Sequence record: PZ386965.1
Direction: 5' to 3' (one strand)
DNA length: 64,000 nt
Source of the DNA: a phage
Shown: positions 1 through 64,000 of the stretch, piece after piece
How positions within the stretch are numbered: the first letter of the stretch is position 1
Layout: each line of letters opens with the position of its first letter
The notes under the pieces: generated by a model
What the model was told of the DNA's origin: nothing
The model's database searches: none
Seen by the model: only the letters and a program-made list of their open reading frames with translations
Made by a program: the position numbers and the translations under genes

Positions 1-7
1 GTATTCC

Positions 8-640
8 TCACAGTACGTTAGTTACAAGGGTAATGATTTCTTTAGACACATTAGGGAAGTCAATGTAAGTATATTTACCACCGATCTTAATCTTAACATC
101 ATTTTCAAGAGAAGTAAACAGCTTTGATTCAGTTTCTGACATGTTGTATGCAAAGATTCTAAGAGCGCCATCTCGTCGAATTTCAATTTGGCGAATGCCT
201 AGAACTCGTTTAGCGAATCGAACTTCTAAGTTACTACGGTTTTCACCAATTTCTTTAACTTCAACTTTATCTTTAATATTTTCAAAAACAAAGTTTGCTA
301 ATTCATGCATTTCAGGAGTAACTCCACGTGCTTTTCTGGTGTTACGTTTCTGAAGAAGTTCTGGAGCATTTTCTTGGGCAAAGAGGTCTGCAGCTTTTTG
401 GATAATATCCATTGCTTCGCCTGTTGCTACAAGTCCATCACCGGATTTTTCGACTAAACCTTTCTTAATCAATACACCAATGTTAGAGTTAACAACTGAT
501 GCACTGTATTCTGCTTCCAGAGCTTCACGGACATTGGCAGCAGTGGTGAAGTTGTTCTTAATGATATAAACCATTATTGCAGCAGTTTTTTCATTCAGAG
601 CGTTTTCAGAAGCTTTGATGATGTAAGTAACTTTAGACAT
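8..640 (-). CDS. motA: MotA, middle-transcription activator
   Basis: 210 aa; N-terminus MSKVTYIIKAS and length match T4 MotA; SD GGAG upstream. Confidence 0.9.
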   Translation of the reverse strand: MSKVTYIIKASENALNEKTAAIMVYIIKNNFTTAANVREALEAEYSASVVNSNIGVLIKKGLVEKSGDGLVATGEAMDIIQKAADLFAQENAPELLQKRNTRKARGVTPEMHELANFVFENIKDKVEVKEIGENRSNLEVRFAKRVLGIRQIEIRRDGALRIFAYNMSETESKLFTSLENDVKIKIGGKYTYIDFPNVSKEIITLVTNVL

Positions 641-706
641 TTTATTTCTCCAAATTAGTATTTGTTTTGATAGGTCTATAATATCATGTTTGAAGCAAAA
701 GTAAAC
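625..706 (-). repeat. promoter/5'UTR/start cassette, copy 1 (motA)
   Basis: about 80 bp about 90 percent identical to 945..1028. Confidence 0.7.
678..706 (-). promoter_or_regulatory. early-type sigma70-like promoter for motA
   Basis: minus-sense GTTTAC - 17 nt - TATTAT then conserved AGACCTATCAA. Confidence 0.6.
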
Positions 707-743
707 TTTATTTTGGGCTCTTTTTCAAAAGCCCTGGTAAAAT

Positions 744-959
744 TTACAAACTCATTTCTTTAATAAGGCTAATAAGTTTTGCCTTTTTAGAACGAAGCTT
801 TTCTAAATGATGTCCATTTGAACCGCGAACCACTAAAGAATTGATTTCAACTTCTAAGAAATTTAATTCTTCAACAAGTGCTTTACGAGGAGCATTCATA
901 CCAGGTTTAACTTTACCGAAACGAGTAGTTGTGTTTTGGGTTAATTTCATTTTAGACAT
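744..959 (-). CDS. hypothetical protein, 71 aa
   Basis: ORF with same promoter/UTR/MSK start cassette as motA. Confidence 0.5.
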   Translation of the reverse strand: MSKMKLTQNTTTRFGKVKPGMNAPRKALVEELNFLEVEINSLVVRGSNGHHLEKLRSKKAKLISLIKEMSL

Positions 960-1028
960 TTTATTTCTCCAATTTGGTTGTTTTGTTTTGATAGGTCTAT
1001 AATATCACGTTTGAAGCACATGTAAACT
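945..1028 (-). repeat. promoter/5'UTR/start cassette, copy 2
   Basis: near-identical to 625..706, including RBS and ATGTCTAAA start. Confidence 0.7.
999..1027 (-). promoter_or_regulatory. early-type promoter for 71-aa gene (duplicate of motA promoter)
   Basis: GTTTAC - 17 nt - TATTAT; near-identical to motA promoter/UTR. Confidence 0.6.
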
Positions 1029-1038
1029 GTTTTGTGAG

Positions 1039-1070
1039 AAAAAAAAGCACAAAAGGGAGCCGAAGCTCCC
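1039..1070 (-). terminator. intrinsic terminator after gene 52
   Basis: GGGAGC-ttcg-GCTCCC hairpin followed by T-run in minus sense. Confidence 0.65.
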
Positions 1071-1146
1071 TAATCATGTTTGTCCAACCAATACAGCCAA
1101 ATCACTAGTGCAGCTATTGCACCGAGAAATCCTAAGGCTAGGGCAC

Positions 1147-2472
1147 TCAAAGTGCCTCCAAGTCTTTAGTGTACTCTGTCACAACATCAGTAGACTTCCA
1201 ATACTCATTTTCTTCTTTCTTAGCTTTAGCTTCTTCTGCTAGTTTACGTGCTTCGTCGGAAGTGATATGGAAGATGTTAAGACCCACCAGTTTATCGACA
1301 TGTTCTTTGTACATTTCGATTTGTGCTAGCTCTTCAGTCAAAGCTTTACGAGTCTTGCCCTGAATCACGATTTCACCGTTGATAACTTTTTTGATGAAGT
1401 GTGCCTTAGCAAAAGCCAGTTTAAATGCTTTTTCAGATTCAAGGATTTTGTTGTCAATACGTTTCTGAACGTAAGTCTTACGGACTTCAACAAAATCTTT
1501 GATTAAGTCCACTACGTTATCGTAGACTGCTAATTTACCCTTTTCATTAATCACTGTGATGTTTTGTGAACGACGTTCGATGAGACTAAAATCTTTCATG
1601 ATTTTTTCATGACGTAGCTCTTCATCATCAGGAAGCGAGTACTCTTTACGGAACTTCACCTTAAACCCAAAGCCGTGTTCACCACAATCATCTTCCCATG
1701 AGATTAGACCTTTGTCTTCCAACGGGTCAAGAACCTTACTCACATACGTTTCACGGTCGAATTTATACGGGATTTCAGTTATCTGCATTTGAGTGCGAGA
1801 TGTGAACTTATATGTTCCGTGAATCTCATAACGCCCATCAACTTCATGTACTTCACCATGGAATTCCGGGAATTCAACTTTTGGCTTAGTGACATTTTTA
1901 CCTTGAAGAGCTTGTAATACAGCCTTTTTTACCGATTTAAAACTATGAGGCAGAATACTTGTTGCGTAACCGGTTGCAATACCAGATACACCATTCAAAA
2001 GAACTGTCGGAATAATAGGAAGATAGAATTTTGGTGGAACGTGTTCTTTATCTTCATGAGCTGGAGCATATTCAGTATCTTTATATACGTTATAGAAATT
2101 TTTACTTACACGAGCAAAAATATAACGAGATGCTGCAGCTTTTTGGACTGTTCGAGAACCAAAGTTGCCTTGACCATCTAATAGTGGATAGTTGTTATTC
2201 CATGTGTTAGCCATCAATGCACCTGCATCTTGTGCAGAAGATTCACCATGGTGATAACCTAAATCTGCAACACCGCCTGCAATTGACGCAAGTTTATGAA
2301 ATTTTTCTTTATTACCACGAGCCAAATCTAACGCACGATGGACCACAAAACGTTGAACCGGCTTAAATCCATCAATCATGTTTGGGATTGCACGGTTTTC
2401 AACGGTGTACATCGCATATGCTAAGGCTTCGTTATCAATAATACTTTTTAGATTACGAGAATTCAATTGCAT
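1147..2472 (-). CDS. 52: DNA topoisomerase II medium subunit (GyrA-like)
   Basis: 441 aa, T4 gp52 size and synteny next to motA. Confidence 0.9.
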   Translation of the reverse strand: MQLNSRNLKSIIDNEALAYAMYTVENRAIPNMIDGFKPVQRFVVHRALDLARGNKEKFHKLASIAGGVADLGYHHGESSAQDAGALMANTWNNNYPLLDGQGNFGSRTVQKAAASRYIFARVSKNFYNVYKDTEYAPAHEDKEHVPPKFYLPIIPTVLLNGVSGIATGYATSILPHSFKSVKKAVLQALQGKNVTKPKVEFPEFHGEVHEVDGRYEIHGTYKFTSRTQMQITEIPYKFDRETYVSKVLDPLEDKGLISWEDDCGEHGFGFKVKFRKEYSLPDDEELRHEKIMKDFSLIERRSQNITVINEKGKLAVYDNVVDLIKDFVEVRKTYVQKRIDNKILESEKAFKLAFAKAHFIKKVINGEIVIQGKTRKALTEELAQIEMYKEHVDKLVGLNIFHITSDEARKLAEEAKAKKEENEYWKSTDVVTEYTKDLEAL

Positions 2473-2476
2473 ATTT

Positions 2477-2617
2477 TCACCATATTAATGAACGAATATC
2501 CATTATAACATCTGAAATGAAAAGCACTACTTGGATTAGTCCAAACATCACACCATAGTACAGAACCGTAAGCAACAACAAGAGCCCGAAGGCTCCTGCT
2601 AAGATTTTCTTAATCAT
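2477..2617 (-). CDS. small hydrophobic membrane protein, 46 aa
   Basis: ATG overlaps stop of upstream small ORF (TAATG); hydrophobic; below ORF-track cutoff. Confidence 0.35.
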   Translation of the reverse strand: MIKKILAGAFGLLLLLTVLYYGVMFGLIQVVLFISDVIMDIRSLIW

Positions 2618-2763
2618 TACTCGCCTTTTAACACGTTAAAAAGAGCTAAGACCGCTAAGGTGCCTTGTGATACGGCCTGTTGAAATACTGTTGTTTCGCC
2701 TGTAACTAAAGTGTTAACGAATAAAAACGACCAACACAACAATGCAATAATCCATGATACCAT
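2617..2763 (-). CDS. small membrane protein, 48 aa (ac-like by position)
   Basis: strong SD GAGGT; hydrophobic; sits where T4 ac/stp lie between 52 and ndd. Confidence 0.4.
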   Translation of the reverse strand: MVSWIIALLCWSFLFVNTLVTGETTVFQQAVSQGTLAVLALFNVLKGE

Positions 2764-2815
2764 TTTAATTACCTCAAAAATAAATTAAAGGCCTAACTTA
2801 ATAGGCCTGTATAAA

Positions 2816-3262
2816 TTAGTAACTCTGCAGAATGAATTTGAAATTATCGGCCAGAAGACGGTTCATTTCAGTGAGTGTTTGATATTCTGATGTATGGTTG
2901 CGAGTGAATGCCAGAGCCAATTGACCTTTACCATAACCAGTGGTCAGTGGTTTCATGTTCTTGGCTGAAACAAAGATTACGTCATATTCAATATTATTAG
3001 TACCCATGGTACGGGCTAGTTGCGAACGGCCTTGACGAATGTGAGAAAGAATTGCATCCAACCCTTGTTTAGAACGTTGACGTCCTACAAAGAATCGTGC
3101 TGCTACTTGTCGCCAATCAGATGAACCTTTAACAAAGAAGTAAAAACCTTCACGAGAACGAAACTCTTTAGAAACTTCAGAACCGTATTCGCCGTTACGA
3201 ACCACTGCAACAACTTCACCGCCAACTGCCAGAAGGTCTTTACGAGTTAAATATTTGGACAT
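2816..3262 (-). CDS. ndd: Ndd nucleoid disruption protein
   Basis: 148 aa; conserved [14 protein letters not shown]...[20 protein letters not shown] motifs as in T4 Ndd. Confidence 0.85.
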
Positions 3263-3307
3263 GCTAATTTCCTCAATTGATTAATGTTTTTTGTAATCCA
3301 TGAGAGC

Positions 3308-3337
3308 ATTATACTCTGCTCTCAAGAGTTTGTACAA
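3308..3337 (-). promoter_or_regulatory. promoter for ndd with -10 flanked by inverted repeat
   Basis: minus-sense TTGTAC...GAGAGCA GAG TATAAT GCTCTC. Confidence 0.5.
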
Positions 3338-3339
3338 TT

Positions 3340-3540
3340 TTATTCGGCTATATCAGAACGTTCAAAAAGCTCTTCAACAGTTAAACATTCAGTGTCATCT
3401 TCAATAAAGAATCGAGTCCAACACGTTGGGGCGATACAGTTATGAGTTTGTCCGGCGATAGAAGCTACACGAATAAGCTGCTGACCATTATTCAGAACAA
3501 ATTTTTCACCAATTTCAACATCTTTAAAAAGCTTAGCCAT
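3340..3540 (-). CDS. hypothetical protein, 66 aa
   Basis: ORF in ndd-denB interval. Confidence 0.45.
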   Translation of the reverse strand: MAKLFKDVEIGEKFVLNNGQQLIRVASIAGQTHNCIAPTCWTRFFIEDDTECLTVEELFERSDIAE

Positions 3541-3600
3541 TTTGTGTTCCTCATGTTTCAGTAGGACTACTATACCATAATCCTACCTTGTTGTAAACAA

Positions 3601-3711
3601 TTAAATTACATTAAAATATGTTAAAGCCAACCATGTTCCAGTGAACGAACATGCGATGTAAAACCACGCATCACAAATTGTTCTTAGTACAATAAGAAGT
3701 GCATTTTTCAT
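3601..3711 (-). CDS. tiny membrane protein, 36 aa
   Basis: SD GAGGT 6 nt upstream of ATG; hydrophobic. Confidence 0.25.
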   Translation of the reverse strand: MKNALLIVLRTICDAWFYIACSFTGTWLALTYFNVI

Positions 3712-3790
3712 AAGTACCTCAACACAATTGAAAATATTATACAAATCATTGGGATACTAAGCAACCATATTCCTATCCACATTTTAGAGC

Positions 3791-4054
3791 TCATATCTCA
3801 ACTTCCGCAAGTTCCATATATCCTTTGTTGATAACCTCTTTAAGGTCTTTAGAAAGAATAACATTAAAATGGTCGTTCATATGCCCGTTAACCAGACGAG
3901 TTATTTCGGCTTCAGATGACATATAAGGCACGTCCGAGTCCCAATGAGATAGACCTAAATGAGTATAAATCATCCCTTCGTCATCTGCGGTGTTGTACAT
4001 TGAAACAAACTCACCAGTCACTTTATGTTTTGCGTAGAAAAATTTAAATTTCAT
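3791..4054 (-). CDS. hypothetical protein, 87 aa
   Basis: ORF with upstream early-type promoter. Confidence 0.5.
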   Translation of the reverse strand: MKFKFFYAKHKVTGEFVSMYNTADDEGMIYTHLGLSHWDSDVPYMSSEAEITRLVNGHMNDHFNVILSKDLKEVINKGYMELAEVEI

Positions 4055-4122
4055 GATGTTATCCTCTTTTAGATAGGACTACTATATCATAGTCCTACTT
4101 AGTTGTAAACACTTTTATGAAA

Positions 4123-4680
4123 TTAAAGATGAAGATACCAGCCGTTGTAGTTGCTCTTGCGGACGATTTTCTTTAGGTCTTCATGGTCTCCCACGAACTT
4201 TATAGAATAAGAGAAGACGTCAGGTGAGGTTTCTTTGACATTCAATATAATAATACAGTCAGCGACTCGATGATTAAGGAAGGGCCCTATGTTGATTCCG
4301 TTGCCGCCTGGATAATCACCACTGTATCCTGTGGTAACAGAAATCCATTTAGAATCCATCTGATGTGTCTTGACTTCTACACGAATTCCACAATATTTGG
4401 GATGGGCCAACACGTCCCATGCATACGTGTATGGGTCTTCTACATCTTCAATACCTTTATTAACATATCCGTCTAGCCAATTTGCTACTACATACTCTGC
4501 AAAGACTGCAACCTTACAACGTCGAACTACATCTTCTTTGTTTTGGTCTGGATTTTGGCTCAACGAATATCGAGCAGTGTCAGCAATCTTCACCTTCATT
4601 TCACTAGTCAAAAACTCATTCGACAGAATAAATGTCGGAAGACTCTTCAGTCTCAACAATCCCAAGTTCGTCTTTACCAT
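4123..4680 (-). CDS. denB: possible endonuclease IV (DenB-like)
   Basis: internal Met gives 185 aa, the T4 DenB length; position between ndd and rIIB; no motif verified. Confidence 0.4.
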   Translation of the reverse strand: MVKTNLGLLRLKSLPTFILSNEFLTSEMKVKIADTARYSLSQNPDQNKEDVVRRCKVAVFAEYVVANWLDGYVNKGIEDVEDPYTYAWDVLAHPKYCGIRVEVKTHQMDSKWISVTTGYSGDYPGGNGINIGPFLNHRVADCIIILNVKETSPDVFSYSIKFVGDHEDLKKIVRKSNYNGWYLHL

Positions 4681-4903
4681 AGATACCTCTGATGTGTAGT
4701 TCGCCAAAATAAATGCGGTCACCTTCTTCAAGATATTCAGCATCTACAGGTGGAATTTCATTAACAACTTCGTCGCATTCTAACCAGCCATAGTGTGCAT
4801 CACCTGGGTGTTTTACCAATTTAGCACAATAAACCGATTTACACTTATGATGACCACGAAGATTAGCAATTTTGGATTCTGATACGTCAAATGGATGAAT
4901 CAT
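4616..4903 (-). CDS. hypothetical protein, 95 aa
   Basis: ORF overlapping start region of denB-like gene; start uncertain. Confidence 0.3.
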   Translation of the reverse strand: MIHPFDVSESKIANLRGHHKCKSVYCAKLVKHPGDAHYGWLECDEVVNEIPPVDAEYLEEGDRIYFGELHIRGIYGKDELGIVETEESSDIYSVE

Positions 4904-4912
4904 AATTACCCC

Positions 4913-4939
4913 TAAAGAAAAAAGGGGACCGAAGTCCCC
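4913..4939 (-). terminator. intrinsic terminator after rIIB
   Basis: GGGGAC-ttcg-GTCCCC hairpin plus TTTTTTCTTT. Confidence 0.65.
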
Positions 4940-4944
4940 AATTA

Positions 4945-5892
4945 TTATTCTGCAAATAATTCAGTAACGTCTGAAATTACTTCATAACGACAAGTACGCA
5001 TCTTAGCATCACCATAGTCAACCGGGATGGATACAACATCACGTGGATGAACTTTAACCTTAACAACTTTATCTGAGCTTGAACCAAAGTGGCGAATATA
5101 AGATTTAGCACAAACGTGGAGACCGCGAGAACAGGTTTGAGTATCATCGTCGTTAACTCGAGTACGAGGCATTGAAACAACTTTACCTGGGGAGTTATCA
5201 AATGTGCCACTATAGCAGTCTAAATAGTCCTTACGAACTACTTTCCACGCATAGAAATACCCATCTTCAGTGATTTCAATATCATTTGCAACCAAGAAGT
5301 CGAATAAACGTTGTACAGCTTTTTCGCTTGGGTTTTCTAACAGGTTTTCAAGGAACGGCAGATAGAATTTAAAGTCTTCGCCTTTTTCCATGGAATCAAT
5401 AATACGATTAACCAGGCCAGAACGAATCTCTATACCTTGATAAAATAAACTACCACCTTCAATAACAACATTACCGTCAACAAACTTACTAATAGCTTTC
5501 TTGATGTTAATAAGTTCGACAGCTTTACTAAGGTTTCCTGCGACCAGATTAGCTTTAATTTCTTCAAAATTTGCATGACTTGATGGGGTCGCATTGTATG
5601 CTACGCGTCCTTCAATAATTGAAATAAATTTAGATGACGCGTTCCATACGATTTCAGGACGATGTCCGCCGATAATAGGTTCATCATTTTCTGGAACTTC
5701 TTCGATTACATAAGAGGCATCGTTTGCTTCAGGGACAACGCCTTCTGCTTTAAAATTCTTAACAATCTTACGAAGAGTATCTGTTGAAATGTCGAAGTAA
5801 TCGGCAATTTCTTTACGAGTCCATTTGCCTGATTCAACCAGGCCGTAAGCTTCTAACTGTTCTTCTTGGGACAAGCATTTGATATTGTACAT
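4945..5892 (-). CDS. rIIB: rIIB membrane-associated protein
   Basis: 315 aa; MYNIKCL start and C-terminal EDGYFYAWKVVR...SRGLHVC block as in T4 rIIB. Confidence 0.9.
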   Translation of the reverse strand: MYNIKCLSQEEQLEAYGLVESGKWTRKEIADYFDISTDTLRKIVKNFKAEGVVPEANDASYVIEEVPENDEPIIGGHRPEIVWNASSKFISIIEGRVAYNATPSSHANFEEIKANLVAGNLSKAVELINIKKAISKFVDGNVVIEGGSLFYQGIEIRSGLVNRIIDSMEKGEDFKFYLPFLENLLENPSEKAVQRLFDFLVANDIEITEDGYFYAWKVVRKDYLDCYSGTFDNSPGKVVSMPRTRVNDDDTQTCSRGLHVCAKSYIRHFGSSSDKVVKVKVHPRDVVSIPVDYGDAKMRTCRYEVISDVTELFAE

Positions 5893-5901
5893 AATGTTTC
5901 C

Positions 5902-8115
5902 TTATTTGGCCGCTTCCACGGCCTTCATGAATTTAACGATTTGAGCGACCTGTTCTTTGGAAAGAGTACCACGTCGTCCCATGTATTCTGACACAATATG
6001 ATAATTGGTTTCGAATTCAATAACCATTTTATCATCATTATCGTAAGCATTATCTTTAAGCTTATTGAAAATTTTAGCACACAGTTCTAACTTCTTATTC
6101 AGGTCTGTATTAGTAGCACCTGCGAATCGATTCCATCCCCAACGATTATTTACTGTTGAGAGTTTTGCAAAGTCTTTACTGATTTCTTTGTTCTTAGAGC
6201 TAAAATACTTACTAAGGAAGTTAAGCTCTTCATTACGAGTAATATGATTCAAATAAGGCTGTGCTCTACGACTTGGTGATACATACTCATCATAATCCAC
6301 TTTATCGATTAGCGTAATATAGTCATTAATTGATTTTTCGAACAAACATTCTACTTCACCAAGTTTACGAACTTTCTTAGCAATCTGTGGACGAACTACA
6401 GTGAACTCTTTAATACCTGACAAATCAGCAATACGGGTCAAGAAATTGGAGTCATAGTTCAACCAACCTTTATCTGCGTCAAGACATTCAGCATTAGAAC
6501 GATTACGAACTATAGCATAACCTTGGATTTCATCTGCTTCACTTGCCGGAATAAAGAGGTCTTCTGATACCCAAACATCGTTTTCATTCTTAAAGAATCG
6601 ATGAGCACTTGGCGATTTAGGACGAGGCTCATTAGTCCGTTTCCTGACTTCAATCCATGGCTTAACGATTTGTAAAAGCTCTGAAGTCTTGTACATGTTA
6701 ATGTTGTCGCCATCAAAGATAACTTTAAGGCGTTCCAGAAGTTTCATTGCATCTTCGTCTGTAGGGTCAACGAATAGTACGCTTTTACCAAAACCTCGTG
6801 GAACTTTACCAGTTAATTTAACCTCGTCTTTAGACATTTCAATTGAATTAAGAGCTCGCATTAATGGAACGCGTCCCTTAACGTCGTCAATAACAATTTC
6901 AACGTTTTTAATGTTAATGCCAATCAGACTGTTAATTGAAATGGTTGCCGTTGAGCTACCACTTTCACGAATACGACGAAGACGAGGGGATTCAACGATA
7001 TCATATACGACGCCAAGATTACACCACTCAGGCCCCATTTTAAAACGTTTGTACAACTCAGAATAAGTTAGTTGTTCTTTAGAGTATTTCAGTGATTCAA
7101 TATTAGACCCAGCCTTTTCCATGTATTTACGAGCGGTATATCCAAGAGAATCAATTTCACGGAACACATGACGTGGGTATTTACAATCAATCCATTTCTT
7201 AGAATCTTCAGCGAACAATTTAGCATCGATTTCTGCAACGCGTTTATGGATATTTGCTACTGTACGTTTATCAAATGACAATGCTTCACGAGACGGAGCT
7301 ACATCTAGTTCACCCATAGGGAATTTAATATAAGCTGTAGTGCATCGCGTCATCATCCACGTTTGTTCTTTAATAACACTTCCGATTGGATATACAATAC
7401 CGCCATAAACAGCCATGATATTACCGCGTTCACCCCATGGAGCTTCCTTGGCCAAATATACATCATCAAATTCAGGGAAGTATTTAATATCTTTAACACC
7501 ACGAACTTCTGCAATATCACCTAGAGGACGCATAACATACGCAATTTCGGATGCAAACTTTTCAAAATCTTCCGGGTTAACCGGTACGACTACTTCTACA
7601 CCAGTACGGTCATCAGGACCCATCTTATCTACAAAAGTCGGCTTAATTTGTGGACCCGTGTCATCTTGGTAGATTACGTAACCACGAACTTCACCATTGT
7701 GATAAGACGTAAGGTTAAACGTATCGGTATATGCTAGTGGAGCTTTAGAGCCGAGTCCGAATCCACCAATGAAATCGTTGCTCGATGTTTTAGTTGAAGC
7801 AAAATATGAGTTATAGATTCCTGGCTCTTCGTCATTACCTCGAATGGTGAAATCGCTCATACCAGGACCAAAGTCTCGAACTACAAAGCGTGGGTCTAAA
7901 CGACCTGGAGCCTGAACAATAAACTTATCAGTGCAACCGTTAAGAATTTGTCCATCGATACAGTTTGTAATTAATTCACGTACACAAGCCAATTCTTTGT
8001 TTGTATAAAGGTCATTAGACAAAATCTTATAAACTTTGCTATTGCCTTGAATAGTGAATGCTGTGCTCTTACCGCCTGAACCAATAATCGTTTCTTTAGC
8101 CGTTTCAATAATCAT
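5902..8115 (-). CDS. rIIA: rIIA protein (GHKL-type ATPase domain)
   Basis: 737 aa, directly upstream of rIIB as in T4. Confidence 0.9.
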   Translation of the reverse strand: MIIETAKETIIGSGGKSTAFTIQGNSKVYKILSNDLYTNKELACVRELITNCIDGQILNGCTDKFIVQAPGRLDPRFVVRDFGPGMSDFTIRGNDEEPGIYNSYFASTKTSSNDFIGGFGLGSKAPLAYTDTFNLTSYHNGEVRGYVIYQDDTGPQIKPTFVDKMGPDDRTGVEVVVPVNPEDFEKFASEIAYVMRPLGDIAEVRGVKDIKYFPEFDDVYLAKEAPWGERGNIMAVYGGIVYPIGSVIKEQTWMMTRCTTAYIKFPMGELDVAPSREALSFDKRTVANIHKRVAEIDAKLFAEDSKKWIDCKYPRHVFREIDSLGYTARKYMEKAGSNIESLKYSKEQLTYSELYKRFKMGPEWCNLGVVYDIVESPRLRRIRESGSSTATISINSLIGINIKNVEIVIDDVKGRVPLMRALNSIEMSKDEVKLTGKVPRGFGKSVLFVDPTDEDAMKLLERLKVIFDGDNINMYKTSELLQIVKPWIEVRKRTNEPRPKSPSAHRFFKNENDVWVSEDLFIPASEADEIQGYAIVRNRSNAECLDADKGWLNYDSNFLTRIADLSGIKEFTVVRPQIAKKVRKLGEVECLFEKSINDYITLIDKVDYDEYVSPSRRAQPYLNHITRNEELNFLSKYFSSKNKEISKDFAKLSTVNNRWGWNRFAGATNTDLNKKLELCAKIFNKLKDNAYDNDDKMVIEFETNYHIVSEYMGRRGTLSKEQVAQIVKFMKAVEAAK

Positions 8116-8127
8116 ATTTTTCTCTCA

Positions 8128-8328
8128 TCACAAGTTACGTTTAAAAATTTCTGCTACTTCAAGAAGTTCTTCTTTAGTAGCTGTATCGGTTTGTATTTTA
8201 TATCGAATTTCTTTAAAGCGTTCTTTAAAGGACTCTGCTGATTCGATATCAAAAAATCTTTGGATAAGCCGGAATTCCCGGAGCACTGCTTTATCAAAAA
8301 GTTCCAAGTCCACGTTATATGTTCTCAT
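8128..8328 (-). CDS. rIIA.1-like small protein
   Basis: 66 aa ORF immediately upstream of rIIA. Confidence 0.55.
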   Translation of the reverse strand: MRTYNVDLELFDKAVLREFRLIQRFFDIESAESFKERFKEIRYKIQTDTATKEELLEVAEIFKRNL

Positions 8329-8353
8329 AATATTCTCTTCAGTAGATTCCTAG

Positions 8354-8404
8354 GGCACTATTACTAAAGACCATATAATCTATCATCTTATGTGTAATAG
8401 TGCC
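8354..8404. repeat. perfect 11-bp inverted repeat with 29-nt loop
   Basis: GGCACTATTAC ... GTAATAGTGCC between rIIA.1 and glycosyltransferase gene. Confidence 0.6.
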
Positions 8405-8420
8405 TCAGGCTATTCAGGAT

Positions 8421-9521
8421 TTACGCTGTGAAGATTTTATCCCACATCGCAACAACTGCATCTCGATTATACTTCTTCCATACTGCTTCAGCACGTTTAA
8501 CTCGAGCTTCGTATGTGTCAGTGAATTCTAATACAGCTTTTGTGTAAAGCGCAACTACTTCTTTCTTAGGAGTAGAGGAATCAATTTCTACACGCACAGT
8601 ATCTGGGTCGTATTCAAATGACGCATGAGGATAATCCTTAAAAACTAACTGGATTACAGGGACACCTTTAGAGATGGCTTCAATAGAACTATTCTCTACC
8701 GTACCTGTGTCAGGACACGTATTAATAAGTGCTTTAGCTGTTTTAAGACGTTCCATAATTTCACTGTGTGGAGCATCAATAATAACAGGATATTTAGCTG
8801 GTGGTGCCCATTTACTAGGACAGTATCCTGCACCATTTTCGCCTAGTGCTTTAATCGCTTCAAGAGCAACATCAGTACGACGCATTTTAGTGTCATAACG
8901 TTGTGCACTAATAATCAGATCAGTCGCCGGAAGAACTTCAGGTTTCTCATTCAAACAAATAACCGGATAATCTTCGGCTTCAAACAACGGATTTGCTCGC
9001 CAATAATCATAATCAATTTTGTCAGTCAGACCTGAAGTCATATAACAATATTTACGTTCAAATTCACGGAAGGCTTTAGTAGGAGCATAACTCTTACCAC
9101 CGTTCTTATGAATTTGAATAGTCTGGTCCCAAATTTGAACAATGCCACGAGATACCGGTTCAAATGGTGTTGCCATAAAATTCTTATGAACTTTAGAGAG
9201 ACCTGCGTCTTTAATTGCCTGAACGGTTAGTTTAGTCGGTTCCATAGTAACAACGAAATCGTATTCATGGATGCCGGCTAGTTCAACAATCTTACGAGCC
9301 ATAGTATAACTCATACCTAGACTGAATTTAGTCAGATGACCAACAGGATGATGATTAACCTTCCAATCACCAAATGTGTCATTATCAAAACCAATATAAT
9401 CAATATCGGCACCGATAGAAACTAAATATTTCAACACATTTAAATGTACTGCTTCAAGACCACCTTGTACACGGTCAGGATTAAATGGGACTGCACGAGA
9501 TGGGATAAACATAACTTTCAT
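8421..9521 (-). CDS. putative GT-B fold glycosyltransferase (candidate hmC-DNA pentosyl/arabinosyl transferase)
   Basis: 366 aa; N-terminal MKVMFIPSR...GGLE and C-terminal EAISKGVPVI resemble GT4-like glycosyltransferases; occupies T4 gene 60/mobA slot. Confidence 0.55.
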   Translation of the reverse strand: MKVMFIPSRAVPFNPDRVQGGLEAVHLNVLKYLVSIGADIDYIGFDNDTFGDWKVNHHPVGHLTKFSLGMSYTMARKIVELAGIHEYDFVVTMEPTKLTVQAIKDAGLSKVHKNFMATPFEPVSRGIVQIWDQTIQIHKNGGKSYAPTKAFREFERKYCYMTSGLTDKIDYDYWRANPLFEAEDYPVICLNEKPEVLPATDLIISAQRYDTKMRRTDVALEAIKALGENGAGYCPSKWAPPAKYPVIIDAPHSEIMERLKTAKALINTCPDTGTVENSSIEAISKGVPVIQLVFKDYPHASFEYDPDTVRVEIDSSTPKKEVVALYTKAVLEFTDTYEARVKRAEAVWKKYNRDAVVAMWDKIFTA

Positions 9522-9529
9522 AATTAAGC

Positions 9530-9565
9530 CTTATTAAAATTAAAATGAAGCTCCCGAAGGAGCTT
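9530..9565 (-). terminator. intrinsic terminator after gene 39
   Basis: AAGCTCC-ttcg-GGAGCTT hairpin overlapping stop codon, T-rich tail. Confidence 0.55.
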
Positions 9566-11381
9566 AGGACATCCATTCTTTACGAAGTTCTGAATCATCA
9601 CCCATCAACATTTCAAAGAGTTCTTTCCAATTTTCAGGAAGTTTAACTACGTCGTACACAGGGTTCTGAATCATTTCACGATATTCTGACTTTTCAAGGG
9701 AGCCTAATCCCTTGATGTATCGAATACTATGCTTAGGCAGTGTATCTTTAACTTCTTCATACTCAGCTACAGTATAAAACCATTTTTGAGTTTTGCCAAT
9801 TTGTGCAATAATTACAGGTGTTTTAACAAAGCGAATACGTCCTTGTTCAAACAATTCAGGCCAATTACTAAAGAAAGCAAGCAAAGCCGGATAGATACTT
9901 CCAAGACCGTCATGATCTGCATCAGTCATAATTGCAATATTACGATAGTTCGTATTCTCTGCCTTTTCACCAAGAATAAGACCTGTGATAGCACAGATAT
10001 CAAAGAGCTCTTTGTTCTTCATCATATCAGCATATGACATACCCCAGCTATTCATCACCTTACCACGTAACGGGAATCCGCCGTGTAGTTCACGGTCACG
10101 AACATCAATGAGATAACCAATTGCAGAATCACCTTCTGTTAAGAACAATGTCGTATCTGCATCTTTACCACATTGGTTAGCTTTAATATGCTTATGAACC
10201 TTAGCTTTAGTTGCCTTTTTAGCTGCTTTAGTTTCTGCAGCCTTTTCTGCCGCCAATTTACGAGCTAATGCTGCTTCAACAATAGGCATAATCAAGGCTT
10301 CGTTTTTAAGAAGTGCCTGAGCAATTTTCTTAGCATCTAATTGGATATGATTACGAATATCGCCATACGTTGACGTTAAACGTTCTTTAGTCTGAGAATC
10401 AAAACGCATGTTGCTCATGTCTCTAATAAACATCAACATTGTGAGGCATTCTTTAACACGAGCTTTAGTGACTTCAATACCCTTATATTTCTTTTTAATA
10501 CCCGGCAAAAGATGTTCGCAGATATCGTCCATTACACATTCAACATGATGTCCACCATTTTTAGTATGGATGTTATTCACATAAGTTAAATGACGGAAGC
10601 CATCTGGTGATGTTGTGAATGCTATAGAGACTTTATCATTTTCTTGAATGATGTTATCTTCACCAAATTGTTTAGCAAATCGTTTAAAATTACCATCAAC
10701 CTTTTTACCGTTAAATGTGAACTTGATATCAGGATAAACGACTGCCAATGTTTGAAGTCGGTCTAAAGTAATATCTAAATAAATTTGAGATAAATTATGC
10801 TCTTCAAATGAAGTGAAATCAGGAGTGAAGATTACTTTAGTGCCTTTACCTTTAGATTTCTTAGAAGACCATGATTTGTTTTCCATTCCGTTTGAACAGT
10901 TAACAGTGATTTCATTTTCGCCATCTGACGTAATGCCTGTAAACAACGTAGAGAAGATATTAGTTAAACTACTCCCTACACCGTTCATACCACCGGTCTT
11001 GCGTTCAGAGTCATCACCAAAGTTACCACCAGCCTTTGGAATAGTCCAGGCTGCTACAGGCCCAGGAATTTGTTCACCTGTTTGGTCGGTAACTAAACCT
11101 TGAGGAATACCACGTCCGTTATCTTCTACAGAAACTTGATTATTTTTAATTTGCACATCAATTTTATTTGCAAACTTAAATGATGTACGAATAGCTTCAT
11201 CAACCGAGTTGTCAATAATCTCATCGATTAATTTAACCAGGCCAGGAACATATTCAACTTGTTGATATTTACCAAACAAAAAACGCTCATGTGCTTCTTT
11301 GGCCGAAGAACCAATATACATACCACTACGTTTCTTAATATGTTCTACATCTGACAATACCTTAATTTCATTTTTAATCAT
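9564..11381 (-). CDS. 39: DNA topoisomerase II large subunit (GyrB-like), continuous 39+60-type
   Basis: 605 aa single ORF; GHKL ATPase and TOPRIM motifs. Confidence 0.9.
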   Translation of the reverse strand: MIKNEIKVLSDVEHIKKRSGMYIGSSAKEAHERFLFGKYQQVEYVPGLVKLIDEIIDNSVDEAIRTSFKFANKIDVQIKNNQVSVEDNGRGIPQGLVTDQTGEQIPGPVAAWTIPKAGGNFGDDSERKTGGMNGVGSSLTNIFSTLFTGITSDGENEITVNCSNGMENKSWSSKKSKGKGTKVIFTPDFTSFEEHNLSQIYLDITLDRLQTLAVVYPDIKFTFNGKKVDGNFKRFAKQFGEDNIIQENDKVSIAFTTSPDGFRHLTYVNNIHTKNGGHHVECVMDDICEHLLPGIKKKYKGIEVTKARVKECLTMLMFIRDMSNMRFDSQTKERLTSTYGDIRNHIQLDAKKIAQALLKNEALIMPIVEAALARKLAAEKAAETKAAKKATKAKVHKHIKANQCGKDADTTLFLTEGDSAIGYLIDVRDRELHGGFPLRGKVMNSWGMSYADMMKNKELFDICAITGLILGEKAENTNYRNIAIMTDADHDGLGSIYPALLAFFSNWPELFEQGRIRFVKTPVIIAQIGKTQKWFYTVAEYEEVKDTLPKHSIRYIKGLGSLEKSEYREMIQNPVYDVVKLPENWKELFEMLMGDDSELRKEWMS

Positions 11382-11421
11382 GTTGTCTCCTCGTTATGAA
11401 GGTATTCTATCATCCGAAATC

Positions 11422-11446
11422 TAAAGCAAAAAGGGCCGAAGCCCTT
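11422..11446 (-). terminator. intrinsic terminator
   Basis: AAGGGC-ttcg-GCCCTT hairpin plus TTTTTGCTTT. Confidence 0.6.
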
Positions 11447-11891
11447 ATTTAAATTTAATTTTCTGAAGTGCATCAATTGCAGCCAAACGCCCTTGTTCAC
11501 TTTTAACTGTAATGACCACATCGCCTGATACGATCACCGAACCATCAACAAATTCTATAGAGCCTTTTTTGAAATCGACAGCTGTATCTGGTTCCGGAAC
11601 TTCTTCAAAGAATTTAAATTCTGCACCGTAAATCAGAATATCACCTTGCATACTATGAATAGTTCGGCCATAATCGCCTACGGCTTCTACAGCAATCACT
11701 GAAACACCATAGCCAATCATCTCTTCCACAATAAAATCTTTGGACAATAAAGTAGTATGCAGATTAGTATTAAGACGTTTACCAGTCGTATTAAGAATTC
11801 TCAAGAAATTATCTTCCTGTCCTTTGATAATACGATATTTCTTACCAACTTCAAAACCTTTAAAACCTTTAAAAGCCGTATTAAAAGCCAT
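11445..11891 (-). CDS. hypothetical protein, 148 aa
   Basis: ORF followed by terminator hairpin. Confidence 0.55.
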   Translation of the reverse strand: MAFNTAFKGFKGFEVGKKYRIIKGQEDNFLRILNTTGKRLNTNLHTTLLSKDFIVEEMIGYGVSVIAVEAVGDYGRTIHSMQGDILIYGAEFKFFEEVPEPDTAVDFKKGSIEFVDGSVIVSGDVVITVKSEQGRLAAIDALQKIKFK

Positions 11892-11893
11892 AA

Positions 11894-12073
11894 TTAACCC
11901 TTCTTAAGTAAGTCGTAAAAACCACCATTCACATGTTTAGGAGCAGAAACCCGACGAGTAGACAGACGATGACATTCAGGGCAAACATCGTTTTCTCGTT
12001 CAGAAATCCTTTTAATTTTTTCATATTCATGGCCACAATCTTCAGATTGACATTTATAGTCGTATAACGGCAT
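11894..12073 (-). CDS. zinc-ribbon protein (FmdB-like), 59 aa
   Basis: MPLYDYKC..CGH...CPECH two CxxC pairs. Confidence 0.5.
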   Translation of the reverse strand: MPLYDYKCQSEDCGHEYEKIKRISERENDVCPECHRLSTRRVSAPKHVNGGFYDLLKKG

Positions 12074-12075
12074 TA

Positions 12076-12498
12076 TTATTCCTTAAAATGTGCTTTCAAC
12101 ATTTGATACAAAGACCATGCCTGGTCGTTATTTTCGATAGTAACTTTCATTACTGGGAATTCTGTGAAATCTTCTATCTGTTCTTGCTCTTCAGATGCTT
12201 GATATGGATTTCCAACTTCATCAAAAAACTCTGCTTCACTAGTAGAGAGCCAGATAAAGTTTTCATCAAGGATATCACCGCCTGTTGCGTATCCAACCAT
12301 GCCAGTAGATGTCACAATTTTAGTAGGACGTCCAAGATGGTCAACATCTAATACTTTAAATGGTTCCATGCCAAGACGTCGTGCATAAATCCCATTATCA
12401 GTATGGTCTTTAATAAACTCTTCTTGGGCACGTTTATCTTTAAATTGGTACCATGAGTTAACGCGGAATTTATTAGCCATTAGTAAGTTTCCTTCCAA
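12076..12498 (-). CDS. hypothetical protein, 140 aa
   Basis: ORF. Confidence 0.55.
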
Positions 12499-12752
12499 TA
12501 AGTTGTACCGTTTTCAGTGATTTCACGGAAGATACCATAGATAGGCATTTCATCACCGAGTTTTTCGTAAACGTAAACCACTTCAGTGTAGCATAAAAAT
12601 TCAGTCCAGTTTTTCTGTACAACAACTAAATCAGGATTAAACAGAACATCTTCAAACTCATCGATGTTTGAATCAGTAGTTACGTTTTTAATGATTTGAC
12701 GTTTCATAATATTCTCCTCTTGTTTTGATATGACTATAGTATCATAGGCCAT
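12480..12752 (-). CDS. hypothetical protein, 90 aa
   Basis: ORF. Confidence 0.45.
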
Positions 12753-12764
12753 AGTTGTTGTACA

Positions 12765-13289
12765 TCATTTTAGCAAAATAAAATCAACTTGTTCTGCCAA
12801 TGAACGTCTAAACATTAATTGACAACTTCCGAGGATGAAATCAGGTGCTTCATAGACAGCGATGTAGTATCCTTTAGCTTTCAAGAGTTCAACATCCACT
12901 TGGTCATCAAACCATGCATAAACCGCGTCAACACTTTCAAATCCAAAATAGAACCCTTGAGCCCAATCTTCACTCAATTCAAATGTGTACTCAATTCTAT
13001 GGTATCTTAAGATATTTTGTTCAAGGAGTTTGTCTTCATTTACTGTAGGACGATTAGGGACATTATAGTTGTCGCCGTGATGGTAGAAGTTACCTGAGAT
13101 TATTCCATGTTTATCAAGGAACTCCCATGTTTCTTCGGAGTTGTCAGTGCCAGACCAACCGTAAGGTGAGCGAGGTTCTTTATTCCAAGAGGTTTCCCAA
13201 ATTCTGACGGCTTTACCGTCTTCGATAACAATTCCTGGTAATGATTCACGTTGAGTACAAAAACTACGTTCTACGCGATAAACTAACAT
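12765..13289 (-). CDS. hypothetical protein, 174 aa
   Basis: ORF with early-type promoter upstream. Confidence 0.55.
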   Translation of the reverse strand: MLVYRVERSFCTQRESLPGIVIEDGKAVRIWETSWNKEPRSPYGWSGTDNSEETWEFLDKHGIISGNFYHHGDNYNVPNRPTVNEDKLLEQNILRYHRIEYTFELSEDWAQGFYFGFESVDAVYAWFDDQVDVELLKAKGYYIAVYEAPDFILGSCQLMFRRSLAEQVDFILLK

Positions 13290-13348
13290 ATTATTCTCCT
13301 CTGGTTGATATGGTTATAATATCAAAACCAGAGGAGAAGTAAACAACT

Positions 13349-13768
13349 TTATGCGAAAGCAGCTGGGCTATATTTTTTAATTTGGAATTCAGGAACTACC
13401 ATGAACTGCCCGGCAAAAACAATGTTATAAAGCTTGACACCATCTTCTACCCAACGGTCGCTAATAAATCCAGCGATTTGCTTAGTTTTCCATGGTGTTC
13501 CATCAGTTGCCGCAGCAATAGTGAATTCATGGTCTTTTTCAACAGAAACTGATCTGCATAGTCCCCATTTGAACGCTTTTTCTTCTGGCTCAATGAACTG
13601 GCTTTTAACGTAACCAATGTTGCCATCAGCATCACGAACTTTAACTTCATTGCGACCAAAAACAGGATCACTTACATAAAGAACTTCAACCAACTTACCA
13701 GCAACTTTAGAGCGAGAAGCATCCGATACGTGTACGTAATCACCAATAGAGAGATTTGCAATATTCAT
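13349..13768 (-). CDS. paralog family member 1 (C-terminal GFISDRWVEDG..LYNIVF motif)
   Basis: 139 aa; shares N- and C-terminal motifs with next two genes. Confidence 0.6.
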   Translation of the reverse strand: MNIANLSIGDYVHVSDASRSKVAGKLVEVLYVSDPVFGRNEVKVRDADGNIGYVKSQFIEPEEKAFKWGLCRSVSVEKDHEFTIAAATDGTPWKTKQIAGFISDRWVEDGVKLYNIVFAGQFMVVPEFQIKKYSPAAFA

Positions 13769-13777
13769 AATAATTCC

Positions 13778-14233
13778 TTAAGCTTTACGAGGAGATACAT
13801 AGCGAGTGATTTCAGATTCTTTAACAACTCTGAAGTCACCTAAGAATACGATATTGTATAACTTTTCACCATCTTCTACCCATTGGTCACTAATGAAGCC
13901 ACACATGATATCAGTTTTGTTTGGATAACCATATTCGTCGATGAAATCAAATTCTTTATCAGTCCGGAATTCAACGCCTTTGCAAAGGGCCCATTTGAAC
14001 TGTACATTAGGTTCAGTAGAAGCAAAATGAGCGCTCACATGAGTTTCCAAGAATTTAGGACTTACGTAAGCGTACTGAGTTTCAGTTTTTCCAGAACTAG
14101 GAATGATTCGAACTTTAACTTCTTTAACACGACCAGTACCATTAGTACGAAGTCCTACCACTTCAACTAGACGACCTGCAGCTTTAGAACGAGATGCAGA
14201 CGATACACGCTTAATTTCACCAATAGTAATCAT
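13778..14233 (-). CDS. paralog family member 2
   Basis: start moved to internal Met (MITIGEIK) because a promoter lies inside the ORF-track N-terminal extension. Confidence 0.6.
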   Translation of the reverse strand: MITIGEIKRVSSASRSKAAGRLVEVVGLRTNGTGRVKEVKVRIIPSSGKTETQYAYVSPKFLETHVSAHFASTEPNVQFKWALCKGVEFRTDKEFDFIDEYGYPNKTDIMCGFISDQWVEDGEKLYNIVFLGDFRVVKESEITRYVSPRKA

Positions 14234-14263
14234 AATTTCTCTCTCTTTGTTTAAGTTGAATTC

Positions 14264-14293
14264 ATTATACTCCATCCATCCTTGGATGTACAA
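14264..14293 (-). promoter_or_regulatory. promoter for paralog member 2
   Basis: TTGTAC - 18 nt - TATAAT with CCAAGGATGG spacer. Confidence 0.5.
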
Positions 14294-14295
14294 CA

Positions 14296-14790
14296 TTAAT
14301 TTAGAATATTAACTACTGCACTACGTGGAACCACACTAAAATCACCAGCATGAACAACGTTCAGAAGTTCAACACCGTCTTCAATCCACTGATCAGTTAC
14401 CCATCCATTTACTGGACCAGCGAATGGGCGTCGAATTGAAACATATTTACACAACAAATCAGTAGGCTCAATAGGCTTAATCAGAGTACCGTACATACAA
14501 GCGATATCCATATCAATACAGATGTCTTTAACGGGTTCTACTTCTTCAATCAACAGTTCAAAGTCGGTGCTTGGAAGGGCGGTGGTAGAAATTGTACCGT
14601 ATGAATTTTTAATTTCTAAGAATAACCAAGGGCCTTCAGCTTGTTTGATGAAGTTAACAATAGTGAAACTATTACCTTGAGTGGCACCTAAAATTTCACA
14701 AAACTTTTCATAAGCTCGCATTGAAGCACCGTACCAGTTAATTTGTTTTTCGTCTTTCAGGATGTAAGTAGCCGTGGTATTGATATTCAT
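14296..14790 (-). CDS. paralog family member 3
   Basis: 164 aa; C-terminal GWVTDQWIEDG..LLNVVH motif; own promoter. Confidence 0.6.
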   Translation of the reverse strand: MNINTTATYILKDEKQINWYGASMRAYEKFCEILGATQGNSFTIVNFIKQAEGPWLFLEIKNSYGTISTTALPSTDFELLIEEVEPVKDICIDMDIACMYGTLIKPIEPTDLLCKYVSIRRPFAGPVNGWVTDQWIEDGVELLNVVHAGDFSVVPRSAVVNILN

Positions 14791-14822
14791 AATGTTTTTT
14801 CCTGTTTGGTTAAGATAGAAAT

Positions 14823-14852
14823 ATTATACTCCAACCATCCTTGGTTGTAAAC
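14823..14852 (-). promoter_or_regulatory. promoter for paralog member 3
   Basis: GTTTAC - 18 nt (CAACCA..TGGTTG inverted repeat) - TATAAT. Confidence 0.55.
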
Positions 14853-14857
14853 TGTTT

Positions 14858-15535
14858 TTATCGCTGTTTTACACTTAACGGGTCAGGATTCTCAGGGACA
14901 TCTTCAAGGCCAAGCGCATAACGCTGAGCATATTTTAACATCAAAATATCTTTAGCACAATCGTGAATACTATCATGGGCAACGAATCCTTTTAGCGTAC
15001 CCATCGGTAATGGACACATACTTAATCCTCGTGTCAACGAGTAAGCTTCGATTGCCGTACGAATATCACGTTGAGCCCAGAATTTAACAGGTTCTAATTT
15101 ATCGGTATCAATATCTGGTTCAAGAACACCTTCATCACGATAGAGGTCACGAATCAAATCGACCAAGATCGGGAAGTCAAAGCTCATACCACGGCACCAC
15201 ATCTGTGATTTCCATTGGTCAACTTTATTAGCTCGACAATAATCTAAAAAGATTTTAATGCCTTCAAGCGTAGTGACATCGTCTTCAGACGGGGCCAGGT
15301 TTTTACGTGCTTCTGCTGATTGTTCTTTCCACCATTTCATAGTGGATTTAGCGAAAACTCGCTTCCCTTTTTGAGAAGCTAAATTAAATTTAATTCGCTT
15401 ACCTCGTTGAACAAGTTCTTCAAATGTTTCAACAACTTCAGGGTCCGAATTATATGCAATAACCGCAAGGTCAATAACAGCCGCTTTTGATGTATTGCCG
15501 AATGTTTCAAAGTCTATAATAACATCAGTGCTCAT
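14858..15535 (-). CDS. dexA: exonuclease A (DEDD 3'-5' exonuclease)
   Basis: 225 aa; IIDFETFG Exo I motif; T4 DexA size and position. Confidence 0.8.
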   Translation of the reverse strand: MSTDVIIDFETFGNTSKAAVIDLAVIAYNSDPEVVETFEELVQRGKRIKFNLASQKGKRVFAKSTMKWWKEQSAEARKNLAPSEDDVTTLEGIKIFLDYCRANKVDQWKSQMWCRGMSFDFPILVDLIRDLYRDEGVLEPDIDTDKLEPVKFWAQRDIRTAIEAYSLTRGLSMCPLPMGTLKGFVAHDSIHDCAKDILMLKYAQRYALGLEDVPENPDPLSVKQR

Positions 15536-15544
15536 AATTTTCTC

Positions 15545-16858
15545 TCAAATAAAATGGACGTCAAAACGACCACGAGTTGTGCCGACATACAATAACTGTT
15601 TAGCTAATTCTGAATCGGCGTAATGGATACACGGTGTATAAACAAAGGCCGTGTCAACAGACATACCCTGGGCCTTATGGAAGGTTGATACTGGTAGTGC
15701 CTTTACCTTAGTGAACATACGTTTAGCATCCCAGAATTCACTCCATGGAGCTTTACCACCTTTATTCCAGAATTTGTATGTTTCTGCGGTCTTAGCCAAA
15801 AACAAATTGAATTTATAAAGCTCTTCTTCGGAAGAAATAACCTTTATATCTTCGCGGATGTATTCTTCATCATCCCCATATGTTTCTACTGTAAGATTCC
15901 AGTATCGTATCATATATTCGCCTGAAACACCGCGTGCTTTAACGAATGTAGACGTTTCTACAGCGTCTCGAATACGAACGAATTGCCCGTTATTGAAAAG
16001 CATTTCGGTCATATTTTTGCCATCTAGCTTATATGTCTTAGTAAATGGCTCTTGTAGAACAATGACTTCGTCTTTAATAAATGGCTTTTCTGTTTCAAAA
16101 AGTTTTCGGCGAATAATTGAATTCAACTTATCTACTGACTTATTTGTGAATGCCATCATTCGATTTTCGAAAAGGTCTTCAGGAGTTTTAACGACATTAA
16201 AATAATTCATCATATACGATTTAAGGTCTGTATATCCATGAACACCATGCCCATCAACTACTTTATCATAAATCCATTTGCCATTACGAATATCAGTCGC
16301 AACATCAATAATTGGCGCATTGCTACGTTTAACTTCTGTAAGGTCGCATTGCACGAAGTCTTTGTGAGTGAAGAAAGGACTTAGATACGCAGTTGATTCG
16401 CCTGGGTCCACCGGTCGAATCTGACATCGGTCACCAATTCCAATTACTGTACACCATTTAGGGATACTAGCTAACATTATTTTAAACAGAGAACGGTCGC
16501 ACATTGACGCTTCATCAAATAACAGTACACGGCACAAGGCTAAGTCGGGAACCTTTTTCTGTTCAAATAATACGTTTTCTTCGTATGTGGTTGGGTTGAT
16601 TTTAAGAATGCTATGAATGGTTGATGCTTCTTGACCAGCAAGTTTGCTTAGAACCTTTTTAGCAGCATGTGTAGGGGCTGCTAAAATAATACCTGATTCT
16701 CCGGCAGAAATAAGAGCTTCAACAATAAATCTAGTAAGGGTTGTTTTACCTGTACCAGCAGGCCCATTAATAGTTACGTGATGTTTCTTTTCTTTAATAG
16801 CTTTCATAACAACGTTGAAGGCGTTTTTCTGGCCTTCAGTCAAATCATCAAATGTCAT
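15545..16858 (-). CDS. dda: Dda DNA helicase (SF1)
   Basis: 437 aa; Walker A GPAGTGKTT; T4 Dda size and synteny. Confidence 0.85.
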   Translation of the reverse strand: MTFDDLTEGQKNAFNVVMKAIKEKKHHVTINGPAGTGKTTLTRFIVEALISAGESGIILAAPTHAAKKVLSKLAGQEASTIHSILKINPTTYEENVLFEQKKVPDLALCRVLLFDEASMCDRSLFKIMLASIPKWCTVIGIGDRCQIRPVDPGESTAYLSPFFTHKDFVQCDLTEVKRSNAPIIDVATDIRNGKWIYDKVVDGHGVHGYTDLKSYMMNYFNVVKTPEDLFENRMMAFTNKSVDKLNSIIRRKLFETEKPFIKDEVIVLQEPFTKTYKLDGKNMTEMLFNNGQFVRIRDAVETSTFVKARGVSGEYMIRYWNLTVETYGDDEEYIREDIKVISSEEELYKFNLFLAKTAETYKFWNKGGKAPWSEFWDAKRMFTKVKALPVSTFHKAQGMSVDTAFVYTPCIHYADSELAKQLLYVGTTRGRFDVHFI

Positions 16859-17166
16859 CGTAAAGTCCCTGCAATTGGAATACTAACAATACGGCCTGTG
16901 TCCAGGATTCGTTGATATAATCTTTGCGTCTCCGCATCTAGTTTAACGTGTTTCATTTCAAGCTTATTAAACCAGAACTTACGCGGAGTTTCGACCATTC
17001 TTAGAACTCCCATTTTTAAATCTGTTTTATACTGTGTTTTCAAAGTATTGAAAACTTTATCTGCAATATCCTTTCTAAAAAATACTGCAGGACGATGCTC
17101 ATCAAGTGGAACCGGGACAGTAAATCCTTCCATATCTCGATAAACTATTGCATATACATAAACCAT
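16855..17166 (-). CDS. hypothetical protein (dda.1 position), 103 aa
   Basis: ORF. Confidence 0.5.
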   Translation of the reverse strand: MVYVYAIVYRDMEGFTVPVPLDEHRPAVFFRKDIADKVFNTLKTQYKTDLKMGVLRMVETPRKFWFNKLEMKHVKLDAETQRLYQRILDTGRIVSIPIAGTLR

Positions 17167-17168
17167 AA

Positions 17169-17915
17169 TTAACCTTTAATCAGTTGGAATAATGATGCGC
17201 TAAGTGGTAAGCCACGTTTCAATTTTAATTTACCAATGAAACCAATCTTTTCAAAACGTTGCAGACCTTGGATAACTTTATCATATGTATCGAAAAGCGA
17301 TTCAGCGTCAGTTAATTTAGTTTTAGTTTTCCAGTCAGAGCCTTTAAGAAGAACGTTGAGTTTAGTAAGTTCATGGCCTTCTGCTTGATGTGAGCCATTA
17401 ATGCGTGCTTTCAAAGCAACAATTCTAAGTTTAGATTCGTTAGATAAAGGTTGATTTTTCATCATGTTAGCCATATGCTTAACACGATTTTCACGTTTTG
17501 CTCGGATTTTTAAAATAGTATCATAAACCTTTTTAATTTGGGCCCATTTCTTCTCGTCGAGATTAAGTTTCTCTACTTTACGGGCAGAAGGATTAGCAAT
17601 ACGTCTTGCAACAGCGTCACGTTTCTCAATAAGCTCTTCTAATGTTAAATCAGAACGAGCCGTGTTATATTTTTTCTTAACTGGGATAACATTACCTTTA
17701 ATGTAGCCTATATCATTATTAAAACGTTCTAAGGATAATTTCTCACCTTCAACAGAGTTATTAAAAGATTCACCTGAGTAAGCGCAGACCTTTTGATCAA
17801 GAATGTTTTTAAGGTAATTAAAGTCTAAGTTAAAATCCTTAGAGCGTCTCTTCGCAGAAGCTCTGGTGTGGTCAAGACGACGATTGATTTTGTTAATTTT
17901 ATTATTTGATAACAT
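17169..17915 (-). CDS. srd: Srd-like protein (sigma-factor decoy position)
   Basis: 248 aa vs 250 aa T4 Srd; synteny dda - srd - modA. Confidence 0.5.
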   Translation of the reverse strand: MLSNNKINKINRRLDHTRASAKRRSKDFNLDFNYLKNILDQKVCAYSGESFNNSVEGEKLSLERFNNDIGYIKGNVIPVKKKYNTARSDLTLEELIEKRDAVARRIANPSARKVEKLNLDEKKWAQIKKVYDTILKIRAKRENRVKHMANMMKNQPLSNESKLRIVALKARINGSHQAEGHELTKLNVLLKGSDWKTKTKLTDAESLFDTYDKVIQGLQRFEKIGFIGKLKLKRGLPLSASLFQLIKG

Positions 17916-18066
17916 AATATTTTCCTCGGTCTTACGGACGTTTGGTCATTTAGCTGATGAGTCTATAGTATCATGTTCTCAGGATATGTACACTCTTTTT
18001 CGTAAAATGCTTTAAATTTTTGTGTGTTATAATGGTTCTGAGTTCCATCCGGTTATTCCAATCCAG

Positions 18067-18675
18067 TCAGTAACCGACAATAGACAGATTCCAGATTGTA
18101 TAACGTCCATCTTGAATAATAGAATCTACACGCAGTGTAGTCCCTATAGGGAGCATAAATTCACATTCGTCAGATATAAGTCTAGCATTAGACCGTCTTG
18201 TCGCTTCAGGGAAAGCTCCATTGAACTCACAAGATGGCGCAGCCAGAATCATGTTAAGCATATGTTCACGGAAGTTGAAAGCAAATGGTGCATCTTTGAT
18301 GCAGAACATATTAAATGTTCCATAAAAATTATATGAAGCGAAGTTACGTGCTACACCGAACACTGGGCTGAAGCTCATTACTCTGTCAAATTTAATAATA
18401 CTACCAATGCCTTTATCATCGAGTGTGGCCATAGTTTTCTTAGAGATTCCACGATACATTGTCTCAGGAACAGAAGACGTCCAATTTCTACGAACGATTG
18501 AACTTAACTCCTGTTGAATACAGTCTGGCTTGTTTTCCATACACTGCCACAGTACACTTTGTTCAATGTCGCTGAATTGACTATCAATTTCGTACTGCAA
18601 TTCATCTTGATATTCAGGGCATTGAGCACGGCGAACCATTTCCTCAATTTCACATTCATTATACGGCATAAACAT
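18067..18675 (-). CDS. modA: ADP-ribosyltransferase, ModA-like
   Basis: 202 aa; R (MYRGIS), S-x-S (SFSP), E-x-E (DECEF) motifs. Confidence 0.65.
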   Translation of the reverse strand: MFMPYNECEIEEMVRRAQCPEYQDELQYEIDSQFSDIEQSVLWQCMENKPDCIQQELSSIVRRNWTSSVPETMYRGISKKTMATLDDKGIGSIIKFDRVMSFSPVFGVARNFASYNFYGTFNMFCIKDAPFAFNFREHMLNMILAAPSCEFNGAFPEATRRSNARLISDECEFMLPIGTTLRVDSIIQDGRYTIWNLSIVGY

Positions 18676-18732
18676 TTAGGTTTCTCCTGTGGTTGATAAA
18701 GGTATAGTATCATCGTCGGTAGAGTTTGTACA

Positions 18733-19314
18733 CTAAAAATTCAACATTTTTAAATGAATGATTTTGTATAGTCGAGATAAAGGGTCATATTCTAAGTCTT
18801 CAATTTCCACAATCTCAAATCTAGAGATACCTGAGACCATGTATTCTTGTTCAGATTCAATCATATCTAGGACGTCAACACGCGTTTCTTCCATAACATG
18901 CTTAGGATTCTTTCCGGCAAGTACAATGTTAACCATGTTTTGGTAGTAATCAAAAATGAATGGAGCATTCCTGAGACTAAGAATAGTGTACGTCTGATAT
19001 TCCCATCTCCCAGAGAATTGACGAGCCGTACTGAAATCAGTTGTGAACGATGTTACTCGTCCAGGAGACCAATGGCATCCAACAGAAAGAAGGGAAAGAC
19101 GTTCTACTTCTTCTGGAGTTACACCACGGTAGAGTTCTACTGGTACTGTAGAAGTCATATGCTTACGAACAAGACGGTCTAATTCATAGTGGAAATCTGG
19201 GTCTTCCTTAGAATCGGTGCAAGCCCAGAGAATGTTTTGTTCTTGGCGGGTGAATTTGCTATCAATCAGATTTGTTAGGTATTCGCGTTCTTGAAGTTCA
19301 GATTGACATGTCAT
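18733..19314 (-). CDS. modB: ADP-ribosyltransferase, ModB-like
   Basis: 193 aa paralog; LYRGV, TSFTT, ESEQE motifs. Confidence 0.65.
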   Translation of the reverse strand: MTCQSELQEREYLTNLIDSKFTRQEQNILWACTDSKEDPDFHYELDRLVRKHMTSTVPVELYRGVTPEEVERLSLLSVGCHWSPGRVTSFTTDFSTARQFSGRWEYQTYTILSLRNAPFIFDYYQNMVNIVLAGKNPKHVMEETRVDVLDMIESEQEYMVSGISRFEIVEIEDLEYDPLSRLYKIIHLKMLNF

Positions 19315-19369
19315 GATAGACCTCCATTTAAAGATAAGCCTATCATAACACGAGAGGAGGGAATGTAAA

Positions 19370-19534
19370 CTACTTTTTAAGCTTTCCTACTAAAGGTCCA
19401 TCAGGACCAGGTTGTTCTAACATGAATAACGATGCTTTAAAAAGCAATGTCAACCCTTTCACCATTCGATACCATATCTCAAAGTCTTTTTCCTTGATTT
19501 CTAGTAAGAATTTCTCTTTAAATTTCTCTTTCAT
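19370..19534 (-). CDS. small charged protein, 54 aa
   Basis: ATGA overlap with upstream ORF stop; SD GGAG. Confidence 0.3.
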   Translation of the reverse strand: MKEKFKEKFLLEIKEKDFEIWYRMVKGLTLLFKASLFMLEQPGPDGPLVGKLKK

Positions 19535-19719
19535 TTCCAAGGACTCCATGGTGGAGGGTCGTCATAATAAGAGGCAAGGTCTTTCAGGGCTTCGACAGGT
19601 AAACTAAAGCCGTGTCGTTGTATAATACTATCTAGTTCATCAACAAGTTCACTACGATGCACTTTAGGAGCCTCAACTTCAGGCTCGTCAAACATACTCA
19701 TAAGGTCCATATTATTCAC
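19531..19719 (-). CDS. hypothetical protein, 62 aa
   Basis: ORF. Confidence 0.4.
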   Translation of the reverse strand: MNNMDLMSMFDEPEVEAPKVHRSELVDELDSIIQRHGFSLPVEALKDLASYYDDPPPWSPWK

Positions 19720-20179
19720 CGAGATAAAAACTAGCAGGTTCAGAGAATGTTTCTAGCGCTACACCTTTTGTCTTAAAAAAATTCCAAATAGCTCGTTGCA
19801 AATGGACTAAATCTGCTAATGATGTAATAAAGTATTTTTTGGCAAAATACTTATGGTCTCGCTTTTCAAACAGGTCTAAACGCTTTTCTGGATTCACATA
19901 AACGGCATTTTCCGTAGATTCATAACCTAAGTCCTTTATGCCTTCTTCAAGACTAAACGGAGAATTTTTAGAACGAGTAATAGCTCCAACTCGCTCTACA
20001 CGAATTTTGTAACCTTTAGGAATCTGCAATATATTGCAGAATTCTTCTACAATATATTGCGGATTATTTAGACTTTTGTTAATGAGAATAGCTATTTCTA
20101 GTGGAGTCTTATCTTCCACTGGTATATGTTTAAATGACTTGGCTTCAAGCAAATACATTTTAAATAGCATAGCATCCAT
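19712..20179 (-). CDS. hypothetical protein, 155 aa
   Basis: ORF. Confidence 0.5.
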   Translation of the reverse strand: MDAMLFKMYLLEAKSFKHIPVEDKTPLEIAILINKSLNNPQYIVEEFCNILQIPKGYKIRVERVGAITRSKNSPFSLEEGIKDLGYESTENAVYVNPEKRLDLFEKRDHKYFAKKYFITSLADLVHLQRAIWNFFKTKGVALETFSEPASFYLGE

Positions 20180-20358
20180 TATAATTTCCTCGATGGTTCA
20201 CCCATATAAAGTTTTACAATACGTTCGCCTTCATCTTCGACGAGCTTTTCTTCATGTTTCTGGAATTCTTTAGCCATATTCTCTTCAAGAACATCCAGCC
20301 AATCTTCTGGACCGACACCATCGTCCCAGCTTTTAAACCATTTAACTATCTTGTTCAT
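20179..20358 (-). CDS. hypothetical protein, about 59 aa
   Basis: start set to internal Met coupled to upstream stop. Confidence 0.35.
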   Translation of the reverse strand: MNKIVKWFKSWDDGVGPEDWLDVLEENMAKEFQKHEEKLVEDEGERIVKLYMGEPSRKL

Positions 20359-20603
20359 TCGCAGCTCCCTGAGCTTGAACCACAATCAGAATAACTTGAC
20401 CCGGAATCACCAGACCAAGATGATACGTATGAATGATTATAATCTGAAGAGCCTGAAGCATTAACCTGTTTTGTTTTTTGACGAACAACTTCTTCCATCA
20501 TTCCATCACCAATGTATTCCCAACTTTTTTCGTGTGTATCAGGAATAGGCAACATACCTTCGCCTGGTTTAACAGCAAATAACTTCTTCAGTATCGTAAG
20601 CAT
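20355..20603 (-). CDS. hypothetical protein with Ser/Gly-rich acidic tail
   Basis: SD GAGGAA upstream of internal Met; ORF-track start probably too far upstream. Confidence 0.35.
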   Translation of the reverse strand: MLTILKKLFAVKPGEGMLPIPDTHEKSWEYIGDGMMEEVVRQKTKQVNASGSSDYNHSYVSSWSGDSGSSYSDCGSSSGSCE

Positions 20604-20796
20604 TAATTGTTCCTCGAACAAAACGAACGCCACCGTCGTCCCAGCGGATTTCGGCATTAAATTTGACGTCTTCACCATCCATCATGAATGAGTGTATGAC
20701 TACATCATCGTAATATCCAAGACCGTATTTCAACGAAACTTCTTGAGCAATCAAAGCACCTAATGTGTTATTAGGTTTAATCCAACGATTTAACAT
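20569..20796 (-). CDS. hypothetical protein, about 76 aa
   Basis: SD AGAGGAG upstream of internal Met; promoter just upstream. Confidence 0.4.
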   Translation of the reverse strand: MLNRWIKPNNTLGALIAQEVSLKYGLGYYDDVVIHSFMMDGEDVKFNAEIRWDDGGVRFVRGTINAYDTEEVICC

Positions 20797-20859
20797 ATTG
20801 TTCTCCTCTTGAGTAAGTAAGAATATCTTAACACAGTTTTTAGTGGTTGTAAACTGTAT

Positions 20860-20890
20860 AAACAAAAAAAAGGAATCCCGAAGGATTCCT
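20860..20890 (-). terminator. intrinsic terminator after soc
   Basis: GGAATCC-ttcg-GGATTCC hairpin plus T9. Confidence 0.7.
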
Positions 20891-20898
20891 TAAATTAT

Positions 20899-21135
20899 TT
20901 AACCACTTACTGGTGTAGGGGTAAACATTGCAGCGTTCTTAGTTTTCCAAGTTGCTGCATCAGAAACGACATCAGAATAAGCTGCCTTTTCTGACGGAAA
21001 GATTTGGTAATGAGAATCTGCAATCCGATGTTCGTTTGAATAAATCTCAAACGGAACAGAAACTTCCATACCTTTAACTTCTTTACCTTCACCAGCAGGA
21101 TGCGTAAAGGTTTTGATGTTTACATAACCACCCAT
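20899..21135 (-). CDS. soc: small outer capsid protein Soc
   Basis: 78 aa; GYVNIKTF...HYQIFPSEKAAYS matches T4 Soc; late promoter TATAAATA upstream. Confidence 0.85.
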   Translation of the reverse strand: MGGYVNIKTFTHPAGEGKEVKGMEVSVPFEIYSNEHRIADSHYQIFPSEKAAYSDVVSDAATWKTKNAAMFTPTPVSG

Positions 21136-21166
21136 AATTAACTCCTTTGTTGTTTAATTACAGGTG

Positions 21167-21174
21167 TATTTATA
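21167..21174 (-). promoter_or_regulatory. late promoter (TATAAATA) for soc
   Basis: exact TATAAATA on minus strand about 30 nt upstream of soc ATG. Confidence 0.65.
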
Positions 21175-21180
21175 ACTTAA

Positions 21181-21717
21181 TTAGTAACCATTATCCTGAC
21201 GTTCAAAGTTGTGTTGGTTTTTCAAGTAGTAAAGTTTAAAGATTTCTTCAGCCGAAAGACCTAGACCTTGGAACATATTTAGAACGAAATGCAGAATATC
21301 AATCATTTCAAATTTAATTTCAAGCTGGTCTTCAGGAGACAGTTCATCGATACGACGATTTCGATATTCAGCATGTTGTGCTTTCCATGGCTTCCATACA
21401 CTGCTGGCGGCTTTTTCACCATTGCTCATACCACCAAGTGAAGTCAACAGTTCACGGAATTCATCATCAATATAATCTTTCTGATTACGCAGCCAATCAA
21501 CAACATCACCAGCAGTGGCCAATTCATCAGGATGTTTGTTATGTTCAGGCTTGTCATTTGCCAGACGAACCTGTAAAGATTTCTGCATATCAAGCATTAC
21601 CTGCAGTGGGTCTTTATCTTCGTGAATCAGAGCATTAAAATAAGCTTCTTCTGCTTTATCAACACCAGAAATAAGTTGTGAACATTCATTAAAGTGTGCC
21701 ATTATTTTTCCTTTCAA
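21181..21717 (-). CDS. 56: dCTP pyrophosphatase (MazG-like dCTPase)
   Basis: 178 aa (T4 gp56 171 aa); position between soc and 61. Confidence 0.75.
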   Translation of the reverse strand: MKGKIMAHFNECSQLISGVDKAEEAYFNALIHEDKDPLQVMLDMQKSLQVRLANDKPEHNKHPDELATAGDVVDWLRNQKDYIDDEFRELLTSLGGMSNGEKAASSVWKPWKAQHAEYRNRRIDELSPEDQLEIKFEMIDILHFVLNMFQGLGLSAEEIFKLYYLKNQHNFERQDNGY

Positions 21718-21790
21718 TTCAGTATAAGAGAGTTAATTCTAACATTAATTTTATAAAGCGTAATAAATAATAGGTAACCAAGGAGATATT

Positions 21791-21988
21791 ATGTTTAAAC
21801 TTCCATCGTTAATCAACGCTATTAAAGGCAATAAAAAGAAAACTGCTATCGCCGCAATAGTTGTAGGTGGCATTATTTCATGGAACTTCGGGATTGCACC
21901 GTTGTTAGTTGCCCATGGTATTATAGTTCCTTCTGTTCCATTGGATACTGTAGTTGATTTGGCCTTTGCTATTATAGGGCTTGTTTAA
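21791..21988 (+). CDS. small membrane protein, 65 aa (plus strand)
   Basis: strong SD AAGGAG 7 nt upstream; hydrophobic; converges on gene 61 stop. Confidence 0.5.
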   Translation: MFKLPSLINAIKGNKKKTAIAAIVVGGIISWNFGIAPLLVAHGIIVPSVPLDTVVDLAFAIIGLV

Positions 21989-23007
21989 ATCTTCGAATAA
22001 CGAGATAATCTCATTTTAGCATGCAACCCACTTGAAATATTCTGTTTCATATATTCTAAAATTTCTTGTGGTGTTGCATTTTCTTTCATTACCATATCAT
22101 TCACATCCTTTGATCTCCATGGAGCTCGATCCCAGAACATGACACGTTCGCCTGAATCAACTAATCGCTTCATGCGAGCTATAGTATCCGGATGCCTAGG
22201 TTCATTATCCATTACCCATACCCGACGTTCTTTAAATGGTACCACATCTAAATCTATCGAGCCGCCTGTAATAGCGATTGCATTGGGTATGAATAAACTA
22301 TCAATAGGGCCTTCCATTACCCAGACGTCTCCTTCCTTAACACGTTCAACACCATAAATTTTTGTTGCAGACTCAAACGCTTTAATAGTGATATATTTCT
22401 GAGGAGCATCTTTACGAAGTGCACGTCCTTGGAATGACTCGGCCTTCCCATCTTTATTAAAAATAGGAATCACTAAACGCGGTTCAGGAATCTCTTTCTT
22501 ATACGTACCAGGTTGAATCTTGTTGACCAATTTGGGCCATTCTAATGTGAACCATAATCTGTTCCATGATTCTTTAGGAATACACCGAGACTTAACATAT
22601 TTCACAATAGGATGCTCTTCAGGCAACTTGTCCAGACGAGAACAAGACGGCAAAGAATTTATAGTCTTTTTCTCTGGCTCTGGCTTAGCTTCAGGAACCT
22701 TTTCAATCTTTGGTTCCATTCTAGCTTTTTCTTTACGAACTTCCATTAGATACTCGCGATAAAGCTCTTCATCGTACTCTTTTAAGTATCCGGAAATTGT
22801 ATTGTGGTATTGACAGTTATAGCAATGTACATTACCAGGAGTACCACCGTAATACCATCCGCGGGCTTTCATTGCATCTGTCTGAGAGTCGCCACAAACT
22901 GGACAACGAAATGTTAATTTAAATGTGCTTGAATTATTGATTTGTCTAAAACGAGGGAGGTGAGAAAACGCACGATAAGCAAATTCATTATCTATCCATT
23001 CAGCCAT
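21985..23007 (-). CDS. 61: DNA primase
   Basis: 340 aa; zinc ribbon CPVCGD..CYNC and TOPRIM region. Confidence 0.9.
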   Translation of the reverse strand: MAEWIDNEFAYRAFSHLPRFRQINNSSTFKLTFRCPVCGDSQTDAMKARGWYYGGTPGNVHCYNCQYHNTISGYLKEYDEELYREYLMEVRKEKARMEPKIEKVPEAKPEPEKKTINSLPSCSRLDKLPEEHPIVKYVKSRCIPKESWNRLWFTLEWPKLVNKIQPGTYKKEIPEPRLVIPIFNKDGKAESFQGRALRKDAPQKYITIKAFESATKIYGVERVKEGDVWVMEGPIDSLFIPNAIAITGGSIDLDVVPFKERRVWVMDNEPRHPDTIARMKRLVDSGERVMFWDRAPWRSKDVNDMVMKENATPQEILEYMKQNISSGLHAKMRLSRYSKI

Positions 23008-23046
23008 AGTATTCTCCAGAGGCCTTAAATTAATAAGGCCATCTTA

Positions 23047-23541
23047 TCACAACTTATTAATATTTACTTTAATTCGCTTTCTTTTCTTGGAAGGAATTTG
23101 TTCTGGACCTTTATTTACAATTGCACCTGTAGTAGTTCCTGATGCAATAGCTTGAGGACTGCCACCTGAATCACCAGCCACCATATCCTCAAATAAAGGG
23201 AGTTCTTTAAATATTTCTTTCTGTTGTTCTTCTGTAATGTTATAGCGGGATGCTACGACACTCCAGGCAGACATCATTGAGGCCATTCCATTAAGTCCTG
23301 GAACAGTACTCATCATTCGCTTCATTGAACGAACTGAAGCATGAAAAGGTGTATAAGCCGCTTTCTCTTCGGGAGTAGAAGGACGTTTAAGAACACTTCC
23401 ACGTTCGTCGATTATTTTGGCTTCGTACGCTTTCCATTCGGTAAAAGGTTTTTGCATTAGTCGAATAAACTTATATGCGTAAACAGAATCTATTGCAGTG
23501 TTAATAATACCCATAGGTACCTCCTGAGTATATTTAATCAA
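23047..23541 (-). CDS. hypothetical protein, 164 aa
   Basis: ORF. Confidence 0.5.
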   Translation of the reverse strand: MIKYTQEVPMGIINTAIDSVYAYKFIRLMQKPFTEWKAYEAKIIDERGSVLKRPSTPEEKAAYTPFHASVRSMKRMMSTVPGLNGMASMMSAWSVVASRYNITEEQQKEIFKELPLFEDMVAGDSGGSPQAIASGTTTGAIVNKGPEQIPSKKRKRIKVNINKL

Positions 23542-23731
23542 TCACAAAGATCGCTTTATCACCGTTCGCATCTGTGACTTCATATGTAGTGTCTTCATAG
23601 TGTGGAATATTCCAAATTACACCATCATTAGCTTTTACGCTAATATTGTATTGGTGTTTTGAAACAACTTCATAATCTTCAAAACTTGTAAAAACACTAA
23701 TTTTAGAACCAGTGCAAATTGCAGTAGTCAT
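23534..23731 (-). CDS. hypothetical protein, 65 aa
   Basis: ORF. Confidence 0.4.
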   Translation of the reverse strand: MTTAICTGSKISVFTSFEDYEVVSKHQYNISVKANDGVIWNIPHYEDTTYEVTDANGDKAIFVID

Positions 23732-23732
23732 T

Positions 23733-24392
23733 TTAACCTCGATTCATAAATGCATTAAATATTTGGTCATCAACAGAAATTTCTAATTCGACTTCAATTG
23801 CTTCAACCTTTTCTTCAGGTGGTAATTCGTATCCACACACTACAATTTTTTCATCGATATCAAAATATACAGAAGCAATACGATTAATGTTACTTTCAGT
23901 TAAGTCTAAATCAACATCAACATCTTTTTGACCTACACTTAAAGGATAACTAATACGGGTTATTTTATTATCTTTAACAAAGAGTCCACCAACATACTCT
24001 GTACTACGTTTGAAGTTTACACGTTTCCGAATTGAAAGATATGATACATCTTTACCGTGAGCTCGGCTCATAGGACATAATGAATAGCTAGAATAAGAGA
24101 TGTCAAATCCTACGCCTTCAACATGTGCTAGAGTATCATGAGTAAACCAATTATAGTCGTATGCTAAATCCATTAAATTATAATATGTGAAAGGCACTGG
24201 ATTAACATCATATGTTGTACCTTTAAAATCTGCCCAGGCAACGATTTCGTTATCTTTAACAATTACAAAAATTATACCAATATGGTATCCGTTATTATTT
24301 TCATTCGGTGTTATATTATAACATTGTGCATTAGGAAATTTACCATATTTAAATGGCGCGTTTTTGTGCATATAATAAATCATATTATTCAC
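23733..24392 (-). CDS. hypothetical protein, 219 aa
   Basis: ORF. Confidence 0.55.
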   Translation of the reverse strand: MNNMIYYMHKNAPFKYGKFPNAQCYNITPNENNNGYHIGIIFVIVKDNEIVAWADFKGTTYDVNPVPFTYYNLMDLAYDYNWFTHDTLAHVEGVGFDISYSSYSLCPMSRAHGKDVSYLSIRKRVNFKRSTEYVGGLFVKDNKITRISYPLSVGQKDVDVDLDLTESNINRIASVYFDIDEKIVVCGYELPPEEKVEAIEVELEISVDDQIFNAFMNRG

Positions 24393-24678
24393 CTGTGATT
24401 TCGGTTACGATATCTTTGTTATCGAAATTAGGGTCACAATACAAAACATAGTTGTACTGCATGATACCGCCAGACTTAAGTTGTTCAACAACTTTATTAA
24501 CCATATTAGGACGGTCTCGTTTAGTGATGTTCATGATATCAGAGAAGATTTGTTGTTCAACATCTTCTTGATTTGCAGTCATTGACCACTCACAGAGGTC
24601 TTTATCATAACCTGCCGTAACTGGAGCCGGTGCACATGATACTGCAAGTAGGATTGCTGCCAATGATAACTTTTTCAT
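24385..24678 (-). CDS. sp: Spackle periplasmic lysozyme inhibitor (superinfection exclusion)
   Basis: 97 aa; signal peptide and AGYDKDLCEWSMTA...LKSGGIMQYNYVLYCD match T4 Sp. Confidence 0.75.
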   Translation of the reverse strand: MKKLSLAAILLAVSCAPAPVTAGYDKDLCEWSMTANQEDVEQQIFSDIMNITKRDRPNMVNKVVEQLKSGGIMQYNYVLYCDPNFDNKDIVTEITGE

Positions 24679-24741
24679 TTTAACTCCTTAGTTGATTTGA
24701 TAGGACTACTATACTATAGTCCATCTATAATGTAAACAAGT

Positions 24742-24990
24742 TTATTCTTTTTCGCGAATAATAATTACTTGTTGAGGCTGCTGAGCCGATTTCTTTTCGG
24801 CAACGATAGACCAAATTAAAGTTCCAATCCAACCAACCATCGTCCAGTTAAAGAGTAAAGATACAAAGAAGATTGCTGTTGTGCTTTTTGTGCCACGAAT
24901 AAGTGCGATTACCCAAGGCAACATGTAAATGATGATTGAACCAATACCTGCGATTAAAACTGCTACTGAACTAGCCACGAATAATTCCAT
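24742..24990 (-). CDS. Imm-like superinfection immunity membrane protein
   Basis: 82 aa, two TM segments, LPWVIALIRG...NWTMVGWIG motif typical of Imm family. Confidence 0.5.
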   Translation of the reverse strand: MELFVASSVAVLIAGIGSIIIYMLPWVIALIRGTKSTTAIFFVSLLFNWTMVGWIGTLIWSIVAEKKSAQQPQQVIIIREKE

Positions 24991-25051
24991 GTTAATTTCC
25001 TCTTGATTTGTTATGTTTATAGTATCTTGGTTTAACTTTGGTGTAAACCAA

Positions 25052-25420
25052 TTAATTAAATTTGTTTAAACGTTCAATACACTGGACGTAGTTATTCGCG
25101 ATTTGTTTCTGGGTAGGCTCTTTACCAGTTGTTTCAACATAGCGAATAAATGCGATTTCAGTAGCCTGTAGACAATGTTCTTTAACGCGTTGTTCTTTTG
25201 ACATAGCTACAGTATCAGAGTCACGATAACGTTGAGCATGAGCATCAGCTTGAATCATTCGATTACCTACAGTAACCGGGTCTTCCACTTCAACTTTAGG
25301 TTGGTTGTACTGTTTAACATTCGGATTGTAAATCAGTTGGCCAACGTTATTAGGGATAAAGCCATGAGCACCACATCCGGTTAATCCAAATACCATTGCT
25401 AAAGCGATTAATTTTTTCAT
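25052..25420 (-). CDS. lipoprotein
   Basis: MKKLIALAMVFGLTGC lipobox at internal Met. Confidence 0.5.
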   Translation of the reverse strand: MKKLIALAMVFGLTGCGAHGFIPNNVGQLIYNPNVKQYNQPKVEVEDPVTVGNRMIQADAHAQRYRDSDTVAMSKEQRVKEHCLQATEIAFIRYVETTGKEPTQKQIANNYVQCIERLNKFN

Positions 25421-25490
25421 TTCAATTTCCTCTATAGTTGATAGGTCTATAGTATCACTACCATAGACCCCTGTAAACAATTATTTTATT

Positions 25491-25631
25491 TTATTCCTCG
25501 TCTTCATGCTCGTAAGCATGTTCTTCAGATTCACGGTCGCAGTCTAAACAAGTCGCATTATCATATGCATCGAAAACAGCTTCGTCTTCATAGACGCTAC
25601 AACCACACACTACACATTCTACTTCTTCCAT
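25491..25631 (-). CDS. small Cys-rich acidic protein
   Basis: CVVCGC...CLDC; start at internal Met. Confidence 0.35.
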   Translation of the reverse strand: MEEVECVVCGCSVYEDEAVFDAYDNATCLDCDRESEEHAYEHEDEE

Positions 25632-25632
25632 T

Positions 25633-25836
25633 TTAGATTTCCTCTTTACGCCAATCGGATTCAAAAACTTTCTTATCATCAACAAATGCTTCAACTAAAG
25701 CTTTATTTACTTCAGCAAATTGAGAAGTGGCCCGTAGGATTTGGTCTTTATCAGACACGTCCATGGTAACTTCTTTGGTAAACATATTCCCATTTTCAAA
25801 CCAACCAATAAACAACACTTTAGCCATATTTTCCAT
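25633..25836 (-). CDS. hypothetical protein, about 67 aa
   Basis: start at internal Met after upstream stop. Confidence 0.4.
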   Translation of the reverse strand: MENMAKVLFIGWFENGNMFTKEVTMDVSDKDQILRATSQFAEVNKALVEAFVDDKKVFESDWRKEEI

Positions 25837-25837
25837 T

Positions 25838-26155
25838 TTAGATTTCCTCACAGAAGGCCCATTCAGCGTGATAAACTGTAGCACCTTTAGTATCATTCAT
25901 TTGAACTACGTCTACCGGAGAAATTACTCGATAGAGACGTGGTTCACCTCCATAAGAGTGTGCTGCTCGTCCTGCATAAATCTTTGCTAAACCGATATCT
26001 TCAGTAAAGAATACACGATCCAAGTTTTTCTTACGTCCAGTTTCAGACAGAACTCCTGTTTCTTCAGGAGGACAAAGCATGTTTTCGATGTTAGCTGAAC
26101 TACTTGAACCGTGATAAAAAATCTTAAATTCTGCTTTACAATCGATGGTTTTCAT
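25838..26155 (-). CDS. hypothetical protein, 105 aa
   Basis: ORF. Confidence 0.5.
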   Translation of the reverse strand: MKTIDCKAEFKIFYHGSSSSANIENMLCPPEETGVLSETGRKKNLDRVFFTEDIGLAKIYAGRAAHSYGGEPRLYRVISPVDVVQMNDTKGATVYHAEWAFCEEI

Positions 26156-26210
26156 TTTGTTCTCCAGTAGTTGATAGGTCTATAATAACACAACTACCGG
26201 AGAAGTAAAC

Positions 26211-26585
26211 TTAAAAATGTAATTTAGATATATCTGCGTTGATTTCGTTTTGGTTTGCGTCGTATGCAATTAAACGAACCGCTTTAGATGGGTCATTCAA
26301 TGCATAGAAATGATGGAACATTGCTCGAACGATATCACCATTTACGAGTTCTACCTGGATAGGAGAACCTTTTTCGAGTTGGAAATGTTCATAAGCTTTG
26401 ATGGTTCGCAGATAATCAAGTTTTTGATTTCCGGCTCCGACAATTTGTACGATACGTTTGCCCATGTTTTCCATACGAGATACAATAGTTTTAGGGGCAA
26501 GAATAACGTAGGTTGCCAGTGGAGAAACTACTTCAACAGTTGTGTTTTCTGTGATTGCAGTAAAAATTGCTTGAGACATATTCAT
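26211..26585 (-). CDS. hypothetical protein, 124 aa
   Basis: ORF with promoter upstream. Confidence 0.5.
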   Translation of the reverse strand: MNMSQAIFTAITENTTVEVVSPLATYVILAPKTIVSRMENMGKRIVQIVGAGNQKLDYLRTIKAYEHFQLEKGSPIQVELVNGDIVRAMFHHFYALNDPSKAVRLIAYDANQNEINADISKLHF

Positions 26586-26650
26586 AATGTTTTCCTCTTG
26601 GTTGGTGTAAGTACATCATATCATGCCTAGAGGAAGATGTAAACCCCGAA

Positions 26651-26668
26651 AGGAGACCGAAGTCTCCT
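26651..26668 (-). terminator. hairpin after gene 41 (possible terminator)
   Basis: GGAGAC-ttcg-GTCTCC; T-run weaker in minus sense, strong in plus sense. Confidence 0.4.
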
Positions 26669-26673
26669 TTTTA

Positions 26674-28116
26674 TTAAAATTTTAACTCGTTGGCTAAGCT
26701 ATCTAGGTCAGCACGTGTTGCTTTGGCTTTACCTACGCGTTCCGTACGATTCACCTCTGCCTGACGCATCTGAGCACCTGCGTTTTCATTTACTGTGTTA
26801 GGTGTGTTCATGCCTTCTTGCTCAATCTCAACCCATTTCTGATTGCCTTTACGTACACCCATCAAGAACTTGTTCCACTTATTCTTATCACCGTATCGTG
26901 ATTTGATTTGTTTGATAAGTTGTTGTTCAGCTTGTGCAAGTTCTTCGGTTTCAATTACGGCCAACATGAAATCTGCCGTTGCTGGTAAACCTGCTGATTC
27001 TGCGATATCACTCATGTTCATGTCTGAAGCATCCCATGCTGCACGTCCTACTTGAGCTGCAGTCCATAGAACTGTTTCAGATTCTACTGCTAATGCACGA
27101 AGTTCTTCTGCGATAGCTTTAACTAATGTGTAGCTATTTTCAGTGTAAACTCTGATACGACAAGACCCACAAATACCTAAGTAATCAACCATGATTACAG
27201 ATGGCACAAAGTTCTTCTTAAGTTTTAACTCATTAAGCAATGCACGAAATGTATTAGCATTAGCTCCACCAGTAGGATACTGTTTAACTACTAAACGTCC
27301 TAATGTGGATTTTGAACGCCATTTTTCCATCTTGGCTTTATATTCAGCATAAGATACGTTACCGTCATCAATATCATCAAGTGATACGTCAAGCATGTTT
27401 GCATCTATACGCTTAGCGCAAACTTCTTCAGCCATTTCCATTGAAATATAAAGAACATTATGGCCTGTTTGAAGATAATCTGCAGCAAGTGAACAAAGGC
27501 CTAAAGATTTACCAACGTTAACACCAGCCATTAAAACATTCAGTGTACCGGTTTCAGCACCACCTTTAGTGATTTTATTCAGAATGTTTAATTTGAACGG
27601 GACCTTACGTGCTTTGTTCAGATAAGAAAGCCAGCGTGCTTCATAGTCTTCCATCCAGTCATGCCCAACATAACTATCAAACGAAATTGAAAGTGCTTGA
27701 CGCATAATATCAGGAATAGCTCCTACGTCAGGCATTTTCTTGTTACGTTGTTCTGGAGGTAGTTCAGCATTAGACTGAATCTCAATGATTTTGGACGTAG
27801 CATTATACATCGCTTTTTGCTGGACATATTTCTCAGTTTCTTTAACCAACCATTCGTGGTCTTCAGGAGTATCAGCCAATTTTTCAATTAGGTCTGAAGT
27901 TCCTTTATATTCGGCTTCAGTTAAAGAACTGTTATCTAAAGCCACCTTTAATGCATTGATAGATGGCATTGCATTATATTCGTTAACGTGGCTCTTTATA
28001 ATTTTAAAGACGTTTTTTGCCGGTCCACGCTCAAAATACTCAGAATCCATATAAGGCCAGACCTTAGAAAAATAAGCCTGGTCATATACTAGATGAGACA
28101 AAATAATTTCTACCAC
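26674..28116 (-). CDS. 41: replicative DNA helicase (DnaB-like)
   Basis: 480 aa; Walker A GVNVGKS; T4 gp41 size. Confidence 0.9.
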   Translation of the reverse strand: MVEIILSHLVYDQAYFSKVWPYMDSEYFERGPAKNVFKIIKSHVNEYNAMPSINALKVALDNSSLTEAEYKGTSDLIEKLADTPEDHEWLVKETEKYVQQKAMYNATSKIIEIQSNAELPPEQRNKKMPDVGAIPDIMRQALSISFDSYVGHDWMEDYEARWLSYLNKARKVPFKLNILNKITKGGAETGTLNVLMAGVNVGKSLGLCSLAADYLQTGHNVLYISMEMAEEVCAKRIDANMLDVSLDDIDDGNVSYAEYKAKMEKWRSKSTLGRLVVKQYPTGGANANTFRALLNELKLKKNFVPSVIMVDYLGICGSCRIRVYTENSYTLVKAIAEELRALAVESETVLWTAAQVGRAAWDASDMNMSDIAESAGLPATADFMLAVIETEELAQAEQQLIKQIKSRYGDKNKWNKFLMGVRKGNQKWVEIEQEGMNTPNTVNENAGAQMRQAEVNRTERVGKAKATRADLDSLANELKF

Positions 28117-28125
28117 GATAACTCC

Positions 28126-28488
28126 TTAAAAGAATTTAAATTTTTTCTTGGCCCGTTCATTAAAAGCTTGTTGTACTTGCATTGTAACACATTTTTCAAC
28201 ATGCGGTGCAAGTTCTGCTTTTCTGTCCTGGTCAAGAACTGCAAAGTCCATTACGATTTTACCATCAACCCAGTCTAGTTTTGTAATATAGACTATATGA
28301 TGAGAACCGTCTTCAAGTGTAATCAGAATCTCTTGAATGACATTTTCCATTGCTGAACGGATAATTTTAAGAGATTCATTAAACACTCGTTCTTTGCGAA
28401 TGTCTTCCCCTTCCGAAGAAGGGGATTCATCAACGATTTCTAGATTTAAATCATCGAGATTATTCATCGAAATCTTCCATTTCGTCAA
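28126..28488 (-). CDS. 40: gp40-like protein
   Basis: 120 aa ORF between uvsX and 41 as in T4. Confidence 0.45.
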   Translation of the reverse strand: MTKWKISMNNLDDLNLEIVDESPSSEGEDIRKERVFNESLKIIRSAMENVIQEILITLEDGSHHIVYITKLDWVDGKIVMDFAVLDQDRKAELAPHVEKCVTMQVQQAFNERAKKKFKFF

Positions 28489-29632
28489 GGTCGTTTTCTA
28501 TATCTGCTGCAGACGGAGCATCAGAAGCTTTAACCGGAACTTTAGTTGTTGCTTTGCAATTAATAAGGTCGTTAACAGCGTCATCAACTTCTTTAATAGA
28601 AGAGATAGCACCTAGTTTATATTTAGTTTCAATTGCATCTCGGAAAGGTTTGTGTTTAAACAAAGGTCCCCAGAATTCTACACAATCAGTAGCTTTAGCA
28701 CGCCACGATTTCTCTTCACGAATCATTTCGCCTGTTTCTTCGTCAAGGAATTCACGAGCATACCAACCGGCTTTAGGCTTAACAACAAATCCAATTTCAG
28801 TTGCCATTTCTAACAAGCCACTGAATGGGTCGATACCACCATCAAAATTAACTGTGATTGGGAAAGTAGATTTTTCTTTAACTGTACGAGATTTTTCTGC
28901 TTTCAACGTGAAGTCATAACCGGTCAATTCTGTACCTTCTTTAACCTGACGTTTAGAGATAAAGAATACAGTGTTAGCAGAGTAAAGAATACCTGTACCA
29001 CCACCCATAATCTCTTTAGGATATAGTCCGCCGATTTCCATTGCTGTATGGTTGATTGCAACACACGGAATATCTTTAATAGTCAGATACGGGGTCACAA
29101 TACGGAACAGAGATTTAAGTGCCTTAGCACGAGACATATCACCTACGACTTTCTCATTCAATGCATCTTCGGTTTCTTTCTTAGATGCAGTATTACCGAT
29201 TGAATCGATAAAGATAATAACTTTATCACCGCGTTCAATCGCGTCAAGCTGATTAGTCATATCAACTTTAAGTTGTTCGACGGACTGAATTGGTGTATGA
29301 ACTACACGGTCTAAATCAACACCCATTGAACGAAAATAAGATTCTGAAGCACCAAATTCTGAGTCATAGAACAAACAGATTGCATCTTTATATTTCTTCA
29401 TATACGCTGCAACCATAGTTAGTCCAAACAGCGTTTTAAAGTGTTTAGAAGGTGCAGCAAAAATAGTCAAGCCTGATTGCAATCCTGCATTCAGAGCACC
29501 ACCTAGTGCAATATTCAACATCGGAATACGAGTAGGGACTTCATCACGATTATTAAACAGCTTAGACTTAGTCAAGTCTGCAGTCATTTTAGAAGTAGAA
29601 GCTTTAATCAGACGAGATTTTAAATCAGACAT
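28460..29632 (-). CDS. uvsX: UvsX recombinase (RecA-like)
   Basis: 390 aa; RecA-type ATPase core; T4 UvsX size. Confidence 0.9.
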   Translation of the reverse strand: MSDLKSRLIKASTSKMTADLTKSKLFNNRDEVPTRIPMLNIALGGALNAGLQSGLTIFAAPSKHFKTLFGLTMVAAYMKKYKDAICLFYDSEFGASESYFRSMGVDLDRVVHTPIQSVEQLKVDMTNQLDAIERGDKVIIFIDSIGNTASKKETEDALNEKVVGDMSRAKALKSLFRIVTPYLTIKDIPCVAINHTAMEIGGLYPKEIMGGGTGILYSANTVFFISKRQVKEGTELTGYDFTLKAEKSRTVKEKSTFPITVNFDGGIDPFSGLLEMATEIGFVVKPKAGWYAREFLDEETGEMIREEKSWRAKATDCVEFWGPLFKHKPFRDAIETKYKLGAISSIKEVDDAVNDLINCKATTKVPVKASDAPSAADIENDLDEMEDFDE

Positions 29633-29731
29633 TGTATTTTTCCATAGGCATCATTATATTTTACTCATGTTTAAAAGATAAAACGATTATATACTAAGGG
29701 TTATACAGCATTTAAAACTTTAAACAGGCTC

Positions 29732-30280
29732 TTAACGAGCCCATTTGATGATTTCTGTAATCAAACCATTACGTTCGCTTGCATTAAATCCTATAACTTT
29801 GTTAGCACCATCATGATTAAGTAATTGATATGTTTGGATTTTGTTATGAATTGCAAACTCTTCAAAATGTGAAATGACTGTATTAAAACCGAATGAAGAC
29901 AAAGTAATAAGGTCGTCTTCAAAACTTTCAGTCATTTCGTTACGTGTTAAAATAATTGTGAACACATCATGGTTTTGGCAAAGACGAACATAGTCCTGTT
30001 CATAAACGTCAAGAATCGAGTCCGCATCTTGTCGAATACGTCCATAAACCCAGTTACTAATATATCCACGGTCTAACAGATAAATCTTAGTAGGGTCTAA
30101 ATAATTCAACATCGTTTCGAAACAACCAACTTCATTTCGAGACTTAACATCGAAACGTCCATCAACTGTTCGTTTAGGGAAATCAATCTTTACATATCTT
30201 TCACTAATTTCCATTATGTCATTAATGAAAGTTGTTTTACCGGCATTATCCGGGCCATCTACTAAAATAATTTTAGCCAT
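29732..30280 (-). CDS. P-loop kinase, thymidylate/nucleotide-kinase-like
   Basis: 182 aa; Walker A VDGPDNAGKTT and LLDRGY (DRY-like) motif; occupies T4 segA/beta-gt interval. Confidence 0.55.
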   Translation of the reverse strand: MAKIILVDGPDNAGKTTFINDIMEISERYVKIDFPKRTVDGRFDVKSRNEVGCFETMLNYLDPTKIYLLDRGYISNWVYGRIRQDADSILDVYEQDYVRLCQNHDVFTIILTRNEMTESFEDDLITLSSFGFNTVISHFEEFAIHNKIQTYQLLNHDGANKVIGFNASERNGLITEIIKWAR

Positions 30281-30281
30281 T

Positions 30282-31181
30282 TTATTCCTCGATTACGACA
30301 TCTTCGTATTTAGGTATATTATACGGCGAAGAAATTAAAGCATTAAAGTAGATGAACTCACCAAGACCTGGATGGAATACTTCTTCAGGATTTTCGAAAT
30401 ATTGAATTTTCGGACGTCCTTTAAGAATTTGATAGTACTCAGTTTTAGTTGGTTTAAAAATTCGAATCAGCGCTTCTTCAGGATACTTATTTCTGTCGAA
30501 GCTATTATTTGGATCGGTTATATAAAGCGCTTGGCCTAATTGAATTGCACATTCAACCACTTGTTCAAAACGATAGCACGGGTCACTAATTCGAAATGGA
30601 TGAAAAATACCATCTAGATGAATAGGAGCCAAATCACCTACAAGACGCTGCATGATGGAAGGACGTATAACTTTCTGCGTTACGATAATCTTATTACCAT
30701 CTGCACCTGCGTTAACCAGCACTTCTTTTTGACGTTCATTCAACACAGTAGTTTGAAGTGAACGATTAACAGACAACATGTCGGTTTTTAAGAATTCATC
30801 AATATAAAAACGTGGTTTATTAGGGTCTGCAGTGATATTGAAATTGAATTCCACATCAAAAGCGCCGCCATAACCAGTGATATCTGTGATTAGAAAATCA
30901 CAATCATAATAATCAATTAATGAATCAACCACAAATTCATTTTCAGTCCAGAAATATTTACGAGTGTTATACGCGTTATCTTTATACCATAATGGAACAA
31001 ACTTAAATTCTGGGAAAAGACGTTCACATTCTTTAATATCAGATGCATTACGTGGATATGTAATCACATCACCCGGATTAGCACGGTGCAAATGAAGTTG
31101 GAAGTTGCCATCCTTAAGGATAGCATACTGTCCAGTTTCATAAGACCGCATACTCAAGATTGGTACGCGGAAAATAGCCAT
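30282..31181 (-). CDS. hypothetical protein, 299 aa (beta-gt locus)
   Basis: ORF immediately downstream of gene 42 where T4 has beta-gt; no motif recognised. Confidence 0.55.
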   Translation of the reverse strand: MAIFRVPILSMRSYETGQYAILKDGNFQLHLHRANPGDVITYPRNASDIKECERLFPEFKFVPLWYKDNAYNTRKYFWTENEFVVDSLIDYYDCDFLITDITGYGGAFDVEFNFNITADPNKPRFYIDEFLKTDMLSVNRSLQTTVLNERQKEVLVNAGADGNKIIVTQKVIRPSIMQRLVGDLAPIHLDGIFHPFRISDPCYRFEQVVECAIQLGQALYITDPNNSFDRNKYPEEALIRIFKPTKTEYYQILKGRPKIQYFENPEEVFHPGLGEFIYFNALISSPYNIPKYEDVVIEE

Positions 31182-31897
31182 TAGTCAAGGAATCCTTTAA
31201 CATAATCAAAATCACGTTCAAACACATGGGCACTTACCATGGTATGAGTATAATCACCAACTTCTACACCGCATTCGTTAGCGATATAATGAAGTAATTT
31301 TCCTTGGAGATAAAAATCCAACTGCATAACAACAGCACAGTTCTGAGAACGCATATGACAGTGGGTATAAAGCTTACCATCACGAATATAATAAGTTACT
31401 GAGTCAGTACATGGATATTCAAGTGTTTCGTCCGAATCAAGCAAAGCCTGATCAGAACTTTCTAGAATTTGGAACACAACTCTTCGAGAGTTAGGTTTTT
31501 CTTTAAGTTCTTTTAGAAGAGTTGGTAATTGGGCCGCAATGCGAGGACCATAGAAAGTGTTGAAGTTCGCCGGCAAAACATCTGATTTTGGTTTAGAAAT
31601 AAATTTAGCGACATTAGGATATGCCTTAAACGCTTCTTCTGCGTTGGTACCACCAGAAATCATAAACTTCCAGAAGTCTTCGGCATATTCATAAGAGATG
31701 CGGTTAATACGTGGGTCGGTCATTTTGAATGATGATGGAGTGTCAACAACTACTGTCATAGACCCAATTTCATTACAACGTCCAATACGAGAATCAGTTA
31801 CGAATTCCGGGTTTTCTAAAATTTCACGATTGACTGCTTTAAACGCGGTTTGAAAATCTGCGGCTTTGATATATTTCATTGTGTTATGTTTTCCCAT
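31181..31897 (-). CDS. 42: dCMP hydroxymethylase (thymidylate-synthase fold)
   Basis: 238 aa; CTDSVTYYIRD...MRSQN block aligns with T4 gp42 CTNTVQYLIRD...MRSND. Confidence 0.8.
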   Translation of the reverse strand: MGKHNTMKYIKAADFQTAFKAVNREILENPEFVTDSRIGRCNEIGSMTVVVDTPSSFKMTDPRINRISYEYAEDFWKFMISGGTNAEEAFKAYPNVAKFISKPKSDVLPANFNTFYGPRIAAQLPTLLKELKEKPNSRRVVFQILESSDQALLDSDETLEYPCTDSVTYYIRDGKLYTHCHMRSQNCAVVMQLDFYLQGKLLHYIANECGVEVGDYTHTMVSAHVFERDFDYVKGFLD

Positions 31898-31939
31898 GTT
31901 TACCTCAATACAATTTATTATATACTCAATTCGTAAAGC

Positions 31940-32179
31940 TTATTTGAATTTCTTGACAATGTTGATATAACGTAAAGCTTCAGAATCTATACTTCCAAGA
32001 ACACTATGAAGGAATGCATCAGTGTAGTATTCTAATTGAACAGGTTCTTTAATCACTTTAGCCGCTTTGGTTTCAAACAGGCCCATAAGGGCCTTTTTAA
32101 GAATTTGTTCGTTAGTGTTCAGTTTCATAGTCAAAATCTCTTCGTTAAGTTTATAATTAAAACTTTTTCTAGAAATCAT
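31940..32179 (-). CDS. hypothetical protein, 79 aa
   Basis: ORF at 3' end of sugar cassette. Confidence 0.45.
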   Translation of the reverse strand: MISRKSFNYKLNEEILTMKLNTNEQILKKALMGLFETKAAKVIKEPVQLEYYTDAFLHSVLGSIDSEALRYINIVKKFK

Positions 32180-33345
32180 TCCGGGTACCTCAAAGCGTCA
32201 TCAGAGTTAGTTATATCAATAATAGATATGGAGTTTTCTGCTAACCCGTTTTTAGATAATTGACGTTTATAATACCTTTCACAATATGTACACGTTGACC
32301 CACAGATTTCATTAGCACAATCAAAATCTGGATGTCTGAACCACCTTTTTTCTAAAAAGCCATCTAACAAAGAGGTTTCAATATTTACTGTATGTGAAAA
32401 CTCAGTCTCATTTTCAAGAGTGAAAATAGTCTCTAAAGGCTTCCACAGTTCTAACAAATTACCTTCAAACTTTTCAGAAGCGTATGCTTCAAGAACTTTC
32501 AAAATGTAGTCTGTGCTACCTGTACGTCCTGAAACTTTGAATTGAGTGATACCAATATCATTATAAAGTTTCAAATCTTGAGGACGAACAAAACGAGTTC
32601 TCAACCAGTTAAATGGGTCTGTATCACGAGCTTTAATACAGTGCTGCATTGGATATCCATTTAAGGATTTAGCATCATCAGCGGTAACATCAGTACTATG
32701 GAAAATATAGCAAGAGTCACGATAGCTACAATGTGTTGTATACCCTTTACCAGCATTAGAACAGAACTCATTTACAAGAACTTCAAATATTATATTGTTC
32801 TTATTGCAAAACTCTGCTGCACGCTTCAGGAAAGAAACTGAACGGTTCTTATGAATTCCACAGCAGACCTTTTTGATATTATATTGGTCATGCAAGTATT
32901 TGATTTGAGTTACGGCATCAACATGTAGAATTGTTGAAACTTCAATCTCAATATCTTTATTGACTTCACGAACAATTTCCATAACAACAGGGTTAGCGAT
33001 AGTAATACGCCATACGCCTATTGACCAAAGATACTGAACATAATCCTGAATAGCTTTCTTCTTCCACTCAACTAGTTCTCTTTTTGAACCAGGATTTATC
33101 GTGTTGAGTGTATAGTTAAAGCAAATACCTAATTCATTACAACGTTTAACATAGTCTTCTAACATCTTTTTGTCAACGTCAGGAAGCCTAAAATCAGGTC
33201 TGGCTGCTACAAAAGCCATTTCTCTTGTAGAACCATATACTTCGTTTATCAAGCTATTAGGATAGGTTTTATTGAGCTCTACGATTTTATCAAGAAGAGC
33301 TAAATCAAAATTCGTTCCGATTTTAAAAGTATTCATTTTTTGCAT
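32176..33345 (-). CDS. Cys-rich enzyme of unknown family (possible Fe-S/metal site)
   Basis: 389 aa; C-terminal C-x4-C-x3-C-x2-C cluster (CANEICGSTCTYC); inside sugar cassette. Confidence 0.55.
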   Translation of the reverse strand: MQKMNTFKIGTNFDLALLDKIVELNKTYPNSLINEVYGSTREMAFVAARPDFRLPDVDKKMLEDYVKRCNELGICFNYTLNTINPGSKRELVEWKKKAIQDYVQYLWSIGVWRITIANPVVMEIVREVNKDIEIEVSTILHVDAVTQIKYLHDQYNIKKVCCGIHKNRSVSFLKRAAEFCNKNNIIFEVLVNEFCSNAGKGYTTHCSYRDSCYIFHSTDVTADDAKSLNGYPMQHCIKARDTDPFNWLRTRFVRPQDLKLYNDIGITQFKVSGRTGSTDYILKVLEAYASEKFEGNLLELWKPLETIFTLENETEFSHTVNIETSLLDGFLEKRWFRHPDFDCANEICGSTCTYCERYYKRQLSKNGLAENSISIIDITNSDDALRYPE

Positions 33346-33391
33346 CTCGCGTTAATTGATGCGATGGTTTTTACAGGTCTTACTTAAATTA

Positions 33392-33793
33392 TTATAGATT
33401 CGGTTTATATGATTTAAATGTTTCGAATTCGCCTTTATTCATAAGAGTTTTGAATTCGTCAGGACGCATAGCTTTGTCGTCGATAATCCAATCATATACT
33501 GGTTTATGTGTTAGCAAATTATGGTACTTCAAACCAATGTTTTCCAAGTTCTGAATCAGACTTGGGAGAATGTCAATTGCTATACGACCAGGACCTACTG
33601 ACTTCATACCACGAGCAGTGTAAAGCGTTATGGTATGCCCTGCATCATACAGGGCATTAATGGCAGACACCATTTCGACGTCCGGTTTGAAGTTCACGTA
33701 ATCACGATTGTTATTCCACTCTGTTATACAATCATCGACATCAAAACAAAGATTAAGCATGTTTTCTACACGGTGCATTAGATTCGTTCCCAT
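33392..33793 (-). CDS. HAD-superfamily phosphatase (cap-less, KdsC-like)
   Basis: 133 aa; motif I FDVDDCIT, motif II LYTARG, motif III/IV K..DWIIDD. Confidence 0.6.
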   Translation of the reverse strand: MGTNLMHRVENMLNLCFDVDDCITEWNNNRDYVNFKPDVEMVSAINALYDAGHTITLYTARGMKSVGPGRIAIDILPSLIQNLENIGLKYHNLLTHKPVYDWIIDDKAMRPDEFKTLMNKGEFETFKSYKPNL

Positions 33794-35463
33794 TGATGAG
33801 TGATATCGCCACCGATTGGACGATAGGAAACACCAGTTTCTTTATCAGTTAGTACCCATTTACCAGGATTTTTTGTAATCAGAGTAGCCATTACAGGTTC
33901 TGCTACGTCATAACTAATAGAGCCATCTTGAAGTACACGACCCATGTTACGTAATTGCTTAGTCAGAAGTTCCATACCTTTATAATATGCGGCTACCGCT
34001 TTAAGTGGATTATTCTTGAAATAACCACCTAATGCAATCCAGATAATTGCTACTGCCAAATGATGATACTCGTTAAACGAACTCATCTTTCCATATTTGT
34101 AAACTAATGGATTGATGTTAATAGTCACATTACAAGTTGTTTCATCAATAGTAAACTGTCCCCAGGTCGGATTAGCATTGAATTCATCATAACCTGAAAC
34201 AGCATAAAGCACTTTAGCTTCATCGTACAATTTTGGCCCGTAAATCTTGGTTTCACCAAAATATCCACGAGGGTCGATAAACTTGACTTCGCCGTTATCA
34301 GTAATCATAGTATTACTGAAGTTCGGGTCACCATGAATAACAGAGTACTGTCCCTGAGAACGGTTATGATAACGAATAAGATGTTCTAAAGCTTGTTTCA
34401 ACATTGGCTTCAGACGTCCAATCTTAGTGTAGTTCACGTGTGTGATTTTACCAAATGAATCAATCAATGGCTGAATGCTTTCACAACGATCAATAACTTT
34501 CGTATAGAACTCTTTAGTGAAATCACGGCGAACAGTTTCAGGACTTACAAAATAAGTGTCCGTGCTGAATTTCAGTGCATCTAAAATTGCATCAACAATT
34601 TGTGGACGAGCAAGACTTGATTTGGATTTAATATATTCAAATGCCGGCTTACCTTTAATACGTTCCATTTCAAAATTATTTTCATTTACCGAAACTAACT
34701 GAGGAACTGAATCTGATTTCACTTTCAAGTACCATGAAATCTCATCTTTTTGAAGAGCTCGACCTTGTTCGGTTAACGCGAATTTAGTTACAGTTTCTTC
34801 GCCAATTTCAACTGCATTAAAACTACGATTAAGTTCACGAACTTCATGAGCTTTTTCAAGTTTAGGCATATCACCTAAATCAATTAGATTCATAAGCTCT
34901 GATTTATTGAATGCACTCCCGTAAAGGAATTCTACAAAATCACGTCCTTTGCAGTATTCGTGAATTTCCTCATCAGTAGAACCCATGTAGAATTCCCAGT
35001 CTTTGAACTGATAAATTCCTACAACATTACCGCCTGTTGAACCTACGTTAGTGATATTTTCACCATCGAAATTATATCGACATTCATCACCCTTAACATA
35101 GATTGCGTTAACATTCCAAGACCATGAACCAAAATCAGGAATAATATCACACCAGTTAACAATTACGTTATGTCCATCTAAATCTTTGTATAATTTAGCA
35201 AGAGCATAAGCAGAACCATACGCTTCATCAACTGTACGAATAGTCACATTGAACCCTTCTTGCTCACAATAAGCTCGAACAGTTTCAGCAAATTTTGAAT
35301 GAACTACTACAATAATTTCATCTGCGCCAAGGTCAGAATAAATTGTATACAAATTGCTCAGAATAGTGTCTTGTTTATAGTTAACAAGCACCTTAGGAAT
35401 ATGATGCGTTATTGGATACAAACGAGTTGCCAGTCCAGCACCAAGAATAACAGCTTTTTTCAT
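33778..35463 (-). CDS. bifunctional sugar-1-phosphate nucleotidylyltransferase / APH-type anomeric sugar kinase
   Basis: 561 aa; N-terminal AVILGAGLATRLYPIT..PKVLV (RmlA-like NTP-transferase); C-terminal HGDPNFSN...FIDPRG (Brenner kinase motif). Confidence 0.7.
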   Translation of the reverse strand: MKKAVILGAGLATRLYPITHHIPKVLVNYKQDTILSNLYTIYSDLGADEIIVVVHSKFAETVRAYCEQEGFNVTIRTVDEAYGSAYALAKLYKDLDGHNVIVNWCDIIPDFGSWSWNVNAIYVKGDECRYNFDGENITNVGSTGGNVVGIYQFKDWEFYMGSTDEEIHEYCKGRDFVEFLYGSAFNKSELMNLIDLGDMPKLEKAHEVRELNRSFNAVEIGEETVTKFALTEQGRALQKDEISWYLKVKSDSVPQLVSVNENNFEMERIKGKPAFEYIKSKSSLARPQIVDAILDALKFSTDTYFVSPETVRRDFTKEFYTKVIDRCESIQPLIDSFGKITHVNYTKIGRLKPMLKQALEHLIRYHNRSQGQYSVIHGDPNFSNTMITDNGEVKFIDPRGYFGETKIYGPKLYDEAKVLYAVSGYDEFNANPTWGQFTIDETTCNVTININPLVYKYGKMSSFNEYHHLAVAIIWIALGGYFKNNPLKAVAAYYKGMELLTKQLRNMGRVLQDGSISYDVAEPVMATLITKNPGKWVLTDKETGVSYRPIGGDITHQWERI

Positions 35464-35504
35464 GTTGTGGTCCTCATTGGTAAGTAGGTGTATTGTACAC
35501 TATT

Positions 35505-35648
35505 CTAGTTAAAGCATTCATACTTTGCTTGTAGTCCAATCATAATCCATCCGATTATAAGAGTCGGAATCATTACTGGAGCCGTTAAGCTCCAGTAGAT
35601 AGTCATGACAAGCATCAATAGTAAAAGTCCTATTGTTATTGCTTTCAT
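35505..35648 (-). CDS. small membrane protein, 47 aa
   Basis: ATGA overlap with SIS gene stop; hydrophobic. Confidence 0.35.
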   Translation of the reverse strand: MKAITIGLLLLMLVMTIYWSLTAPVMIPTLIIGWIMIGLQAKYECFN

Positions 35649-36280
35649 TGCTCGCCTCGTAACATGGCACCTAGTGCACCGCCTGGATGGAACTTAAGGA
35701 AGTCATTAGAGGTAAATCCACGTTCAGACGAAAGGTTGATAGCGAACGTATCGATAAGCGCTAACAACAATGTAGTGGACATTGTCGGAGCTAAAGAGTT
35801 CTCGTCAACTTCTACCGCGATACCGGTACAGAACGTATAATCAAAAAGAGCTTCGTATTCTTGCGGAATGTCCGGGTTACAATGCAACAGAATCTGTTTA
35901 ACCTGAGGACGAATCATACGAAGATGTTTAGCAACACCTATCATTTCTTCAGTTTTACCAGAACGACTAATATGAATCAACACGTCATTAGGCGCAATGA
36001 ATCCTGCATCACCGTGAGAATAATGCCCAGTGTTCAAGTACATACTTGGGATACCGAGTGAAGCAAATGTCTCGGAAGCTTTAGTTGCAATATTAGCATT
36101 CTTACCAACACCTGTAATAATTACTCGGCTTTCATAATTACTAAGACCAGGGCGTCGAAGAGTTTCTAGAATAGCATTATAACGAGCAGGGTTTTGACTA
36201 ATTACTTTAGCCATAGCGGCCAAAGAAGAAGCTTGTTTTATGATTGCGTCAATAGCGATATTAATAGGAGTAGTTTTCAT
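35645..36280 (-). CDS. SIS-domain sugar-phosphate isomerase, arabinose-5-phosphate isomerase-like (KdsD/GutQ N-domain)
   Basis: 211 aa; ITGVGKNANIATKASETFASLG, ISRSGKTEE, LAPTMSTT, HPGGALG blocks match KdsD SIS domain. Confidence 0.75.
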   Translation of the reverse strand: MKTTPINIAIDAIIKQASSLAAMAKVISQNPARYNAILETLRRPGLSNYESRVIITGVGKNANIATKASETFASLGIPSMYLNTGHYSHGDAGFIAPNDVLIHISRSGKTEEMIGVAKHLRMIRPQVKQILLHCNPDIPQEYEALFDYTFCTGIAVEVDENSLAPTMSTTLLLALIDTFAINLSSERGFTSNDFLKFHPGGALGAMLRGEQ

Positions 36281-36320
36281 ATTTCTCTCATTTAATTAGT
36301 TTACCGTCCATGGTATTATA

Positions 36321-39032
36321 TCAAAAATCGAACATATCGAACAGAGATGCTTTCTTCTCGTAATCGAGTTTCGCTGCTGATGTGAATCCTTCAAGTGGTT
36401 TAATAAATGTCTTCTCAAGGAGAACAGTGTAGTCCATCCAATGAAGTACGTCGTCTTTAATTAAATCTGTGATTTCAGTACCAGAAGGCCATGCGATACA
36501 TTTATCACCGAATGGGTTTCCTTCACGTAAAGGCAGAACATATACTTTTTCACCTTCTACAACTTGTGGAGCATCAATATTACCTTTGATAGCCCGGTTA
36601 TACGTCAGAATTCCACGAATATGGAACGGACATTTAGGGCCAGGGAATCCACCAACATCATATTTAGCAATGTTATTCGCAGAAGATACCGACGCGATGC
36701 TAATATAATTCAATTGACGGAATTCTTTTTCAAACTCTTTAAAATATTCTTGTAATGATTCTTCACCTTCTTGAAGCATACGACGAATACATTCCTTAAG
36801 AGCTTTCTGTACTGCTTTAGGAGTCGAAGATTTCTGAGTCTCGAGACCCATGATTTTGAGTTTAGGCTCAGCGTATCTGGTTCCTTCCATATCCCACACG
36901 TTTAATGCATAACGTTTCTTACCAGTCCAAAATCCGCCAATACCTTTAGAACCGAGCGGAGGGCCAGCAATAGCTTCTCGGTCCATGAACATTAAGTGTT
37001 GTTTATTGTTCATGTATTCACACATTTCACGGAAACCTCTATCAATAGCTGGTTCCATACGTTCACGTGCAAACTTATCTAAGAAGTCTACCCAATGGTT
37101 AGTATCACGGAATTTAGATTCACCAACCTTATCAATAATTTTATCTGCAGATACGTAAATAGAGTCTGTATCACCATAAAGAACGAAAGCTTCACCTTCT
37201 GTACCACAAACTTCATTCAGATATTCATTAACTTTACGTTCAATCCACTGTAAAGCCATTTGTCCGAATGTTGTGATTGCAGTAGCATTACGCAAATCAT
37301 AATAACGGAACCAGACGTTGCCAAGTGCACCATAAAGTGAGTTGATAAGCAATTTACGGTTAATTTGTGCAGTCATACCTGCAACTTCAGTACGTTGAGC
37401 TCTAAACAACATTTCATTAAGAGATTTAGCAGACAACTTTTTAATCTTTTCTTTAATCTCATCACTGAAGTCGAAACGATAATCAACATCTAATGGTTCG
37501 TCAACAGAAAGATTAGGATTATGCAATGCCTCTTTAATTATTTCACCGTTACGTTGAGCTGCAAGCATGTAACCTTTATGTTCTTTACGTTGATTAAAGA
37601 CCTTAGTGATTTCAGTTGGAACTACACCATCACGATCTTTATAATACATCATGCCGTTAGGAGAACAACTGTACACATCTGAAGGACGTTCAGCGATTGC
37701 GTTAATATAATCATGCAATGGAGCTACTTTAAACGTTCCTGCTATTGTTTCCGGGCTAATATTCACTTGGCGAATAATACTTGGATACAGAGATGTAAGG
37801 TCGAAACTCATTACATATTTGTATCGATTTGGAATAGGTTCCTTAACAAAAGCGCCAGGATAAGGTTGAACCGGGTGAGAACGACCTTGTGGAATCACCT
37901 TGTTCTGCTCTTTAAGGCTATTAAAAATAATAGCATCCCATGTTTTAATTGGGCTAAACACAGATTGAATCTGTATCTTAGCATAATAACCCATGTCCAA
38001 ACTCAAGTTGATGAACTGACGCTTAGCATCAATTTGCAATACACGATACACGTCGATAATGTTATAAGAAATATATCGTTGGTGATTGCTTTCACGAAGC
38101 TTAGAAATAGGGCCGTCATATTTCAGTTTACCAACGTTCAATTCAAATTCTGAAATGTAATCCAGAGAATACGACGGTTGATTGGTAAAAGAGAATTTTT
38201 TGTAAAGGTCGATATAATCAAGAACAGAGATACCGAACAATGTAATGATTTCACGAGAACCATACATGTTTTCGATAACTTTAACACGAGTTTTACGATG
38301 TGGTGATAAACGTTTCGCAGTAGATTCGCCAAAAATATTCTTGATTCTGTTATACACATATGGAATATCAAATGACTCAACGTTCCATCCAGTCAAAATG
38401 ACAGGAGTTTTCTGTTGCCAGAAGTTGAGATATTCCATCAACAATTCTTTTTCGTTATCGAACGGCATATAAATGATTTTATCGATAATTTCAGATGGAA
38501 CTTCATCACCACCTTGTTCTTGAAGCTTAGCCGCAATTTCGATAGACCATTCTTCTACATTACCATACGGAGAATTCAATAGATCAAATACGTAGAACCT
38601 GTCGTCAATTGAGTCATAATGGGTGATAGCATCAATCGGATGTTTTGCTTGTGACGGCTCAGGGAACCCATCCGGAGATGTTACTTCGATGTCGAAGTTA
38701 GCCACACGAATTTTTGTATGGTCGTATTTGATTTCATAGTTATAAGTGTCAGACAAATACGCCAATTTGAAATCGTCCATGCCAAGTGCTTCAAGTCCGA
38801 TATCTTCCATGCGTTTAATCCATTGGGAGGCATCACGCATATTAGCGAACAACTTACGAGTACACGGCTTACCGTAGATATCGAAATATTTCGTAGCCTG
38901 ACTTTCTGGACAATGAGCAAACAGTGATGGTTTATATTCTACTTCACGAGTACGTTCACGGCCATTAGAATCGATGTAACGTTCAAAAATTGAATCACCA
39001 ATCTGTTCAACCGTTAAGTAAAATTCTTTCAT
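36321..39032 (-). CDS. 43: DNA polymerase (family B), RB69-type
   Basis: 903 aa; exo motifs FDIEV, pol motifs DTDS and KKRY; sequence essentially that of RB69 gp43 as I recall it. Confidence 0.95.
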   Translation of the reverse strand: MKEFYLTVEQIGDSIFERYIDSNGRERTREVEYKPSLFAHCPESQATKYFDIYGKPCTRKLFANMRDASQWIKRMEDIGLEALGMDDFKLAYLSDTYNYEIKYDHTKIRVANFDIEVTSPDGFPEPSQAKHPIDAITHYDSIDDRFYVFDLLNSPYGNVEEWSIEIAAKLQEQGGDEVPSEIIDKIIYMPFDNEKELLMEYLNFWQQKTPVILTGWNVESFDIPYVYNRIKNIFGESTAKRLSPHRKTRVKVIENMYGSREIITLFGISVLDYIDLYKKFSFTNQPSYSLDYISEFELNVGKLKYDGPISKLRESNHQRYISYNIIDVYRVLQIDAKRQFINLSLDMGYYAKIQIQSVFSPIKTWDAIIFNSLKEQNKVIPQGRSHPVQPYPGAFVKEPIPNRYKYVMSFDLTSLYPSIIRQVNISPETIAGTFKVAPLHDYINAIAERPSDVYSCSPNGMMYYKDRDGVVPTEITKVFNQRKEHKGYMLAAQRNGEIIKEALHNPNLSVDEPLDVDYRFDFSDEIKEKIKKLSAKSLNEMLFRAQRTEVAGMTAQINRKLLINSLYGALGNVWFRYYDLRNATAITTFGQMALQWIERKVNEYLNEVCGTEGEAFVLYGDTDSIYVSADKIIDKVGESKFRDTNHWVDFLDKFARERMEPAIDRGFREMCEYMNNKQHLMFMDREAIAGPPLGSKGIGGFWTGKKRYALNVWDMEGTRYAEPKLKIMGLETQKSSTPKAVQKALKECIRRMLQEGEESLQEYFKEFEKEFRQLNYISIASVSSANNIAKYDVGGFPGPKCPFHIRGILTYNRAIKGNIDAPQVVEGEKVYVLPLREGNPFGDKCIAWPSGTEITDLIKDDVLHWMDYTVLLEKTFIKPLEGFTSAAKLDYEKKASLFDMFDF

Positions 39033-39113
39033 TTAATTTCCTTTAGACGAGTTATTGTCTTTTGTTTGTTGATGAACTTATTATACTCCAAATGGGACCG
39101 AAGTCCCATTGCT

Positions 39114-39491
39114 TTAATTACCAATTGTATATTTTGCTTTCAAAGTCCAGTCATCTTTCTGTTTAAAAGAGATAACACGGAAGTTATTAGTCAGGCCAAA
39201 CAGATCTTCACGAGCAGAGTCTTCAATAACAATTAATCCCCAGTCTTCAAGCAACTGAGCAATCGAATCACGTCGCTGATAGTCTTCACCATCAATATCA
39301 ACCTGACGTCCATCCATACGCAACATTTCTTTAAAGTGGACGATATAATACTTACCTTGCTTTTGGAGGATATGACAAGACTGGTAAAGGACTTTATCCT
39401 TGTTATTAGCGATGCCCATACGAGTCAAAGTCTCTTTGACTTTCAGAAAATCTTCAGGGTTCTTCAATTTAATTTCAATCATTTTTACCAT
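39114..39491 (-). CDS. regA: RegA translational repressor
   Basis: [41 protein letters not shown] matches T4 RegA. Confidence 0.85.
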
Positions 39492-40048
39492 TCCAATGCT
39501 ATTTTTTTAAATTGTTTTTGTTCTTTCACATTTTTTGTAACTTCTTTGAGAAACTCATCAGTGACCATGGCCTTCAGTTCTTTAAGGACTATTGGCAGCT
39601 TGTTATTTTTTTCAAGGAGCCGCTTATACTCGGTAGCATCATTCATGTTGATTGTGTAACGTTTCATCAACAGTTTGATAACTAGTAACTCTGAAGTGTC
39701 TTCGACTAGTTTAGCCCATTTAGAGAATCGACGACCATGCGGAATTGCCACCATCATATAGTTGAAGTGCGCTTCATCACTTAATTCAGAACCGACTAAG
39801 TTCATCATGTAAACAGCTGGCATACATTCCGGGAACTGTGATAATGAGTTCTCAACCATAAATTTTGAGTAGTCGACCTGAGCAATTGACATAGATTTCT
39901 TTTCATTAATAGCATTAATGATTTTAAAGAATTCATTCTCAGGTTTTTCTTTAAACATATCAGCACATTTTTGAATCGCATCAGCGTCATTAGACTTCCA
40001 TGCAATTTGGTGCTCGTTAAGTTGGACGTCATCATCAAATAAGTTCAT
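39485..40048 (-). CDS. 62: clamp loader small subunit
   Basis: 187 aa, same as T4 gp62; synteny. Confidence 0.85.
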
Positions 40049-40049
40049 A

Positions 40050-41012
40050 TTATTTCCAAGTCAGTTCGCAGGTCAGTTGAAGAAGCATATACATAACATG
40101 TAATTCAATATTACTTGCTAATCCATGAAACTTATTATTTTCGCCTGCAATTTCATAAAGCGAAATAATACTTTTACCAGGTGCAACTTGGTCATAACAT
40201 TCTGAAACTAATTTATCGATGAACCATGAATAATCTGCAGCATATTTTGGAGCTAATGCACGAAGTTGTTTGATATCTTTGTTCTTCATTGCTTCGATAA
40301 CATCAGAGACTGTGCCACGGTCATTAGTTACGATAGACAAAATACCTGCATCAAGAACACCTTTAGACGAGTACTGGTCTAATTGACCAATTGTACGACG
40401 AAAGTCCGGGAAGTTCTTTTTAACCAGAGCTGCAACAACTTTCATATCAGCGATTTCGATATTTTCATTCTTACAGATTTCAACCATACGATGAATCATT
40501 TTCTTCATCATCGAGATTTTATCTTCTTCGGTTGGACGTCCGAATTCGATAACTCGACAACGACTACGTAATGGTTCAATAATTCCATCGATGTTGTTAG
40601 CAGTAATAACAATAGAGCAGTTACTAGAGAATTCTTCCATAAACGTACGAAGGTGACGTTGTGATTCGGCGAGGCCACTACGGTCAAATTCATCAATAAC
40701 AATAACTTTAGGCTTGCCTTCCATTGAGACTGAACGAGCGAATGCAGTTAACGGACCACGCACAAAATCAATCTTACAATCAGAACCGTTGACGAACATC
40801 ATTTCGGCATTGATATCATTACATAATGCTTTTGCTACGGTTGTTTTACCTGTACCAGGAGAAGGAGAGTGCAAAATAATATGAGGAAGTTTTCCTTTAG
40901 ATACTAAAGACTTGAATGTTTCATGGTCATACGCAGGCAGAATACATTCGTCAATGGAAGAAGGACGATATTTCTGTTCTAGAATGTGTTCTTTAGAATT
41001 GATAGTAATCAT
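40050..41012 (-). CDS. 44: clamp loader large subunit (AAA+)
   Basis: 320 aa; Walker [11 protein letters not shown]. Confidence 0.9.
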
Positions 41013-41087
41013 GTAATTTTCCTCATTATCATTAAACTGGAGGATTTCTCCTCCATAATCGTATCACAATAAACGTAAAGCTTTGAC

Positions 41088-41774
41088 TTAGAAGTCGTGA
41101 GTAGAATCGGCTTCCATCGCAATAACATAACTTACTTGAGAGCTTTCAAACTTAGCTGCAACTTTATCACCAGCTCCCCACAACATTACTTTATAGTTAC
41201 CTGGCTGGATTTTCATATTAGCCATATTGATTACGAAGTTAAAGTTGTTAGAACCATCATAATCAGTAAGAGTCAAAGAATACTTAGGACGAGTTAGACC
41301 AGAATCTTCAACTTTATTATAACCATTGATAACAATTTTACCATCTTTATTTGTAATAGCAATTGTATCAATCTGAAGACCACGTGAAACTCGAAGCAAT
41401 TGTTGAAGGTCTTCAGCTTTAATTTCAGTAATCACAGAAGCCACTGGGAATTGAATTGGCTTATTAGGAAAAACAATGGTGCTCTTGTCAGCGGCAGGCC
41501 AATAAACCGTGGAACGTGTATCTGCAATTTTAATATTGCCATCGGTGTGCATTGAAATTTCGGCATCATCAGACACTAGACTCAAAATGCTTAAGAAGCT
41601 ATTCAAATCATAAAGTGCTACGTCAAAATCAATTTCATCAGAGATATTTGCTTCCGCATAAGTGGTGCCATTAACTGCACGAGTCATAATAAATTTACCT
41701 TGACTCAGCAGAATGCCGGAGTTAATAGAGGCAAAGTTTTTCAGAATAGCGATAGTATCTTTAGACAGTTTCAT
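41088..41774 (-). CDS. 45: sliding clamp
   Basis: starts MKLSKDT at internal Met; near-identical blocks to T4 gp45. Confidence 0.9.
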   Translation of the reverse strand: MKLSKDTIAILKNFASINSGILLSQGKFIMTRAVNGTTYAEANISDEIDFDVALYDLNSFLSILSLVSDDAEISMHTDGNIKIADTRSTVYWPAADKSTIVFPNKPIQFPVASVITEIKAEDLQQLLRVSRGLQIDTIAITNKDGKIVINGYNKVEDSGLTRPKYSLTLTDYDGSNNFNFVINMANMKIQPGNYKVMLWGAGDKVAAKFESSQVSYVIAMEADSTHDF

Positions 41775-41816
41775 TTTATTTCCTTTCAAGACAATTCAAA
41801 GTTTATAACAAATTTA

Positions 41817-42233
41817 TTATGCAGCAACCATTTGCTTTTTGATAGCTTCAGGCAGTGATTCAATATATTCTGGAATTTTAGAAGCAACAATTTCGCCAGC
41901 TGCAATTAGTTGTTCGTCGGCATCAACACAATAGAAATCTTCCAGACGCTCAGAACCATCTTTATCAAGAACGATTTTTCCACCTGCTTCAATAGAATCT
42001 TTATAGTGCTTACGCATCAGATGAATCCACATATCAGATACATCGTTATCAATAAAACCATAAATCATAAAACGAGTTTCTTGTGGCAAAGATTGAAGCT
42101 TTTTAGCACTTGCGTCATCACAATGCAGGACCCATGCTTTACGAACACGATTATGGTTATGCGGGTTAGCGTCAGTACGGATAGAAGTAACTTTCAGATC
42201 AGCAGCGGTAAAACCTTTAGCAGTAGTAAACAT
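41817..42233 (-). CDS. rpbA: RNA polymerase binding protein RpbA-like
   Basis: 138 aa at T4 rpbA position. Confidence 0.55.
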   Translation of the reverse strand: MFTTAKGFTAADLKVTSIRTDANPHNHNRVRKAWVLHCDDASAKKLQSLPQETRFMIYGFIDNDVSDMWIHLMRKHYKDSIEAGGKIVLDKDGSERLEDFYCVDADEQLIAAGEIVASKIPEYIESLPEAIKKQMVAA

Positions 42234-42245
42234 ATTATTTCTCTC

Positions 42246-42437
42246 TTATTCGTAGAAGTCAGTAACTGTCCATGCGGAATTGCGATTAGACATTATTTTA
42301 TTATACTCATCTTTAAAAGCAGATTTGAGCATTTGTTCAGTAACAATATGTTCTTCACCTGAAAACGTATTGGTCAAAACATATTTTTTAATTTCAGGGA
42401 CAACGAGAAGATGTTGTCCGGTTGAATACTCCGCCAT
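42246..42437 (-). CDS. 45.2-like small protein
   Basis: 63 aa ORF. Confidence 0.5.
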   Translation of the reverse strand: MAEYSTGQHLLVVPEIKKYVLTNTFSGEEHIVTEQMLKSAFKDEYNKIMSNRNSAWTVTDFYE

Positions 42438-42461
42438 TATAAATCTCCGTGTTTAAAGCAA

Positions 42462-42469
42462 TATAAATA
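42462..42469 (+). promoter_or_regulatory. late promoter (TATAAATA) for HNH endonuclease gene
   Basis: exact TATAAATA on plus strand about 45 nt upstream of ATG at 42515. Confidence 0.55.
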
Positions 42470-42514
42470 GGTTTATCAATTTATCTGTTGCTGTATCAAA
42501 TAAGGATTTAGTAA

Positions 42515-43231
42515 ATGAATTATAACTCAATATACGAAAAGCTTATTACCAATGCTAAATCAAGAAGTTTAGATGGTTATACAGAACGTCATCACATTAT
42601 ACCACAATGTTTAGGTGGAAGTGATGATGCTTCAAACTTAGTAGACTTAACACCAGAAGAACATTATTTGGCACATCAACTGTTGGTAAAAATCTATCCA
42701 GATAATGCCTCTTTAATATACGCTGCTCGTATGATGACCATATCATCTCCTAAAGCAGATAGAAGCAAAAACAAATTATTTGGATGGCTTCGTCGTAAGA
42801 ATCAAGAAGTTCAAAAGAACAAAGAATTCACGGCTGAAACCCGTAAGAAAATGTCCGAGTCTGCAAAAAATAAACCAAAGATTACCTGTCCACATTGTGG
42901 TTTAACTGGAACTGAAGGAAACATGCGTCGTTGGCATTTTGATAATTGTAAACAAGGTCCAACGCCTAAAATAGTAAAATTATCTGATGATGAAAAACAG
43001 AGGATAAGTTCTAAACTTAAAACAATAGAGTGGAAACTCCACACATGTGTACACTGTGGTCTAGAAGGAAAAGCTTGCAATATAGTTCCTCATGAGAAAA
43101 ACTGCAAACTTAATCCTAATAGAATAAAACCTAATGTAACAATAGTGGAATGTCCATACTGCTCTAAAAGTGGTTCTATATCAAATATGAAAAGATGGCA
43201 TTTCGATAATTGTAAATATAAGCCTCATTAA
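42515..43231 (+). CDS. free-standing HNH homing endonuclease with three Zn-finger-like repeats
   Basis: HNH motif ERHHIIPQCLGG..SNLV..EEH..AH; three C-x2-C...H-x-D-N-C repeats; SD AAGGA; opposite strand. Confidence 0.75.
   Translation: MNYNSIYEKLITNAKSRSLDGYTERHHIIPQCLGGSDDASNLVDLTPEEHYLAHQLLVKIYPDNASLIYAARMMTISSPKADRSKNKLFGWLRRKNQEVQKNKEFTAETRKKMSESAKNKPKITCPHCGLTGTEGNMRRWHFDNCKQGPTPKIVKLSDDEKQRISSKLKTIEWKLHTCVHCGLEGKACNIVPHEKNCKLNPNRIKPNVTIVECPYCSKSGSISNMKRWHFDNCKYKPH
42515..43231 (+). mobile_element. probable mobile homing-endonuclease insertion between 45.2 and 46
   Basis: single opposite-strand gene in a conserved replication-gene block. Confidence 0.45.
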
Positions 43232-44916
43232 GAGGCTTTCATCACAGTAAATCGTCCAACTTTGCTCATTTGAAGATGTTGTCCATAAGCTTGTGGGTCA
43301 TGGTCTCTGTGACTAATTATAAACACGTTTGCATCGGTTAGAGAGTTAAGAATTGTTGAAATAGCTTTAATACCTTCAGAATCAGTCGCGGAATCCATGA
43401 CTTCGTCCATAATTAATGTATTGATTCTAACACCAGAGACCTTTTCAGCAATATCTCGCCATGTAAACAACAATGCGATATCGATACGTGCCTTTTCACC
43501 TTGACTAAATGAAGCATAACTGAACTCTTCACGGCCACGTGATTTTATAGATTCATTGAATTCTTCATCAATAGAAAACACGTAATCAGCTTCCATGATT
43601 TTAAGGTAATGGTTAATCTGCTTGTTGAACAGAGGCACATATTTTTTAATGATAGCACCTTTAATACCAGAATCTTTTAACATATCTGTGATAATACCAC
43701 GATGGTATTTTTCAAGAACGATATCTGATTTTGTTTTAATGATTTTATCAAGTTCTTTTTGAAGCAAAGCTATCTCATCGGCATGGTCGATAAATTCCGC
43801 CGAGGCTTGTTCTATTGCAGCTTTAACTTTCTTAGCTTTATCAATAGTGGCAATCATTGCTTGTTTCTTGGTACGAATATCAGATGCAAGGTCCTGTTTA
43901 GTCTTAACATTAGCTCTATATTCGTCCACTAGGACACTCAGATTATCTCTGTGACATGTAAGTTGCTCGAATGAGTGATTACATTCATGAAGCTTATCGG
44001 TAATCTTAGAGACAATAGGATCACCCTGGTGCAACTGTGATGCACAAGTAGGACATGTACCGCCATCATGATACATCTTAATAACTTTGTTATATGAGTC
44101 AATTTTAGATTTAATCAAGAATGCTTCTTGTCCGATCTTGTTGAATGCCTCAGTAGGGTCTTCGTCAAGAACGATATTAAGTAGACGCTCATTAGCTTCT
44201 TCGATTTCTGCTTTTAATGAACGAGCTTCTTTGGCTAGGTCGTCATACATATTCTGTAGACGCGCTACATTATCACCAGATAATTTCTTTTGACGTTCGA
44301 TATTCTCGTTATAAATCTTAATTTGTTGGATAACACCATCTTTCTTGGCATCGAGAACTTGTCCCTGGGAATTAAGTTCTCGAACTTGAGACTTATTGAT
44401 TTTATCCATTTCAGCAAGTGTGCCGACTTCTAAAAGGTCTTCGACAAGTTTTCTACGAGCAGGGGTGCTAAGAGCCATGAAAGGGGTATACCCTGCCGTC
44501 CCAAGCACAACGATCTGTTTAAAAGACGCGTATGACATTCCGATGCTACGTTCAAATTCTTCTTGGAAGTCACGACTGCTGGCAGATTCATCGAGACGAA
44601 CACCGTCAACGGAGATTTCGAAAATATTGGGCTTTTGGCCACGTTTAATGAAGTATTTTTTATCATCGAATTCCATCCAAAGCTCAACTAAGAGCTCTTT
44701 CTTGTTCGTGCTATTAATGATTTGTCCTTTCTTAACATCACGAAATGGTTTACCGAAAAGTCCGAAAGTAATGGCTTCTAACATCGTAGATTTACCACCG
44801 CCATTTTTACCAGTGATTAATGTTTTTTGGACTTTATCTAATTGGATATCAATAGGATTCCCACCTACCGACATGATGTTTTGATAACGAACACGATTTA
44901 ATTTAAATGATTTCAT
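43228..44916 (-). CDS. 46: recombination endonuclease subunit (Rad50/SbcC-like)
   Basis: 562 aa; Walker A GKNGGGKST, coiled coil, C-terminal D-loop region. Confidence 0.9.
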   Translation of the reverse strand: MKSFKLNRVRYQNIMSVGGNPIDIQLDKVQKTLITGKNGGGKSTMLEAITFGLFGKPFRDVKKGQIINSTNKKELLVELWMEFDDKKYFIKRGQKPNIFEISVDGVRLDESASSRDFQEEFERSIGMSYASFKQIVVLGTAGYTPFMALSTPARRKLVEDLLEVGTLAEMDKINKSQVRELNSQGQVLDAKKDGVIQQIKIYNENIERQKKLSGDNVARLQNMYDDLAKEARSLKAEIEEANERLLNIVLDEDPTEAFNKIGQEAFLIKSKIDSYNKVIKMYHDGGTCPTCASQLHQGDPIVSKITDKLHECNHSFEQLTCHRDNLSVLVDEYRANVKTKQDLASDIRTKKQAMIATIDKAKKVKAAIEQASAEFIDHADEIALLQKELDKIIKTKSDIVLEKYHRGIITDMLKDSGIKGAIIKKYVPLFNKQINHYLKIMEADYVFSIDEEFNESIKSRGREEFSYASFSQGEKARIDIALLFTWRDIAEKVSGVRINTLIMDEVMDSATDSEGIKAISTILNSLTDANVFIISHRDHDPQAYGQHLQMSKVGRFTVMKAS

Positions 44917-45152
44917 ATGTATTCTCTTCGAATGAAGTCCTCTACATATTTTAACATGTCATCTCTATCAGCAAAATACTCATCTAGTTCTGCATACATA
45001 ACAACACCTGGTGCGTACTCACAGGTAACATACATTGTTCCAAAGAAACGAGGAGTTGTCTCCTCGTAATTCTCAGTCCATTCAACGATACCAATATAAC
45101 CGTCACCAATACTAAATTCGTGACGATGGATTTCATAGTCAGTCTTCGTCAT
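44913..45152 (-). CDS. hypothetical protein (46.1 position)
   Basis: ORF; start likely internal Met. Confidence 0.45.
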   Translation of the reverse strand: MTKTDYEIHRHEFSIGDGYIGIVEWTENYEETTPRFFGTMYVTCEYAPGVVMYAELDEYFADRDDMLKYVEDFIRREYI

Positions 45153-45396
45153 TATACGCATCCTCGATACACGCTTCAGCCATTTTAAGAATAGAGCCAG
45201 GAGTATCATTGTCCATTATATTAAAGCTAAATTCAATAGCCCAGTCGGTACAGACATGAACGGCTTTAACTTCATTGCCTTCAACGCGTAATGGCTCAAT
45301 CCAATACTTGATAGTGTTCTCGAATCCATCATCATCTTTAACGTCTATTTCAACTTCAAGCCCGAGCCCAGCATTATTAAATTCATCTAAAGTCAT
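45139..45396 (-). CDS. hypothetical acidic protein, 85 aa
   Basis: ORF. Confidence 0.45.
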   Translation of the reverse strand: MTLDEFNNAGLGLEVEIDVKDDDGFENTIKYWIEPLRVEGNEVKAVHVCTDWAIEFSFNIMDNDTPGSILKMAEACIEDAYNDED

Positions 45397-46412
45397 TGTG
45401 TTGCCTCAATATAAAGTTCGTTGGAATATTTGACCAGCGCTTCTCTGTCTTCGTCTGAGATATCTGGAATAGCGTCAATATATTCTTTAATGATATCTTG
45501 AAGTGATTTAATCTCGATTTCCTGGTCATCATCAGATTCAACACTGTTATCAACTTTAGAAACCATACGAAGAGAGTGAACTACTTTTTCAAGTTCAGAT
45601 TCAAACTTAGTCAACTCTGAATCAATTTCTGATACTATAACACGTACGGCTAGATTAGTATAATCAGAATAATTGATTTTGCCTTTAAATGGATAAGTGA
45701 TTCGTCGATGCCATGTTGTTTCATTAGGAATAAATTCCATACGTTCAACATCAGTGTCAAATACCCAGAATCCACGTGGGTCGTTCTCGTCACCTGCAGT
45801 AAGGGTCCATGGTGTCCCAATATATTTGACGTTAGCAGCTTCAGAGATTGTGTGGAAGTGGCCGGACCAGACTTGTTTATAGGTCTTTAAGAAATCAGGT
45901 TCAAGCCCATGGGACTTCATTCCTTTATAGAAATAAAAGCCGTTCAGTTCCCAGTGACCAACACAATACGCAGCAGAAGAAGTCTTGATGTGCTCTAAGA
46001 TTTCACCTGTATTTTCTTCACACATCCATGGAACGATATCAATCAGACATCCGTCAAAATCTACAGTAGTTGGATGCTCGTAAATAGTAAAGTTTTCAAA
46101 TTGAGTTAACAATTCAGAAACAGTGTTAGGTGTTATTGTATTCTTAAACGCCATGTCATGGTTTCCTATCGTGACATGAACGTGAATGCCTGCTTTAGAA
46201 ATCATATCAACGATTTCACGATTGAATTCCATTGTACGATGTGTTATTGCTTTACGGACGTCAAACCAATCACCGTACTGAATCCAAGTTTTAATCCCGT
46301 GTTTCTTAGAGTATTCAATTGCTTGTCGAATACCATCACGTTGAATATCTTGAACCCATGGGTCGTCTTGTTTGACTCCGATATGGAAGTCGCCTAAGTG
46401 CAAAATTTTCAT
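45393..46412 (-). CDS. 47: recombination endonuclease subunit (Mre11/SbcD-like)
   Basis: 339 aa; MKILHLGDFHIG phosphoesterase motif I. Confidence 0.9.
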   Translation of the reverse strand: MKILHLGDFHIGVKQDDPWVQDIQRDGIRQAIEYSKKHGIKTWIQYGDWFDVRKAITHRTMEFNREIVDMISKAGIHVHVTIGNHDMAFKNTITPNTVSELLTQFENFTIYEHPTTVDFDGCLIDIVPWMCEENTGEILEHIKTSSAAYCVGHWELNGFYFYKGMKSHGLEPDFLKTYKQVWSGHFHTISEAANVKYIGTPWTLTAGDENDPRGFWVFDTDVERMEFIPNETTWHRRITYPFKGKINYSDYTNLAVRVIVSEIDSELTKFESELEKVVHSLRMVSKVDNSVESDDDQEIEIKSLQDIIKEYIDAIPDISDEDREALVKYSNELYIEATQ

Positions 46413-46454
46413 ATTATTTCCTCATTAGTTAATTCATTCTATCATCCGTTTATA

Positions 46455-46482
46455 AAGCAAAAAAGGAACTCCGAAGAGTTCC
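46455..46482 (-). terminator. intrinsic terminator upstream of gene 47
   Basis: GGAACTC-ttcg-GAGTTCC hairpin plus TTTTTTGCTTT. Confidence 0.6.
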
Positions 46483-46655
46483 TATCCACATAGTACACCA
46501 TACAGAGGCTCATTTGAACTTTTAAATCGAATTGGCTTGTATGTAATAGTTCCTTCGGCTTTAGCTTTATCATAAGACTCTTTAAAACGTCTCATTCTTT
46601 CTGCTTTGCCTTTACGGATTTTATCAAAATTTTCAGAAGTCGGGATGTTCGTCAT
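46482..46655 (-). CDS. small basic protein, 57 aa
   Basis: SD GAGAGGTG; ends in terminator hairpin. Confidence 0.3.
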   Translation of the reverse strand: MTNIPTSENFDKIRKGKAERMRRFKESYDKAKAEGTITYKPIRFKSSNEPLYGVLCG

Positions 46656-46694
46656 GCATAAGCACCTCTCAGAAAATGCCTAAATCGATTTCTC

Positions 46695-46916
46695 TCATCG
46701 TTTCCACCATTTCTTAACTTGAAATGAATCAACCCACACGAGTTGTTTTGGGTCTGCCTTTACAATAGGCGGACAAATTTCTGTAATAGAACCGTCGTGA
46801 TATTCCTTTTCGGAAATTTTAACACAAAGAGGACCACCCAATTTAATGGTGAACCCTGCGTTCAGCTTCAGACGTTTAAACTTTGTTTGAACTAGCGCCA
46901 TTAATGATGTCCTCAA
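46695..46916 (-). CDS. hypothetical protein, 73 aa
   Basis: ORF; start uncertain. Confidence 0.4.
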   Translation of the reverse strand: MRTSLMALVQTKFKRLKLNAGFTIKLGGPLCVKISEKEYHDGSITEICPPIVKADPKQLVWVDSFQVKKWWKR

Positions 46917-47199
46917 TAGCTTGACGAGTAGTAACCCACTGGATTTTAATTAACTTGTCATTATATGGTTGTCGTAGAATATCCCGAGATTTCTTAATAG
47001 CATATTCGTAAGCTTCGAAGTTGTTTTGAATTGCTGCTTCTTGAGCATGAGCATAAAGACGGTTTAGTTCAAAACGGTTCTTTTTAAGAATCTTTTCGGA
47101 TTTTTTACGTGCTTCAGCTTCATTTTTCTTTTGGATTTCTTGTAGCATTTTAGCTACTGCATCTTCTGCTTCTTTATTTTCAATAATCTCGGTAGTCAT
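46876..47199 (-). CDS. hypothetical protein, 107 aa
   Basis: ORF. Confidence 0.5.
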   Translation of the reverse strand: MTTEIIENKEAEDAVAKMLQEIQKKNEAEARKKSEKILKKNRFELNRLYAHAQEAAIQNNFEAYEYAIKKSRDILRQPYNDKLIKIQWVTTRQAIEDIINGASSNKV

Positions 47200-47200
47200 A

Positions 47201-47416
47201 TTATCTCATTAAATTAAAATAAAAACGTCCGTCCTCTTCAATACAGAACTCGTACTCAACTGGAGTCCCATTTATCGAAAATGACACGTCATGCGGGTTC
47301 AAAGGGTCGATGTCAAAATTAATTTTAAATTCTCGACCCAACAGTTTTACCAAATAAGGGATTGCTTCGTCAAAAGGTTCTTCTAAGTAGTTAGAGATGT
47401 CAATTGTCATCCTCAT
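47201..47416 (-). CDS. hypothetical protein, about 70 aa
   Basis: start at internal Met just after gene 55 stop. Confidence 0.4.
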
Positions 47417-47975
47417 ATAAAAAATCCAAACTAGGCGAATCGCTAACAACTTCCTTCTTTTCAGCCCCAGGAGCTTTATAAGCGGATTCTTCATAATGCG
47501 TCATTTTATCGTAGATGTCTTGAATAAACGTTTCATCTACCAACGCTACCATATCATCGTCATGACTGTCGTAGACATTATGAACGAAGTAACTATATTT
47601 CTTTGCAACTTCCTTACGTTCTTTTTTGATACGTTGGACAAAAGCATTAAAACAAGCTCGAGTTATGTATGCATGTGGGTTATTGTACTTAGTTTCGTCG
47701 AAATTATGAAGTCCCTTAATAGAGGCTTCAATCCCATCTGCAATCATCTCCTGCTTCCAAGACTGGGTATATCCTGAAAAGTTGAAACGTTTGGACAGGC
47801 CTTCGGCGATAAGCATAATTGCTAAACCGATGGTATCATTCTGACGAATAATTTTGTTTGGGTCTTTATTATTTAAGAGCTCCTTTTTCCACTCGATTAT
47901 AGCGGCGAGAAGCTCTTTATTATTCACATAGTTATTTTTAGGTTTTTGTTCAGTCATAAGTACCTCTTGGCTCAA
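47400..47975 (-). CDS. 55: late sigma factor
   Basis: 191 aa; long identical blocks to T4 gp55 ([52 protein letters not shown]). Confidence 0.9.
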
Positions 47976-48029
47976 TTCATAGGTCTATTATATCATAATA
48001 TTTAGAGGCCTATCTTAAAGCACGAGATA

Positions 48030-48299
48030 CTATCGGAGCAAACAATACGCCTGGAATACTTTTTCCATTAAACGTTTGAACTCATGTATATCAATATAAA
48101 GCTCGGTTAATCCAGCTCCATAAAGAAAATCTAAAAAGTTCTCATGTGTTTCGTTATAGTCGCCTTCGTTTAATTGAGATACATGAGTTTCCCAAAAACC
48201 GACACCTTTAACAAATGGAAAATACGTAACTTTCATAAAGTTGTCGACGTAAAATTCGCCCAGCTTTTCTTCAGTTATACTGATTCGAGTTAATTTCAT
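48030..48299 (-). CDS. hypothetical protein, 89 aa
   Basis: ORF. Confidence 0.45.
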   Translation of the reverse strand: MKLTRISITEEKLGEFYVDNFMKVTYFPFVKGVGFWETHVSQLNEGDYNETHENFLDFLYGAGLTELYIDIHEFKRLMEKVFQAYCLLR

Positions 48300-48523
48300 T
48301 CTAGTTCCTTTGCCGCTTCAAGAGCAGCATCCAATGAATCAAATTGGTCAACGAAATCAATATTCAACGCATCGTCAACCGTAGCATATAACCACCATTG
48401 TTTGAATTCGTATTCTAGAATAAATCCAAGCCCTTCAATCTGAGAAAGACCTAGACTATTTGTACCAACTTCGTAACCAGCTAGACGCAGGTCATTAATC
48501 AAAGCTTCTGTTAATACGCTCAT
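48296..48523 (-). CDS. hypothetical acidic protein, 75 aa
   Basis: ORF. Confidence 0.45.
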   Translation of the reverse strand: MSVLTEALINDLRLAGYEVGTNSLGLSQIEGLGFILEYEFKQWWLYATVDDALNIDFVDQFDSLDAALEAAKELE

Positions 48524-48852
48524 TTTACCGCCTTAACAATTTTCAGGTCAACGAATTTTTTCTTACGTTGATTTTTCATACGACGGATAGTCTTTTCAGA
48601 GATTTCATGTTTCTGATAAGCTTTAGATTCAACACCAAATGCAGCAACGTCAAATTCAGAAAGAATATATTGTACTAGAATTTCACGAATAGAATTACGT
48701 CCAATTTTCTGGTCGTGTTTTTGCATGATTTCATAAAGACGGAATTCCCAGGCGTCAAGAACTTGAGGAGTAACAATATTGCCAGATTCCAGAAGAGCAA
48801 CAACTTTATCGAAAGCGAAAGAATTAACTACGTTTTTGATTTTAGTAGACAT
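48520..48852 (-). CDS. hypothetical protein, about 110 aa
   Basis: start at internal Met downstream of a hairpin-type promoter. Confidence 0.45.
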   Translation of the reverse strand: MSTKIKNVVNSFAFDKVVALLESGNIVTPQVLDAWEFRLYEIMQKHDQKIGRNSIREILVQYILSEFDVAAFGVESKAYQKHEISEKTIRRMKNQRKKKFVDLKIVKAVK

Positions 48853-48918
48853 ATTATTTTCCTCGGTTATTTTATTATCCAACGAGAGAATTATACTCAT
48901 CTCTCAAGAGTTTGTATA

Positions 48919-49158
48919 TTATTTTTTAAGCATGAAAAGTAAGTAATTTGTATCACGTGGAGTAATATCAACACCCATATCAAAGATGCCTTTATAGATT
49001 GGGTATTTGTTTTCGGTTGTATCGAAGCTGAAACTATTTCCATCACAACTAACAGTAATAGCATCTGTTAAAATGTCATACTCAATCCTAACAATTGAAT
49101 CCCCAATTTTAACGTCGAGGTGTTTTTTGAATTTGATAAAATCTAATTCTTGGGCCAT
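48919..49158 (-). CDS. hypothetical protein, 79 aa
   Basis: ORF. Confidence 0.45.
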   Translation of the reverse strand: MAQELDFIKFKKHLDVKIGDSIVRIEYDILTDAITVSCDGNSFSFDTTENKYPIYKGIFDMGVDITPRDTNYLLFMLKK

Positions 49159-49221
49159 GATATTTTCCTCATTTTAAGACGATAGGAAGATAATAACATG
49201 TCTTCCTATCGTTGTACATTA

Positions 49222-49422
49222 TTAACCGAACTTTTTAGCGCCTTTCCAGCCTTCGTACATAACTGCACAAGTCAATAGTACAGCATGTTGGCATTCTTTG
49301 TATTTGTAAATCCAGAACCAGCGTAAGAAGTCTTCATCCTCAACACCATTGAGTTTCATGTTGGCAAAGAATTCGGCACGTTCTTCACGAAGCTTTTGCG
49401 ATAACATAGATTCAGGATTCAT
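49222..49422 (-). CDS. hypothetical protein, about 66 aa
   Basis: ORF. Confidence 0.4.
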   Translation of the reverse strand: MNPESMLSQKLREERAEFFANMKLNGVEDEDFLRWFWIYKYKECQHAVLLTCAVMYEGWKGAKKFG

Positions 49423-49553
49423 TTTATATTCCATGCCCCATTTTCATCGATGAACTTAATCCAGTCATTTACAGACCATTTAGTTGTATCACCCTTTGGA
49501 TTAACATTTAAAGTATATAATCCCTGCTTAAAAAGCATTCGTTTGATATTCAT
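49419..49553 (-). CDS. hypothetical protein, about 44 aa
   Basis: SD GAGGAA; internal Met start. Confidence 0.35.
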   Translation of the reverse strand: MNIKRMLFKQGLYTLNVNPKGDTTKWSVNDWIKFIDENGAWNIK

Positions 49554-49560
49554 AATTTCC

Positions 49561-49854
49561 TCAACTGTAACGATAACATTCGTTAGCTTTACGTTTGGCT
49601 TCAGTATGAGAAGTATTATAATCATACTCTTCTTTACTGTAAACATCTTTTTTCAACTTACGAACTTCTTTGCGGAGTTGTCGATTCATTTCATTCTTGA
49701 CTTCAGAATCAACACCTTTCATACGTTTCCATTTATCTGAGCGGAAGATGTTTTCAACCATGTCTTTGTGGCTAACACCATCAGGAGCTTTACGCTTACC
49801 AAAATAGTCGTAATCGCGAACTTTCAAATCTTTACGACGATATGTTTTACCCAT
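49561..49854 (-). CDS. hypothetical basic protein, about 97 aa
   Basis: SD GAGGT upstream of internal Met. Confidence 0.4.
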   Translation of the reverse strand: MGKTYRRKDLKVRDYDYFGKRKAPDGVSHKDMVENIFRSDKWKRMKGVDSEVKNEMNRQLRKEVRKLKKDVYSKEEYDYNTSHTEAKRKANECYRYS

Positions 49855-49861
49855 AAGTACC

Positions 49862-50110
49862 TCAGAGGTTGATTGATACAATGCGTTTGATAAAATTCAC
49901 TTCACTTACTGAAAGGTCTTTAAGACCGATTGATTCTAAACGCTGAGTAAGCGTCAACATCGGGATATAATCCCAATGAGTTTTATTTGCTTGATAAGTA
50001 CGAACGCCATTAGCAATTTCAACATGCAAATCTGAAATGGTAACGAATACCAGACGCTCATCATTAACTTTAAGGGTTAGAACAACTTTCTTTGAATCTA
50101 AACTAATCAT
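49862..50110 (-). CDS. hypothetical protein, 82 aa
   Basis: ORF. Confidence 0.45.
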   Translation of the reverse strand: MISLDSKKVVLTLKVNDERLVFVTISDLHVEIANGVRTYQANKTHWDYIPMLTLTQRLESIGLKDLSVSEVNFIKRIVSINL

Positions 50111-50289
50111 AGTTTAATTTCCTTCGCGATTGAACAGAAGATACCACGGTCACAAAGCAGTTCACCAATTTCTGGATATTTGATTGAACGGTACCAAACA
50201 TCCAGGCTTGAAATTCTGGTTATCTGTATTGCATTACCGTTGACAGAATAGTACTGGTCAACCTTAATTTCTTTATCTTCAATTGACAT
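50107..50289 (-). CDS. hypothetical protein, about 60 aa
   Basis: promoter lies inside ORF-track extension; internal Met start. Confidence 0.35.
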   Translation of the reverse strand: MSIEDKEIKVDQYYSVNGNAIQITRISSLDVWYRSIKYPEIGELLCDRGIFCSIAKEIKL

Positions 50290-50456
50290 TTTGTTTTCCT
50301 CTGTGGTAGATGATGCTAATCTTAACATATCTATCGAGGATGTAAACTGTTTTATGAAAATATTTTTGATTTGAGAGGGGCACAAGGAGATAGTGAAGTG
50401 AAGATTCTAATGGATTATATTAGAAATAAGGATAAAGAAGACCAGGCGGCACCTGG

Positions 50457-50779
50457 TCAATCTTCTATGATATCAGAGTCGTATCCTAATGAAATCAAGG
50501 ACTTTTTAAACTCTGCAATATTCTTTTGTTTCTTATCATTTAAAAATATGACAGGATAACGAATATTAAGTGAAGTGAATCCTGCACGTTTAGCAAGAGA
50601 TACGATTAAAGGACGATCATATTCAATCTTACCATTATTAGTGAGGACTTTATAAAATGTATAAGGAGCATTGAGCTCCTTTAAAAGTTTTGTAACGGTA
50701 TAACATCCTGGACAACGTCCAACTTCTTCAGGGATGCCATAGACTTCAATCTTATTCTTTAAGTTCGAGTTTTGTTCCA
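50457..50779 (-). CDS. nrdH: glutaredoxin-like NrdH-type redoxin
   Basis: CPGCY active-site motif; likely GTG start with SD AAGGA; start uncertain. Confidence 0.5.
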
Positions 50780-51063
50780 CGAGAAATAATTCCTTGGTAA
50801 GCCCAATAAGGAGGATTAACAGAATCATCACCAGAATTTTCTTCAGGGAAATAAACCTGGATAACGAAGCCGGATTCATCAAAGGTGAAATAAGTAGTAG
50901 GCAGTTCACCTAACAAATCGGCACGAGCGTTGATTTCTTCGAGGTCTTGTTCACGTCCAGCCCAGAAGCTTGGGTTCAGACTACATTCATAGAAATAATA
51001 GTCATTACCGAACATATCAAACCCCTTCCAACTCTCTACCACGTACTGCTCAAAACTAATCAT
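50752..51063 (-). CDS. hypothetical protein, 103 aa
   Basis: ORF. Confidence 0.45.
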   Translation of the reverse strand: MISFEQYVVESWKGFDMFGNDYYFYECSLNPSFWAGREQDLEEINARADLLGELPTTYFTFDESGFVIQVYFPEENSGDDSVNPPYWAYQGIISRGTKLELKE

Positions 51064-51065
51064 AA

Positions 51066-51281
51066 TTAAGCCTTTTTATCAAGAACAGAATTCAGTTTGT
51101 TAGTAATTTTGTCCAGACGCTCATTGAACTCACTAGAAGATAAGCCCTTTTCTGGAGAAATTAAACTAATCACGAAAAATACACCAGTAAAAGGAATAAG
51201 AAAAATAGCTCCAACTGCCATAAACAAAAAGAACGTTACAGTTGTAAGAAAATCAGCTAAACCTTTACGAAATTTATACAT
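51066..51281 (-). CDS. small membrane protein, 71 aa
   Basis: hydrophobic ORF. Confidence 0.4.
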   Translation of the reverse strand: MYKFRKGLADFLTTVTFFLFMAVGAIFLIPFTGVFFVISLISPEKGLSSSEFNERLDKITNKLNSVLDKKA

Positions 51282-51392
51282 ATTTACCCTTAATTAATTA
51301 ACCAAGCGTTGATAAGCAAACAATATTGCGAATAAAATTCTGGACCAAAATGAAAAATCATATCATTTATAGTGTCCATAATGTAATTCAAT

Positions 51393-51863
51393 TTAATCAT
51401 GTTTCCACACCCCATCGGTATTTGACCAAAGTCGCTGATTATCTGATCCTCGCCACAACTTTTTGGTCGGAAGATTTTTCTCATACTTACCATCAATAAT
51501 AACATCAACATATTTAAGCATTTCTAGTTGTTTAATATCTTCAAACTTATATCCTGTCCACAACCAAATGCTTTTACTGGGATAAAGATTTTTAATAGTT
51601 TGAACCACAGAGTGAATCACATCTCTGTTATCAGGATAGAGAGGGTCACCTCCGGTTATAGTCAATCCTTCTATATAATCATTATTCAAACATTCAATTA
51701 ATTGTTCTAGTGTCTCTCCGGTGAATGGAGCACCATTTCTAGCGTTCCATGTTGATTTATTATAACACCCTTCGCATTTATGCAAACAACCTGTAACGAA
51801 AAGAACGACCCTGCAACCAGGGCCATTAACAAAATCGCAAGGATAAAATCTATCATAATTCAT
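51393..51863 (-). CDS. nrdG: anaerobic ribonucleotide reductase activating protein (radical SAM)
   Basis: 156 aa; CxxxCxxC (CLHKCEGC) near N-terminus. Confidence 0.9.
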   Translation of the reverse strand: MNYDRFYPCDFVNGPGCRVVLFVTGCLHKCEGCYNKSTWNARNGAPFTGETLEQLIECLNNDYIEGLTITGGDPLYPDNRDVIHSVVQTIKNLYPSKSIWLWTGYKFEDIKQLEMLKYVDVIIDGKYEKNLPTKKLWRGSDNQRLWSNTDGVWKHD

Positions 51864-53677
51864 TGGTGTTTAACCCTATGCATGATTTCTTTATTTTTAC
51901 CGAGATTAAATCCGCGTTCGTTCGGATTTCCAAGATAACCGCATGTTCTTCTTATGGTGTTCATCTTTTTAGGATCAGTTTCTCCACAAACTGAACAAAC
52001 AAATCCATTTTCAGTAGGAGTCATTTCATGAGTACTTCCGCATGTAAAACATTTATCCACTGGCATATTAACACCAAAATAATCTAAATGTTGCGCAGCA
52101 TAATCCCAGACAGCCTCAAGTCCCTTTAAATTGTTTTTCATATCTGGAAGTTCAACATAAGAAATGTGACCACCTGTCGCAATGAAATGATACGGCGCTT
52201 CACGAGAAATCTTTTCAAACGGAGTAATATTTTCTTCTACTGAAACATGGAAACTATTAGTGTACCAGCCTTTATCGGTAACATCTTTTACGCTTCCATA
52301 TTTTTCAGTATCAAGTTTACAGAAGCGATAACAAAGGTTTTCAGCAGGAGTAGAATATAAACTAAAAGCAAATCCAGTTCTTTCGGTCCACTGTTTAAGA
52401 TGAGCATTCATTTTAGTTAAAATTTCTTGTCCAATATCACGACCAACAAGAATATTCAATTCATGAATACCAATGTATCCTAAAGACACTGAACTTCTGC
52501 CGTTTTTAAATAACTCAATTATATCGTCATCAGGTTTAAGACGAACCCCGAATGCACCTTCTTGGTAAAGAATAGGAGCAACAGTCGCTTTAACTCCTTT
52601 TAAAGAACTAATTCTACACATCAAGGCTTCAAAACACAGATCCATTCGTTCATTAAATAGCTCAACAAATTTCTGTTCATTGAACTGTGTTCCAATATAA
52701 GAATCTAACGCGATACGAGGAAGATTCAGTGTTACAACACCAAGATTATTACGTCCATCAAGAATTTCATTACCAGTCGAATCTTTCCATACGCTCAAGA
52801 AACTACGGCAACCCATTGGAGAAACAGGAACTGAAGAACCGGTAATAGCTTTATTATTCTTAACAGAAATAATGTCAGGATACATTCTTTTGCTTGCACA
52901 TTCTAACGCAAGTTGTTTAATATCATAGTTTGGATCATCTTTATAAAGATTAACACCTTCTTCAACAAACATAACAAGTTTAGGAAAAATAGGAGTTATT
53001 CCATCACGACCAAGACCTTTAATGCGGTTTTTAAGAATTGCCTTCTGAATCATTCGTTCAGTCCAGTCGGTTCCTGTTCCAAATGTTATAGTAACAAAAG
53101 GAGTTTGCCCGTTTGAACTAAAAAGAGTATTTACTTCATATTCATAAGCTTGGAATGCATCGTATACGTCTTTTTCCGTTTTAGATTGAGCATAATTCAA
53201 CGCATCAGCGATTTGCCATTTTTCTGCATCCTCAATATGTTTTGCATAGGTGCGTTTAACATAGGGAGAAAGTACTTTATCTACATTAGCAAAAGTCGTT
53301 CCGCCGTATTGATGGGAAGCAACTTGTGCAGTAATTTGTGCCATAATTGCAGTAGCAACACCAATCGATTTAGGCGTTTCGATTTGAGCATTGCCTAATT
53401 TAAAACCATTCTCAAGCATCCCCTTTAAATCGACTAAACAGCAATTAGTAAACGGAAGAGCAGGAGAATAATCAATATCATGCATGTGGATAATTCCACT
53501 TTCATGCGCATTCATAATAAAAGACGGGACCGTATTTTTGGCAATGTGCTTAGACACAATACCAGCCATAAGGTCCCGTTGAGTTGGAAAAACACGAGAA
53601 TCTTTATTAGCATTCTCGTTCAAAAGATCTTTATTAGTTTTACGAATTAATCCTTCAATTTCTTTTTCAATTTTCAT
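51860..53677 (-). CDS. nrdD: anaerobic ribonucleoside-triphosphate reductase
   Basis: 605 aa; C-terminal Zn site CFTCGS..CSVCG and glycyl-radical RTCGY motif. Confidence 0.9.
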   Translation of the reverse strand: MKIEKEIEGLIRKTNKDLLNENANKDSRVFPTQRDLMAGIVSKHIAKNTVPSFIMNAHESGIIHMHDIDYSPALPFTNCCLVDLKGMLENGFKLGNAQIETPKSIGVATAIMAQITAQVASHQYGGTTFANVDKVLSPYVKRTYAKHIEDAEKWQIADALNYAQSKTEKDVYDAFQAYEYEVNTLFSSNGQTPFVTITFGTGTDWTERMIQKAILKNRIKGLGRDGITPIFPKLVMFVEEGVNLYKDDPNYDIKQLALECASKRMYPDIISVKNNKAITGSSVPVSPMGCRSFLSVWKDSTGNEILDGRNNLGVVTLNLPRIALDSYIGTQFNEQKFVELFNERMDLCFEALMCRISSLKGVKATVAPILYQEGAFGVRLKPDDDIIELFKNGRSSVSLGYIGIHELNILVGRDIGQEILTKMNAHLKQWTERTGFAFSLYSTPAENLCYRFCKLDTEKYGSVKDVTDKGWYTNSFHVSVEENITPFEKISREAPYHFIATGGHISYVELPDMKNNLKGLEAVWDYAAQHLDYFGVNMPVDKCFTCGSTHEMTPTENGFVCSVCGETDPKKMNTIRRTCGYLGNPNERGFNLGKNKEIMHRVKHQ

Positions 53678-54147
53678 TTTAAACTCTTTCTAAGCTGCTT
53701 TTTGAATGAAGCTATTAATTGTGTTTTAGTATCAGATTCATTATATTCAAATCCTCTTTGAAGCATCTCGGCCATCATTTCCTCTTTACCTAGTCTTGAG
53801 AACTCTTTAGTTTTGTCTGGAACAAAATTAGGATGGATATTATTATCAGAATAATCTTGTTTCAAATAAGCAAGAAGAGCTTCAAGCCATTCTAAGTAGT
53901 CAACGTTTTGACCTTTCAAACCGGAACGGTTGAACTTATGCTTCATTTGACCTTCTGCTGCGTTGCACAGATTACAGAGTAATCCACGAACTCTACCGGC
54001 TTTTGGCCCATTTAATTCGTGGTCATGGTCAAGATGGTTACCTTGAACATCAGGGTCTAATTCACGGTGGCAAATAGGACACTTACCGTTCTGTGCATCA
54101 TAAAATTTTTGTTTTTCTTCTTTATATTTTGCGCCTGATAATAACAT
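53674..54147 (-). CDS. 49: endonuclease VII (Holliday junction resolvase)
   Basis: 157 aa as T4 gp49; CPICHRELD...HLDHDH motif; late promoter upstream. Confidence 0.85.
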   Translation of the reverse strand: MLLSGAKYKEEKQKFYDAQNGKCPICHRELDPDVQGNHLDHDHELNGPKAGRVRGLLCNLCNAAEGQMKHKFNRSGLKGQNVDYLEWLEALLAYLKQDYSDNNIHPNFVPDKTKEFSRLGKEEMMAEMLQRGFEYNESDTKTQLIASFKKQLRKSLK

Positions 54148-54176
54148 GATAAACCCTTACCTTAAATAGATAAGGG

Positions 54177-54184
54177 TATTTATA
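54177..54184 (-). promoter_or_regulatory. late promoter (TATAAATA) for gene 49
   Basis: exact TATAAATA on minus strand about 30 nt upstream of gene 49 ATG. Confidence 0.6.
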
Positions 54185-54186
54185 AT

Positions 54187-54366
54187 TTAGTAAACGTTAT
54201 AAAAGTCTCGATGGAAACGCTTATACTGACGAATCATTCTTTTAGTAGGACGAGTTTCTGAAATAATTGAAGTCCTCATATTTGGATTGTTTGGGGCCCC
54301 AATCATAATAAATTTCCAAGATTTTTGACCGTTTGTTCTTTCGCCAAAAAATAACGCAGTTTTCAT
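54187..54366 (-). CDS. small basic protein, 59 aa (RPTKR...FY family)
   Basis: shares ...TRPTKR..R..KR.HR.FY C-terminus with ORF 54791..54988. Confidence 0.35.
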   Translation of the reverse strand: MKTALFFGERTNGQKSWKFIMIGAPNNPNMRTSIISETRPTKRMIRQYKRFHRDFYNVY

Positions 54367-54375
54367 AATAAGCCC

Positions 54376-54789
54376 TTAACTTAAACGTCTTTCTAAATAT
54401 TCAATGTATTCCGCTGCGGCTTGCATCAGATTGCCTTCATAACCGTCATTATTTTCTTGACCAGCTAATTTAGCTAAAGCATAAGAAATACGTTCACCTT
54501 CGAATTCGCCAAGTCCACCATCACAAACTACTTGGTCAATTTCTTCGAGTTCGTCTATTGAATGGGATTCCCAGAAGCACCAAAGAGAAGTATCACGGTC
54601 ATAGATGCAAAGTTTCTCACCTGTGTTCAACATCACTTCGATAATGCCATGGTCGCCATAACCATCTTCGGTAGTAGTACCAATTACCTTGATGATTGTT
54701 CCTTTCTTTAATTCAGGAAACTTGTCTTGTAGTTCTTCGTCTTCTTTAACAATCTTGAACCATTTACCGCGAGTTTCAGAAATATTCAT
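54376..54789 (-). CDS. hypothetical acidic protein, about 137 aa
   Basis: start at internal Met (MNISETRG). Confidence 0.45.
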   Translation of the reverse strand: MNISETRGKWFKIVKEDEELQDKFPELKKGTIIKVIGTTTEDGYGDHGIIEVMLNTGEKLCIYDRDTSLWCFWESHSIDELEEIDQVVCDGGLGEFEGERISYALAKLAGQENNDGYEGNLMQAAAEYIEYLERRLS

Positions 54790-54790
54790 A

Positions 54791-54988
54791 TCAATATTCT
54801 CTATAAAAGTTACGATGAGAACGTTTAGCTTTGCGAAGCTGACGTTTAGTAGGACGAACTGTAAATGGTTGTCCAGAGAAAAAATTCGGATCGGTTTTAA
54901 TAAGCAAACACCAATCATGCTTGCCATTTTTTAATAAACGGTACAATAATTTAACTTGCATAATAATCTCTTCCCATTTCCATATCAA
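54791..54988 (-). CDS. small basic protein, 65 aa (RPTKR...FY family)
   Basis: paralog of 54187..54366. Confidence 0.35.
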   Translation of the reverse strand: MIWKWEEIIMQVKLLYRLLKNGKHDWCLLIKTDPNFFSGQPFTVRPTKRQLRKAKRSHRNFYREY

Positions 54989-55089
54989 TTAATTCATTTA
55001 TTGAAGGTTCATCATAACATGGTTCTTCGTCGTTGTAAACCGTTTCGACGTCTGGCTCGACAGTCTCCCATCGAGCCGAATACCACGGT

Positions 55090-55446
55090 TTAACCCCGGA
55101 GTTTATTGAGCTCTTCATAATCAATCCAGGATTCTAGCCCTGATGGCAGGTCACATTCAATGTTCCACAGAAGCTCTTCAATGGCTTGCAGGCGATTATA
55201 TTCTTCAACGGTAATGGTAACCATTGGTGCAACCGGTTCTGCCTTTTTAACCATCATATCGTTCATCAGGACGTAAAGGTCATCACGAACGACAGTGTCG
55301 TTCCAACCCCATGATTTGGCTTCGTAAGCTAATGACGAAGGGAGCACATTTAAAACTTCAATAATAGATGGAGATTCAGGACCAAGCTCTGATACACAAA
55401 CTTCGTATGCATCTTGGAAATCTTTAAGATTTAATGAATATGTCAT
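55090..55446 (-). CDS. hypothetical protein, 118 aa
   Basis: ORF. Confidence 0.5.
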   Translation of the reverse strand: MTYSLNLKDFQDAYEVCVSELGPESPSIIEVLNVLPSSLAYEAKSWGWNDTVVRDDLYVLMNDMMVKKAEPVAPMVTITVEEYNRLQAIEELLWNIECDLPSGLESWIDYEELNKLRG

Positions 55447-55464
55447 TTAAAATATTCTCGCAGT

Positions 55465-55761
55465 TTATTGTTCTACCCAGGCACAGGAAACTTCGAAATC
55501 AGGACCACCGTATTCCCAGTGATATTCACCAACAGGAATCCAGTCACCGTGCTCGTTTTCTTCGTAGTCTTCAGGTTCAAGACCAACGAATCGCCATTGA
55601 ACACCTATGATTCGATTACCCATTAATATACGAAATTCACCCCATGGATTATCGATAGCATATTGGATATCGTTCTTAGCACGAGAACACATTTCTTGAT
55701 ATAACAAAGCTTCTAATTCGCCCTGATCATAAGGGCCCGGGAAAGTTAAATCAATACTCAT
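55465..55761 (-). CDS. hypothetical protein, 98 aa
   Basis: ORF. Confidence 0.5.
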   Translation of the reverse strand: MSIDLTFPGPYDQGELEALLYQEMCSRAKNDIQYAIDNPWGEFRILMGNRIIGVQWRFVGLEPEDYEENEHGDWIPVGEYHWEYGGPDFEVSCAWVEQ

Positions 55762-56036
55762 TTAAAATATTCTCGCAGTTGGTCAAATCCACCAATATGA
55801 CTTCCGTCAGGAGCAAATACTTGAGGCATAGTCAATCCAACTTGTGATTCACGTCCAAGCTTAACCAGAAGCTCAGCAATTTTTTCTTCATCGAATACAC
55901 CTTTTTCTGGCATAATGTTGATAAATTCAAACGGCTGTTTCTTAACAGTCAGCAATCGTTTCGCATTATCGCAATAAATGCATTTATGAATAGTAGAGTC
56001 ATACCCGTACACTTTAAACATTATTTTTCCTTTCAT
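55758..56036 (-). CDS. nrdC: thioredoxin/glutaredoxin NrdC
   Basis: MFKVYGYDST..CIYCDNAKRLL active-site region as in T4 NrdC. Confidence 0.8.
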   Translation of the reverse strand: MKGKIMFKVYGYDSTIHKCIYCDNAKRLLTVKKQPFEFINIMPEKGVFDEEKIAELLVKLGRESQVGLTMPQVFAPDGSHIGGFDQLREYFK

Positions 56037-56427
56037 CGATTAAATATGCAACGCCAAATACAATACATGTAATAAAACCTGTGATACAGATAGAAACCAA
56101 CAACACTGTACCAAAGAACCAAATCAAGTTATCTTTAGTAGTTTGTTTGATATCCATCTCACGAATTTCTATAGCTATCGTATCACCTTTATTCAGAAGC
56201 GTATAAAATGACGGTGATACACGCCTGTCAAAAACTCGTCCTTGCTCATCTTTATAGACTGCAATAAATTCTAATTTAGAATATTTTCCTGTAGATTGGC
56301 CTGAGATTAATTCCACTACCTCCACAGGAATTACTTTAGTTTCCATGTAAGTATTCTGGCTGTTCCAAATGAATGGAATAATAGCAAAAACTAAAGCTGC
56401 GATAAAACAACGAAGGCTATATCTCAT
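56014..56427 (-). CDS. membrane protein, 137 aa
   Basis: N- and C-terminal TM segments. Confidence 0.5.
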   Translation of the reverse strand: MRYSLRCFIAALVFAIIPFIWNSQNTYMETKVIPVEVVELISGQSTGKYSKLEFIAVYKDEQGRVFDRRVSPSFYTLLNKGDTIAIEIREMDIKQTTKDNLIWFFGTVLLVSICITGFITCIVFGVAYLIDERKNNV

Positions 56428-56732
56428 TATAATGTTCTCTCAAATTTGTGGAAGCATTTACGGCATTTCAATTTCAAGTTATCAGTGGTCCAGTTAACCA
56501 GTTGGACTTGGATAGTTCCACATTCCGGGCATGGATGTTTTGCTGCCGATTTGGCAGCATTTTCACGTCGTTCAACCATTTTCATTATTTCGTTCCATGC
56601 TGGAGGAACGAACTCTTCTTCACCGTGGATTTTATCTCGCTGAACAAATTCAATCTTTGAACTATCGTCAATAAACTTAACCAAGCCATGATTAGTGCTC
56701 ATATCAATATCCTCTAAAAGACGTAGGTTCAT
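56427..56732 (-). CDS. zinc-ribbon protein, 101 aa
   Basis: C-terminal CPEC...CRKC. Confidence 0.5.
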   Translation of the reverse strand: MNLRLLEDIDMSTNHGLVKFIDDSSKIEFVQRDKIHGEEEFVPPAWNEIMKMVERRENAAKSAAKHPCPECGTIQVQLVNWTTDNLKLKCRKCFHKFERTL

Positions 56733-57673
56733 TATAACACCTCAATGGCATTTCGTAAACCGTCCGCTTTCGCATTCAGAGCTTTTAACGATTTAGTCTG
56801 TTCTTTAATCTGAGCTTCGACTTCTTTCAGACGAGATTTGAGATATTCACGTTCTTCGCTCAGGTTATCAACCTTTTCAACTTTAGGTTCTTTAGGCTTA
56901 TACTCGTTAGGATTCTTCAGTTTAATTCGAATTCGAGAACTGAATAACATTGAACCGTTATCTTCGGTTTCGTCGAACATTTCAACAACATCCATAGTCT
57001 GTAACATCACGCAGAGTTTATAAGACAACGAACGAATAGTTTTGTTGTGCTTATTAATTTCTTCGGCTTTCATGGCACCGAGATTACGTGAGTAGTAATA
57101 AGGAACCTGGATATCAATTGATAATGATGCGTTACCATTACCTGTTGGTTTGAATACTGCAGTAACCCAATCTTTAACATGAACTTTATTTGTACGATCA
57201 TCGCCGCCTGTGAATAATTTACGAGAATGTTTAAAAAGCATATTCACTTGGTTATTGAATTCACAAGCAAATTTATCAGCAAATTTAGTTTCAGGAATGG
57301 TAGATAACCAATCAGCCAAATGAGTCTTTTTAACATCATTAACAATAGTGAATTCAACCAAATCGGTTTTAGATGTCACAGATTTAATAAAGCTCGGTTT
57401 CATAAAGTTTTTAATGTTATCGCGAGCTACAGTAGAAGATAATAAACGAGAACGTTTGAACCATTGAAGCAGCGTCCCTAATGAATGAGAATATGCATTT
57501 TGAGTATCTTTACAGATATGATTTTCTTGGTCCGTGTATGTACCAAAATCTCGAAGAATACCACTTACTACATCTCGGTGTGGAATATCAAATCCTAGTG
57601 CACCAGAAGCGCGCTGAGCATGAACGTTAGCGATAAGACCGGCAAAGTATTCAATGTAATGTGAACGTGTCAT
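56732..57673 (-). CDS. hypothetical protein with C-terminal coiled coil, 313 aa
   Basis: ORF behind CCAAGGATGG-type promoter. Confidence 0.55.
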   Translation of the reverse strand: MTRSHYIEYFAGLIANVHAQRASGALGFDIPHRDVVSGILRDFGTYTDQENHICKDTQNAYSHSLGTLLQWFKRSRLLSSTVARDNIKNFMKPSFIKSVTSKTDLVEFTIVNDVKKTHLADWLSTIPETKFADKFACEFNNQVNMLFKHSRKLFTGGDDRTNKVHVKDWVTAVFKPTGNGNASLSIDIQVPYYYSRNLGAMKAEEINKHNKTIRSLSYKLCVMLQTMDVVEMFDETEDNGSMLFSSRIRIKLKNPNEYKPKEPKVEKVDNLSEEREYLKSRLKEVEAQIKEQTKSLKALNAKADGLRNAIEVL

Positions 57674-57735
57674 AATATTTTCCTCTCGTTAAGATAGAAA
57701 GATTATACTCTAACCATCCTTGGTTGTAAACTGAT

Positions 57736-58695
57736 TTATGATTTTAATGCATTCATTGCGTTAAAAAGTTTAGAGTATTGCAACTGGAGATTGGTCACCA
57801 CCTGTTGAGCATCACGAAGCTTAGCTTGTGCCTTATCAAGTTCAGCAGACAGTTGGTCTACAGTAGCCTTGATTTGATTGTAATAATAATCTTCAGCCGG
57901 AAGAAGGTCATTAGAAACATTTAGTTTTACTGCCGACAGTTTGCACACATTTGGCAAACCTTTAAACATACCAGATTGTGCTGGAGAATATGCACCTAGA
58001 ACCTCTGCATTACCGACTGGTGTTGCTGTAATATTGCCTTCAAACAATGCATTTTCCTTTTTAAGATTTTGATAGTATTCAGAGTCTTTGTGCCACCATG
58101 GTGCAGGAACCTTTTTACCAATAGATACACGAGCTTGGATAGCGATATGGCCCTTATTCTTGATAAGGTCGACAATATTAAGCTCACGAGAATAAATTGC
58201 TTTAATCTGGTGGATATTATCACCTAAAACTTCCAACGCTTGGTGGAATACACGAGCAACGTTATCATTCTTAGGTTTATACGTAAGAGTGAACTCATTC
58301 TCACTGATAACCATGATTTCCAACTTATCGTAAGTATATTTCAAATGTTTCATGTTAATTGCTTGAGGACGAATACGAGAAGCAATGGCCATCAGATTGT
58401 TAAGGTTATTCCGGAACTGCTTAGCGAAATATTGTCCTTCACCGCCAATACAAAAATTACGAAGTTTCTGTTTGGCCAGTAAACGACTGAACTCGCCATT
58501 TTTAATGAACTCTTTAACGGGTGTGTTAGTAACGCATTCAAATTGAGTAAACTTACGAGAATTAATCCCATAATACGAACAGATTTCTTCAATCTCTTCA
58601 GGAGTCTTTACAGGCATACGGATAGGATTAGGTCCTGGGGTATATGCGTTCGAGGTAAATTCTTTGATAAGTTCTCTACGTGTAATAAAAGCCAT
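57736..58695 (-). CDS. hypothetical protein with C-terminal coiled coil, 319 aa
   Basis: ORF behind CCAAGGATGG-type promoter. Confidence 0.55.
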   Translation of the reverse strand: MAFITRRELIKEFTSNAYTPGPNPIRMPVKTPEEIEEICSYYGINSRKFTQFECVTNTPVKEFIKNGEFSRLLAKQKLRNFCIGGEGQYFAKQFRNNLNNLMAIASRIRPQAINMKHLKYTYDKLEIMVISENEFTLTYKPKNDNVARVFHQALEVLGDNIHQIKAIYSRELNIVDLIKNKGHIAIQARVSIGKKVPAPWWHKDSEYYQNLKKENALFEGNITATPVGNAEVLGAYSPAQSGMFKGLPNVCKLSAVKLNVSNDLLPAEDYYYNQIKATVDQLSAELDKAQAKLRDAQQVVTNLQLQYSKLFNAMNALKS

Positions 58696-58750
58696 TTTAT
58701 ATTCCTCATGTTGAAAAATTTATTATACTCCAACCATCCTTGGTTGTACA

Positions 58751-59746
58751 TCATTCCTTAAGAAGTTTTACTACTTGAATAAGATTAGCTCGTTCTGTTT
58801 TATTTTTACCATTTAAGCCTGCTAATCGTGAGATTTCATCGTCAGTCTGTTGAATAGTTACATTAAGTTCGTTAATCAAAGCTTCAAAGTATTTGATTTG
58901 CTCAGCATGTTTTGATTCAAATTTCTGAACCGGAATAACGTCTTGGTTTAGTTCGTCAATAAGGTCTTTAAGAGCATCTTCTTGGTTGATATCGTATTCA
59001 ACTTCTTTTATTTCTTCAACTAGCTCGTCTTTATATCTAACGTCTTTTAGTCCTGGTGCTGGTCCTGAAATCTCTTCTTTAAGAGTACAAACATACCCAA
59101 TACGGTATCCAGTGCCGTCTCGCTTGATATCAACTTCGTCGATAAATCCACAATGTTTGAGACCAGAGCCGATTAGGTCAAAATATCCTTGACGACGTCC
59201 TTCAAACGTTACACGAACTACTAAGACAGTTTTGCCTGCAATCTTTTGAAGCTCACATTTATAAAAGTCAGTTGAACCTGAATAACGTGGATGAGTTTTA
59301 AAGTTCATCTGACGATCTAGGCCCATTTGTAAACGTGCTGTTACGGCCATAAAACGTGTTTGGTTCTCGTTAAGATGAGCAACAATCCATTTCAAAGGCA
59401 TTTTACACTGTTCACGACCGAACAAATCAGTACGTCCTAGATTACGCAGGATGTTGTTAGAGTTAATCATCGACAGAACGTTAAGTTTATTCAGCGCGCT
59501 GAAGATTCCATCAGCCATTGATTTTCCGTAGCCTTTACACGCTTTAATAAGCGCTCGCGGTAGATTAGTATAGATTTCAGACGGCATATGAAAATCAAAT
59601 TTACTAACCAGTAATTGATGAACTTGGATAGCAATTCGTTCATAATTAAGCGCTCTGCGATCATTATGGTCTTTAAACCACACTTTAATCTGTGAAGCAC
59701 ATAAACCGTTAATTTCATGTTTTATCGCATCAGATGTAATGCTCAT
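58751..59746 (-). CDS. hypothetical protein with C-terminal coiled coil, 331 aa
   Basis: ORF behind related promoter. Confidence 0.55.
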   Translation of the reverse strand: MSITSDAIKHEINGLCASQIKVWFKDHNDRRALNYERIAIQVHQLLVSKFDFHMPSEIYTNLPRALIKACKGYGKSMADGIFSALNKLNVLSMINSNNILRNLGRTDLFGREQCKMPLKWIVAHLNENQTRFMAVTARLQMGLDRQMNFKTHPRYSGSTDFYKCELQKIAGKTVLVVRVTFEGRRQGYFDLIGSGLKHCGFIDEVDIKRDGTGYRIGYVCTLKEEISGPAPGLKDVRYKDELVEEIKEVEYDINQEDALKDLIDELNQDVIPVQKFESKHAEQIKYFEALINELNVTIQQTDDEISRLAGLNGKNKTERANLIQVVKLLKE

Positions 59747-59808
59747 AACTATTTCCTCAGATTGAATTGGAACTCAAAACCATTATAACCCGTCCTTGGG
59801 TAAAGCGT

Positions 59809-60336
59809 TTATGCGTGAACCGTCTTTAAACGTTCTTCAAATTTCCGAAGAGTACTAATACGTTCTGCTTTCTGTTTTGTATAGTTTGCAATACGTTCTG
59901 AAGTGAGAGCGTATCGTTCGTTTACTGTTTCTTTCATGAAGTCAGGGATTTCACGAGAAGCTTTAATTTCATCAAACTTGTCGAGTACTGCCTGGTCTTC
60001 AGCGATTAAATTTTCATACATCTCGATATCTTTCTTGATAAACTCGATATCTTCCTGAGTTACTTTGGATAAACGAGATGCTTTATCCTTTTTGTACTGC
60101 TCGTTAGTTTCACGAGACCAGAATAATGTACGTTTTTTGTTAGTGTTTTTGTAGACTTCCACAATTCCAACTGAATCGATGATAACAATCCAATTCCAGC
60201 GAGATTTGAAAATCTGACCTCCATCCACAGTAATCTCGTTACCATAAGCAACGTCATTAAAGAACTTGCTCTGTGCTTCAGATTTAAATTTACCGTCGTT
60301 ATAATTTACCAGGTTGAAAATATCTTTAGCGTTCAT
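59809..60336 (-). CDS. hypothetical protein, 175 aa
   Basis: ORF with promoter upstream. Confidence 0.5.
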   Translation of the reverse strand: MNAKDIFNLVNYNDGKFKSEAQSKFFNDVAYGNEITVDGGQIFKSRWNWIVIIDSVGIVEVYKNTNKKRTLFWSRETNEQYKKDKASRLSKVTQEDIEFIKKDIEMYENLIAEDQAVLDKFDEIKASREIPDFMKETVNERYALTSERIANYTKQKAERISTLRKFEERLKTVHA

Positions 60337-60363
60337 GTTTTACCTCCAGTAGTTGATAGGTCT

Positions 60364-60392
60364 ATAATAACATAACCATAGACCTTGTAAAC
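60364..60392 (-). promoter_or_regulatory. early-type promoter with 8-bp inverted repeat straddling -10
   Basis: GTTTAC AAGGTCTATGG... TATTAT AGACCT. Confidence 0.55.
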
Positions 60393-60394
60393 AA

Positions 60395-60682
60395 CTAAAA
60401 GAAACTTTTTTCGGTATTTTTTCCACTGAACCAAACAGACTTCGGGATTTTTTGTAATTTTTCAGATTTAAGTTTCTCTTCCTGTTCTTTCTTATATACA
60501 CTCTTGTCGTACTGGAGCATCTCTATGGCATTCTTTTGCAAATGATCTAAGGTAATTAAGGCTTTAGTTTTTCCTTTCAAGGAAGAGTCCTGGCGAACCT
60601 CCTCGCTATATTGCATTGTAGAACTAACCATACGATGTGCATAGAGTTCGACTGCGGCTTTAATTTTTTGCATAAAATCCAT
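60395..60682 (-). CDS. hypothetical protein, 95 aa
   Basis: ORF. Confidence 0.4.
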   Translation of the reverse strand: MDFMQKIKAAVELYAHRMVSSTMQYSEEVRQDSSLKGKTKALITLDHLQKNAIEMLQYDKSVYKKEQEEKLKSEKLQKIPKSVWFSGKNTEKSFF

Positions 60683-60820
60683 AACATATCCTCTTTGATT
60701 TGTACATCATTATTTTTAAATATTTCTATGCCCTCAGTAGGTTCCTGGTGTCCTTCTTTGAGGTAAGCCATATGATTATTCATCTTTATGGCTTTTGTTA
60801 CCTCAGAACTTCCTATAAGC

Positions 60821-61822
60821 TTATTTCAGTAAAGTAACTTCCGAGATTTCTTCCCAACCATCTTTATCAGTTGAAATAAAATCTGCTACATAAAGAGCCG
60901 TACGTAATGATACATTGCGAAGACGAGATACGTTAGCCTTCATCCAGGACAATGCTTTATACGTTTCTGCATCCGTCAGACCACGTTTCTGCATCATGTC
61001 AGTAGATAATATTACATCTTCAACTCGAACCATAATCTCTTCATTAGAGTGTACTCCAAGGTCGAGATACACTGAACGAGATACTAAAGCTTGAAGGTGT
61101 GGAGCAAGTTTCGAACCCCGTTCTAACTCTTTATCGATATCAACGTTTGTAATGAAAACGATAGTACCTTCAAACTCAAATTCTTTATCAATACCCTTAT
61201 CCTCGAGATAAGATGACGCAGTGCTCCAACAAACTTTGCGTTTATCTCCGGTATCTAATGCGGCTTTAAGAAGGTTCAGGATGTCCATATCTGAGAATAC
61301 GTCAACGTCATCGATTAAGAGAACGCTGTCTGCATCACGGTTGAGCCAAAGTTGTTCGTAAAGGCCAATACCAGAGATTTTACCATTAATGCTTTTGTAT
61401 TTGATGAAACCATTATCATTAGCATTACTAAGTGCTTTATCCAGAGAATACGTCTTACCAATACCAGCTGCACCTGAAATAATGAGTGAACGAATTTTGC
61501 CATCGATAATGCCATTCGTCATCATGTTCATTACTTTAAAGCGTTTGTTGATACGAGTTTTCATATCTTCAGTGCTTTCAACAACTGCAACTGGTGATGT
61601 CTCAACTCCTTCCATTACGATGTCTGATTTGAAGACCCATACTCCACGTTCAGAACCATCAATCATAACGAAAATTTTACCGTCACCTAAGTGAGAACAT
61701 TCAGGATTAAGCTTTGCCGGGAACCAGGTCTTTGTGGCAACATAAGAACCAGAGATTTCGTTATTACGATAGATACCTTTTTTGATTTGAACGTTGAACA
61801 TTTTATTCTCCAATTTACTCAT
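60821..61822 (-). CDS. P-loop NTPase (AAA-like ATPase) of unknown function
   Basis: Walker A ISGAAGIGKTYS and Walker B VLLIDDVD. Confidence 0.6.
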   Translation of the reverse strand: MSKLENKMFNVQIKKGIYRNNEISGSYVATKTWFPAKLNPECSHLGDGKIFVMIDGSERGVWVFKSDIVMEGVETSPVAVVESTEDMKTRINKRFKVMNMMTNGIIDGKIRSLIISGAAGIGKTYSLDKALSNANDNGFIKYKSINGKISGIGLYEQLWLNRDADSVLLIDDVDVFSDMDILNLLKAALDTGDKRKVCWSTASSYLEDKGIDKEFEFEGTIVFITNVDIDKELERGSKLAPHLQALVSRSVYLDLGVHSNEEIMVRVEDVILSTDMMQKRGLTDAETYKALSWMKANVSRLRNVSLRTALYVADFISTDKDGWEEISEVTLLK

Positions 61823-61890
61823 TTCGTTTCGATAGGTCTATAGTATCATATCCTAAAAGCATGTACACTACTTTTTAAAAATATTTTAAC

Positions 61891-61915
61891 CCCCTAAAGG
61901 GACCCGAAGGTCCCC
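61891..61915 (-). terminator. hairpin after secreted-protein gene (possible terminator)
   Basis: GGGACC-ttcg-GGTCCC; T-run interrupted. Confidence 0.4.
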
Positions 61916-61919
61916 ACAT

Positions 61920-62186
61920 TTACTTATCACACTTAGCAACATAATTAGGCATATCACAGAATACGGAGCGTGTAACTACTCGACCCTTTGACCATGCTTC
62001 AGTTGCTTGTCCGGCCGTGCTATTAATATAGCTTGATTTGATATTCTCAATACCCTGAGAATGTGATGCATTTACCGAACCGTTAGAAGGCGCAGAAGAC
62101 TGGTTACCACCAGCTCCTGTACCTGTGGTAGCACCAACAGAGAATGCCATCATTACTGCGAATAAACCAATTACTAATTTTTTCAT
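61920..62186 (-). CDS. secreted small protein, 88 aa
   Basis: N-terminal signal peptide; Ser/Gly/Asn-rich. Confidence 0.5.
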   Translation of the reverse strand: MKKLVIGLFAVMMAFSVGATTGTGAGGNQSSAPSNGSVNASHSQGIENIKSSYINSTAGQATEAWSKGRVVTRSVFCDMPNYVAKCDK

Positions 62187-62217
62187 ATTTACCTCAAGTT
62201 AATGGTTATTTATCTAC

Positions 62218-63207
62218 TTATTTATAGTAAGAATTATGATTTTCGAGATAGACTTGCTCAAGGAAATCATCCCAGAAACTCATATCTACTTTTTGTTGCA
62301 TACCATTCTTGGCAGCTTGTTCTGACGCATGTTCAACTTGGTCAACGATATCTTCTAGGAATTCTTGTACAGTTTTAAACGTATGTTTACCAAGCTTAAC
62401 ATCGAGAATAAATGGAGCATCTTGAAGTGGGTAAACCAGGTCGCCGGTTTTGTAAATTTCCAATAATTGAAGTCCACCACGACATGCATGACTCAATGCT
62501 TTCCAGTCAATACCTTCGTTAGCTTCTGCCTTACGAGCACGTTCACCATAGTTCTCTTCTAGTTTAACCAGGATGGCATTGAACTCTTTATTGGTTAACG
62601 TGTCTTGGAATTTACGGTCTAACAGATTATAGAATGTTTGCTTACCTGTTTTCTCGTTTTCGGTTTCAACCCACGAAGCAAATTCACCTACAGGCAGAAC
62701 ATTCTTCATATGTGATAAACGAATTACTGCACCATTATCAAAGTATTGTCCCCATTCATTAGAACGTTTAAGGGCTTGACGAAGAACAGCCAGTCGAGAA
62801 CCCTTGACACCGTATTTAGAAGCTTGCTTACGGACATACCCTAAATAAGATTTCATGTTAGTGGTATAGAAACGAGACCTGTTATCTTGAATATACTTCC
62901 ATACATCAGGCAAATCAGATTTAACTACTAGACTTGGTGGAGTGTGAAGCATATCTAATGCGACGGTTTCACCATCCGCAGCTAGTTTAAAGAAATATTT
63001 GAGACTATACAACTCATGGTCTACGTCGTCTTTTGTGTTCTTAGAAGATGTGTTATTCGTGTTCTTGCTCATGTGTTCTTTAACGTTACCGGTCAAGATA
63101 TCACGAGCATGAGGGACATAAATTTCTTTAAAATCGACGTCAGATTCAGGAGTAGACGTTCCATAAAGGTGGCTACCAAAGTAGCTTTTCATAATTGTTT
63201 TCATCAT
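62218..63207 (-). CDS. Pol-beta-superfamily nucleotidyltransferase-like protein
   Basis: 329 aa; N-terminal GS-x10-DVD motif (FGSHLYGTSTPESDVDF). Confidence 0.5.
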   Translation of the reverse strand: MMKTIMKSYFGSHLYGTSTPESDVDFKEIYVPHARDILTGNVKEHMSKNTNNTSSKNTKDDVDHELYSLKYFFKLAADGETVALDMLHTPPSLVVKSDLPDVWKYIQDNRSRFYTTNMKSYLGYVRKQASKYGVKGSRLAVLRQALKRSNEWGQYFDNGAVIRLSHMKNVLPVGEFASWVETENEKTGKQTFYNLLDRKFQDTLTNKEFNAILVKLEENYGERARKAEANEGIDWKALSHACRGGLQLLEIYKTGDLVYPLQDAPFILDVKLGKHTFKTVQEFLEDIVDQVEHASEQAAKNGMQQKVDMSFWDDFLEQVYLENHNSYYK

Positions 63208-63677
63208 TTAGCCTTATATTCAAGAGTAGGACAGACTTTTTCTTTACGAGCTTTAAGGTATTCACCTATTAATGATTTCTTACGTTCAATAGGTTCAAGT
63301 CCATTTTTAATTCGTTCTTGGTTTTGCGCAATGAGCTCAATTTCTTTATAATATTTTCTGTCGTTATATTTGTCTAATAACCAAGATGGACCAATTACCG
63401 CCCCGACAGCAATAAGAACCATTACTGATATTGTTAAAATGCCTATACCAATTGAAGCAGGAACTAATGTCCATAAACTACTAAAGACAAAGAATTTAGT
63501 TAAAATTTCTTGGCCAATGATTGCGGCACCTGCTAAAGTTGCAAATCCAACAATTGAAACAGCCAATACCGGAATAAACGTTTTCCAAAAATAAGCACAT
63601 AATGTTTTCGGACGATTCCATGTACTATTGAACGTGGCATAAATTTTAAAGTGCCAAGAGTTTTCATTGATAATCAT
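63204..63677 (-). CDS. membrane protein, 157 aa
   Basis: multiple TM segments. Confidence 0.5.
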   Translation of the reverse strand: MIINENSWHFKIYATFNSTWNRPKTLCAYFWKTFIPVLAVSIVGFATLAGAAIIGQEILTKFFVFSSLWTLVPASIGIGILTISVMVLIAVGAVIGPSWLLDKYNDRKYYKEIELIAQNQERIKNGLEPIERKKSLIGEYLKARKEKVCPTLEYKAK

Positions 63678-63686
63678 AATAATTCC

Positions 63687-63941
63687 TTATTTCAAAGTCG
63701 GGATAATAGAATCGAGATAAGCTTTAAGAGCAACTGCTTCATCTTTGTCTAATGTAATGATATGTTGACGAAGGTCGTCAATTTGACGAATAACTACAAC
63801 ATCACCGTCTTCATAAGAAGGATTAACGCTCAGGACTGTTGTATAGTCAGGGTTGTCCTGATTTGTAATAAAAGCATTACGACATTTAGCCCATTGAAGT
63901 TTGGCCTTTTTGGCTGTTTCAGATTCCATGAATTCTTTCAC
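63687..63941 (-). CDS. hypothetical protein, 84 aa
   Basis: ORF. Confidence 0.45.
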   Translation of the reverse strand: MKEFMESETAKKAKLQWAKCRNAFITNQDNPDYTTVLSVNPSYEDGDVVVIRQIDDLRQHIITLDKDEAVALKAYLDSIIPTLK

Positions 63942-64000
63942 TTTAGCGACGAATGTTTTCCAATTATTAATAGAAAAACATTCGTCTTCTGTTTCGATAT

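Follow-up and report, generated by a model that had tools for sequence, protein, structure and literature searches.

A repeated promoter-leader cassette brackets a small variable gene between gene 52 and motA in an RB69-like phage

Introduction

The DNA in front of motA in sequence record PZ386965.1 raises the question of what it means that motA and the small gene next to it begin with nearly the same promoter, 5'UTR and first codons. The window analysed here (the whole stretch of 64,000 nt) is from a Mosigvirus, RB69-like and of the T4 type, and matches Shigella phage SHSML-52-1 at 99.5%. On the minus strand, the order of genes in the slot is gp52, a 71-aa gene and motA, and the two copies of the cassette, here called U (before the 71-aa gene) and D (before motA), bracket the 71-aa gene. 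MotA, the activator of middle transcription, is encoded at 8..640 (minus strand; Pfam MotA_activ 2e-39, MotCF 2e-8; phrog_1345 8e-90). The 71-aa cargo gene (744..959, minus strand; phrog_6200) encodes a protein with a basic, disordered N-terminus followed by a predicted two-helix hairpin. Gene 52, called gp52 in relatives, encodes the medium subunit of topoisomerase II (1147..2472, minus strand; Pfam DNA_topoisoIV 5e-78, phrog_551) and is the upstream neighbour of the variable slot. Its stop codon is overlapped by the TTG start of a 26-aa hydrophobic mini-ORF (1070..1150, minus strand), which stops at the terminator described below and is the positional analogue of the annotated post-gp52 ORFs (34-aa, 49-aa) in pEK20/Dhakavirus and T4/CM8.

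Extent and similarity of the repeat

A direct-repeat search returned two adjoining blocks at this locus, 661-715 against 982-1036 (55 nt, 89%) and 632-668 against 951-987 (37 nt, 84% ungapped); their spacings of 321 and 319 indicate a 2-nt indel between them. In a gapped global alignment of 951-1036 with 632-715 on the minus strand, 75 of the 86 columns are identical (87%), with perfect blocks of 10, 26 and 22 nt, and blastn within the window pairs the U and D cassettes over 78 nt at 89.7% (E = 8e-20). This bears out the first-pass annotation of the locus, in which a repeated promoter-5'UTR-start cassette of about 90% identity had been described; with the ends that it gave (625..706, 945..1028) the value falls to 84% (71/85), because a few divergent coding bases are taken in. 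All direct-repeat families of at least 36 nt in the 64-kb window were found to be early-promoter cassettes.

About 17 early promoter-leader units are present on the minus strand of the window, and the 17 credible ones were compared all against all (136 pairs). Over the interval from -30 to ATG+9 the U/D pair ranks top, with an identity of 0.87 against an average of 0.60 for the early promoters of the window (sd 0.05, z about 5), and for the leader alone it is again the most similar pair (0.90 against 0.60, z about 4.4). The likeness is therefore well above that of the shared promoter consensus. It is extremely improbable that two ordinary early promoters simply happen to look alike, even though every early promoter of the window has GTTTAC and a TG-extended -10, and often TAGACCTATCAA too; an explanation from shared consensus only was rejected by the comparison of the 17 units and by the blastn E value, and the leader and first codons are common to the two copies as well. 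The U and D segments are true paralogous copies of one promoter/5'UTR/SD/start-codon cassette.

Anatomy of the cassettes and predicted expression

Read on the minus strand, the U cassette (951..1036) runs from an AT-rich tract, TTTTTTTTCTCACAAAACA, through the -35 element GTTTAC (1022-1027), TGCTTCA (1012-1018) and a TG-extended -10, TATTAT (999-1004), to the SD GGAG (967-970) and ATG TCT AAA (951-959), with 39 nt from the -10 to the ATG. The D cassette (632..715, minus strand) has the same parts, namely an AT-rich tract, AAAATAAA, GTTTAC (701-706), TGCTTCA (691-697), a TG-extended TATTAT (678-683), GGAG (648-651) and ATG TCT AAA (632-640), with 37 nt from the -10 to the ATG. TG stands at -15/-14 in both copies, and both have the arrangement GGAG-N7-ATG. 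Thus the motifs listed in the first-pass annotation (GTTTAC-N17-TATTAT, SD, ATG TCT AAA and TGCTTCA in the spacer) were all recovered, each of them twice. Each cassette would fire as an immediate-early sigma70 promoter, and since the interval from -10 to +20 is identical in the two copies, the transcripts should begin at the same relative position; judged from these signals, motA and the 71-aa gene are both probably early genes. Both leaders are unstructured (fold z about 0 against shuffled sequence), which rules out a riboswitch-like element or a structured leader in their common 5'UTR.

A stem-loop precedes each cassette. The one before U (1044..1071, minus strand) has a 7-bp GC stem and a UUCG loop, AGGGAGC-UUCG-GCUCCCU, followed by a U-run encoded by UUUGUGCUUUUUUUU; it was returned by a terminator scan, folds at -15.5 kcal/mol (z -3.8), is labelled a terminator in the annotations of ATK47 and SA79RD, and is a predicted intrinsic terminator closing the gp52 transcript. 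The one before D (715..734, minus strand), GGGCUUUU-GAAA-AAGAGCCC, has an 8-bp stem and folds at -12.3 kcal/mol (z -2.5). It is annotated as a terminator in SA79RD and is kept in Dhakavirus with one compensatory change, from G-C to A-U; as no U-tract follows, it is more likely an attenuator or a hairpin for processing than a full terminator. With U behind a predicted terminator and D behind a hairpin that lacks a U-tract, transcripts from U probably continue across the 71-aa gene into motA, and an occupied slot would thus provide motA with two tandem promoters. A third, more distant cassette of the same sub-family (61798..61915, minus strand; 52 nt at 85% to the U copy) sits 5' of the gene for a 326-333-aa P-loop protein, and consists of the stem-loop GGGGACC-UUCG-GGUCCC, the -35 GTGTAC, the -10 TACTAT and a long leader with the SD region GGAGAAUAAAAUG.

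The two mRNAs are predicted to have a common ribosome-binding region, UUGGAGAAAUAAAAUG, in which GGAG is the SD of both copies, in an unstructured intergenic translation initiation region. According to earlier reports on RegB, the consensus for cleavage is GGAGRAYARAA, and T4 motA is a good substrate whose mRNA is cut in the SD (Uzan et al. 1990 in PMC3014915; Durand et al. 2006, PMC1702504; Hinton 2010, PMC2988021). The RegB literature also has it that the regB of RB69 has diverged and that cleavage occurs at RB69 sites. The cassette sequence GGAGAAAUAAA matches the 11-nt consensus at 9/11 positions (mismatches at positions 7-8, no C), while T4 motA, GGAGAUUAGAA, matches at 10/11 and the third cassette, GGAGAAUAAAA, at 11/11. 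The motA and 71-aa mRNAs are both probably RegB-sensitive, as far as can be predicted from the match, and from the resemblance of UUGGAGAAAUAAAAUG to the RegB/S1 site of T4 motA both genes would get a short burst of early translation.

The TGCTTCA motif

In the first-pass annotation, TGCTTCA in both spacers was likened to a MotA box, with co-regulation of the two genes and possibly autoregulation by MotA. On such a reading, MotA would bind there and activate or repress the promoters of motA and the 71-aa gene. The MotA box, (a/t)(a/t)(a/t)TGCTTtA, has a match in each copy, TTTTGCTTCA in D and ATGTGCTTCA in U, and its core is fitted by TTTTGCTTCA and, in Dhakavirus, by TCTGCTTTA. Both copies retain the motif TGCTT(C/T) in each of two genera, TGCTTTT also occurs in the spacer of the third cassette, and the shut-off mechanism of T4 early promoters is described as not known in the literature. 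The two copies of TGCTTCA go back to one duplication, however, and are not independent evidence; TGCTTYA is also common, with 68 occurrences in the 64-kb window, and the T4 motA promoter is without a forward TGCTT.

It was reported that a MotA box, centred at -30, must precede the -10 by 12 +/- 1 bp and takes the place of the -35, and that MotA alone binds DNA weakly, with a Kd of 100-600 nM (Hinton 2010, PMC2988021). Only 7 bp separate the end of TGCTTCA from TATTAT (the third cassette has 9 bp), no TAnnnT is found 11-13 bp downstream of the motif in either cassette, and a perfect T4-type -35, GTTTAC at N17, coexists with it rather than being replaced. Canonical sites, TGCTTYA-N11-13-TAnnnT, number 13 in the window against 1.6 expected. 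The histogram of box to -10 spacings has a sharp peak at 12 bp, which is where the predicted middle promoters of the window fall, unlike the two cassettes, which are the only cases with a good -10 at 7 bp. The MotA-box reading was rejected on the spacing, the canonical-site search and the histogram; autoregulation of motA through this motif is thus an unlikely explanation of the repeat.

The same slot in related phages

On comparing related phages, it was found that the slot occurs in three states. It is empty, with a single chimeric cassette of one of two junction classes, in RB69 and roughly half of the Mosigvirus records. The remaining Mosigviruses, SHSML-52-1 and JS09 among them, and some Dhakaviruses have the 71-aa gene. 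In Dhakavirus JS10/EcWhh-1 and many Tequatroviruses, equivalent cassettes enclose a 75-aa gene that is unrelated to it. About 77 phage records match the entire 641-nt query, and by tblastn the 71-aa gene is present at an identity of at least 95% in 76 records, of about 156 Mosigvirus-like records. Other loci, among them those of mar005P1, 308Ecol101PP, JM10, JK45 and RB69, are about 320 bp shorter, which is the length of exactly one repeat period; they have no ORF and only one cassette. Flanking direct repeats lie 325-345 nt apart in occupied loci, whereas such repeats are absent from the empty loci of T4 and RB69. The 75-aa ORF is mostly conserved at 95-99% amino-acid identity (at least 95% in 138 of the 168 matching records, many of them Tequatrovirus). 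In CM8, the one such Tequatrovirus locus examined, it lies directly 5' of motA, and motA stands under a Dhakavirus-type cassette. A scan of IMG/VR for the D-cassette signature returned 3 loci. The duplication described in the first-pass annotation stood, its MotA box and autoregulation were not supported, and what it had overlooked, that the repeat marks an insertion/deletion/replacement polymorphism, is, on comparison of the genomes, the main significance of the repeat.

The junctions of the empty sites are chimeric. In RB69 and pEK20, the U flank and U spacer are joined to a D-type leader, which would place a crossover within the 26-nt block. In mar005P1, 308Ecol101PP, JM10 and JK45, a U-type leader is fused to the motA coding sequence, a composition that points to a crossover within the 22-nt block GGAG...ATGTCTAAA. 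A mosaic patch, the D-type spacer TTT, was observed in the U copy of SA79RD and in the mar005P1 copy. The copies also evolve in concert: both have TGCTTT and TACTAT in Dhakavirus, and both have TGCTTC and TATTAT in Mosigvirus.

The 71-aa gene

Comparison with the Dhakavirus orthologs gave a dN/dS of 0.21-0.24 for the 71-aa gene, that is, purifying selection, and a dS of 1.0-1.2, which equals that of motA (1.19). On this substitution pattern it is a real, vertically inherited gene, and the empty Mosigvirus sites are then most simply deletions. The direction of change, deletion or insertion, was assigned by parsimony over a dozen loci. The Mosigvirus gene begins with ATG TCT AAA (MSK) and the Dhakavirus ortholog with ATG AAT AAG (MNK), while MSK is the start of motA in Mosigvirus, Dhakavirus and T4 alike. 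It thus appears that the first three codons of the Mosigvirus gene were copied from motA, with codons 2-3 converted to those of motA, and to this extent the proposal in the first-pass annotation that the 71-aa gene was copied from the motA signals holds.

The protein was modelled by AlphaFold with a pLDDT of 76 and helices at 23-44 and 50-70. A Pfam search gave no match, its PHROGs family, phrog_6200, is one without known function, and a search of the PDB by sequence gave nothing significant. Only 8 close relatives, all unnamed, were found among 5.8 billion proteins, and the matches of Foldseek in BFVD and PDB were confined to its own ortholog or to helical hairpins of a generic kind.

Probable recombination between the cassettes

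PeSL (promoter-early stem-loop) cassettes have been described in RB49/phi1 (Arbiol et al. 2010, PMC2839356) and in PST/T4 and nt-1/KVP40 (Comeau et al. 2014, PMC4122927), where they serve as substrates for homologous recombination. Neither report mentions the gp52-motA locus, or Mosigvirus/RB69-like phages with the Dhakavirus lineage. The sequence features by which such cassettes are recognised were all found here: an early promoter, an AT-rich tract, a stem-loop, an SD with a start codon, multiple copies in the genome and a variable flanked cargo. The D hairpin, which lacks a U-tract, fits the stem-loop of a PeSL in the looser sense of an attenuator, not in that of a terminator. It is quite likely that U and D are PeSL-type regulatory cassettes flanking a small accessory gene in the gp52-motA slot and acting in both expression and recombination, and the repeat fits this known mechanism of gene shuffling rather than a MotA feedback circuit.

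Recombination between the cassettes is what we infer from comparative sequence alone. Perfect blocks of 22-26 nt within about 86 nt of 87% identity, repeated 320 bp apart, would be a substrate for phage homologous recombination. A crossover between U and D would delete the cargo and leave one chimeric cassette, and gene conversion would homogenise the two copies. Cargo together with its own promoter could be inserted or replaced by the reverse reaction or, during mixed infection, by recombination with a second phage. As the blocks of perfect identity are only 22-26 nt long, the rate of such events may be low.

Selection alone, holding both cassettes to an optimal early promoter and a RegB/S1-sensitive initiation region with no recombination between the copies, appears improbable as a full account. 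T4-type early promoters are conserved well past the -35 and -10, the third cassette, 61 kb away, has the same leader/SD pattern, and between the genera the cassette core, at about 92%, is far more conserved than the synonymous sites of the flanking genes (dS about 1.1); this conservation could be due to selection on promoter function no less than to exchange. However, selection leaves unexplained the identity of U and D at spacer and leader positions that are outside the consensus and variable in the other 15 promoters, and the genus-specific substitutions common to both copies. Nor does it explain why mosaic patches differ from strain to strain, why codons 2-3 were converted, or why the indels measure exactly one repeat period and have their junctions within the blocks of identity.

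A bolder combination can be drawn, to which we likewise give little weight. Here the slot before motA would be a hotspot of exchange between genera, in which cargo that brings its own promoter rewires motA (cf. CM8), and TGCTT(C/T)A at -26 to -20 would be a non-canonical MotA site helping to shut off these early promoters, including that of motA. If true, this would offer a concrete mechanism for the shut-off of early promoters, which reviews call unexplained.

Significance

No new kind of regulatory circuit is revealed by the gp52-motA locus. It would rather be a clean and well-sampled natural case of PeSL-mediated shuffling in RB69-like and JS98-like coliphages, with three allelic states, at least two independent junction classes and traces of gene conversion in one place. 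Many coliphages of these two kinds are being isolated for therapy. With promoter cassettes that double as recombination sites, accessory genes would arrive ready for early expression, and the promoter of an essential regulator, motA, would be swappable as a by-product. The slot flanked by cassettes accounts for a recurrent difference in annotation among Mosigvirus genomes, and the analysis flags a conserved, probably early 71-aa gene as dispensable cargo.

Comparison with known systems

Like the T4 middle promoters that depend on MotA/AsiA, the cassettes have a good -10 and the heptamer TGCTT(C/T)A, but the distance between the two is 7 bp, not 12 +/- 1, and the -35 is complete, which places them outside this class.

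In T4, motA likewise has an early promoter directly 5', behind the terminator that follows gene 52, and an unstructured leader in which the SD GGAG is followed by an A-rich tract. The spacer and leader sequences differ between the two phages, the predicted RegB match is 9/11 here against 10/11 in T4 motA, and only here is the unit duplicated before a second gene.

The closest likeness is to the PeSL cassettes, which likewise combine a stem-loop and an AT-rich tract with a sigma70-type early promoter, an SD and a start codon and are conserved over about 100 bp. GTTTAC-N17-TATTAT fits the PST/T4-type consensus TTTACW-N17-TAYWAT (PMC4122927). In both systems the cassettes stand directly 5' of small ORFans, pairs of them flank a gene where a close relative has one chimeric cassette instead, and they are tied to deletion, insertion and replacement of the cargo. 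For PeSLs, promoter and terminator activity and mini-circles are experimental criteria, whereas the gp52-motA cassettes are known as sequences. Unlike in the PeSLs, the repeat runs through the leader into the first three codons, and one of the flanked genes is an essential master regulator rather than another ORFan. As that gene is motA, exchange of the cargo would also swap the motA promoter, as in CM8.

The duplicated cassette at the motA locus

Over positions 1-2600, the window matches Shigella phage SHSML-52-1 at 99.5% identity; for many other Mosigvirus (RB69-like, T4-type) phages the figure is 98%. The minus strand carries gene 52 (topoisomerase II; 1147-2472), a 26-aa hydrophobic mini-ORF (1070-1150), a 71-aa ORF (744-959; phrog_6200, unknown function, no Pfam match) and motA (8-640). 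The mini-ORF, MSALALGFLGAIAALVIWLYWLDKHD, is unannotated and begins at a TTG that overlaps the stop codon of gp52; in relatives its place is taken by other, unrelated small transmembrane ORFs (34 aa in pEK20 and Dhakavirus, 49 aa in T4 and CM8).

A repeat search of the window returned two direct repeats, 661-715 with 982-1036 (55 nt, 89%) and 632-668 with 951-987 (37 nt, 84%), shifted relative to each other by a 2-nt indel. In a gapped alignment, the upstream copy ahead of the 71-aa gene (U copy, 951-1036, minus strand) and the downstream copy ahead of motA (D copy, 632-715, minus strand) are identical in 75 of 86 columns and agree without mismatch in three blocks (10, 26 and 22 nt). Both consist, in order, of an AT-rich tract, GTTTAC, a 17-nt spacer with TGCTTCA, a TG-extended TATTAT, AGACCTATCAAAACAAA..., UUGGAGAAAUAAA and AUG UCU AAA. 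An all-pairs comparison of the early promoter-leader units judged credible on the minus strand (17 in all) put the U/D pair first, with an identity of 0.87 against a mean of 0.60 (z ~5; leader only, 0.90 against 0.60). What the other early promoters share is limited to GTTTAC and a core of 17-26 nt surrounding the -10. In 15 of the 17 units the end of the -10 and the ATG are a strikingly constant 26-32 nt apart, which leaves leaders of about 20 nt with little beyond the SD; in the two cassettes this distance is 37 and 39 nt, the longest found. The duplication reported in the first-pass annotation is therefore real, and the similarity goes beyond promoter consensus.

The U copy is preceded by AGGGAGC-UUCG-GCUCCCU and a U-run (-15.5 kcal/mol, z -3.8), a strong predicted intrinsic terminator. 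Upstream of the D copy lies a hairpin of 8 bp capped by a GAAA loop, GGGCUUUU-GAAA-AAGAGCCC (-12.3 kcal/mol, z -2.5), which has no U-tract and is kept in Dhakavirus with one compensatory change, G-C to A-U. Folding of the shared leaders gave nothing beyond chance.

Promoter class and predicted expression

TGCTTCA had been likened to a MotA box. In middle promoters this box lies 12 +/- 1 bp from a stringent -10, in place of the -35 (Hinton 2010, PMC2988021). In the cassettes 7 bp separate the motif from the -10, the -35 is perfect and there is no alternative -10 at the right distance. TGCTTYA occurs 68 times in the window, where canonical TGCTTYA-N11-13-TAnnnT sites number 13 against 1.6 expected; the box-to--10 spacing on the coding strand peaks at 12 bp, and a 7-bp spacing with a good -10 is confined to the two cassettes. 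The T4 motA promoter has no forward-orientation motif. On spacing, the perfect -35, canonical-site statistics and the T4 comparison, MotA-dependent promoters were rejected. Within the T4 spacer, GTTTACAACCAAAGCATACTGTGGTACTAT (locus L007), AAAGCA (TGCTTT read on the opposite strand) falls at roughly the place that TGCTTCA has in the Mosigvirus cassettes, which may be coincidence. The cause of early-promoter shut-off is unknown according to the literature, and MotA could be imagined as a non-canonical repressor at the cassettes, but nothing in the present analysis supports such a role.

Judged by their sequence and by knowledge of T4, both copies would act as T4-type early promoters with -35, TGn and -10 elements, a class described as very strong. 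Transcription should start at the same site in both because the stretch from -10 to +20 is identical. GGAGAAAUAAA, present in both predicted mRNAs, agrees with the RegB/S1 site GGAGRAYARAA at 9 of 11 positions. In T4 motA 10 of 11 positions agree; it is a good RegB substrate, and cleavage in its SD confines MotA synthesis to an early burst. Transcripts from the U promoter would probably run on into motA, since the D hairpin has no U-tract. Of the first-pass interpretation, the shared expression cassette stands and co-regulation of the 71-aa gene and motA is probable; the present analysis sees both as probably early, RegB-sensitive genes and drops the MotA box.

The 71-aa gene

In the Dhakaviruses JS98 and CLBP2, the 71-aa gene also lies between two equivalent cassettes. 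Against Dhakavirus its dN/dS is 0.21-0.24, which marks it as a real gene, and its dS (1.0-1.2) is level with the motA value of 1.19, which argues that it was co-inherited with its flanks since the split of the two genera. Only eight close homologs of the protein were found among 5.8 billion proteins. Its predicted fold is a two-helix hairpin after a basic, disordered N-terminus, and fold and PDB searches gave no informative match. In Escherichia phage ECCR664 (locus L012), a 1-nt deletion in an A-run near the 3' end (AAAAGGC against AAAAAGGC) ends the tblastn match at residue 68; this could be a frameshift allele or a sequencing error.

Empty slots, chimeric cassettes and cargo replacement

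With 560-1200 as query, about 77 records matched over the full length, and in a second Mosigvirus group the match was shorter by exactly one repeat period. The 71-aa gene was found at >=95% identity in 76 records (tblastn) among ~156 of Mosigvirus type, i.e., in about half. Six retrieved loci (RB69, mar005P1, 308Ecol101PP, JM10, JK45 and pEK20) each have gp52, the terminator, one cassette and motA, and in all six the gene is absent from the slot. Their single cassettes are chimeras of two kinds. In RB69 and pEK20, flank and spacer are U-type and the leader is D-type, which places the crossover inside the 26-nt block; in the other four, the motA coding sequence is joined to a U-type leader, which places it inside the 22-nt GGAG...ATGTCTAAA block. 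Since the gene appears to have been co-inherited with its flanks, deletion is the simplest reading of the Mosigvirus empty sites, and two classes of junction mean that it took place at least twice.

The SA79RD U copy and the mar005P1 single copy have a D-type spacer (TTT), not ATG. TGCTTT and TACTAT are found in both Dhakavirus copies, TGCTTC and TATTAT in both Mosigvirus copies. The 71-aa gene starts with MSK (ATG TCT AAA) in Mosigvirus, as does motA, and with MNK (ATG AAT AAG) in all Dhakavirus orthologs. These patches, the genus-wise shared bases and the MSK start can be read as signs of exchange between the two copies.

The cargo also varies. In the Dhakaviruses EcWhh-1/JS10, an unrelated 75-aa ORF lies between the same cassettes; it has counterparts in 168 records, with amino-acid identities mostly of 95-99%, and many of these records are from Tequatrovirus. 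In Shigella phage CM8, the one locus of this kind examined, it lies immediately upstream of motA, and the predicted drivers are T4's native motA promoter for the cargo and a Dhakavirus-type cassette for motA. Flanking direct repeats lie 325-345 nt apart at the occupied loci of CM8, JS98 and EcWhh-1, and none were found at the empty T4 and RB69 loci. The 75-aa ORF is 98.7-100% identical between JS10/EcWhh-1 (EcWhh-1, locus L011) and many Tequatroviruses (CM8, locus L017, 290-810), while the flanking motA genes are only ~50-70% identical between these genera; this implies a recent transfer between genera into the slot upstream of motA.

Other early-promoter units in the window

A third, more distant member of the cassette sub-family lies at 61798-61915 (minus strand), upstream of a 326-333-aa P-loop protein (60821-61822). 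It has the stem-loop GGGGACC-UUCG-GGUCCC, GTGTAC-N17-TACTAT with TGCTTTT in the spacer 9 bp from the -10, a long, 41-nt leader and GGAGAAUAAAAUG, which matches the T4 RegB/S1 consensus perfectly. Another near-identical pair, 14809-14858 and 57688-57737 (minus strand; also 14250 and 58708), is 94% identical across the promoter and 82% when the comparison is carried on to the ATG, with a hairpin, AACCAAGGATGGTT, in the spacer; it is probably another sub-family of promoter-early stem-loops (PeSLs) and may be another shuffling site. Many early promoters have an inverted repeat across the -10 (minus strand, -10 at 60369, 25454, 24713, 4086 and 3574), for example AGGTCTAT...ATAGACCT and TAGGACTA...TAGTCCTA. 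These correspond to the PeSL subclasses with a stem-loop between -35 and -10 or overlapping the -10.

Comparison with known PeSLs

Comparative data support a model in which the two copies would serve as substrates for homologous recombination and gene conversion, leading to deletion, homogenisation and cargo exchange. It is quite likely that a PeSL-type cassette pair serves both to express and to mobilise a small accessory gene beside motA. PeSLs were described in RB49/phi1 (Arbiol et al. 2010, PMC2839356) and extended to PST/T4 and nt-1/KVP40 (Comeau et al. 2014, PMC4122927) as conserved units of ~100 bp with a stem-loop, AT-rich region, early promoter, SD and start codon. They flank ORFans, a sister phage having one chimeric PeSL instead, and excision and integration via mini-circles was the proposed mechanism. 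All sequence-level defining features are present at this locus. Since motA and RB69 are absent from both papers and JS98 receives no more than a brief mention, the locus is best regarded as a new PeSL instance from a different lineage rather than a novel type of element.

Follow-up and report, generated by a model that had tools for sequence, protein, structure and literature searches.

The locus between rIIA.1 and gene 39

The window analysed here, a stretch of 64,000 nucleotides (PZ386965.1), comes from a Mosigvirus, an RB69-like T-even phage. It is collinear over its whole length with Mosigvirus mar005p1 (95-97% identity), and the 3 kb surrounding the gene of interest match Escherichia phage 55 and O157 typing phage 3 at 98.9% identity. 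The following features are found in this region:

8128..8328, rIIA.1, 71% identity to T4 rIIA.1; one flank of the 366-aa gene
8354..8404, minus strand, inverted repeat GGCACTATTAC ... GTAATAGTGCC, with 11-bp arms and a 29-nt spacer (direct reading)
8421..9521, minus strand, 366-aa GT-B (GT4-like) glycosyltransferase, orthologous to RB69 ORF003c/gp3 and to the glycosyltransferase of phage HY126 (PDB 9iqz/9ir0)
9529..9532, Shine-Dalgarno sequence AAGG, after the UUCG hairpin and 7 nt ahead of the ATG at 9521
9548..9565, minus strand, putative UUCG-tetraloop hairpin AAGCTCC-TTCG-GGAGCTT, overlapping the gene 39 stop codon (terminator-like scan and direct reading)
9564..11381, gene 39, continuous, 605 aa, spanning T4 gp39 (79% identity) and gp60; the other flank

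The initial annotation had described a 366-aa frame beginning with MKVMFIPSR...GGLE between rIIA.1 and an uninterrupted gene 39, and this is exactly what we found: the frame starts with ATG on the minus strand, its N-terminus reads MKVMFIPSRAVPFNPDRVQGGLE, and both flanks are as described. It is a real gene under strong purifying selection. Its codon differences with three Mosigvirus orthologues are 23-30 synonymous and only 2-3 nonsynonymous (22% of substitutions would be synonymous at random), and when the surrounding 5 kb were shuffled 200 times, no stop-free stretch exceeded 152 aa. The inverted repeat sits between the stop codon of the gene and the start of rIIA.1. GC content (0.39-0.40 vs 0.35-0.42 in neighbouring DNA) carries no distinctive signal of horizontal transfer. 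A promoter scan gave fewer sigma-70-like sites than shuffles did (7 vs 12.3), which says nothing about early and middle promoters of the T4 type.

Both DNA glucosyltransferase genes of T4, alpha-gt and beta-gt, are absent, as had been claimed: tblastn of the window gave a best E > 2, and the complete collinear Mosigvirus genome OZ035759.1 gave no match at E <= 1. Between gene 47 (45393..46412) and gene 55 (47400..47975), where alpha-gt lies in T4, there are only small ORFs (57-107 aa), again as anticipated. The 366-aa protein has neither the homology nor the genomic position of T4 GT72 (a-gt, between genes 47 and 55) or of T4 GT63 (b-gt, beside gene 42); the neighbour of the gene-42 homologue is an unrelated 299-aa GT-B.

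A GT-B glycosyltransferase of the ORF003c family

The 366-aa protein is 99.5% identical to RB69 ORF003c (gp3, NP_861693), whose gene has the same two neighbours, rIIA.1 and gene 39 (PMC6024577; PMC13390438); the initial annotation was right in equating this locus with the one proposed for the arabinosyl-hmC transferase of RB69. It is also 98% identical to the glycosyltransferase of HY126, a Mosigvirus among the phage records that match it, for which an apo structure (PDB 9iqz) and one with UDP (9ir0) exist. In practice, the RB69 and HY126 enzymes are the same protein as this one, with two or three residue differences. A Mosigvirus gene termed 'Aat' has been deleted in Bas46 (PMC13216743); it probably corresponds to this gene, the other candidate being the gene of the 299-aa GT-B. 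No family was matched in Pfam (E <= 10) or NCBIfam, so family membership was drawn from PHROGs, PDB sequences and structure. PHROG 8302 ('unknown function') matches residues 1-366 with an E of 3e-222 and the family profile matches 9iqz/9ir0 with an E of 3e-196. Full-length homology to RB69 ORF003c places the protein in this ORF003c/HY126-GT family (PHROG 8302).

The protein is a soluble GT-B, GT4-like nucleotide-sugar glycosyltransferase, with two Rossmann-like alpha/beta domains and the nucleotide-sugar in the C-terminal one. Foldseek returned GT-B enzymes at a probability of 1.00, and the 98%-identical solved chains (9iqz/9ir0, named 'phage HY126 glycosyltransferase' and released on 2025-07-16) confirm the fold that the initial annotation had proposed to check. 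Our own AlphaFold model shows strand/helix alternation in both halves; it was built from 6 sequences with a pLDDT of 61 (<50 for residues 116-188), and the fold call relies on the solved chains, with no residue-level conclusions taken from the model. Binding of UDP by the HY126 orthologue is shown by the title of the 9ir0 entry.

The motifs GGL, R-x5-R and E-x4-E-A-x3-G-x-P-V are invariant across the family, as are G20 and R208. An 'E-x7-GVPVI' motif had been reported at the C-terminus, a miscount of what reads G273-T-V-E276-N-S-S-I-E281-A-I-S-K-G286-V-P-V-I. The canonical motif of the GT4 C-terminal domain is E-x7-E. In the 366-aa protein the spacing is E-x4-E (E276-x4-E281, the second Glu being invariant) with a Gly at the site of the first Glu, and the protein is not recognised by the CAZy GT4 / Pfam Glycos_transf_1 profile. 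It does share with bacterial GT4 enzymes (PimA, BshA, WaaG, tll1591) the N-terminal Gly-Gly loop and the C-terminal E-A-x3-G-x-P-V helix motif, and differs from them in the glutamate spacing and in the beta-linked product that we propose below.

An arabinosylation cluster in the uvsX-42 interval

The uvsX-42 interval, said earlier to hold unrelated genes where T4 has beta-gt, contains in fact a second GT-B and a UDP-arabinose pathway:

29732..30280, minus strand, 182-aa nucleotide-kinase-like protein, counterpart of RB69 gp45; weak dTMP-kinase match
30282..31181, minus strand, 299-aa compact GT-B glycosyltransferase, intact counterpart of RB69 gp46:47; would be the first arabinosyltransferase, directed at the base
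31181..31897, minus strand, 238-aa thymidylate-synthase (TS) homologue at the gene 42 position; Pfam Thymidylat_synt E 2e-15
32176..33345, minus strand, 389-aa Peptidase_U32-family protein, counterpart of RB69 gp50; Pfam PF01136 E 7e-11
33392..33793, minus strand, 133-aa HAD-like sugar phosphatase, analogue of RB69 gp51 and of AfhF in HY126; TIGR01689 (NCBIfam, capsule biosynthesis phosphatase) E 2e-13
33778..35463, minus strand, 561-aa sugar-1-phosphate nucleotidyltransferase and kinase, like HY126 AfhE and RB69 gp52:53, intact here
35645..36280, minus strand, 211-aa SIS-domain arabinose-5-phosphate isomerase, counterpart of RB69 gp55; Pfam SIS E 4e-10 (PMC13326640 Table 1)

By these sequence matches, the gene set agrees with the UDP-arabinofuranose pathway that has been published. 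The 561-aa protein matches Pfam NTP_transferase (E 1e-9) and has kinase-like matches at its C-terminus; enzymes of the AfhE type make UDP-arabinofuranose, and the role of AfhF-type sugar phosphatases has also been described (PMC13326640). The homologue of the 182-aa protein is annotated as a thymidylate kinase in phages Berthold and F48, and a role for its RB69 equivalent, gp45, is assigned in PMC13326640 Table 1. The U32-family protein has ten invariant cysteines and keeps 79-88% identity across phage genera; this cysteine-rich, highly conserved protein could be a candidate oxygen-independent cytosine hydroxylase.

The 299-aa ORF lies directly downstream of the TS homologue, at the position of T4 beta-gt. 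It matched nothing in Pfam, NCBIfam or PDB sequences, and its AlphaFold model is a compact GT-B (pLDDT 95, pTM 0.89). A profile-profile comparison (hhalign) between the 299-aa and the 366-aa glycosyltransferases gave a probability of 0.2%, i.e., no sequence relationship, and their genes are 21 kb apart.

The acceptor base

The initial annotation saw in the 366-aa protein the best candidate for an arabinosyltransferase acting on hydroxymethylcytosine (hmC). One part of this proposal holds, namely that an arabinosylation system replaces the glucosylation of T4, but the base is 5-hydroxycytosine (5hoC) and a second GT-B gene lies next to the hydroxylase gene. The TS homologue is only 25% identical to T4 gp42, compared to ~80% for neighbouring core genes. 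In the alignment, T4 gp42 reads M-R-S-N-D where the proteins of the window, of the DLP3-like Berthold and of Klebsiella F48 read M-R-S-Q-N. The TS homologue carries an Asn for Asp at the D169 position of ThyA, numbered on an E. coli ThyA fragment, and keeps the cytosine-specifying Asp at the T4 D179 position. Asp-to-Asn at the D169 position is diagnostic of 5-hydroxy-dCMP synthases (PMC13326640), and the same work identifies the gene-42 homologue as a 5-hydroxy-dCMP synthase that depends on flavin and O2 (Lee et al. 2026, PMC13326640). We predict the same activity for the 238-aa protein, instead of that of a dCMP hydroxymethylase.

This agrees with the chemistry of related phages, since the DNA of RB69, NP and Bas46/47 contains arabinosyl-5-hydroxycytosine (PMC13326640, PMC13390438), as seen for RB69 and NP by MS and NMR. 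In RB69, MS/MS and NMR identified beta-D-Araf-(1->3)-alpha-D-Araf on O5 of 5-hydroxycytosine, plus a mono-arabinosylated form (Lee et al. 2026, PMC13326640). Mono- and di-arabinosylated bases occur at 1:4 in Mosigvirus NP, according to the Durham Collection paper (PMC13390438); two arabinoses are reported for Bas46 and Bas47, and one for LC53. The 366-aa protein does not fall in the class of hmC-DNA glycosyltransferases, where the phage makes 5-hydroxymethyl-dCMP as acceptor.

Copy number and the number of arabinoses

The two glycosyltransferase families differ in their distribution. Matches to the 299-aa family are found in 351 phage records, from phages of Escherichia, Acinetobacter, Klebsiella, Serratia, Enterobacter, Proteus, Yersinia, Edwardsiella, Pectobacterium and Pseudomonas, and its gene adjoins the TS homologue at every locus examined. 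The ORF003c family is found in 212 phage records, with one copy in Mosigvirus-type Escherichia/Shigella phages and two tandem copies in Acinetobacter phages. Phages of Klebsiella, Serratia, Enterobacter, Proteus, Yersinia and Pectobacterium are not among the ORF003c matches, with the exception of one record named Tegunavirus (Yersinia TG1 genus). Searched exhaustively with HMMER (E <= 1e-3), 1.84 billion representatives yielded only 12 members of the ORF003c family, compared to 136 homologue clusters for the 299-aa family. A Pfam scan of the two weakest of these matches (E ~1e-3) gave Glycos_transf_1 above the curated cut-off for P0136 only.

The location of the ORF003c family also varies: in Acinetobacter phages its genes follow the kinase gene within the cluster, and in Mosigvirus its gene lies between rIIA.1 and gene 39. 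Klebsiella phage F48 bears the full cluster with the 299-aa glycosyltransferase, and its interval from gene 39 to rIIA.1 contains just an ORF of 324 bp. Because F48 has the cluster without a 366-aa gene at the same locus, this gene can be regarded as a discrete add-on.

Copy number of the ORF003c family (0, 1 or 2) equals the number of arabinoses reported beyond the first. Phages with zero copies are mono-arabinosylated (LC53, Thanatos; PMC13326640), a class that rests on the lack of Serratia or Shewanella records among the ORF003c matches; those with one copy have mono- and di-arabinosylated bases (RB69, NP, Bas46/47); and DLP3, with two, is tri-arabinosylated.

A probable second, chain-extending arabinofuranosyltransferase

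We are nearly certain that the 366-aa protein is a UDP-sugar transferase of the arabinosylation pathway. As to its step, some phages carry a single arabinose and only the 299-aa enzyme, which points to the latter as the base-directed transferase and leaves chain extension to the ORF003c family. We therefore favour, with a probability of about 70%, a role of the 366-aa protein as the second, chain-extending DNA arabinofuranosyltransferase and not as the enzyme of the first sugar. It is then probably not the primary candidate that the initial annotation had made of it: phyletic pattern and published chemistry favour the second-arabinose step (PMC13326640).

The pathway would run in five steps, for which base and sugar linkages are taken from the literature. 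The TS homologue (31181..31897) would produce 5-hydroxy-dCMP (step 1), to be phosphorylated and then built into DNA instead of dC (step 2). The isomerase, kinase/uridylyltransferase and phosphatase genes (33392..36280) would supply UDP-D-arabinofuranose (step 3), and the 299-aa GT-B enzyme (30282..31181) would put the first alpha-D-Araf on O5 of the base (step 4). Finally, the 366-aa protein would use UDP-Araf to add another Araf at O3 of the first sugar on DNA (step 5), giving beta-D-Araf-(1->3)-alpha-D-Araf-5-hydroxycytosine, the di-arabinosylated form dominant in RB69-like virions. We infer step 5 over step 4 for this protein. The same assignments have been proposed for RB69, with gp46:47 as arabinosyltransferase 1 (PMC13326640) and gp3 (ORF003c) as 'beta-arabinosyltransferase 2' (PMC13326640; PMC13390438).

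The main alternative is that the 366-aa protein is the primary, base-directed transferase and adds the first arabinose to hmC or 5hoC, as supposed in the initial annotation and by Thomas et al. 2018. These authors detected arabinose in the DNA of RB69 and put ORF003c forward as its arabinosyl-hmC transferase, drawing on a Phyre2 model with a GT-B fold and on HMM/HHpred similarity to T4 alpha-GT and to GT4 enzymes (PMC6024577); the residues that they aligned with phosphate-binding residues of alpha-GT, G20 and R208, are the two that are invariant in the family. We nonetheless consider a base-directed role unlikely. Most genera of arabinosylating phages do without the ORF003c family and carry only the 299-aa glycosyltransferase, and in mono-arabinosylated Thanatos the single glycosyltransferase is syntenic to the 299-aa one (PMC13326640). 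Besides, the base being 5hoC speaks against a role on hmC, and paralogues of the protein work on DNA that is already arabinosylated (PMC13326640).

These paralogues are the tandem glycosyltransferases gp76 and gp77 of the Acinetobacter phage DLP3, a Lazarusvirus, in which a third beta-Araf is added to the sugar chain (PMC13326640). They belong to the same family over their full length (40-43% identity, measured via the Berthold equivalents) and share with the 366-aa protein the three invariant motifs. They form two tandem copies within the cluster, after the kinase gene, whereas the 366-aa gene is a single copy 21 kb away from it. Jointly, but not singly, gp76 and gp77 add the third arabinose to RB69 DNA with UDP-Araf; no single DLP3 transferase is active on 5hoC-DNA, and the transferases assayed in that work were gp76 and gp77 of DLP3 only (PMC13326640). 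The texts that were searched contained no direct assay of the 366-aa protein, of RB69 gp3 or of another Mosigvirus enzyme. By analogy, a chain-extender role of the ORF003c family agrees with the DLP3 result. The Berthold paralogues are closer to each other (57% identity) than to the 366-aa protein, so there is no one-to-one orthology through which a step could be transferred. The Acinetobacter paralogues duplicated after the split from the Mosigvirus lineage and extend the chain to three sugars.

Since tri-arabinosylation in DLP3 needs both paralogues, a rule of one enzyme per sugar is not proven, and the 366-aa and 299-aa enzymes might not act strictly in sequence: they could need to form a complex, or either of them could add either sugar. 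That the third arabinose took two transferases jointly, with none active alone on 5hoC-DNA (PMC13326640), lends this some weight. Yet the two families lack detectable similarity, their genes are far apart, and the 299-aa enzyme is evidently sufficient in the many phages without a 366-aa gene. We hold a non-sequential scheme to be unlikely, slightly more so than a base-directed role.

Stereochemistry of the transfer

If the 366-aa protein extends the chain, its product raises a mechanistic question. The first linkage is alpha and the second beta, so that either of the two enzymes has to be inverting if both draw on the same donor, and the nearest structural neighbours of both the 366-aa and the 299-aa proteins are retaining GT4/GT5 enzymes. 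The donor may be UDP-alpha-D-Araf, to judge by the activating enzyme, whose architecture resembles MurU/AmgK. Were this the donor and the bond beta-(1->3), the 366-aa protein might be an inverting furanosyltransferase on a GT4/GT5-like retaining scaffold, an idea that we put forward tentatively and hold to be rather doubtful. In structural terms, inversion could be due to the altered E-x4-E motif, in which Gly takes the place of the first Glu. If true, this would be an unusual mechanistic switch within the GT4-like fold, with a DNA-bound sugar as acceptor.

Relation to other DNA glycosyltransferases

The T4 alpha-glucosyltransferase (GT72) and beta-glucosyltransferase (GT63) have no sequence similarity to the 366-aa protein and their genes are sited elsewhere. 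The chemistry would differ as well: the T4 enzymes use UDP-glucose and act on the hydroxymethyl group of hmC, while the 366-aa protein would use UDP-arabinofuranose and its acceptor is probably a sugar hydroxyl on arabinosyl-5hoC. The accessory beta-alpha-glucosyltransferase of T2 and T6 extends alpha-glucosyl-hmC by a second glucose in beta linkage, yielding gentiobiosyl-hmC. It is the closest functional analogy to the 366-aa protein, although sugar and base differ and homology is not expected; the gentiobiosyl chemistry of phage DNA is described in PMC13390438.

The gene itself is already known, having been nominated in 2018, with its role refined or reassigned in 2025-26 and a structure deposited. 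The HY126 pathway has reportedly been characterised by He et al. 2026, likely the source of the HY126 crystal structures. For windows such as this one, the logic of annotation is corrected in three points: the base is 5hoC and not hmC, there are two transferases and not one, and the 366-aa protein is most likely the second. The number of arabinoses decides which defences are escaped or triggered, among them restriction enzymes, type I CRISPR-Cas, DNA glycosylases and type IV enzymes such as BrxU and CMoRE. Because this number sets the outcome of defence, an add-on transferase converting mono- to di-arabinosylated DNA would be a compact counter-defence module, of relevance to phage therapy cocktails of Mosigviruses.

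Diverged family members

A last alternative, that the 366-aa protein glycosylates a target other than DNA (a component of the host envelope, a protein or a small molecule) and is linked to arabinosylated DNA by coincidence, is very hard to credit: its nearest structural neighbours (PimA, BshA, WaaG and tetrahydrobiopterin glucosyltransferase) do act on lipids, small molecules and polysaccharides, and a diverged member of the family, P0129 (39% identity), is encoded among structural genes in an unrelated phage, where the 10 kb to either side lack arabinosylation genes, but copy number fits the count of extra arabinoses on DNA, and the Acinetobacter paralogues are encoded inside the arabinosylation cluster and modify DNA in vitro. 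For two other diverged members (P0128 and P0130), the contigs are too short to reveal any arabinosylation cluster. In a T4-like contig, a diverged member of the family adjoins DNA ligase and dsbA.

A U32-family gene in the arabinosylation cluster

The cluster of arabinosylation genes between uvsX and gene 42 holds, besides the gene for the 299-aa GT-B enzyme (the proposed first arabinosyltransferase), a gene of the Peptidase_U32 family:

32176..33345, minus strand: Peptidase_U32-family gene, 389 aa, Pfam E 7e-11

The protein also gave a weak match to UbiU. It is 79-88% identical among phages of Pectobacterium, Enterobacter, Providencia and Yersinia, of Proteus, and Shewanella phage Thanatos-1, and the neighbouring 299-aa enzyme is far less conserved. 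Ten cysteines are invariant, among them those of a C-terminal C-x4-C-x3-C-x2-C motif. The gene is found in the enterobacterial phage clusters and is absent from the cluster of an Acinetobacter phage (L003), whose host is strictly aerobic.

U32 hydroxylases are not known to need oxygen. Among the members of the family, RlhA is needed to form ho5C in rRNA, and TrhP to form ho5U in tRNA (PMC5727448, PMC6599085). The thymidylate synthase-like hydroxylase of the phage is O2-dependent (PMC13326640). The U32 protein could provide a way of making 5-hydroxycytosine without oxygen. The only label that Lee et al. give its gene is 'sugar or heterocycle reductase' (PMC13326640), and such a role for it is not proposed in the literature searched, which did not include He 2026 and Mahler 2025.

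Further genes of the cluster

Two genes of the cluster, 30282..31181 (minus strand, 299 aa) and 33778..35463 (minus strand, 561 aa), are uninterrupted single ORFs in the window, while the RB69 reference record has each of them in two parts, as ORFs 46/47 and 52/53. Sequencing errors are the cause of these splits according to Lee et al. (PMC13326640), and the intact ORFs support their explanation.

In the arabinosylation cluster of Klebsiella phage F48 (L006 943..9409), the DNA polymerase gene is followed directly by that of a 555-aa nucleotidyltransferase/kinase. No SIS arabinose-5-phosphate isomerase is annotated between the two, whereas both the window (35645..36280) and Acinetobacter phage Berthold have the isomerase gene. 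F48 may depend on the host enzymes KdsD/GutQ instead.

Relatives of the 366-aa glycosyltransferase in other phages

A member of the ORF003c family, to which the 366-aa glycosyltransferase belongs, is encoded on metagenomic contig SRR34261890_53613 (L007 10001..11140; 39% identical). It lies within a module of structural genes (M23 peptidase, gp13-like, DUF4815 and large terminase) in a phage whose gene order is not T4-like, and there are no arabinosylation genes within 10 kb of it; its acceptor may be different. Separately, tblastn of 8421..9521 against the phage collection returned one record, its organism name beginning with 'Tegunavirus', with a family member of <60% identity; Yersinia TG1-type phages otherwise carry the 299-aa enzyme only.

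Gene 39 and the gap beside it

On the other side of the short gap next to the glycosyltransferase gene lies gene 39:

9564..11381, minus strand: gene 39, one ORF of 605 aa whose C-terminus matches T4 gp60

Since this single ORF includes the gp60 match, the phage has no gene 60 split, translational-bypass element or mobA. Gene 39 is continuous in Klebsiella phages F48 and phi1_146055 too.

Within Mosigvirus, the gap is a hotspot for insertions: Escherichia phage p000v has a homing endonuclease gene there (L005 2565..3362), and AV109 and phi25-307 have ~0.8 kb of extra DNA. For Shigella phage JK45, tblastn matched the glycosyltransferase in two pieces that together span 1.6 kb and whose scores add up to more than one copy would give, a pattern that suggests either a partial duplication or an insertion inside the gene.

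Follow-up and report, generated by a model that had tools for sequence, protein, structure and literature searches.

The three consecutive genes at 13349-14790 of the window (the whole 64,000-nucleotide stretch of DNA analysed, sequence record PZ386965.1) are best explained as a whole as the motB.1-motB-motB-like block of an RB69-type (Mosigvirus) T-even phage, a reading to which we give a probability of about 0.8. Judged from sequence comparison, the block combines two relationships: a full-length duplication of motB (the 151-aa and 139-aa proteins) and an older sharing of the C-terminal domain alone with motB.1 (164 aa). The divergence of the cluster points to old alleles that recombine as modules while purifying selection acts on them, rather than to diversifying selection. 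The locus is already annotated and published as regards the family, the Pfam model and the RB69 copy number. Section 3.2 of Patterson-West et al. 2021 (PMC7827196) describes two motB copies, one motB.1 and one 29-aa peptide in RB69, and a C-terminal domain common to MotB and MotB.1 beside unlike N-terminal domains; therefore, the three-gene finding itself is already known.

Identity and domain architecture of the three genes

Every gene in the 11.4-17.2 kb part of the window lies on the minus strand, and the transcription order is dda, dexA, the 164-aa gene, the 151-aa gene, the 139-aa gene, motB.2 and cef. Over 13300-14860, the DNA was 97.9% identical to phage Mizar and 94.8% identical to RB69, with equal gene order; on this sequence identity the window is an RB69-like Mosigvirus (T-even phage). 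Gene order at the loci compared was read from the record annotations. The features of the locus are listed below in the order of transcription.

15545-16858, minus strand: dda, context gene
14858-15535, minus strand: dexA exonuclease (Pfam PF16473, 1.8e-20; RB69 and T4 annotation), transcribed before the cluster
14851-14823, minus strand: T4-type early (sigma-70) promoter of motB.1, TTTACA-17 nt-TATAAT, spacer ACCAAGGATGGTTGGAG (consensus scan 11/12)
14296-14790, minus strand: motB.1 orthologue, 164 aa (BLASTP, phrog_2333, PF17613, AF2 model, RB69 annotation)
14292-14264, minus strand: T4-type early promoter of motB, TGTACA-17 nt-TATAAT, spacer TCCAAGGATGGATGGAG (consensus scan 10/12)
13778-14233, minus strand: motB, 151 aa (PF17613, phrog_1671, identity to T4 and RB69 MotB, AF2 model)
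13349-13768, minus strand: second motB-like paralogue, 139 aa, orthologue of RB69 ORF010c (PF17613, phrog_1671, BLASTP, RB69p010)
12765-13289, minus strand: motB.2 homologue (RB69 annotation; phrog_1106), with its own early-type promoter at 13343-13316 (promoter scan)
12480-12752, minus strand: cef, context gene

The three reading frames and their lengths agree with an earlier note on this DNA. That note placed the cluster upstream of dexA; the cluster has lower coordinates than dexA and, on the minus strand, is downstream of it in the direction of transcription. The stop-to-stop ORF of the 151-aa gene would permit 172 aa, but the 151-aa start was preferred because the promoter lies inside the extension and MITIGE aligns with MIINIGE of T4 MotB.

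The N-terminal block that the note had ascribed to two members was found in the 139-aa and 151-aa proteins only, as SIGDYVHVSDASRSKVAGKLVEV and TIGEIKRVSSASRSKAAGRLVEV, respectively. The C-terminal block, GFISD(R/Q)WVEDG.KLYNIVF.G.F.VV, is present in these two proteins and, in a diverged form (GWVTDQWIEDGVELLNVVHAGDFSVV), in the 164-aa protein, so that it does occur in all three. In BLASTP, the 139-aa and 151-aa proteins aligned over their whole length (E=3e-32, 44% identity over 145 aa), whereas the matches of the 164-aa protein to the 151-aa protein (E=3e-10) and to the 139-aa protein (E=2e-10) were confined to the last 36-60 residues. All three exceeded the curated cut-off of PF17613 (MotB), 25 bits, with scores of 131.1 for the 151-aa protein (full length), 81.4 for the 139-aa protein and 35.1 for the 164-aa protein (residues 84-159). 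The corresponding E-values for phrog_1671 (MotB-like) were 5.5e-64, 7.8e-52 and 8e-15, the last over the C-terminal domain only. By these alignments, the motifs shared among the three proteins are far beyond chance. The full MotB layout, a KOW-like N-terminal domain with SRSK..G.LVEV followed by the C-terminal domain, was found in the 151-aa and 139-aa proteins; the 164-aa protein has a different N-terminal domain and falls into the MotB.1 subgroup. Thus, of the tandem triplication proposed earlier, the full-length paralogy of the 139-aa and 151-aa proteins stands, and the 164-aa MotB.1 shares only the C-terminal domain, its N-terminal domain being unrelated.

The 151-aa protein aligned end to end with T4 MotB at 50% identity and was 95% identical to RB69 MotB. 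The 139-aa protein aligned over its full length with T4 MotB at 46% identity and was 99.3% identical to RB69p010 (ORF010c, 'similar to motB'). At matching positions, the RB69 RefSeq record lists RB69p010 as 'MotB-like transcriptional regulator', RB69p011 as motB, and motB.1 plus a 29-aa ORF. RB69p010 and motB (RB69p011) stand in the same order and among the same neighbours (cef, motB.2, dexA and dda) at identities of 99% and 95%, and RB69 motB.1 (RB69p013) with the 29-aa ORF012c (RB69p012) occupies the same place as the 164-aa gene (protein identity 98%). The syntenic position of the family in the early cef-dexA region was found in RB69, T4, RB51, RB3 and KRT47. T4 MotB (162 aa, PF17613) is likewise early, between cef and dexA and behind a promoter of the same type, but T4 has a single motB copy, with a longer linker in its product.

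Compared with motB, the 139-aa copy has the same two-domain layout, with a shorter N-terminal loop and linker. It has lost the RIIPSSGKTETQ loop of motB, and the net charge of its N-terminal domain is near neutral (-1), in contrast to the strongly basic domain of motB (+8). Its gene starts 9 nt past the motB stop codon, behind an AAGGA ribosome-binding site.

The 164-aa protein matched phrog_2333 over residues 1-164, its full length (2.6e-82), and T4 MotB.1 in BLASTP (E=4e-27). The latter similarity includes the N-terminal domain, which places the 164-aa protein in the MotB.1 subgroup. Its N-terminal part (about 1-85) is a putative LSm/SH3-like domain, residues 86-108 form a disordered linker with DMDIACMYGTLIKP, and a MotB-type C-terminal domain (about 109-164) completes the protein, which has an overall net charge of -9 and a pI of 4.5. 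T4 MotB.1 (UniProt P39415, '13.8 kDa protein in motB-dexA intergenic region') belongs to the same PHROG and is a BFVD structural match; the BLASTP match spans the N-terminal domain and the start of the C-terminal domain of the 164-aa protein, and the T4 protein lacks the 20-residue linker insertion (DMDIACMYGTLIKP) of the window protein. T4 MotB.1 has been placed alongside GoF and Frd.2 in the LSm-like family of Kim et al. 2025. As a separate observation, the motif DMD(I/V)A(C/S)MYGTL is located in the disordered linker here and at the N-terminus in other MotB.1-class proteins.

The AF2 models support an architecture of tandem SH3-like small barrels joined by a disordered linker for both MotB and MotB.1. 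In the model of the 151-aa MotB (mean pLDDT 84.7), an N-terminal barrel (strands within 7-57) and a five-stranded C-terminal barrel (86-146) are predicted on either side of a disordered linker (66-75). In that of MotB.1 (mean pLDDT 76.5), five strands and two helices are predicted in the N-terminal domain (8-82), residues 86-108 are disordered, and residues 116-161 form a compact barrel at the C-terminus. [quoted passage not shown] The top Foldseek matches among viral models were all MotB.1 or MotB relatives, including T4 P39415. When MotB and MotB.1 were compared by sequence with solved structures, nothing meaningful emerged (E=0.7 and 0.04), and an NCBIfam search gave no matches. A profile of the C-terminal domain run against 1.84 billion representative proteins recovered only 28 clusters, mostly family-like proteins of 100-250 aa (several of them T-even phage proteins already found) plus two weak matches to repeat proteins, which suggests that the family is confined to this phage group.

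Early promoters and the motB.1 reference records

The two genes said earlier to have their own promoters are motB.1 and motB, and both promoters are strong ones of the T4 early type. Their spacers have CCAAGGATGG in common, and both sites fit the early promoter consensus of the T4/PST pair, TTTACW-N17-TAYWAT (PMC4122927). The promoter scan revealed no promoter of its own for the 139-aa gene, which is most likely co-transcribed with motB. The pattern T[TG]TACA[AT]CCAAGGATGG[TA]T[GA]GAGTATAAT has four copies in the window, at 14851, 14292, 57730 and 58750, and it is the whole 41-nt promoter, including the CCAAGGATGG spacer, that recurs at the latter two positions. Exact CCAAGGATGG occurs four times in the window, and six times against 1.7 expected when one mismatch is allowed. 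The recurrences at 57730 and 58750 were considered as the mark of another paralogous array, and this was rejected, as the downstream genes of about 315 aa are dissimilar in BLASTP. In the PeSL (promoter-early stem-loop) cassettes of T4-type phages, near-identical early promoters are likewise repeated before variable early genes. However, this locus has only the promoter half of such a cassette: a scan of the minus strand over 12700-15700 revealed no terminator-like stem-loop, whether beside the promoters or elsewhere.

The motB.1 product of the T4 reference (NC_000866.4) ends in ...GWVTDQWIGRWR* and has 119 aa (13.8 kDa). One extra G, which makes ATTGGAAG out of ATTGAAG, shifts the frame, and the remainder of the domain, EDGVELLNVVHAGEYSVVPRSAVVAILN*, can be read without interruption in the next frame; the C-terminal domain of the 119-aa form is therefore 28 residues short at its end. 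A 446-nt query was matched over 445 nt by 13 records among the matches listed, namely eleven re-sequenced T4/T4T genomes plus RB55 and RB59, and the extra G was absent from both of the two re-sequenced T4 genomes that were aligned. MT984581 is annotated with a MotB.1 of 143 aa, the 143-aa form is encoded on 256 contigs (P0116), and the allele with the extra G was absent from all IMG/VR contigs searched. In RB69 (NC_004928), two extra Ts split motB.1 into ORFs of 132 aa and 29 aa. The 164-aa ORF is intact in the window, Mizar, KRT47, and the loci L004, L005 and five other Mosigvirus loci (L062-L066). Programmed frameshifting was considered for the split genes and rejected, because the re-sequenced T4 genomes and the IMG/VR contigs lack the extra G and the RB69 interruptions are placed elsewhere. 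From this comparison of records, the 119-aa T4 form (NC_000866.4, P39415) and the RB69 '29-aa peptide' are the result of single-base insertions in those records. Kim et al. 2025 obtained their constructs by gene synthesis, used NC_000866.4 coordinates for the amber-mutant constructs and quoted a 13.8-kDa monomer, from which we infer that the MotB.1 they studied was probably the truncated 119-aa form.

Selection, recombination and distribution

Pairwise distances were calculated by the Nei-Gojobori method for the three genes and three flanking genes across 13 loci (10 Mosigvirus and 3 Tequatrovirus). The values within Mosigvirus were as follows.

139-aa motB-like gene: dN/dS 0.14, dS 0.31
motB: dN/dS 0.24, dS 0.38
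motB.1: dN/dS 0.12, dS 0.17
dexA: dN/dS 0.03, dS 0.07
cef: dN/dS 0.08, dS 0.10
motB.2: dN/dS 0.11, dS 0.08

The diversifying selection suggested in the earlier note is not supported by the low ratios of the three genes (10-13 orthologues each) or by the domain-wise maximum of 0.36, reached in the MotB linker. In both MotB (0.14) and MotB.1 (0.08), constraint is strongest in the C-terminal domain. The cluster is more divergent than its surroundings, mainly at synonymous sites (dS 0.17-0.38 against 0.07-0.10 in the flanking genes). The MotB proteins of loci L005 and L062 carry a T4-like N-terminal segment (SIQLKEGVKDEDSEVKVRIIP), and the alignments show insertion differences in the MotB linkers among orthologues; these features suggest that the raised divergence stems from recombination between old alleles.

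The three proteins of the window were 85-96% identical to those of the Tequatroviruses RB51, RB3 and KRT47, except for motB.1, which ranged from 48% to 96%; at the same loci, dexA and motB.2 were 68% and 35% identical to the window's. In T4, RB51, RB3 and KRT47, motB.2 lies between dexA and motB.1, whereas in Mosigviruses it follows the 139-aa gene. Such a pattern of identities and gene order points to the three genes being exchanged together, as one module, between Mosigvirus phages and some Tequatroviruses.

When 50,697 phage records were searched by tblastn with the 139-aa protein, a MotB relative was found in 765. Of these, 208 had a copy at ≥80% identity to the query, and every such record listed also had a match at a second place; the remaining 557 had only copies below 60% identity, and no record had a copy at 60-80%. 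Carriers of the 139-aa type include Mosigviruses, the Tequatroviruses RB3, RB27, RB51, KRT47 and teqhad, and a Salmonella phage; T4 has one motB copy. A neighbour-joining tree was built from 36 two-domain MotB proteins of the loci, with identical sequences merged, and 12 further orthologues. In this tree, the 139-aa clade branched off outside every other MotB type of E. coli T-even phages (RB69, JS98 and T4 types), suggesting an old duplication or fast early divergence. Among 52 dexA-anchored IMG/VR loci, the C-terminal domain was fused to at least four kinds of N-terminal region.

Possible functions of the three proteins

T4 MotB is reported to be highly toxic in E. coli when expressed alone (PMC6070864). 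It is also reported to bind modified and unmodified DNA tightly without sequence specificity, to co-purify with H-NS and StpA in a DNA-dependent manner, to alter H-NS footprints, to up-regulate 75 host genes, of which about one third belong to the H-NS regulon, and to confer a two-fold burst-size benefit (PMC6070864, PMC7827196). PMC7827196 further reports MotB to be highly abundant, and its account of DNA binding ascribes this activity to no particular MotB domain. In PMC12152347, T4 lacking motB.1 is reported to have no phenotype, and MotB.1 to leave an RNA reporter unaffected; the protein in that work was apparently the truncated 119-aa form. The evidence for DNA binding, H-NS/StpA co-purification, toxicity and a burst-size effect comes from the T4 MotB protein only. 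By analogy with it, the three proteins are likely early, non-essential host-takeover proteins that perturb the nucleoid and H-NS. The suggestion of a host-takeover module in an early region is supported by the family matches (MotB/PF17613, phrog_1671, phrog_2333), the early promoters and the published T4 MotB work (PMC6070864, PMC7827196). The companion suggestion of an anti-defence module found no direct support, and no defence-related family was matched.

As the function of the 151-aa protein is transferred from T4 MotB by homology (50% identity), the protein would be an abundant early, non-essential, non-specific DNA binder. It may coat host (and phage) DNA and thereby change the placement of H-NS and StpA, which would derepress part of the H-NS regulon and modestly raise burst size. 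Since the C-terminal domain is best conserved and the N-terminal charges differ, we propose that the C-terminal barrel may be a common module for a shared nucleic-acid or partner contact, with a different activity in the N-terminal domain of each paralogue. The basic KOW-like domain of MotB would provide strong DNA binding, the near-neutral one of the 139-aa copy weaker or altered binding, and the acidic LSm-like domain of MotB.1 a different role, possibly RNA- or protein-directed. The charge argument is weak because the whole-protein charge of MotB orthologues runs from +3 to -4, with acidic linker insertions. More speculatively, and with a low probability in our estimate, the C-terminal barrel could dock on one common host target, possibly H-NS/StpA-coated DNA, and the N-terminal domains deliver differing activities; the promoter-less 139-aa copy would modulate the toxic, DNA-coating MotB, and DMD(I/V)A(C/S)MYGTL would act as a portable peptide recruiting a further partner. 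H-NS-organised DNA, the target proposed for MotB, is likewise that of the phage H-NS antagonists T7 gp5.5 and T4 Arn. However, these have no sequence or fold relationship to MotB, and they bind H-NS directly, whereas MotB associates with H-NS only when DNA is present (PMC7827196).

Taken separately, the idea that the 139-aa protein modulates MotB, pairing or competing with it through the shared C-terminal domain and tempering its toxicity or DNA coating as a dominant-negative-like partner from the same transcript, is unlikely. It would fit the promoterless position of the 139-aa gene 9 nt after motB, the lack of net positive charge and of the RIIPSSGKTETQ loop in its N-terminal domain (-1 vs +8), the occurrence of the 139-aa copy only together with an RB69-type motB, and the toxicity reported for T4 MotB alone (PMC6070864). 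However, T4 and most Tequatroviruses do without this copy (557 of 765 records), and the copy is under purifying selection throughout, including the N-terminal SRSK motif, which an independent activity fits equally. A plain dosage effect, in which a second motB copy only supplies more of an abundant DNA-binding protein with identical function, is very unlikely. The two copies share their domain layout and family, and MotB is reported to be highly abundant (PMC7827196), but the copies are only 44-48% identical, and in the tree the 139-aa clade lies outside every other MotB type of E. coli T-even phages. That the paralogue is old and separately conserved speaks for a distinct role.

Similarly, we regard it as quite unlikely that an arms race has shaped the three genes into a diversifying array, for anti-defence or host takeover, whose paralogues were selected for new specificities. 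In favour of such an array, no other protein of the neighbourhood varies as much within Mosigvirus as MotB (75-97% amino acid identity, against 99% for dexA), the variation of MotB is concentrated in an N-terminal loop and the linker, and copy number is unequal between phages. Against it, dN/dS lies at 0.12-0.24 over whole genes and does not exceed 0.36 in any domain, no defence-related family was matched, and the extra divergence is mostly synonymous and includes whole T4-like MotB N-terminal segments (L005, L062), which points to recombination between old alleles.

The motB.1-motB-motB-like block is therefore preferred as a set of old alleles that is shuffled across genera yet kept under purifying selection, a behaviour that may be useful to researchers working on T4 early genes. 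The same readers may find it useful that intact MotB.1 carries a complete MotB-type C-terminal domain and that the protein in recent functional work was probably truncated. Far from being a peculiarity of RB69, the second motB copy is found in about one in four phage genomes that bear MotB and appears to be an old paralogue.

Reading frames of motB.1 in the T4 and RB69 reference records

Comparison of window 14296-14420 with the T4 reference NC_000866.4 (comparison locus L003, 2222-2400) revealed a single surplus G within motB.1 (ATTGGAAG versus ATTGAAG), by which MotB.1 of the T4 reference is cut to 119 aa. Among the matches listed, 13 records (11 re-sequenced T4/T4T genomes, RB55 and RB59) are one base shorter at motB.1; in the two records checked directly the G was absent, and the encoded MotB.1 is 143 aa long and has its entire C-terminal domain. 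The truncated form is that of UniProt P39415 and probably also of the MotB.1 constructs in Kim et al. 2025. In the RB69 record NC_004928 (L001, 3993-4170; compared with window 14296-14450), two surplus T residues, at CCGTTTCGC and GACGGTTGTTG, break motB.1 into two ORFs, one of 132 aa and one of 29 aa (ORF012c), the shorter being the 'Category 3 peptide' of Patterson-West 2021 (PMC7827196). In the window and in other close relatives, motB.1 is a single intact ORF of 164 aa.

A conserved peptide in the MotB.1 linker

RB69-type MotB.1 has a conserved peptide, DMD(I/V)A(C/S)MYGTL(I/V)KP, in a linker predicted to be disordered.

14470-14535, minus strand: linker peptide region, residues 86-108 of the 164-aa MotB.1

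In some Tequatrovirus forms the linker holds a more diverged version, DMDLVSMYV(T/A)PVEK, and the peptide is absent from T4 MotB.1. In MotB.1-class proteins of 162-180 aa it is N-terminal, preceding the N-terminal domain (database proteins P0134, P0135, P0142, P0143, P0145, P0149, P0153 and P0154, and the ORF at 6233-6784 of locus L022 were compared). The DMD peptide appears to be a short linear motif that can change position.

Early promoter cassettes and the motB start codon

A 41-nt early promoter cassette, T[TG]TACA[AT]CCAAGGATGG[TA]T[GA]GAGTATAAT, occurs in four near-identical copies in the window.

14823-14851, minus strand: promoter cassette
14264-14292, minus strand: promoter cassette
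57702-57730, minus strand: promoter cassette
58722-58750, minus strand: promoter cassette
56732-59746, minus strand: three consecutive genes of like length (313, 319 and 331 aa)

The genes behind the two distant cassettes encode 313 and 319 aa, and the second of them encodes a DUF7235 protein. BLASTP of adjacent products in the trio at 56732-59746, two comparisons in all and that of the 313- and 319-aa products among them, detected no similarity, and only the middle gene of the trio has a Pfam family (DUF7235).

The motB frame is open for 21 codons 5' of its likely start (window 14234-14296), through its own promoter, and many database entries (e.g. P0002, P0003 and P0007) give a 172-aa MotB counted from an upstream ATG. 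The start aligned with that of T4 MotB yields a 151-aa product and is the likely one.

Exchange and mosaicism of the motB block

In Mosigviruses motB.2 (window 12765-13289) is placed after the 139-aa gene, and in Tequatroviruses, T4 (L003) among them, between dexA and motB.1. When the window was compared with RB51, RB3 and KRT47 (L058, L059 and L060), identity between the two genera was just 35% for motB.2, against 85-96% for the adjoining motB genes. Some Mosigvirus MotB alleles (L005, 6236-6778, and L062) carry a T4-like N-terminal segment (SIQLKEGVKDEDSEVKVRIIP) together with acidic linker insertions of 8-14 residues, and the gene is therefore internally mosaic. Exchange of the motB block has been independent of its flanking genes.

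Follow-up and report, generated by a model that had tools for sequence, protein, structure and literature searches.

The window analysed here is a stretch of 64,000 nts of phage DNA. Megablast found it closest to RB69-type Mosigvirus phages (LF82-4, Shf125875, phage 55 and others; 99.1-99.4% identity), and by this identity the source phage is a T4-like, RB69-type Mosigvirus. At 24385-25420 the window carries three ORFs, all on the minus strand and read in the order imm.1, imm, sp. They belong to a run of early genes with the following members, given in the direction of transcription:

26674-28116, minus strand: helicase gene 41, first gene of the run
26211-26585, minus strand: 124-aa ORF
25838-26155, minus strand: 105-aa ORF
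25633-25839, minus strand: dmd (PF17587)
25491-25631, minus strand: 46-aa ORF with CxxC (phrog_13952, E=2.5e-29)
25052-25420, minus strand: imm.1, a 122-aa lipoprotein with an ATG start (PF17578)
24742-24990, minus strand: imm, 82 aa (PF14373, phrog_1039)
24385-24678, minus strand: sp, 97 aa (PF25676)
23733-24383, minus strand: adfA (gene 61.2; PF23813, E=5.6e-118)
between adfA and gene 61: two small ORFs
21985-23007, minus strand: primase gene 61, end of the run

An earlier note on this DNA had taken the trio for a periplasmic lysozyme inhibitor (Sp), an 82-aa Imm-family protein with two transmembrane segments and a lipobox lipoprotein beside it. It listed them against the direction of transcription. 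All three readings held up, with family matches well above chance level. For Sp, the match to PF25676 (T4_Spackle) covers residues 1-96 of 96 (E=1.1e-42, 145 bits vs a cut-off of 27), and the alignment with T4 Sp is ungapped over all 97 residues with 66% identity. The protein also matches the solved Spackle structures (PDB 6X6O, 6XC1 and 7CN6). In Spackle, Cys29 and Cys81 form a disulfide, and the gp5 lysozyme is contacted by Ser32-Ala35 (main chain), Gln37 and Asn76 (PMC7677548). The Cys29/Cys81 pair is kept in the present protein, the contact residues (Ser32-Met33-Thr34-Ala35, Gln37 and Asn76) are identical to those of T4 Sp, and a hydrophobic N-terminus (residues 4-24) would serve as the export signal. 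On these alignments, the sp product is clearly an orthologue of T4 Spackle, which acts in the periplasm and blocks the gp5 lysozyme of an incoming phage (PMC7677548).

The 82-aa protein has two hydrophobic segments and matches PF14373 (Imm_superinfect) over profile positions 1-42 of 42 (E=1.8e-15, 56.9 bits vs a cut-off of 27.9), as well as phrog_1039, "immunity to superinfection" (E=1.2e-30). When aligned with T4 Imm (~83 aa), it is 64% identical over residues 1-82 with one gap (E=4e-37), and the C-terminal tail QVIIIREKE is the same in both. By these matches it is a full-length orthologue of T4 Imm, which is more than the "Imm-like" protein first claimed. Imm is an inner-membrane protein that blocks genome transfer (PMC6832632). 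PF14373 is a broad family that includes distant members in unrelated phages without a partner lipoprotein, such as a 99-aa protein of the 45-kb Klebsiella phage KP591P3, and the 82-aa protein could be read as one more such member, with another role in the membrane, in a phage that has lost its true imm. We consider this highly improbable in view of the full-length identity and shared tail, the persisting pairing with an Imm.1 homologue, the absence of any other Imm-family gene from the window and the RB69 copy, which is 100% identical and annotated as imm. A sequence similarity search of the 64-kb window detected no second copy of imm, imm.1 or sp; the best extra match, at 39055-39144 (E=0.06-0.4), was taken as chance. 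T4 gene 61.4 is found in the equivalent slot next to sp and was also considered as a counterpart to the 82-aa ORF; the idea was rejected, as the 61.4 product is soluble, belongs to DUF7279 and shows no similarity. A PDB sequence search with Imm yielded no solved relative.

The third protein possesses a canonical lipobox, LTGC, with Cys16 and a Gly at position +2. The residue that follows the lipobox Cys predicts where a lipoprotein is located (the +2 rule), so that Imm.1, with its Gly, is predicted to be an outer-membrane lipoprotein. It scores 37.3 bits against PF17578 (DUF5481, cut-off 27), to be compared with 239 bits for T4 Imm.1, and BLASTP aligns it with T4 Imm.1 over 125 columns at 32% identity (E=1e-18). 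Its Cys83 and Cys114 align with Cys89 and Cys119 of the T4 protein, and Cys114 is invariant in an alignment of 16 sequences. On this evidence, the lipoprotein is a homologue of T4 Imm.1, the ancestral neighbour of Imm. A structure model based on the 16 sequences, with a modest mean pLDDT of 62, suggests a three-helix bundle (48-120) that contains Cys83 and Cys114 and is preceded by a disordered tether; a Foldseek search of PDB with this model found no fold relative at E<2. Imm.1 and Sp are both small, helical, disulfide-containing periplasmic proteins. The idea that Imm.1 is a diverged Sp paralogue was discarded after a profile comparison, which gave a probability of 4% and aligned only the signal peptides.

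In some records (e.g., phage 55), imm.1 is started at an upstream TTG (region 25421-25480), which results in a protein of 142 aa. The ATG at 25420 is the better start, as in RB69: a ribosome-binding site (GAGGAAA) precedes it and the signal peptide begins at Met1, whereas the extension from the TTG would cross a promoter cassette (described below). Between T4 and the present phage, Imm.1 is 32-33% identical, compared with 64-66% for Imm and Sp. For a member of a conserved gene pair, its evolution has been unusually fast (the T4 copy is located at L002 9637-10014). The annotations examined here assign Imm.1 no function, and a literature search on the function of imm.1 and on the imm/sp rearrangement returned nothing relevant within the library searched.

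The same locus is found in RB69 (NC_004928, RB69p035-037), with sp, imm and imm.1 in the same order and orientation and with the same flanks (gp61.2/AdfA and, at the opposite end, the dmd region). The Imm proteins of the two phages are 100% identical and the Sp proteins 99%. Nothing of substance differs; the ORF between imm.1 and dmd has 46 aa with CxxC pair(s) here, whereas a 70-aa "gp61.4" is annotated in RB69. The trio is thus already known, as sp, imm and imm.1 are named in this order in the RB69 reference annotation. Approximately 143 public records share the 3-kb region with at least 95% identity. For Imm, 154 records have at least 95% identity and ~500 have 60-80%; for Imm.1, 155 have at least 95% and ~500 are near 33%, and the two sets of counts run parallel across Mosigvirus and Tequatrovirus. 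Considering the RB69 naming and these ~140-155 records, the finding is correct but ordinary, namely known biology in a lineage-specific gene order. It carries little weight as a discovery, with the genes, their T4 functions and the RB69-type order all present in public annotation.

As in T4, the three genes are early genes on the same strand, they encode orthologous proteins, and sp is placed in the same way with respect to gene 61.2 and the primase gene, 61. The T4 order is 43, imm.1, imm, 42, and sp is located ~6 kb away, next to the unrelated gene 61.4 (DUF7279); the statement in the earlier note that T4 imm lies between 42 and 43 was confirmed in the T4 genome. The imm.1-imm junction differs as well: in T4, 11 nt separate imm.1 from the start of imm, which lacks a separate promoter, whereas here imm.1 lies 61 nt upstream of imm and a full cassette separates the pair. 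The distance between sp and imm is 63 bp. The features of the window that correspond to the T4 imm locus are as follows:

31181-31897: gene 42
35505-35648, minus strand: 47-aa ORF MKAITIGLLLLMLVMTIYWSLTAPVMIPTLIIGWIMIGLQAKYECFN, strongly hydrophobic, right after the arabinose-5-phosphate isomerase gene with an ATGA overlap
36321-39032: gene 43 (DNA polymerase)

Between genes 42 and 43, the window holds a 79-aa ORF, a U32-like gene, an isomerase-like gene, a gene for a 561-aa nucleotidyltransferase/kinase and the SIS-type arabinose-5-phosphate isomerase gene, in line with the claim that a sugar cassette fills the slot of T4 imm: arabinose-type sugar-nucleotide genes are indeed what lies there. 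No imm is present in this interval of the window, the gene being located between imm.1 and sp. In RB69, the isomerase (ORF055c) and the 561-aa protein (ORF53_52c) have been proposed as suppliers of UDP-arabinose for arabinosyl-hydroxymethylcytosine (PMC6024577).

Other T4-like genera were sampled through tblastn matches to Imm, with eight sampled genera in all. The imm gene is found immediately downstream of gene 43 in T4, Gaprivervirus RZ, Dhaka-like fDHCT2, Moonvirus Merlin, Serratia phage 4S and Jiaodavirus JD18; Muldoonvirus PS2 also has it in this interval, i.e., between the polymerase gene and gene 42. The T4-type position between 43 and 42 is a feature of synteny and not a trait of the protein family. 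We examined the notion that the sugar cassette necessarily displaced imm and rejected it: both 4S and fDHCT2 hold arabinose-type genes together with imm next to gene 43, and the cassette therefore need not have been the cause. In every sampled T4-like genus outside Mosigvirus, an Imm.1-type lipoprotein gene is found at most ~150 nt from imm, upstream of it in Merlin, 4S, JD18, PS2 and T4 (gaps of -4 to 32 nt) and downstream in RZ and fDHCT2. The lipoproteins of these genera share three features, namely a lipobox of the form L[AST]GC, the motif VG[QK] and a C-terminal cysteine. What moved was the imm.1-imm pair, and not a lone imm that joined an unrelated lipoprotein gene.

A trace of the move has been left near gene 43. 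A hydrophobic ORF of 47-49 aa directly follows imm in T4 (with an ATGA overlap), RZ and fDHCT2. The 47-aa ORF of the window is 52-60% identical to the post-imm ORFs of T4, RZ and fDHCT2. The T4 ORF is without annotation in the T4 RefSeq record, and the RB69 counterpart is ORF054c (RB69ORF054c), which carries the note "similar to T4 42-imm intercistronic region". This ORF, which probably encodes a genuine small membrane protein belonging to the imm cluster, marks the former imm site. Taken together, the left-behind ORF and the outgroup pattern support a departure of imm.1-imm from the gene 43 locus within the Mosigvirus lineage; this polarity is a parsimony argument over the eight sampled genera, joined by the small ORF.

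Each gene of the trio is preceded by a spacer with a putative early promoter:

25421-25490, minus strand: imm.1 spacer, GTTTACA-17-TACTAT at 25478-25449, with a 12-bp stem-loop over the -10 box
24991-25051, minus strand: imm spacer, GTTTACA-17-TACTAT at 25048-25019
24679-24741, minus strand: sp spacer, GTTTACA-17-TATAGT at 24737-24708, with a stem-loop over the -10 box and the Shine-Dalgarno sequence AAGGAG

These early promoter cassettes are consensus matches obtained by a promoter scan. The spacers that precede the 124-aa ORF, the 105-aa ORF, imm.1, imm and sp, five in all, can be aligned as copies of a single unit, which comprises a stop codon, GTTTAC, 17 nt, TAnnnT, a CCTATCAA-like stretch, GAGGAAA and ATG. 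In the 64-kb window, GTTTAC-N16-18-TANNNT occurs 22 times vs 2.95 expected, and 21 of these sites are on the minus strand, i.e., the transcribed one. Stem-loops over the -10 box are significant in four of the five cassettes (z from -2.4 to -4.3) and weak upstream of imm (z=-1.3). The predicted folds have -15 kcal/mol (z=-2.6) for the sp spacer and -17.9 kcal/mol (z=-3.3) for the imm.1 spacer, and the imm.1 spacer can be aligned with the promoter region that precedes imm.1 in T4. Between imm.1, imm and sp, the scan detected nothing resembling a terminator, so that read-through transcripts are also likely. The five near-identical cassettes fall within 2 kb (24679-26673), where the GTTTAC-17-TAnnnT motif is more densely clustered than anywhere else in the window.

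In RB49 and phi1, small early genes are excised and shuffled, with mini-circles, through promoter-early-stem-loop (PeSL) cassettes (Arbiol et al. 2010, PMC2839356). These are intergenic repeats in which a stop codon is followed by a sigma-70-like early promoter, a stem-loop that overlaps the -10 box, and an ATG with its Shine-Dalgarno sequence. The cassettes of the window resemble them clearly in the promoter part and, in four out of five cases, in a significant stem-loop; they likewise flank small, non-essential early genes of a variable region. They differ in that their stems are A/T-rich, not of the GGGG...CCCC type. They are candidate PeSL-like units.

The explanation that we favour, and hold to be very probably correct, is that the three genes are orthologous to imm.1, imm and sp of T4 and differ from them in position alone, and that the imm.1-imm pair moved away from the gene 43 locus, most likely by way of the cassettes. 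In the ancestral order, gene 43 would have been followed by imm with its Imm.1-type lipoprotein gene and, in some genera, the small membrane ORF. The pair would then, within the Mosigvirus lineage, have come to lie between the dmd region and sp, and the old site would now be represented by the arabinose-5-phosphate isomerase gene and, behind it, the left-behind small ORF. The move most likely took place by recombination between repeated early promoter/stem-loop cassettes flanking small early genes, a route suggested by analogy with the PeSL cassettes of RB49/phi1 (PMC2839356). Orthology with T4 and the work on T4 (PMC7677548, PMC6832632) suggest how exclusion would proceed: all three genes would be expressed early after infection; Sp would be exported to the periplasm and bind gp5, the tail-spike protein of the incoming phage, at its lysozyme domain, preventing digestion of the cell wall; Imm, in the inner membrane, would stop the incoming DNA from reaching the cytoplasm; and the Imm.1 lipoprotein would probably be anchored on the periplasmic side of the outer membrane. 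The locus neatly illustrates the reshuffling of small early genes among promoter cassettes in T4-type phages, with the old site still marked.

The earlier note had called the trio a consolidated superinfection-exclusion module. The adjacency is real; a functional unit is less apparent, given that each gene has its own early-type promoter. One could nevertheless suppose that the adjacency has been selected, with linkage keeping co-adapted envelope proteins together through recombination between co-infecting T4-like phages, and that the trio acts as a single trans-envelope barrier (lipoprotein in the outer membrane, Sp in the periplasm and Imm in the inner membrane). The predicted locations of the three proteins do span the envelope, the arrangement is fixed over the ~140-155 Mosigvirus-type records at the 95% level, and the lipoprotein gene is linked to imm in eight out of eight sampled genera, often with overlapping or nearly abutting reading frames. 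Fixation within one genus would, however, also follow from shared ancestry alone, and the separate promoters and the wider imm.1-imm spacer (61 nt vs 11 nt in T4) indicate a looser coupling. T4 functions with imm and sp ~6 kb apart, and the two genes have been brought together in no other sampled lineage. Moreover, plasmid-borne T4 Imm alone reportedly gives exclusion, with incomplete DNA ejection (Lu and Henning, 1989). As a whole, selected consolidation together with the trans-envelope barrier is quite unlikely, and the adjacency to sp may be neutral.

A more limited possibility concerns imm.1 itself. The constant adjacency to imm in the eight sampled genera, with frames that overlap or abut, is what would suggest that Imm has a so far unrecognised functional partner in the Imm.1-type lipoprotein, and the roughly twofold faster divergence of Imm.1 relative to Imm and Sp would be expected if it meets a rapidly evolving target, e.g., the incoming tail tip. 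If so, imm.1 and imm (with the 47-49-aa membrane ORF in some genera) would form a conserved envelope-exclusion cluster that has merely been brought beside sp in Mosigvirus. We regard the partnership as a tentative idea, on the unlikely side. The mechanism of Imm is poorly understood, and its constant neighbour Imm.1 offers a useful testable question; the linkage and the faster divergence mean that a role in exclusion deserves a simple genetic test.

Some further observations were made on the neighbouring genes. The trio is bordered by counter-defence genes, with adfA (anti-DarT factor A) on one side and dmd, an antitoxin against RnlA/LsoA, on the other. With these two genes as flanks, the gene 41-61 interval is densely packed with early genes for competition and counter-defence. 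The 46-aa CxxC ORF sits in the slot of T4 gene 61.4 and has no similarity to it; a tblastn search of the window with T4 61.4 gave only weak matches (54812-54865 and 54208-54252). The 105-aa ORF (25838-26155) is absent from T4, belongs to phrog_2110 and has no sequence match in PDB. It has a weak Pfam match to the rifampin ADP-ribosyltransferase Arr (E=0.22) and, by eye, FYHGS, VFFTED and LYRV-type motifs in common with Arr. It could be a mini ADP-ribosyltransferase-like protein encoded near the anti-DarT gene adfA.
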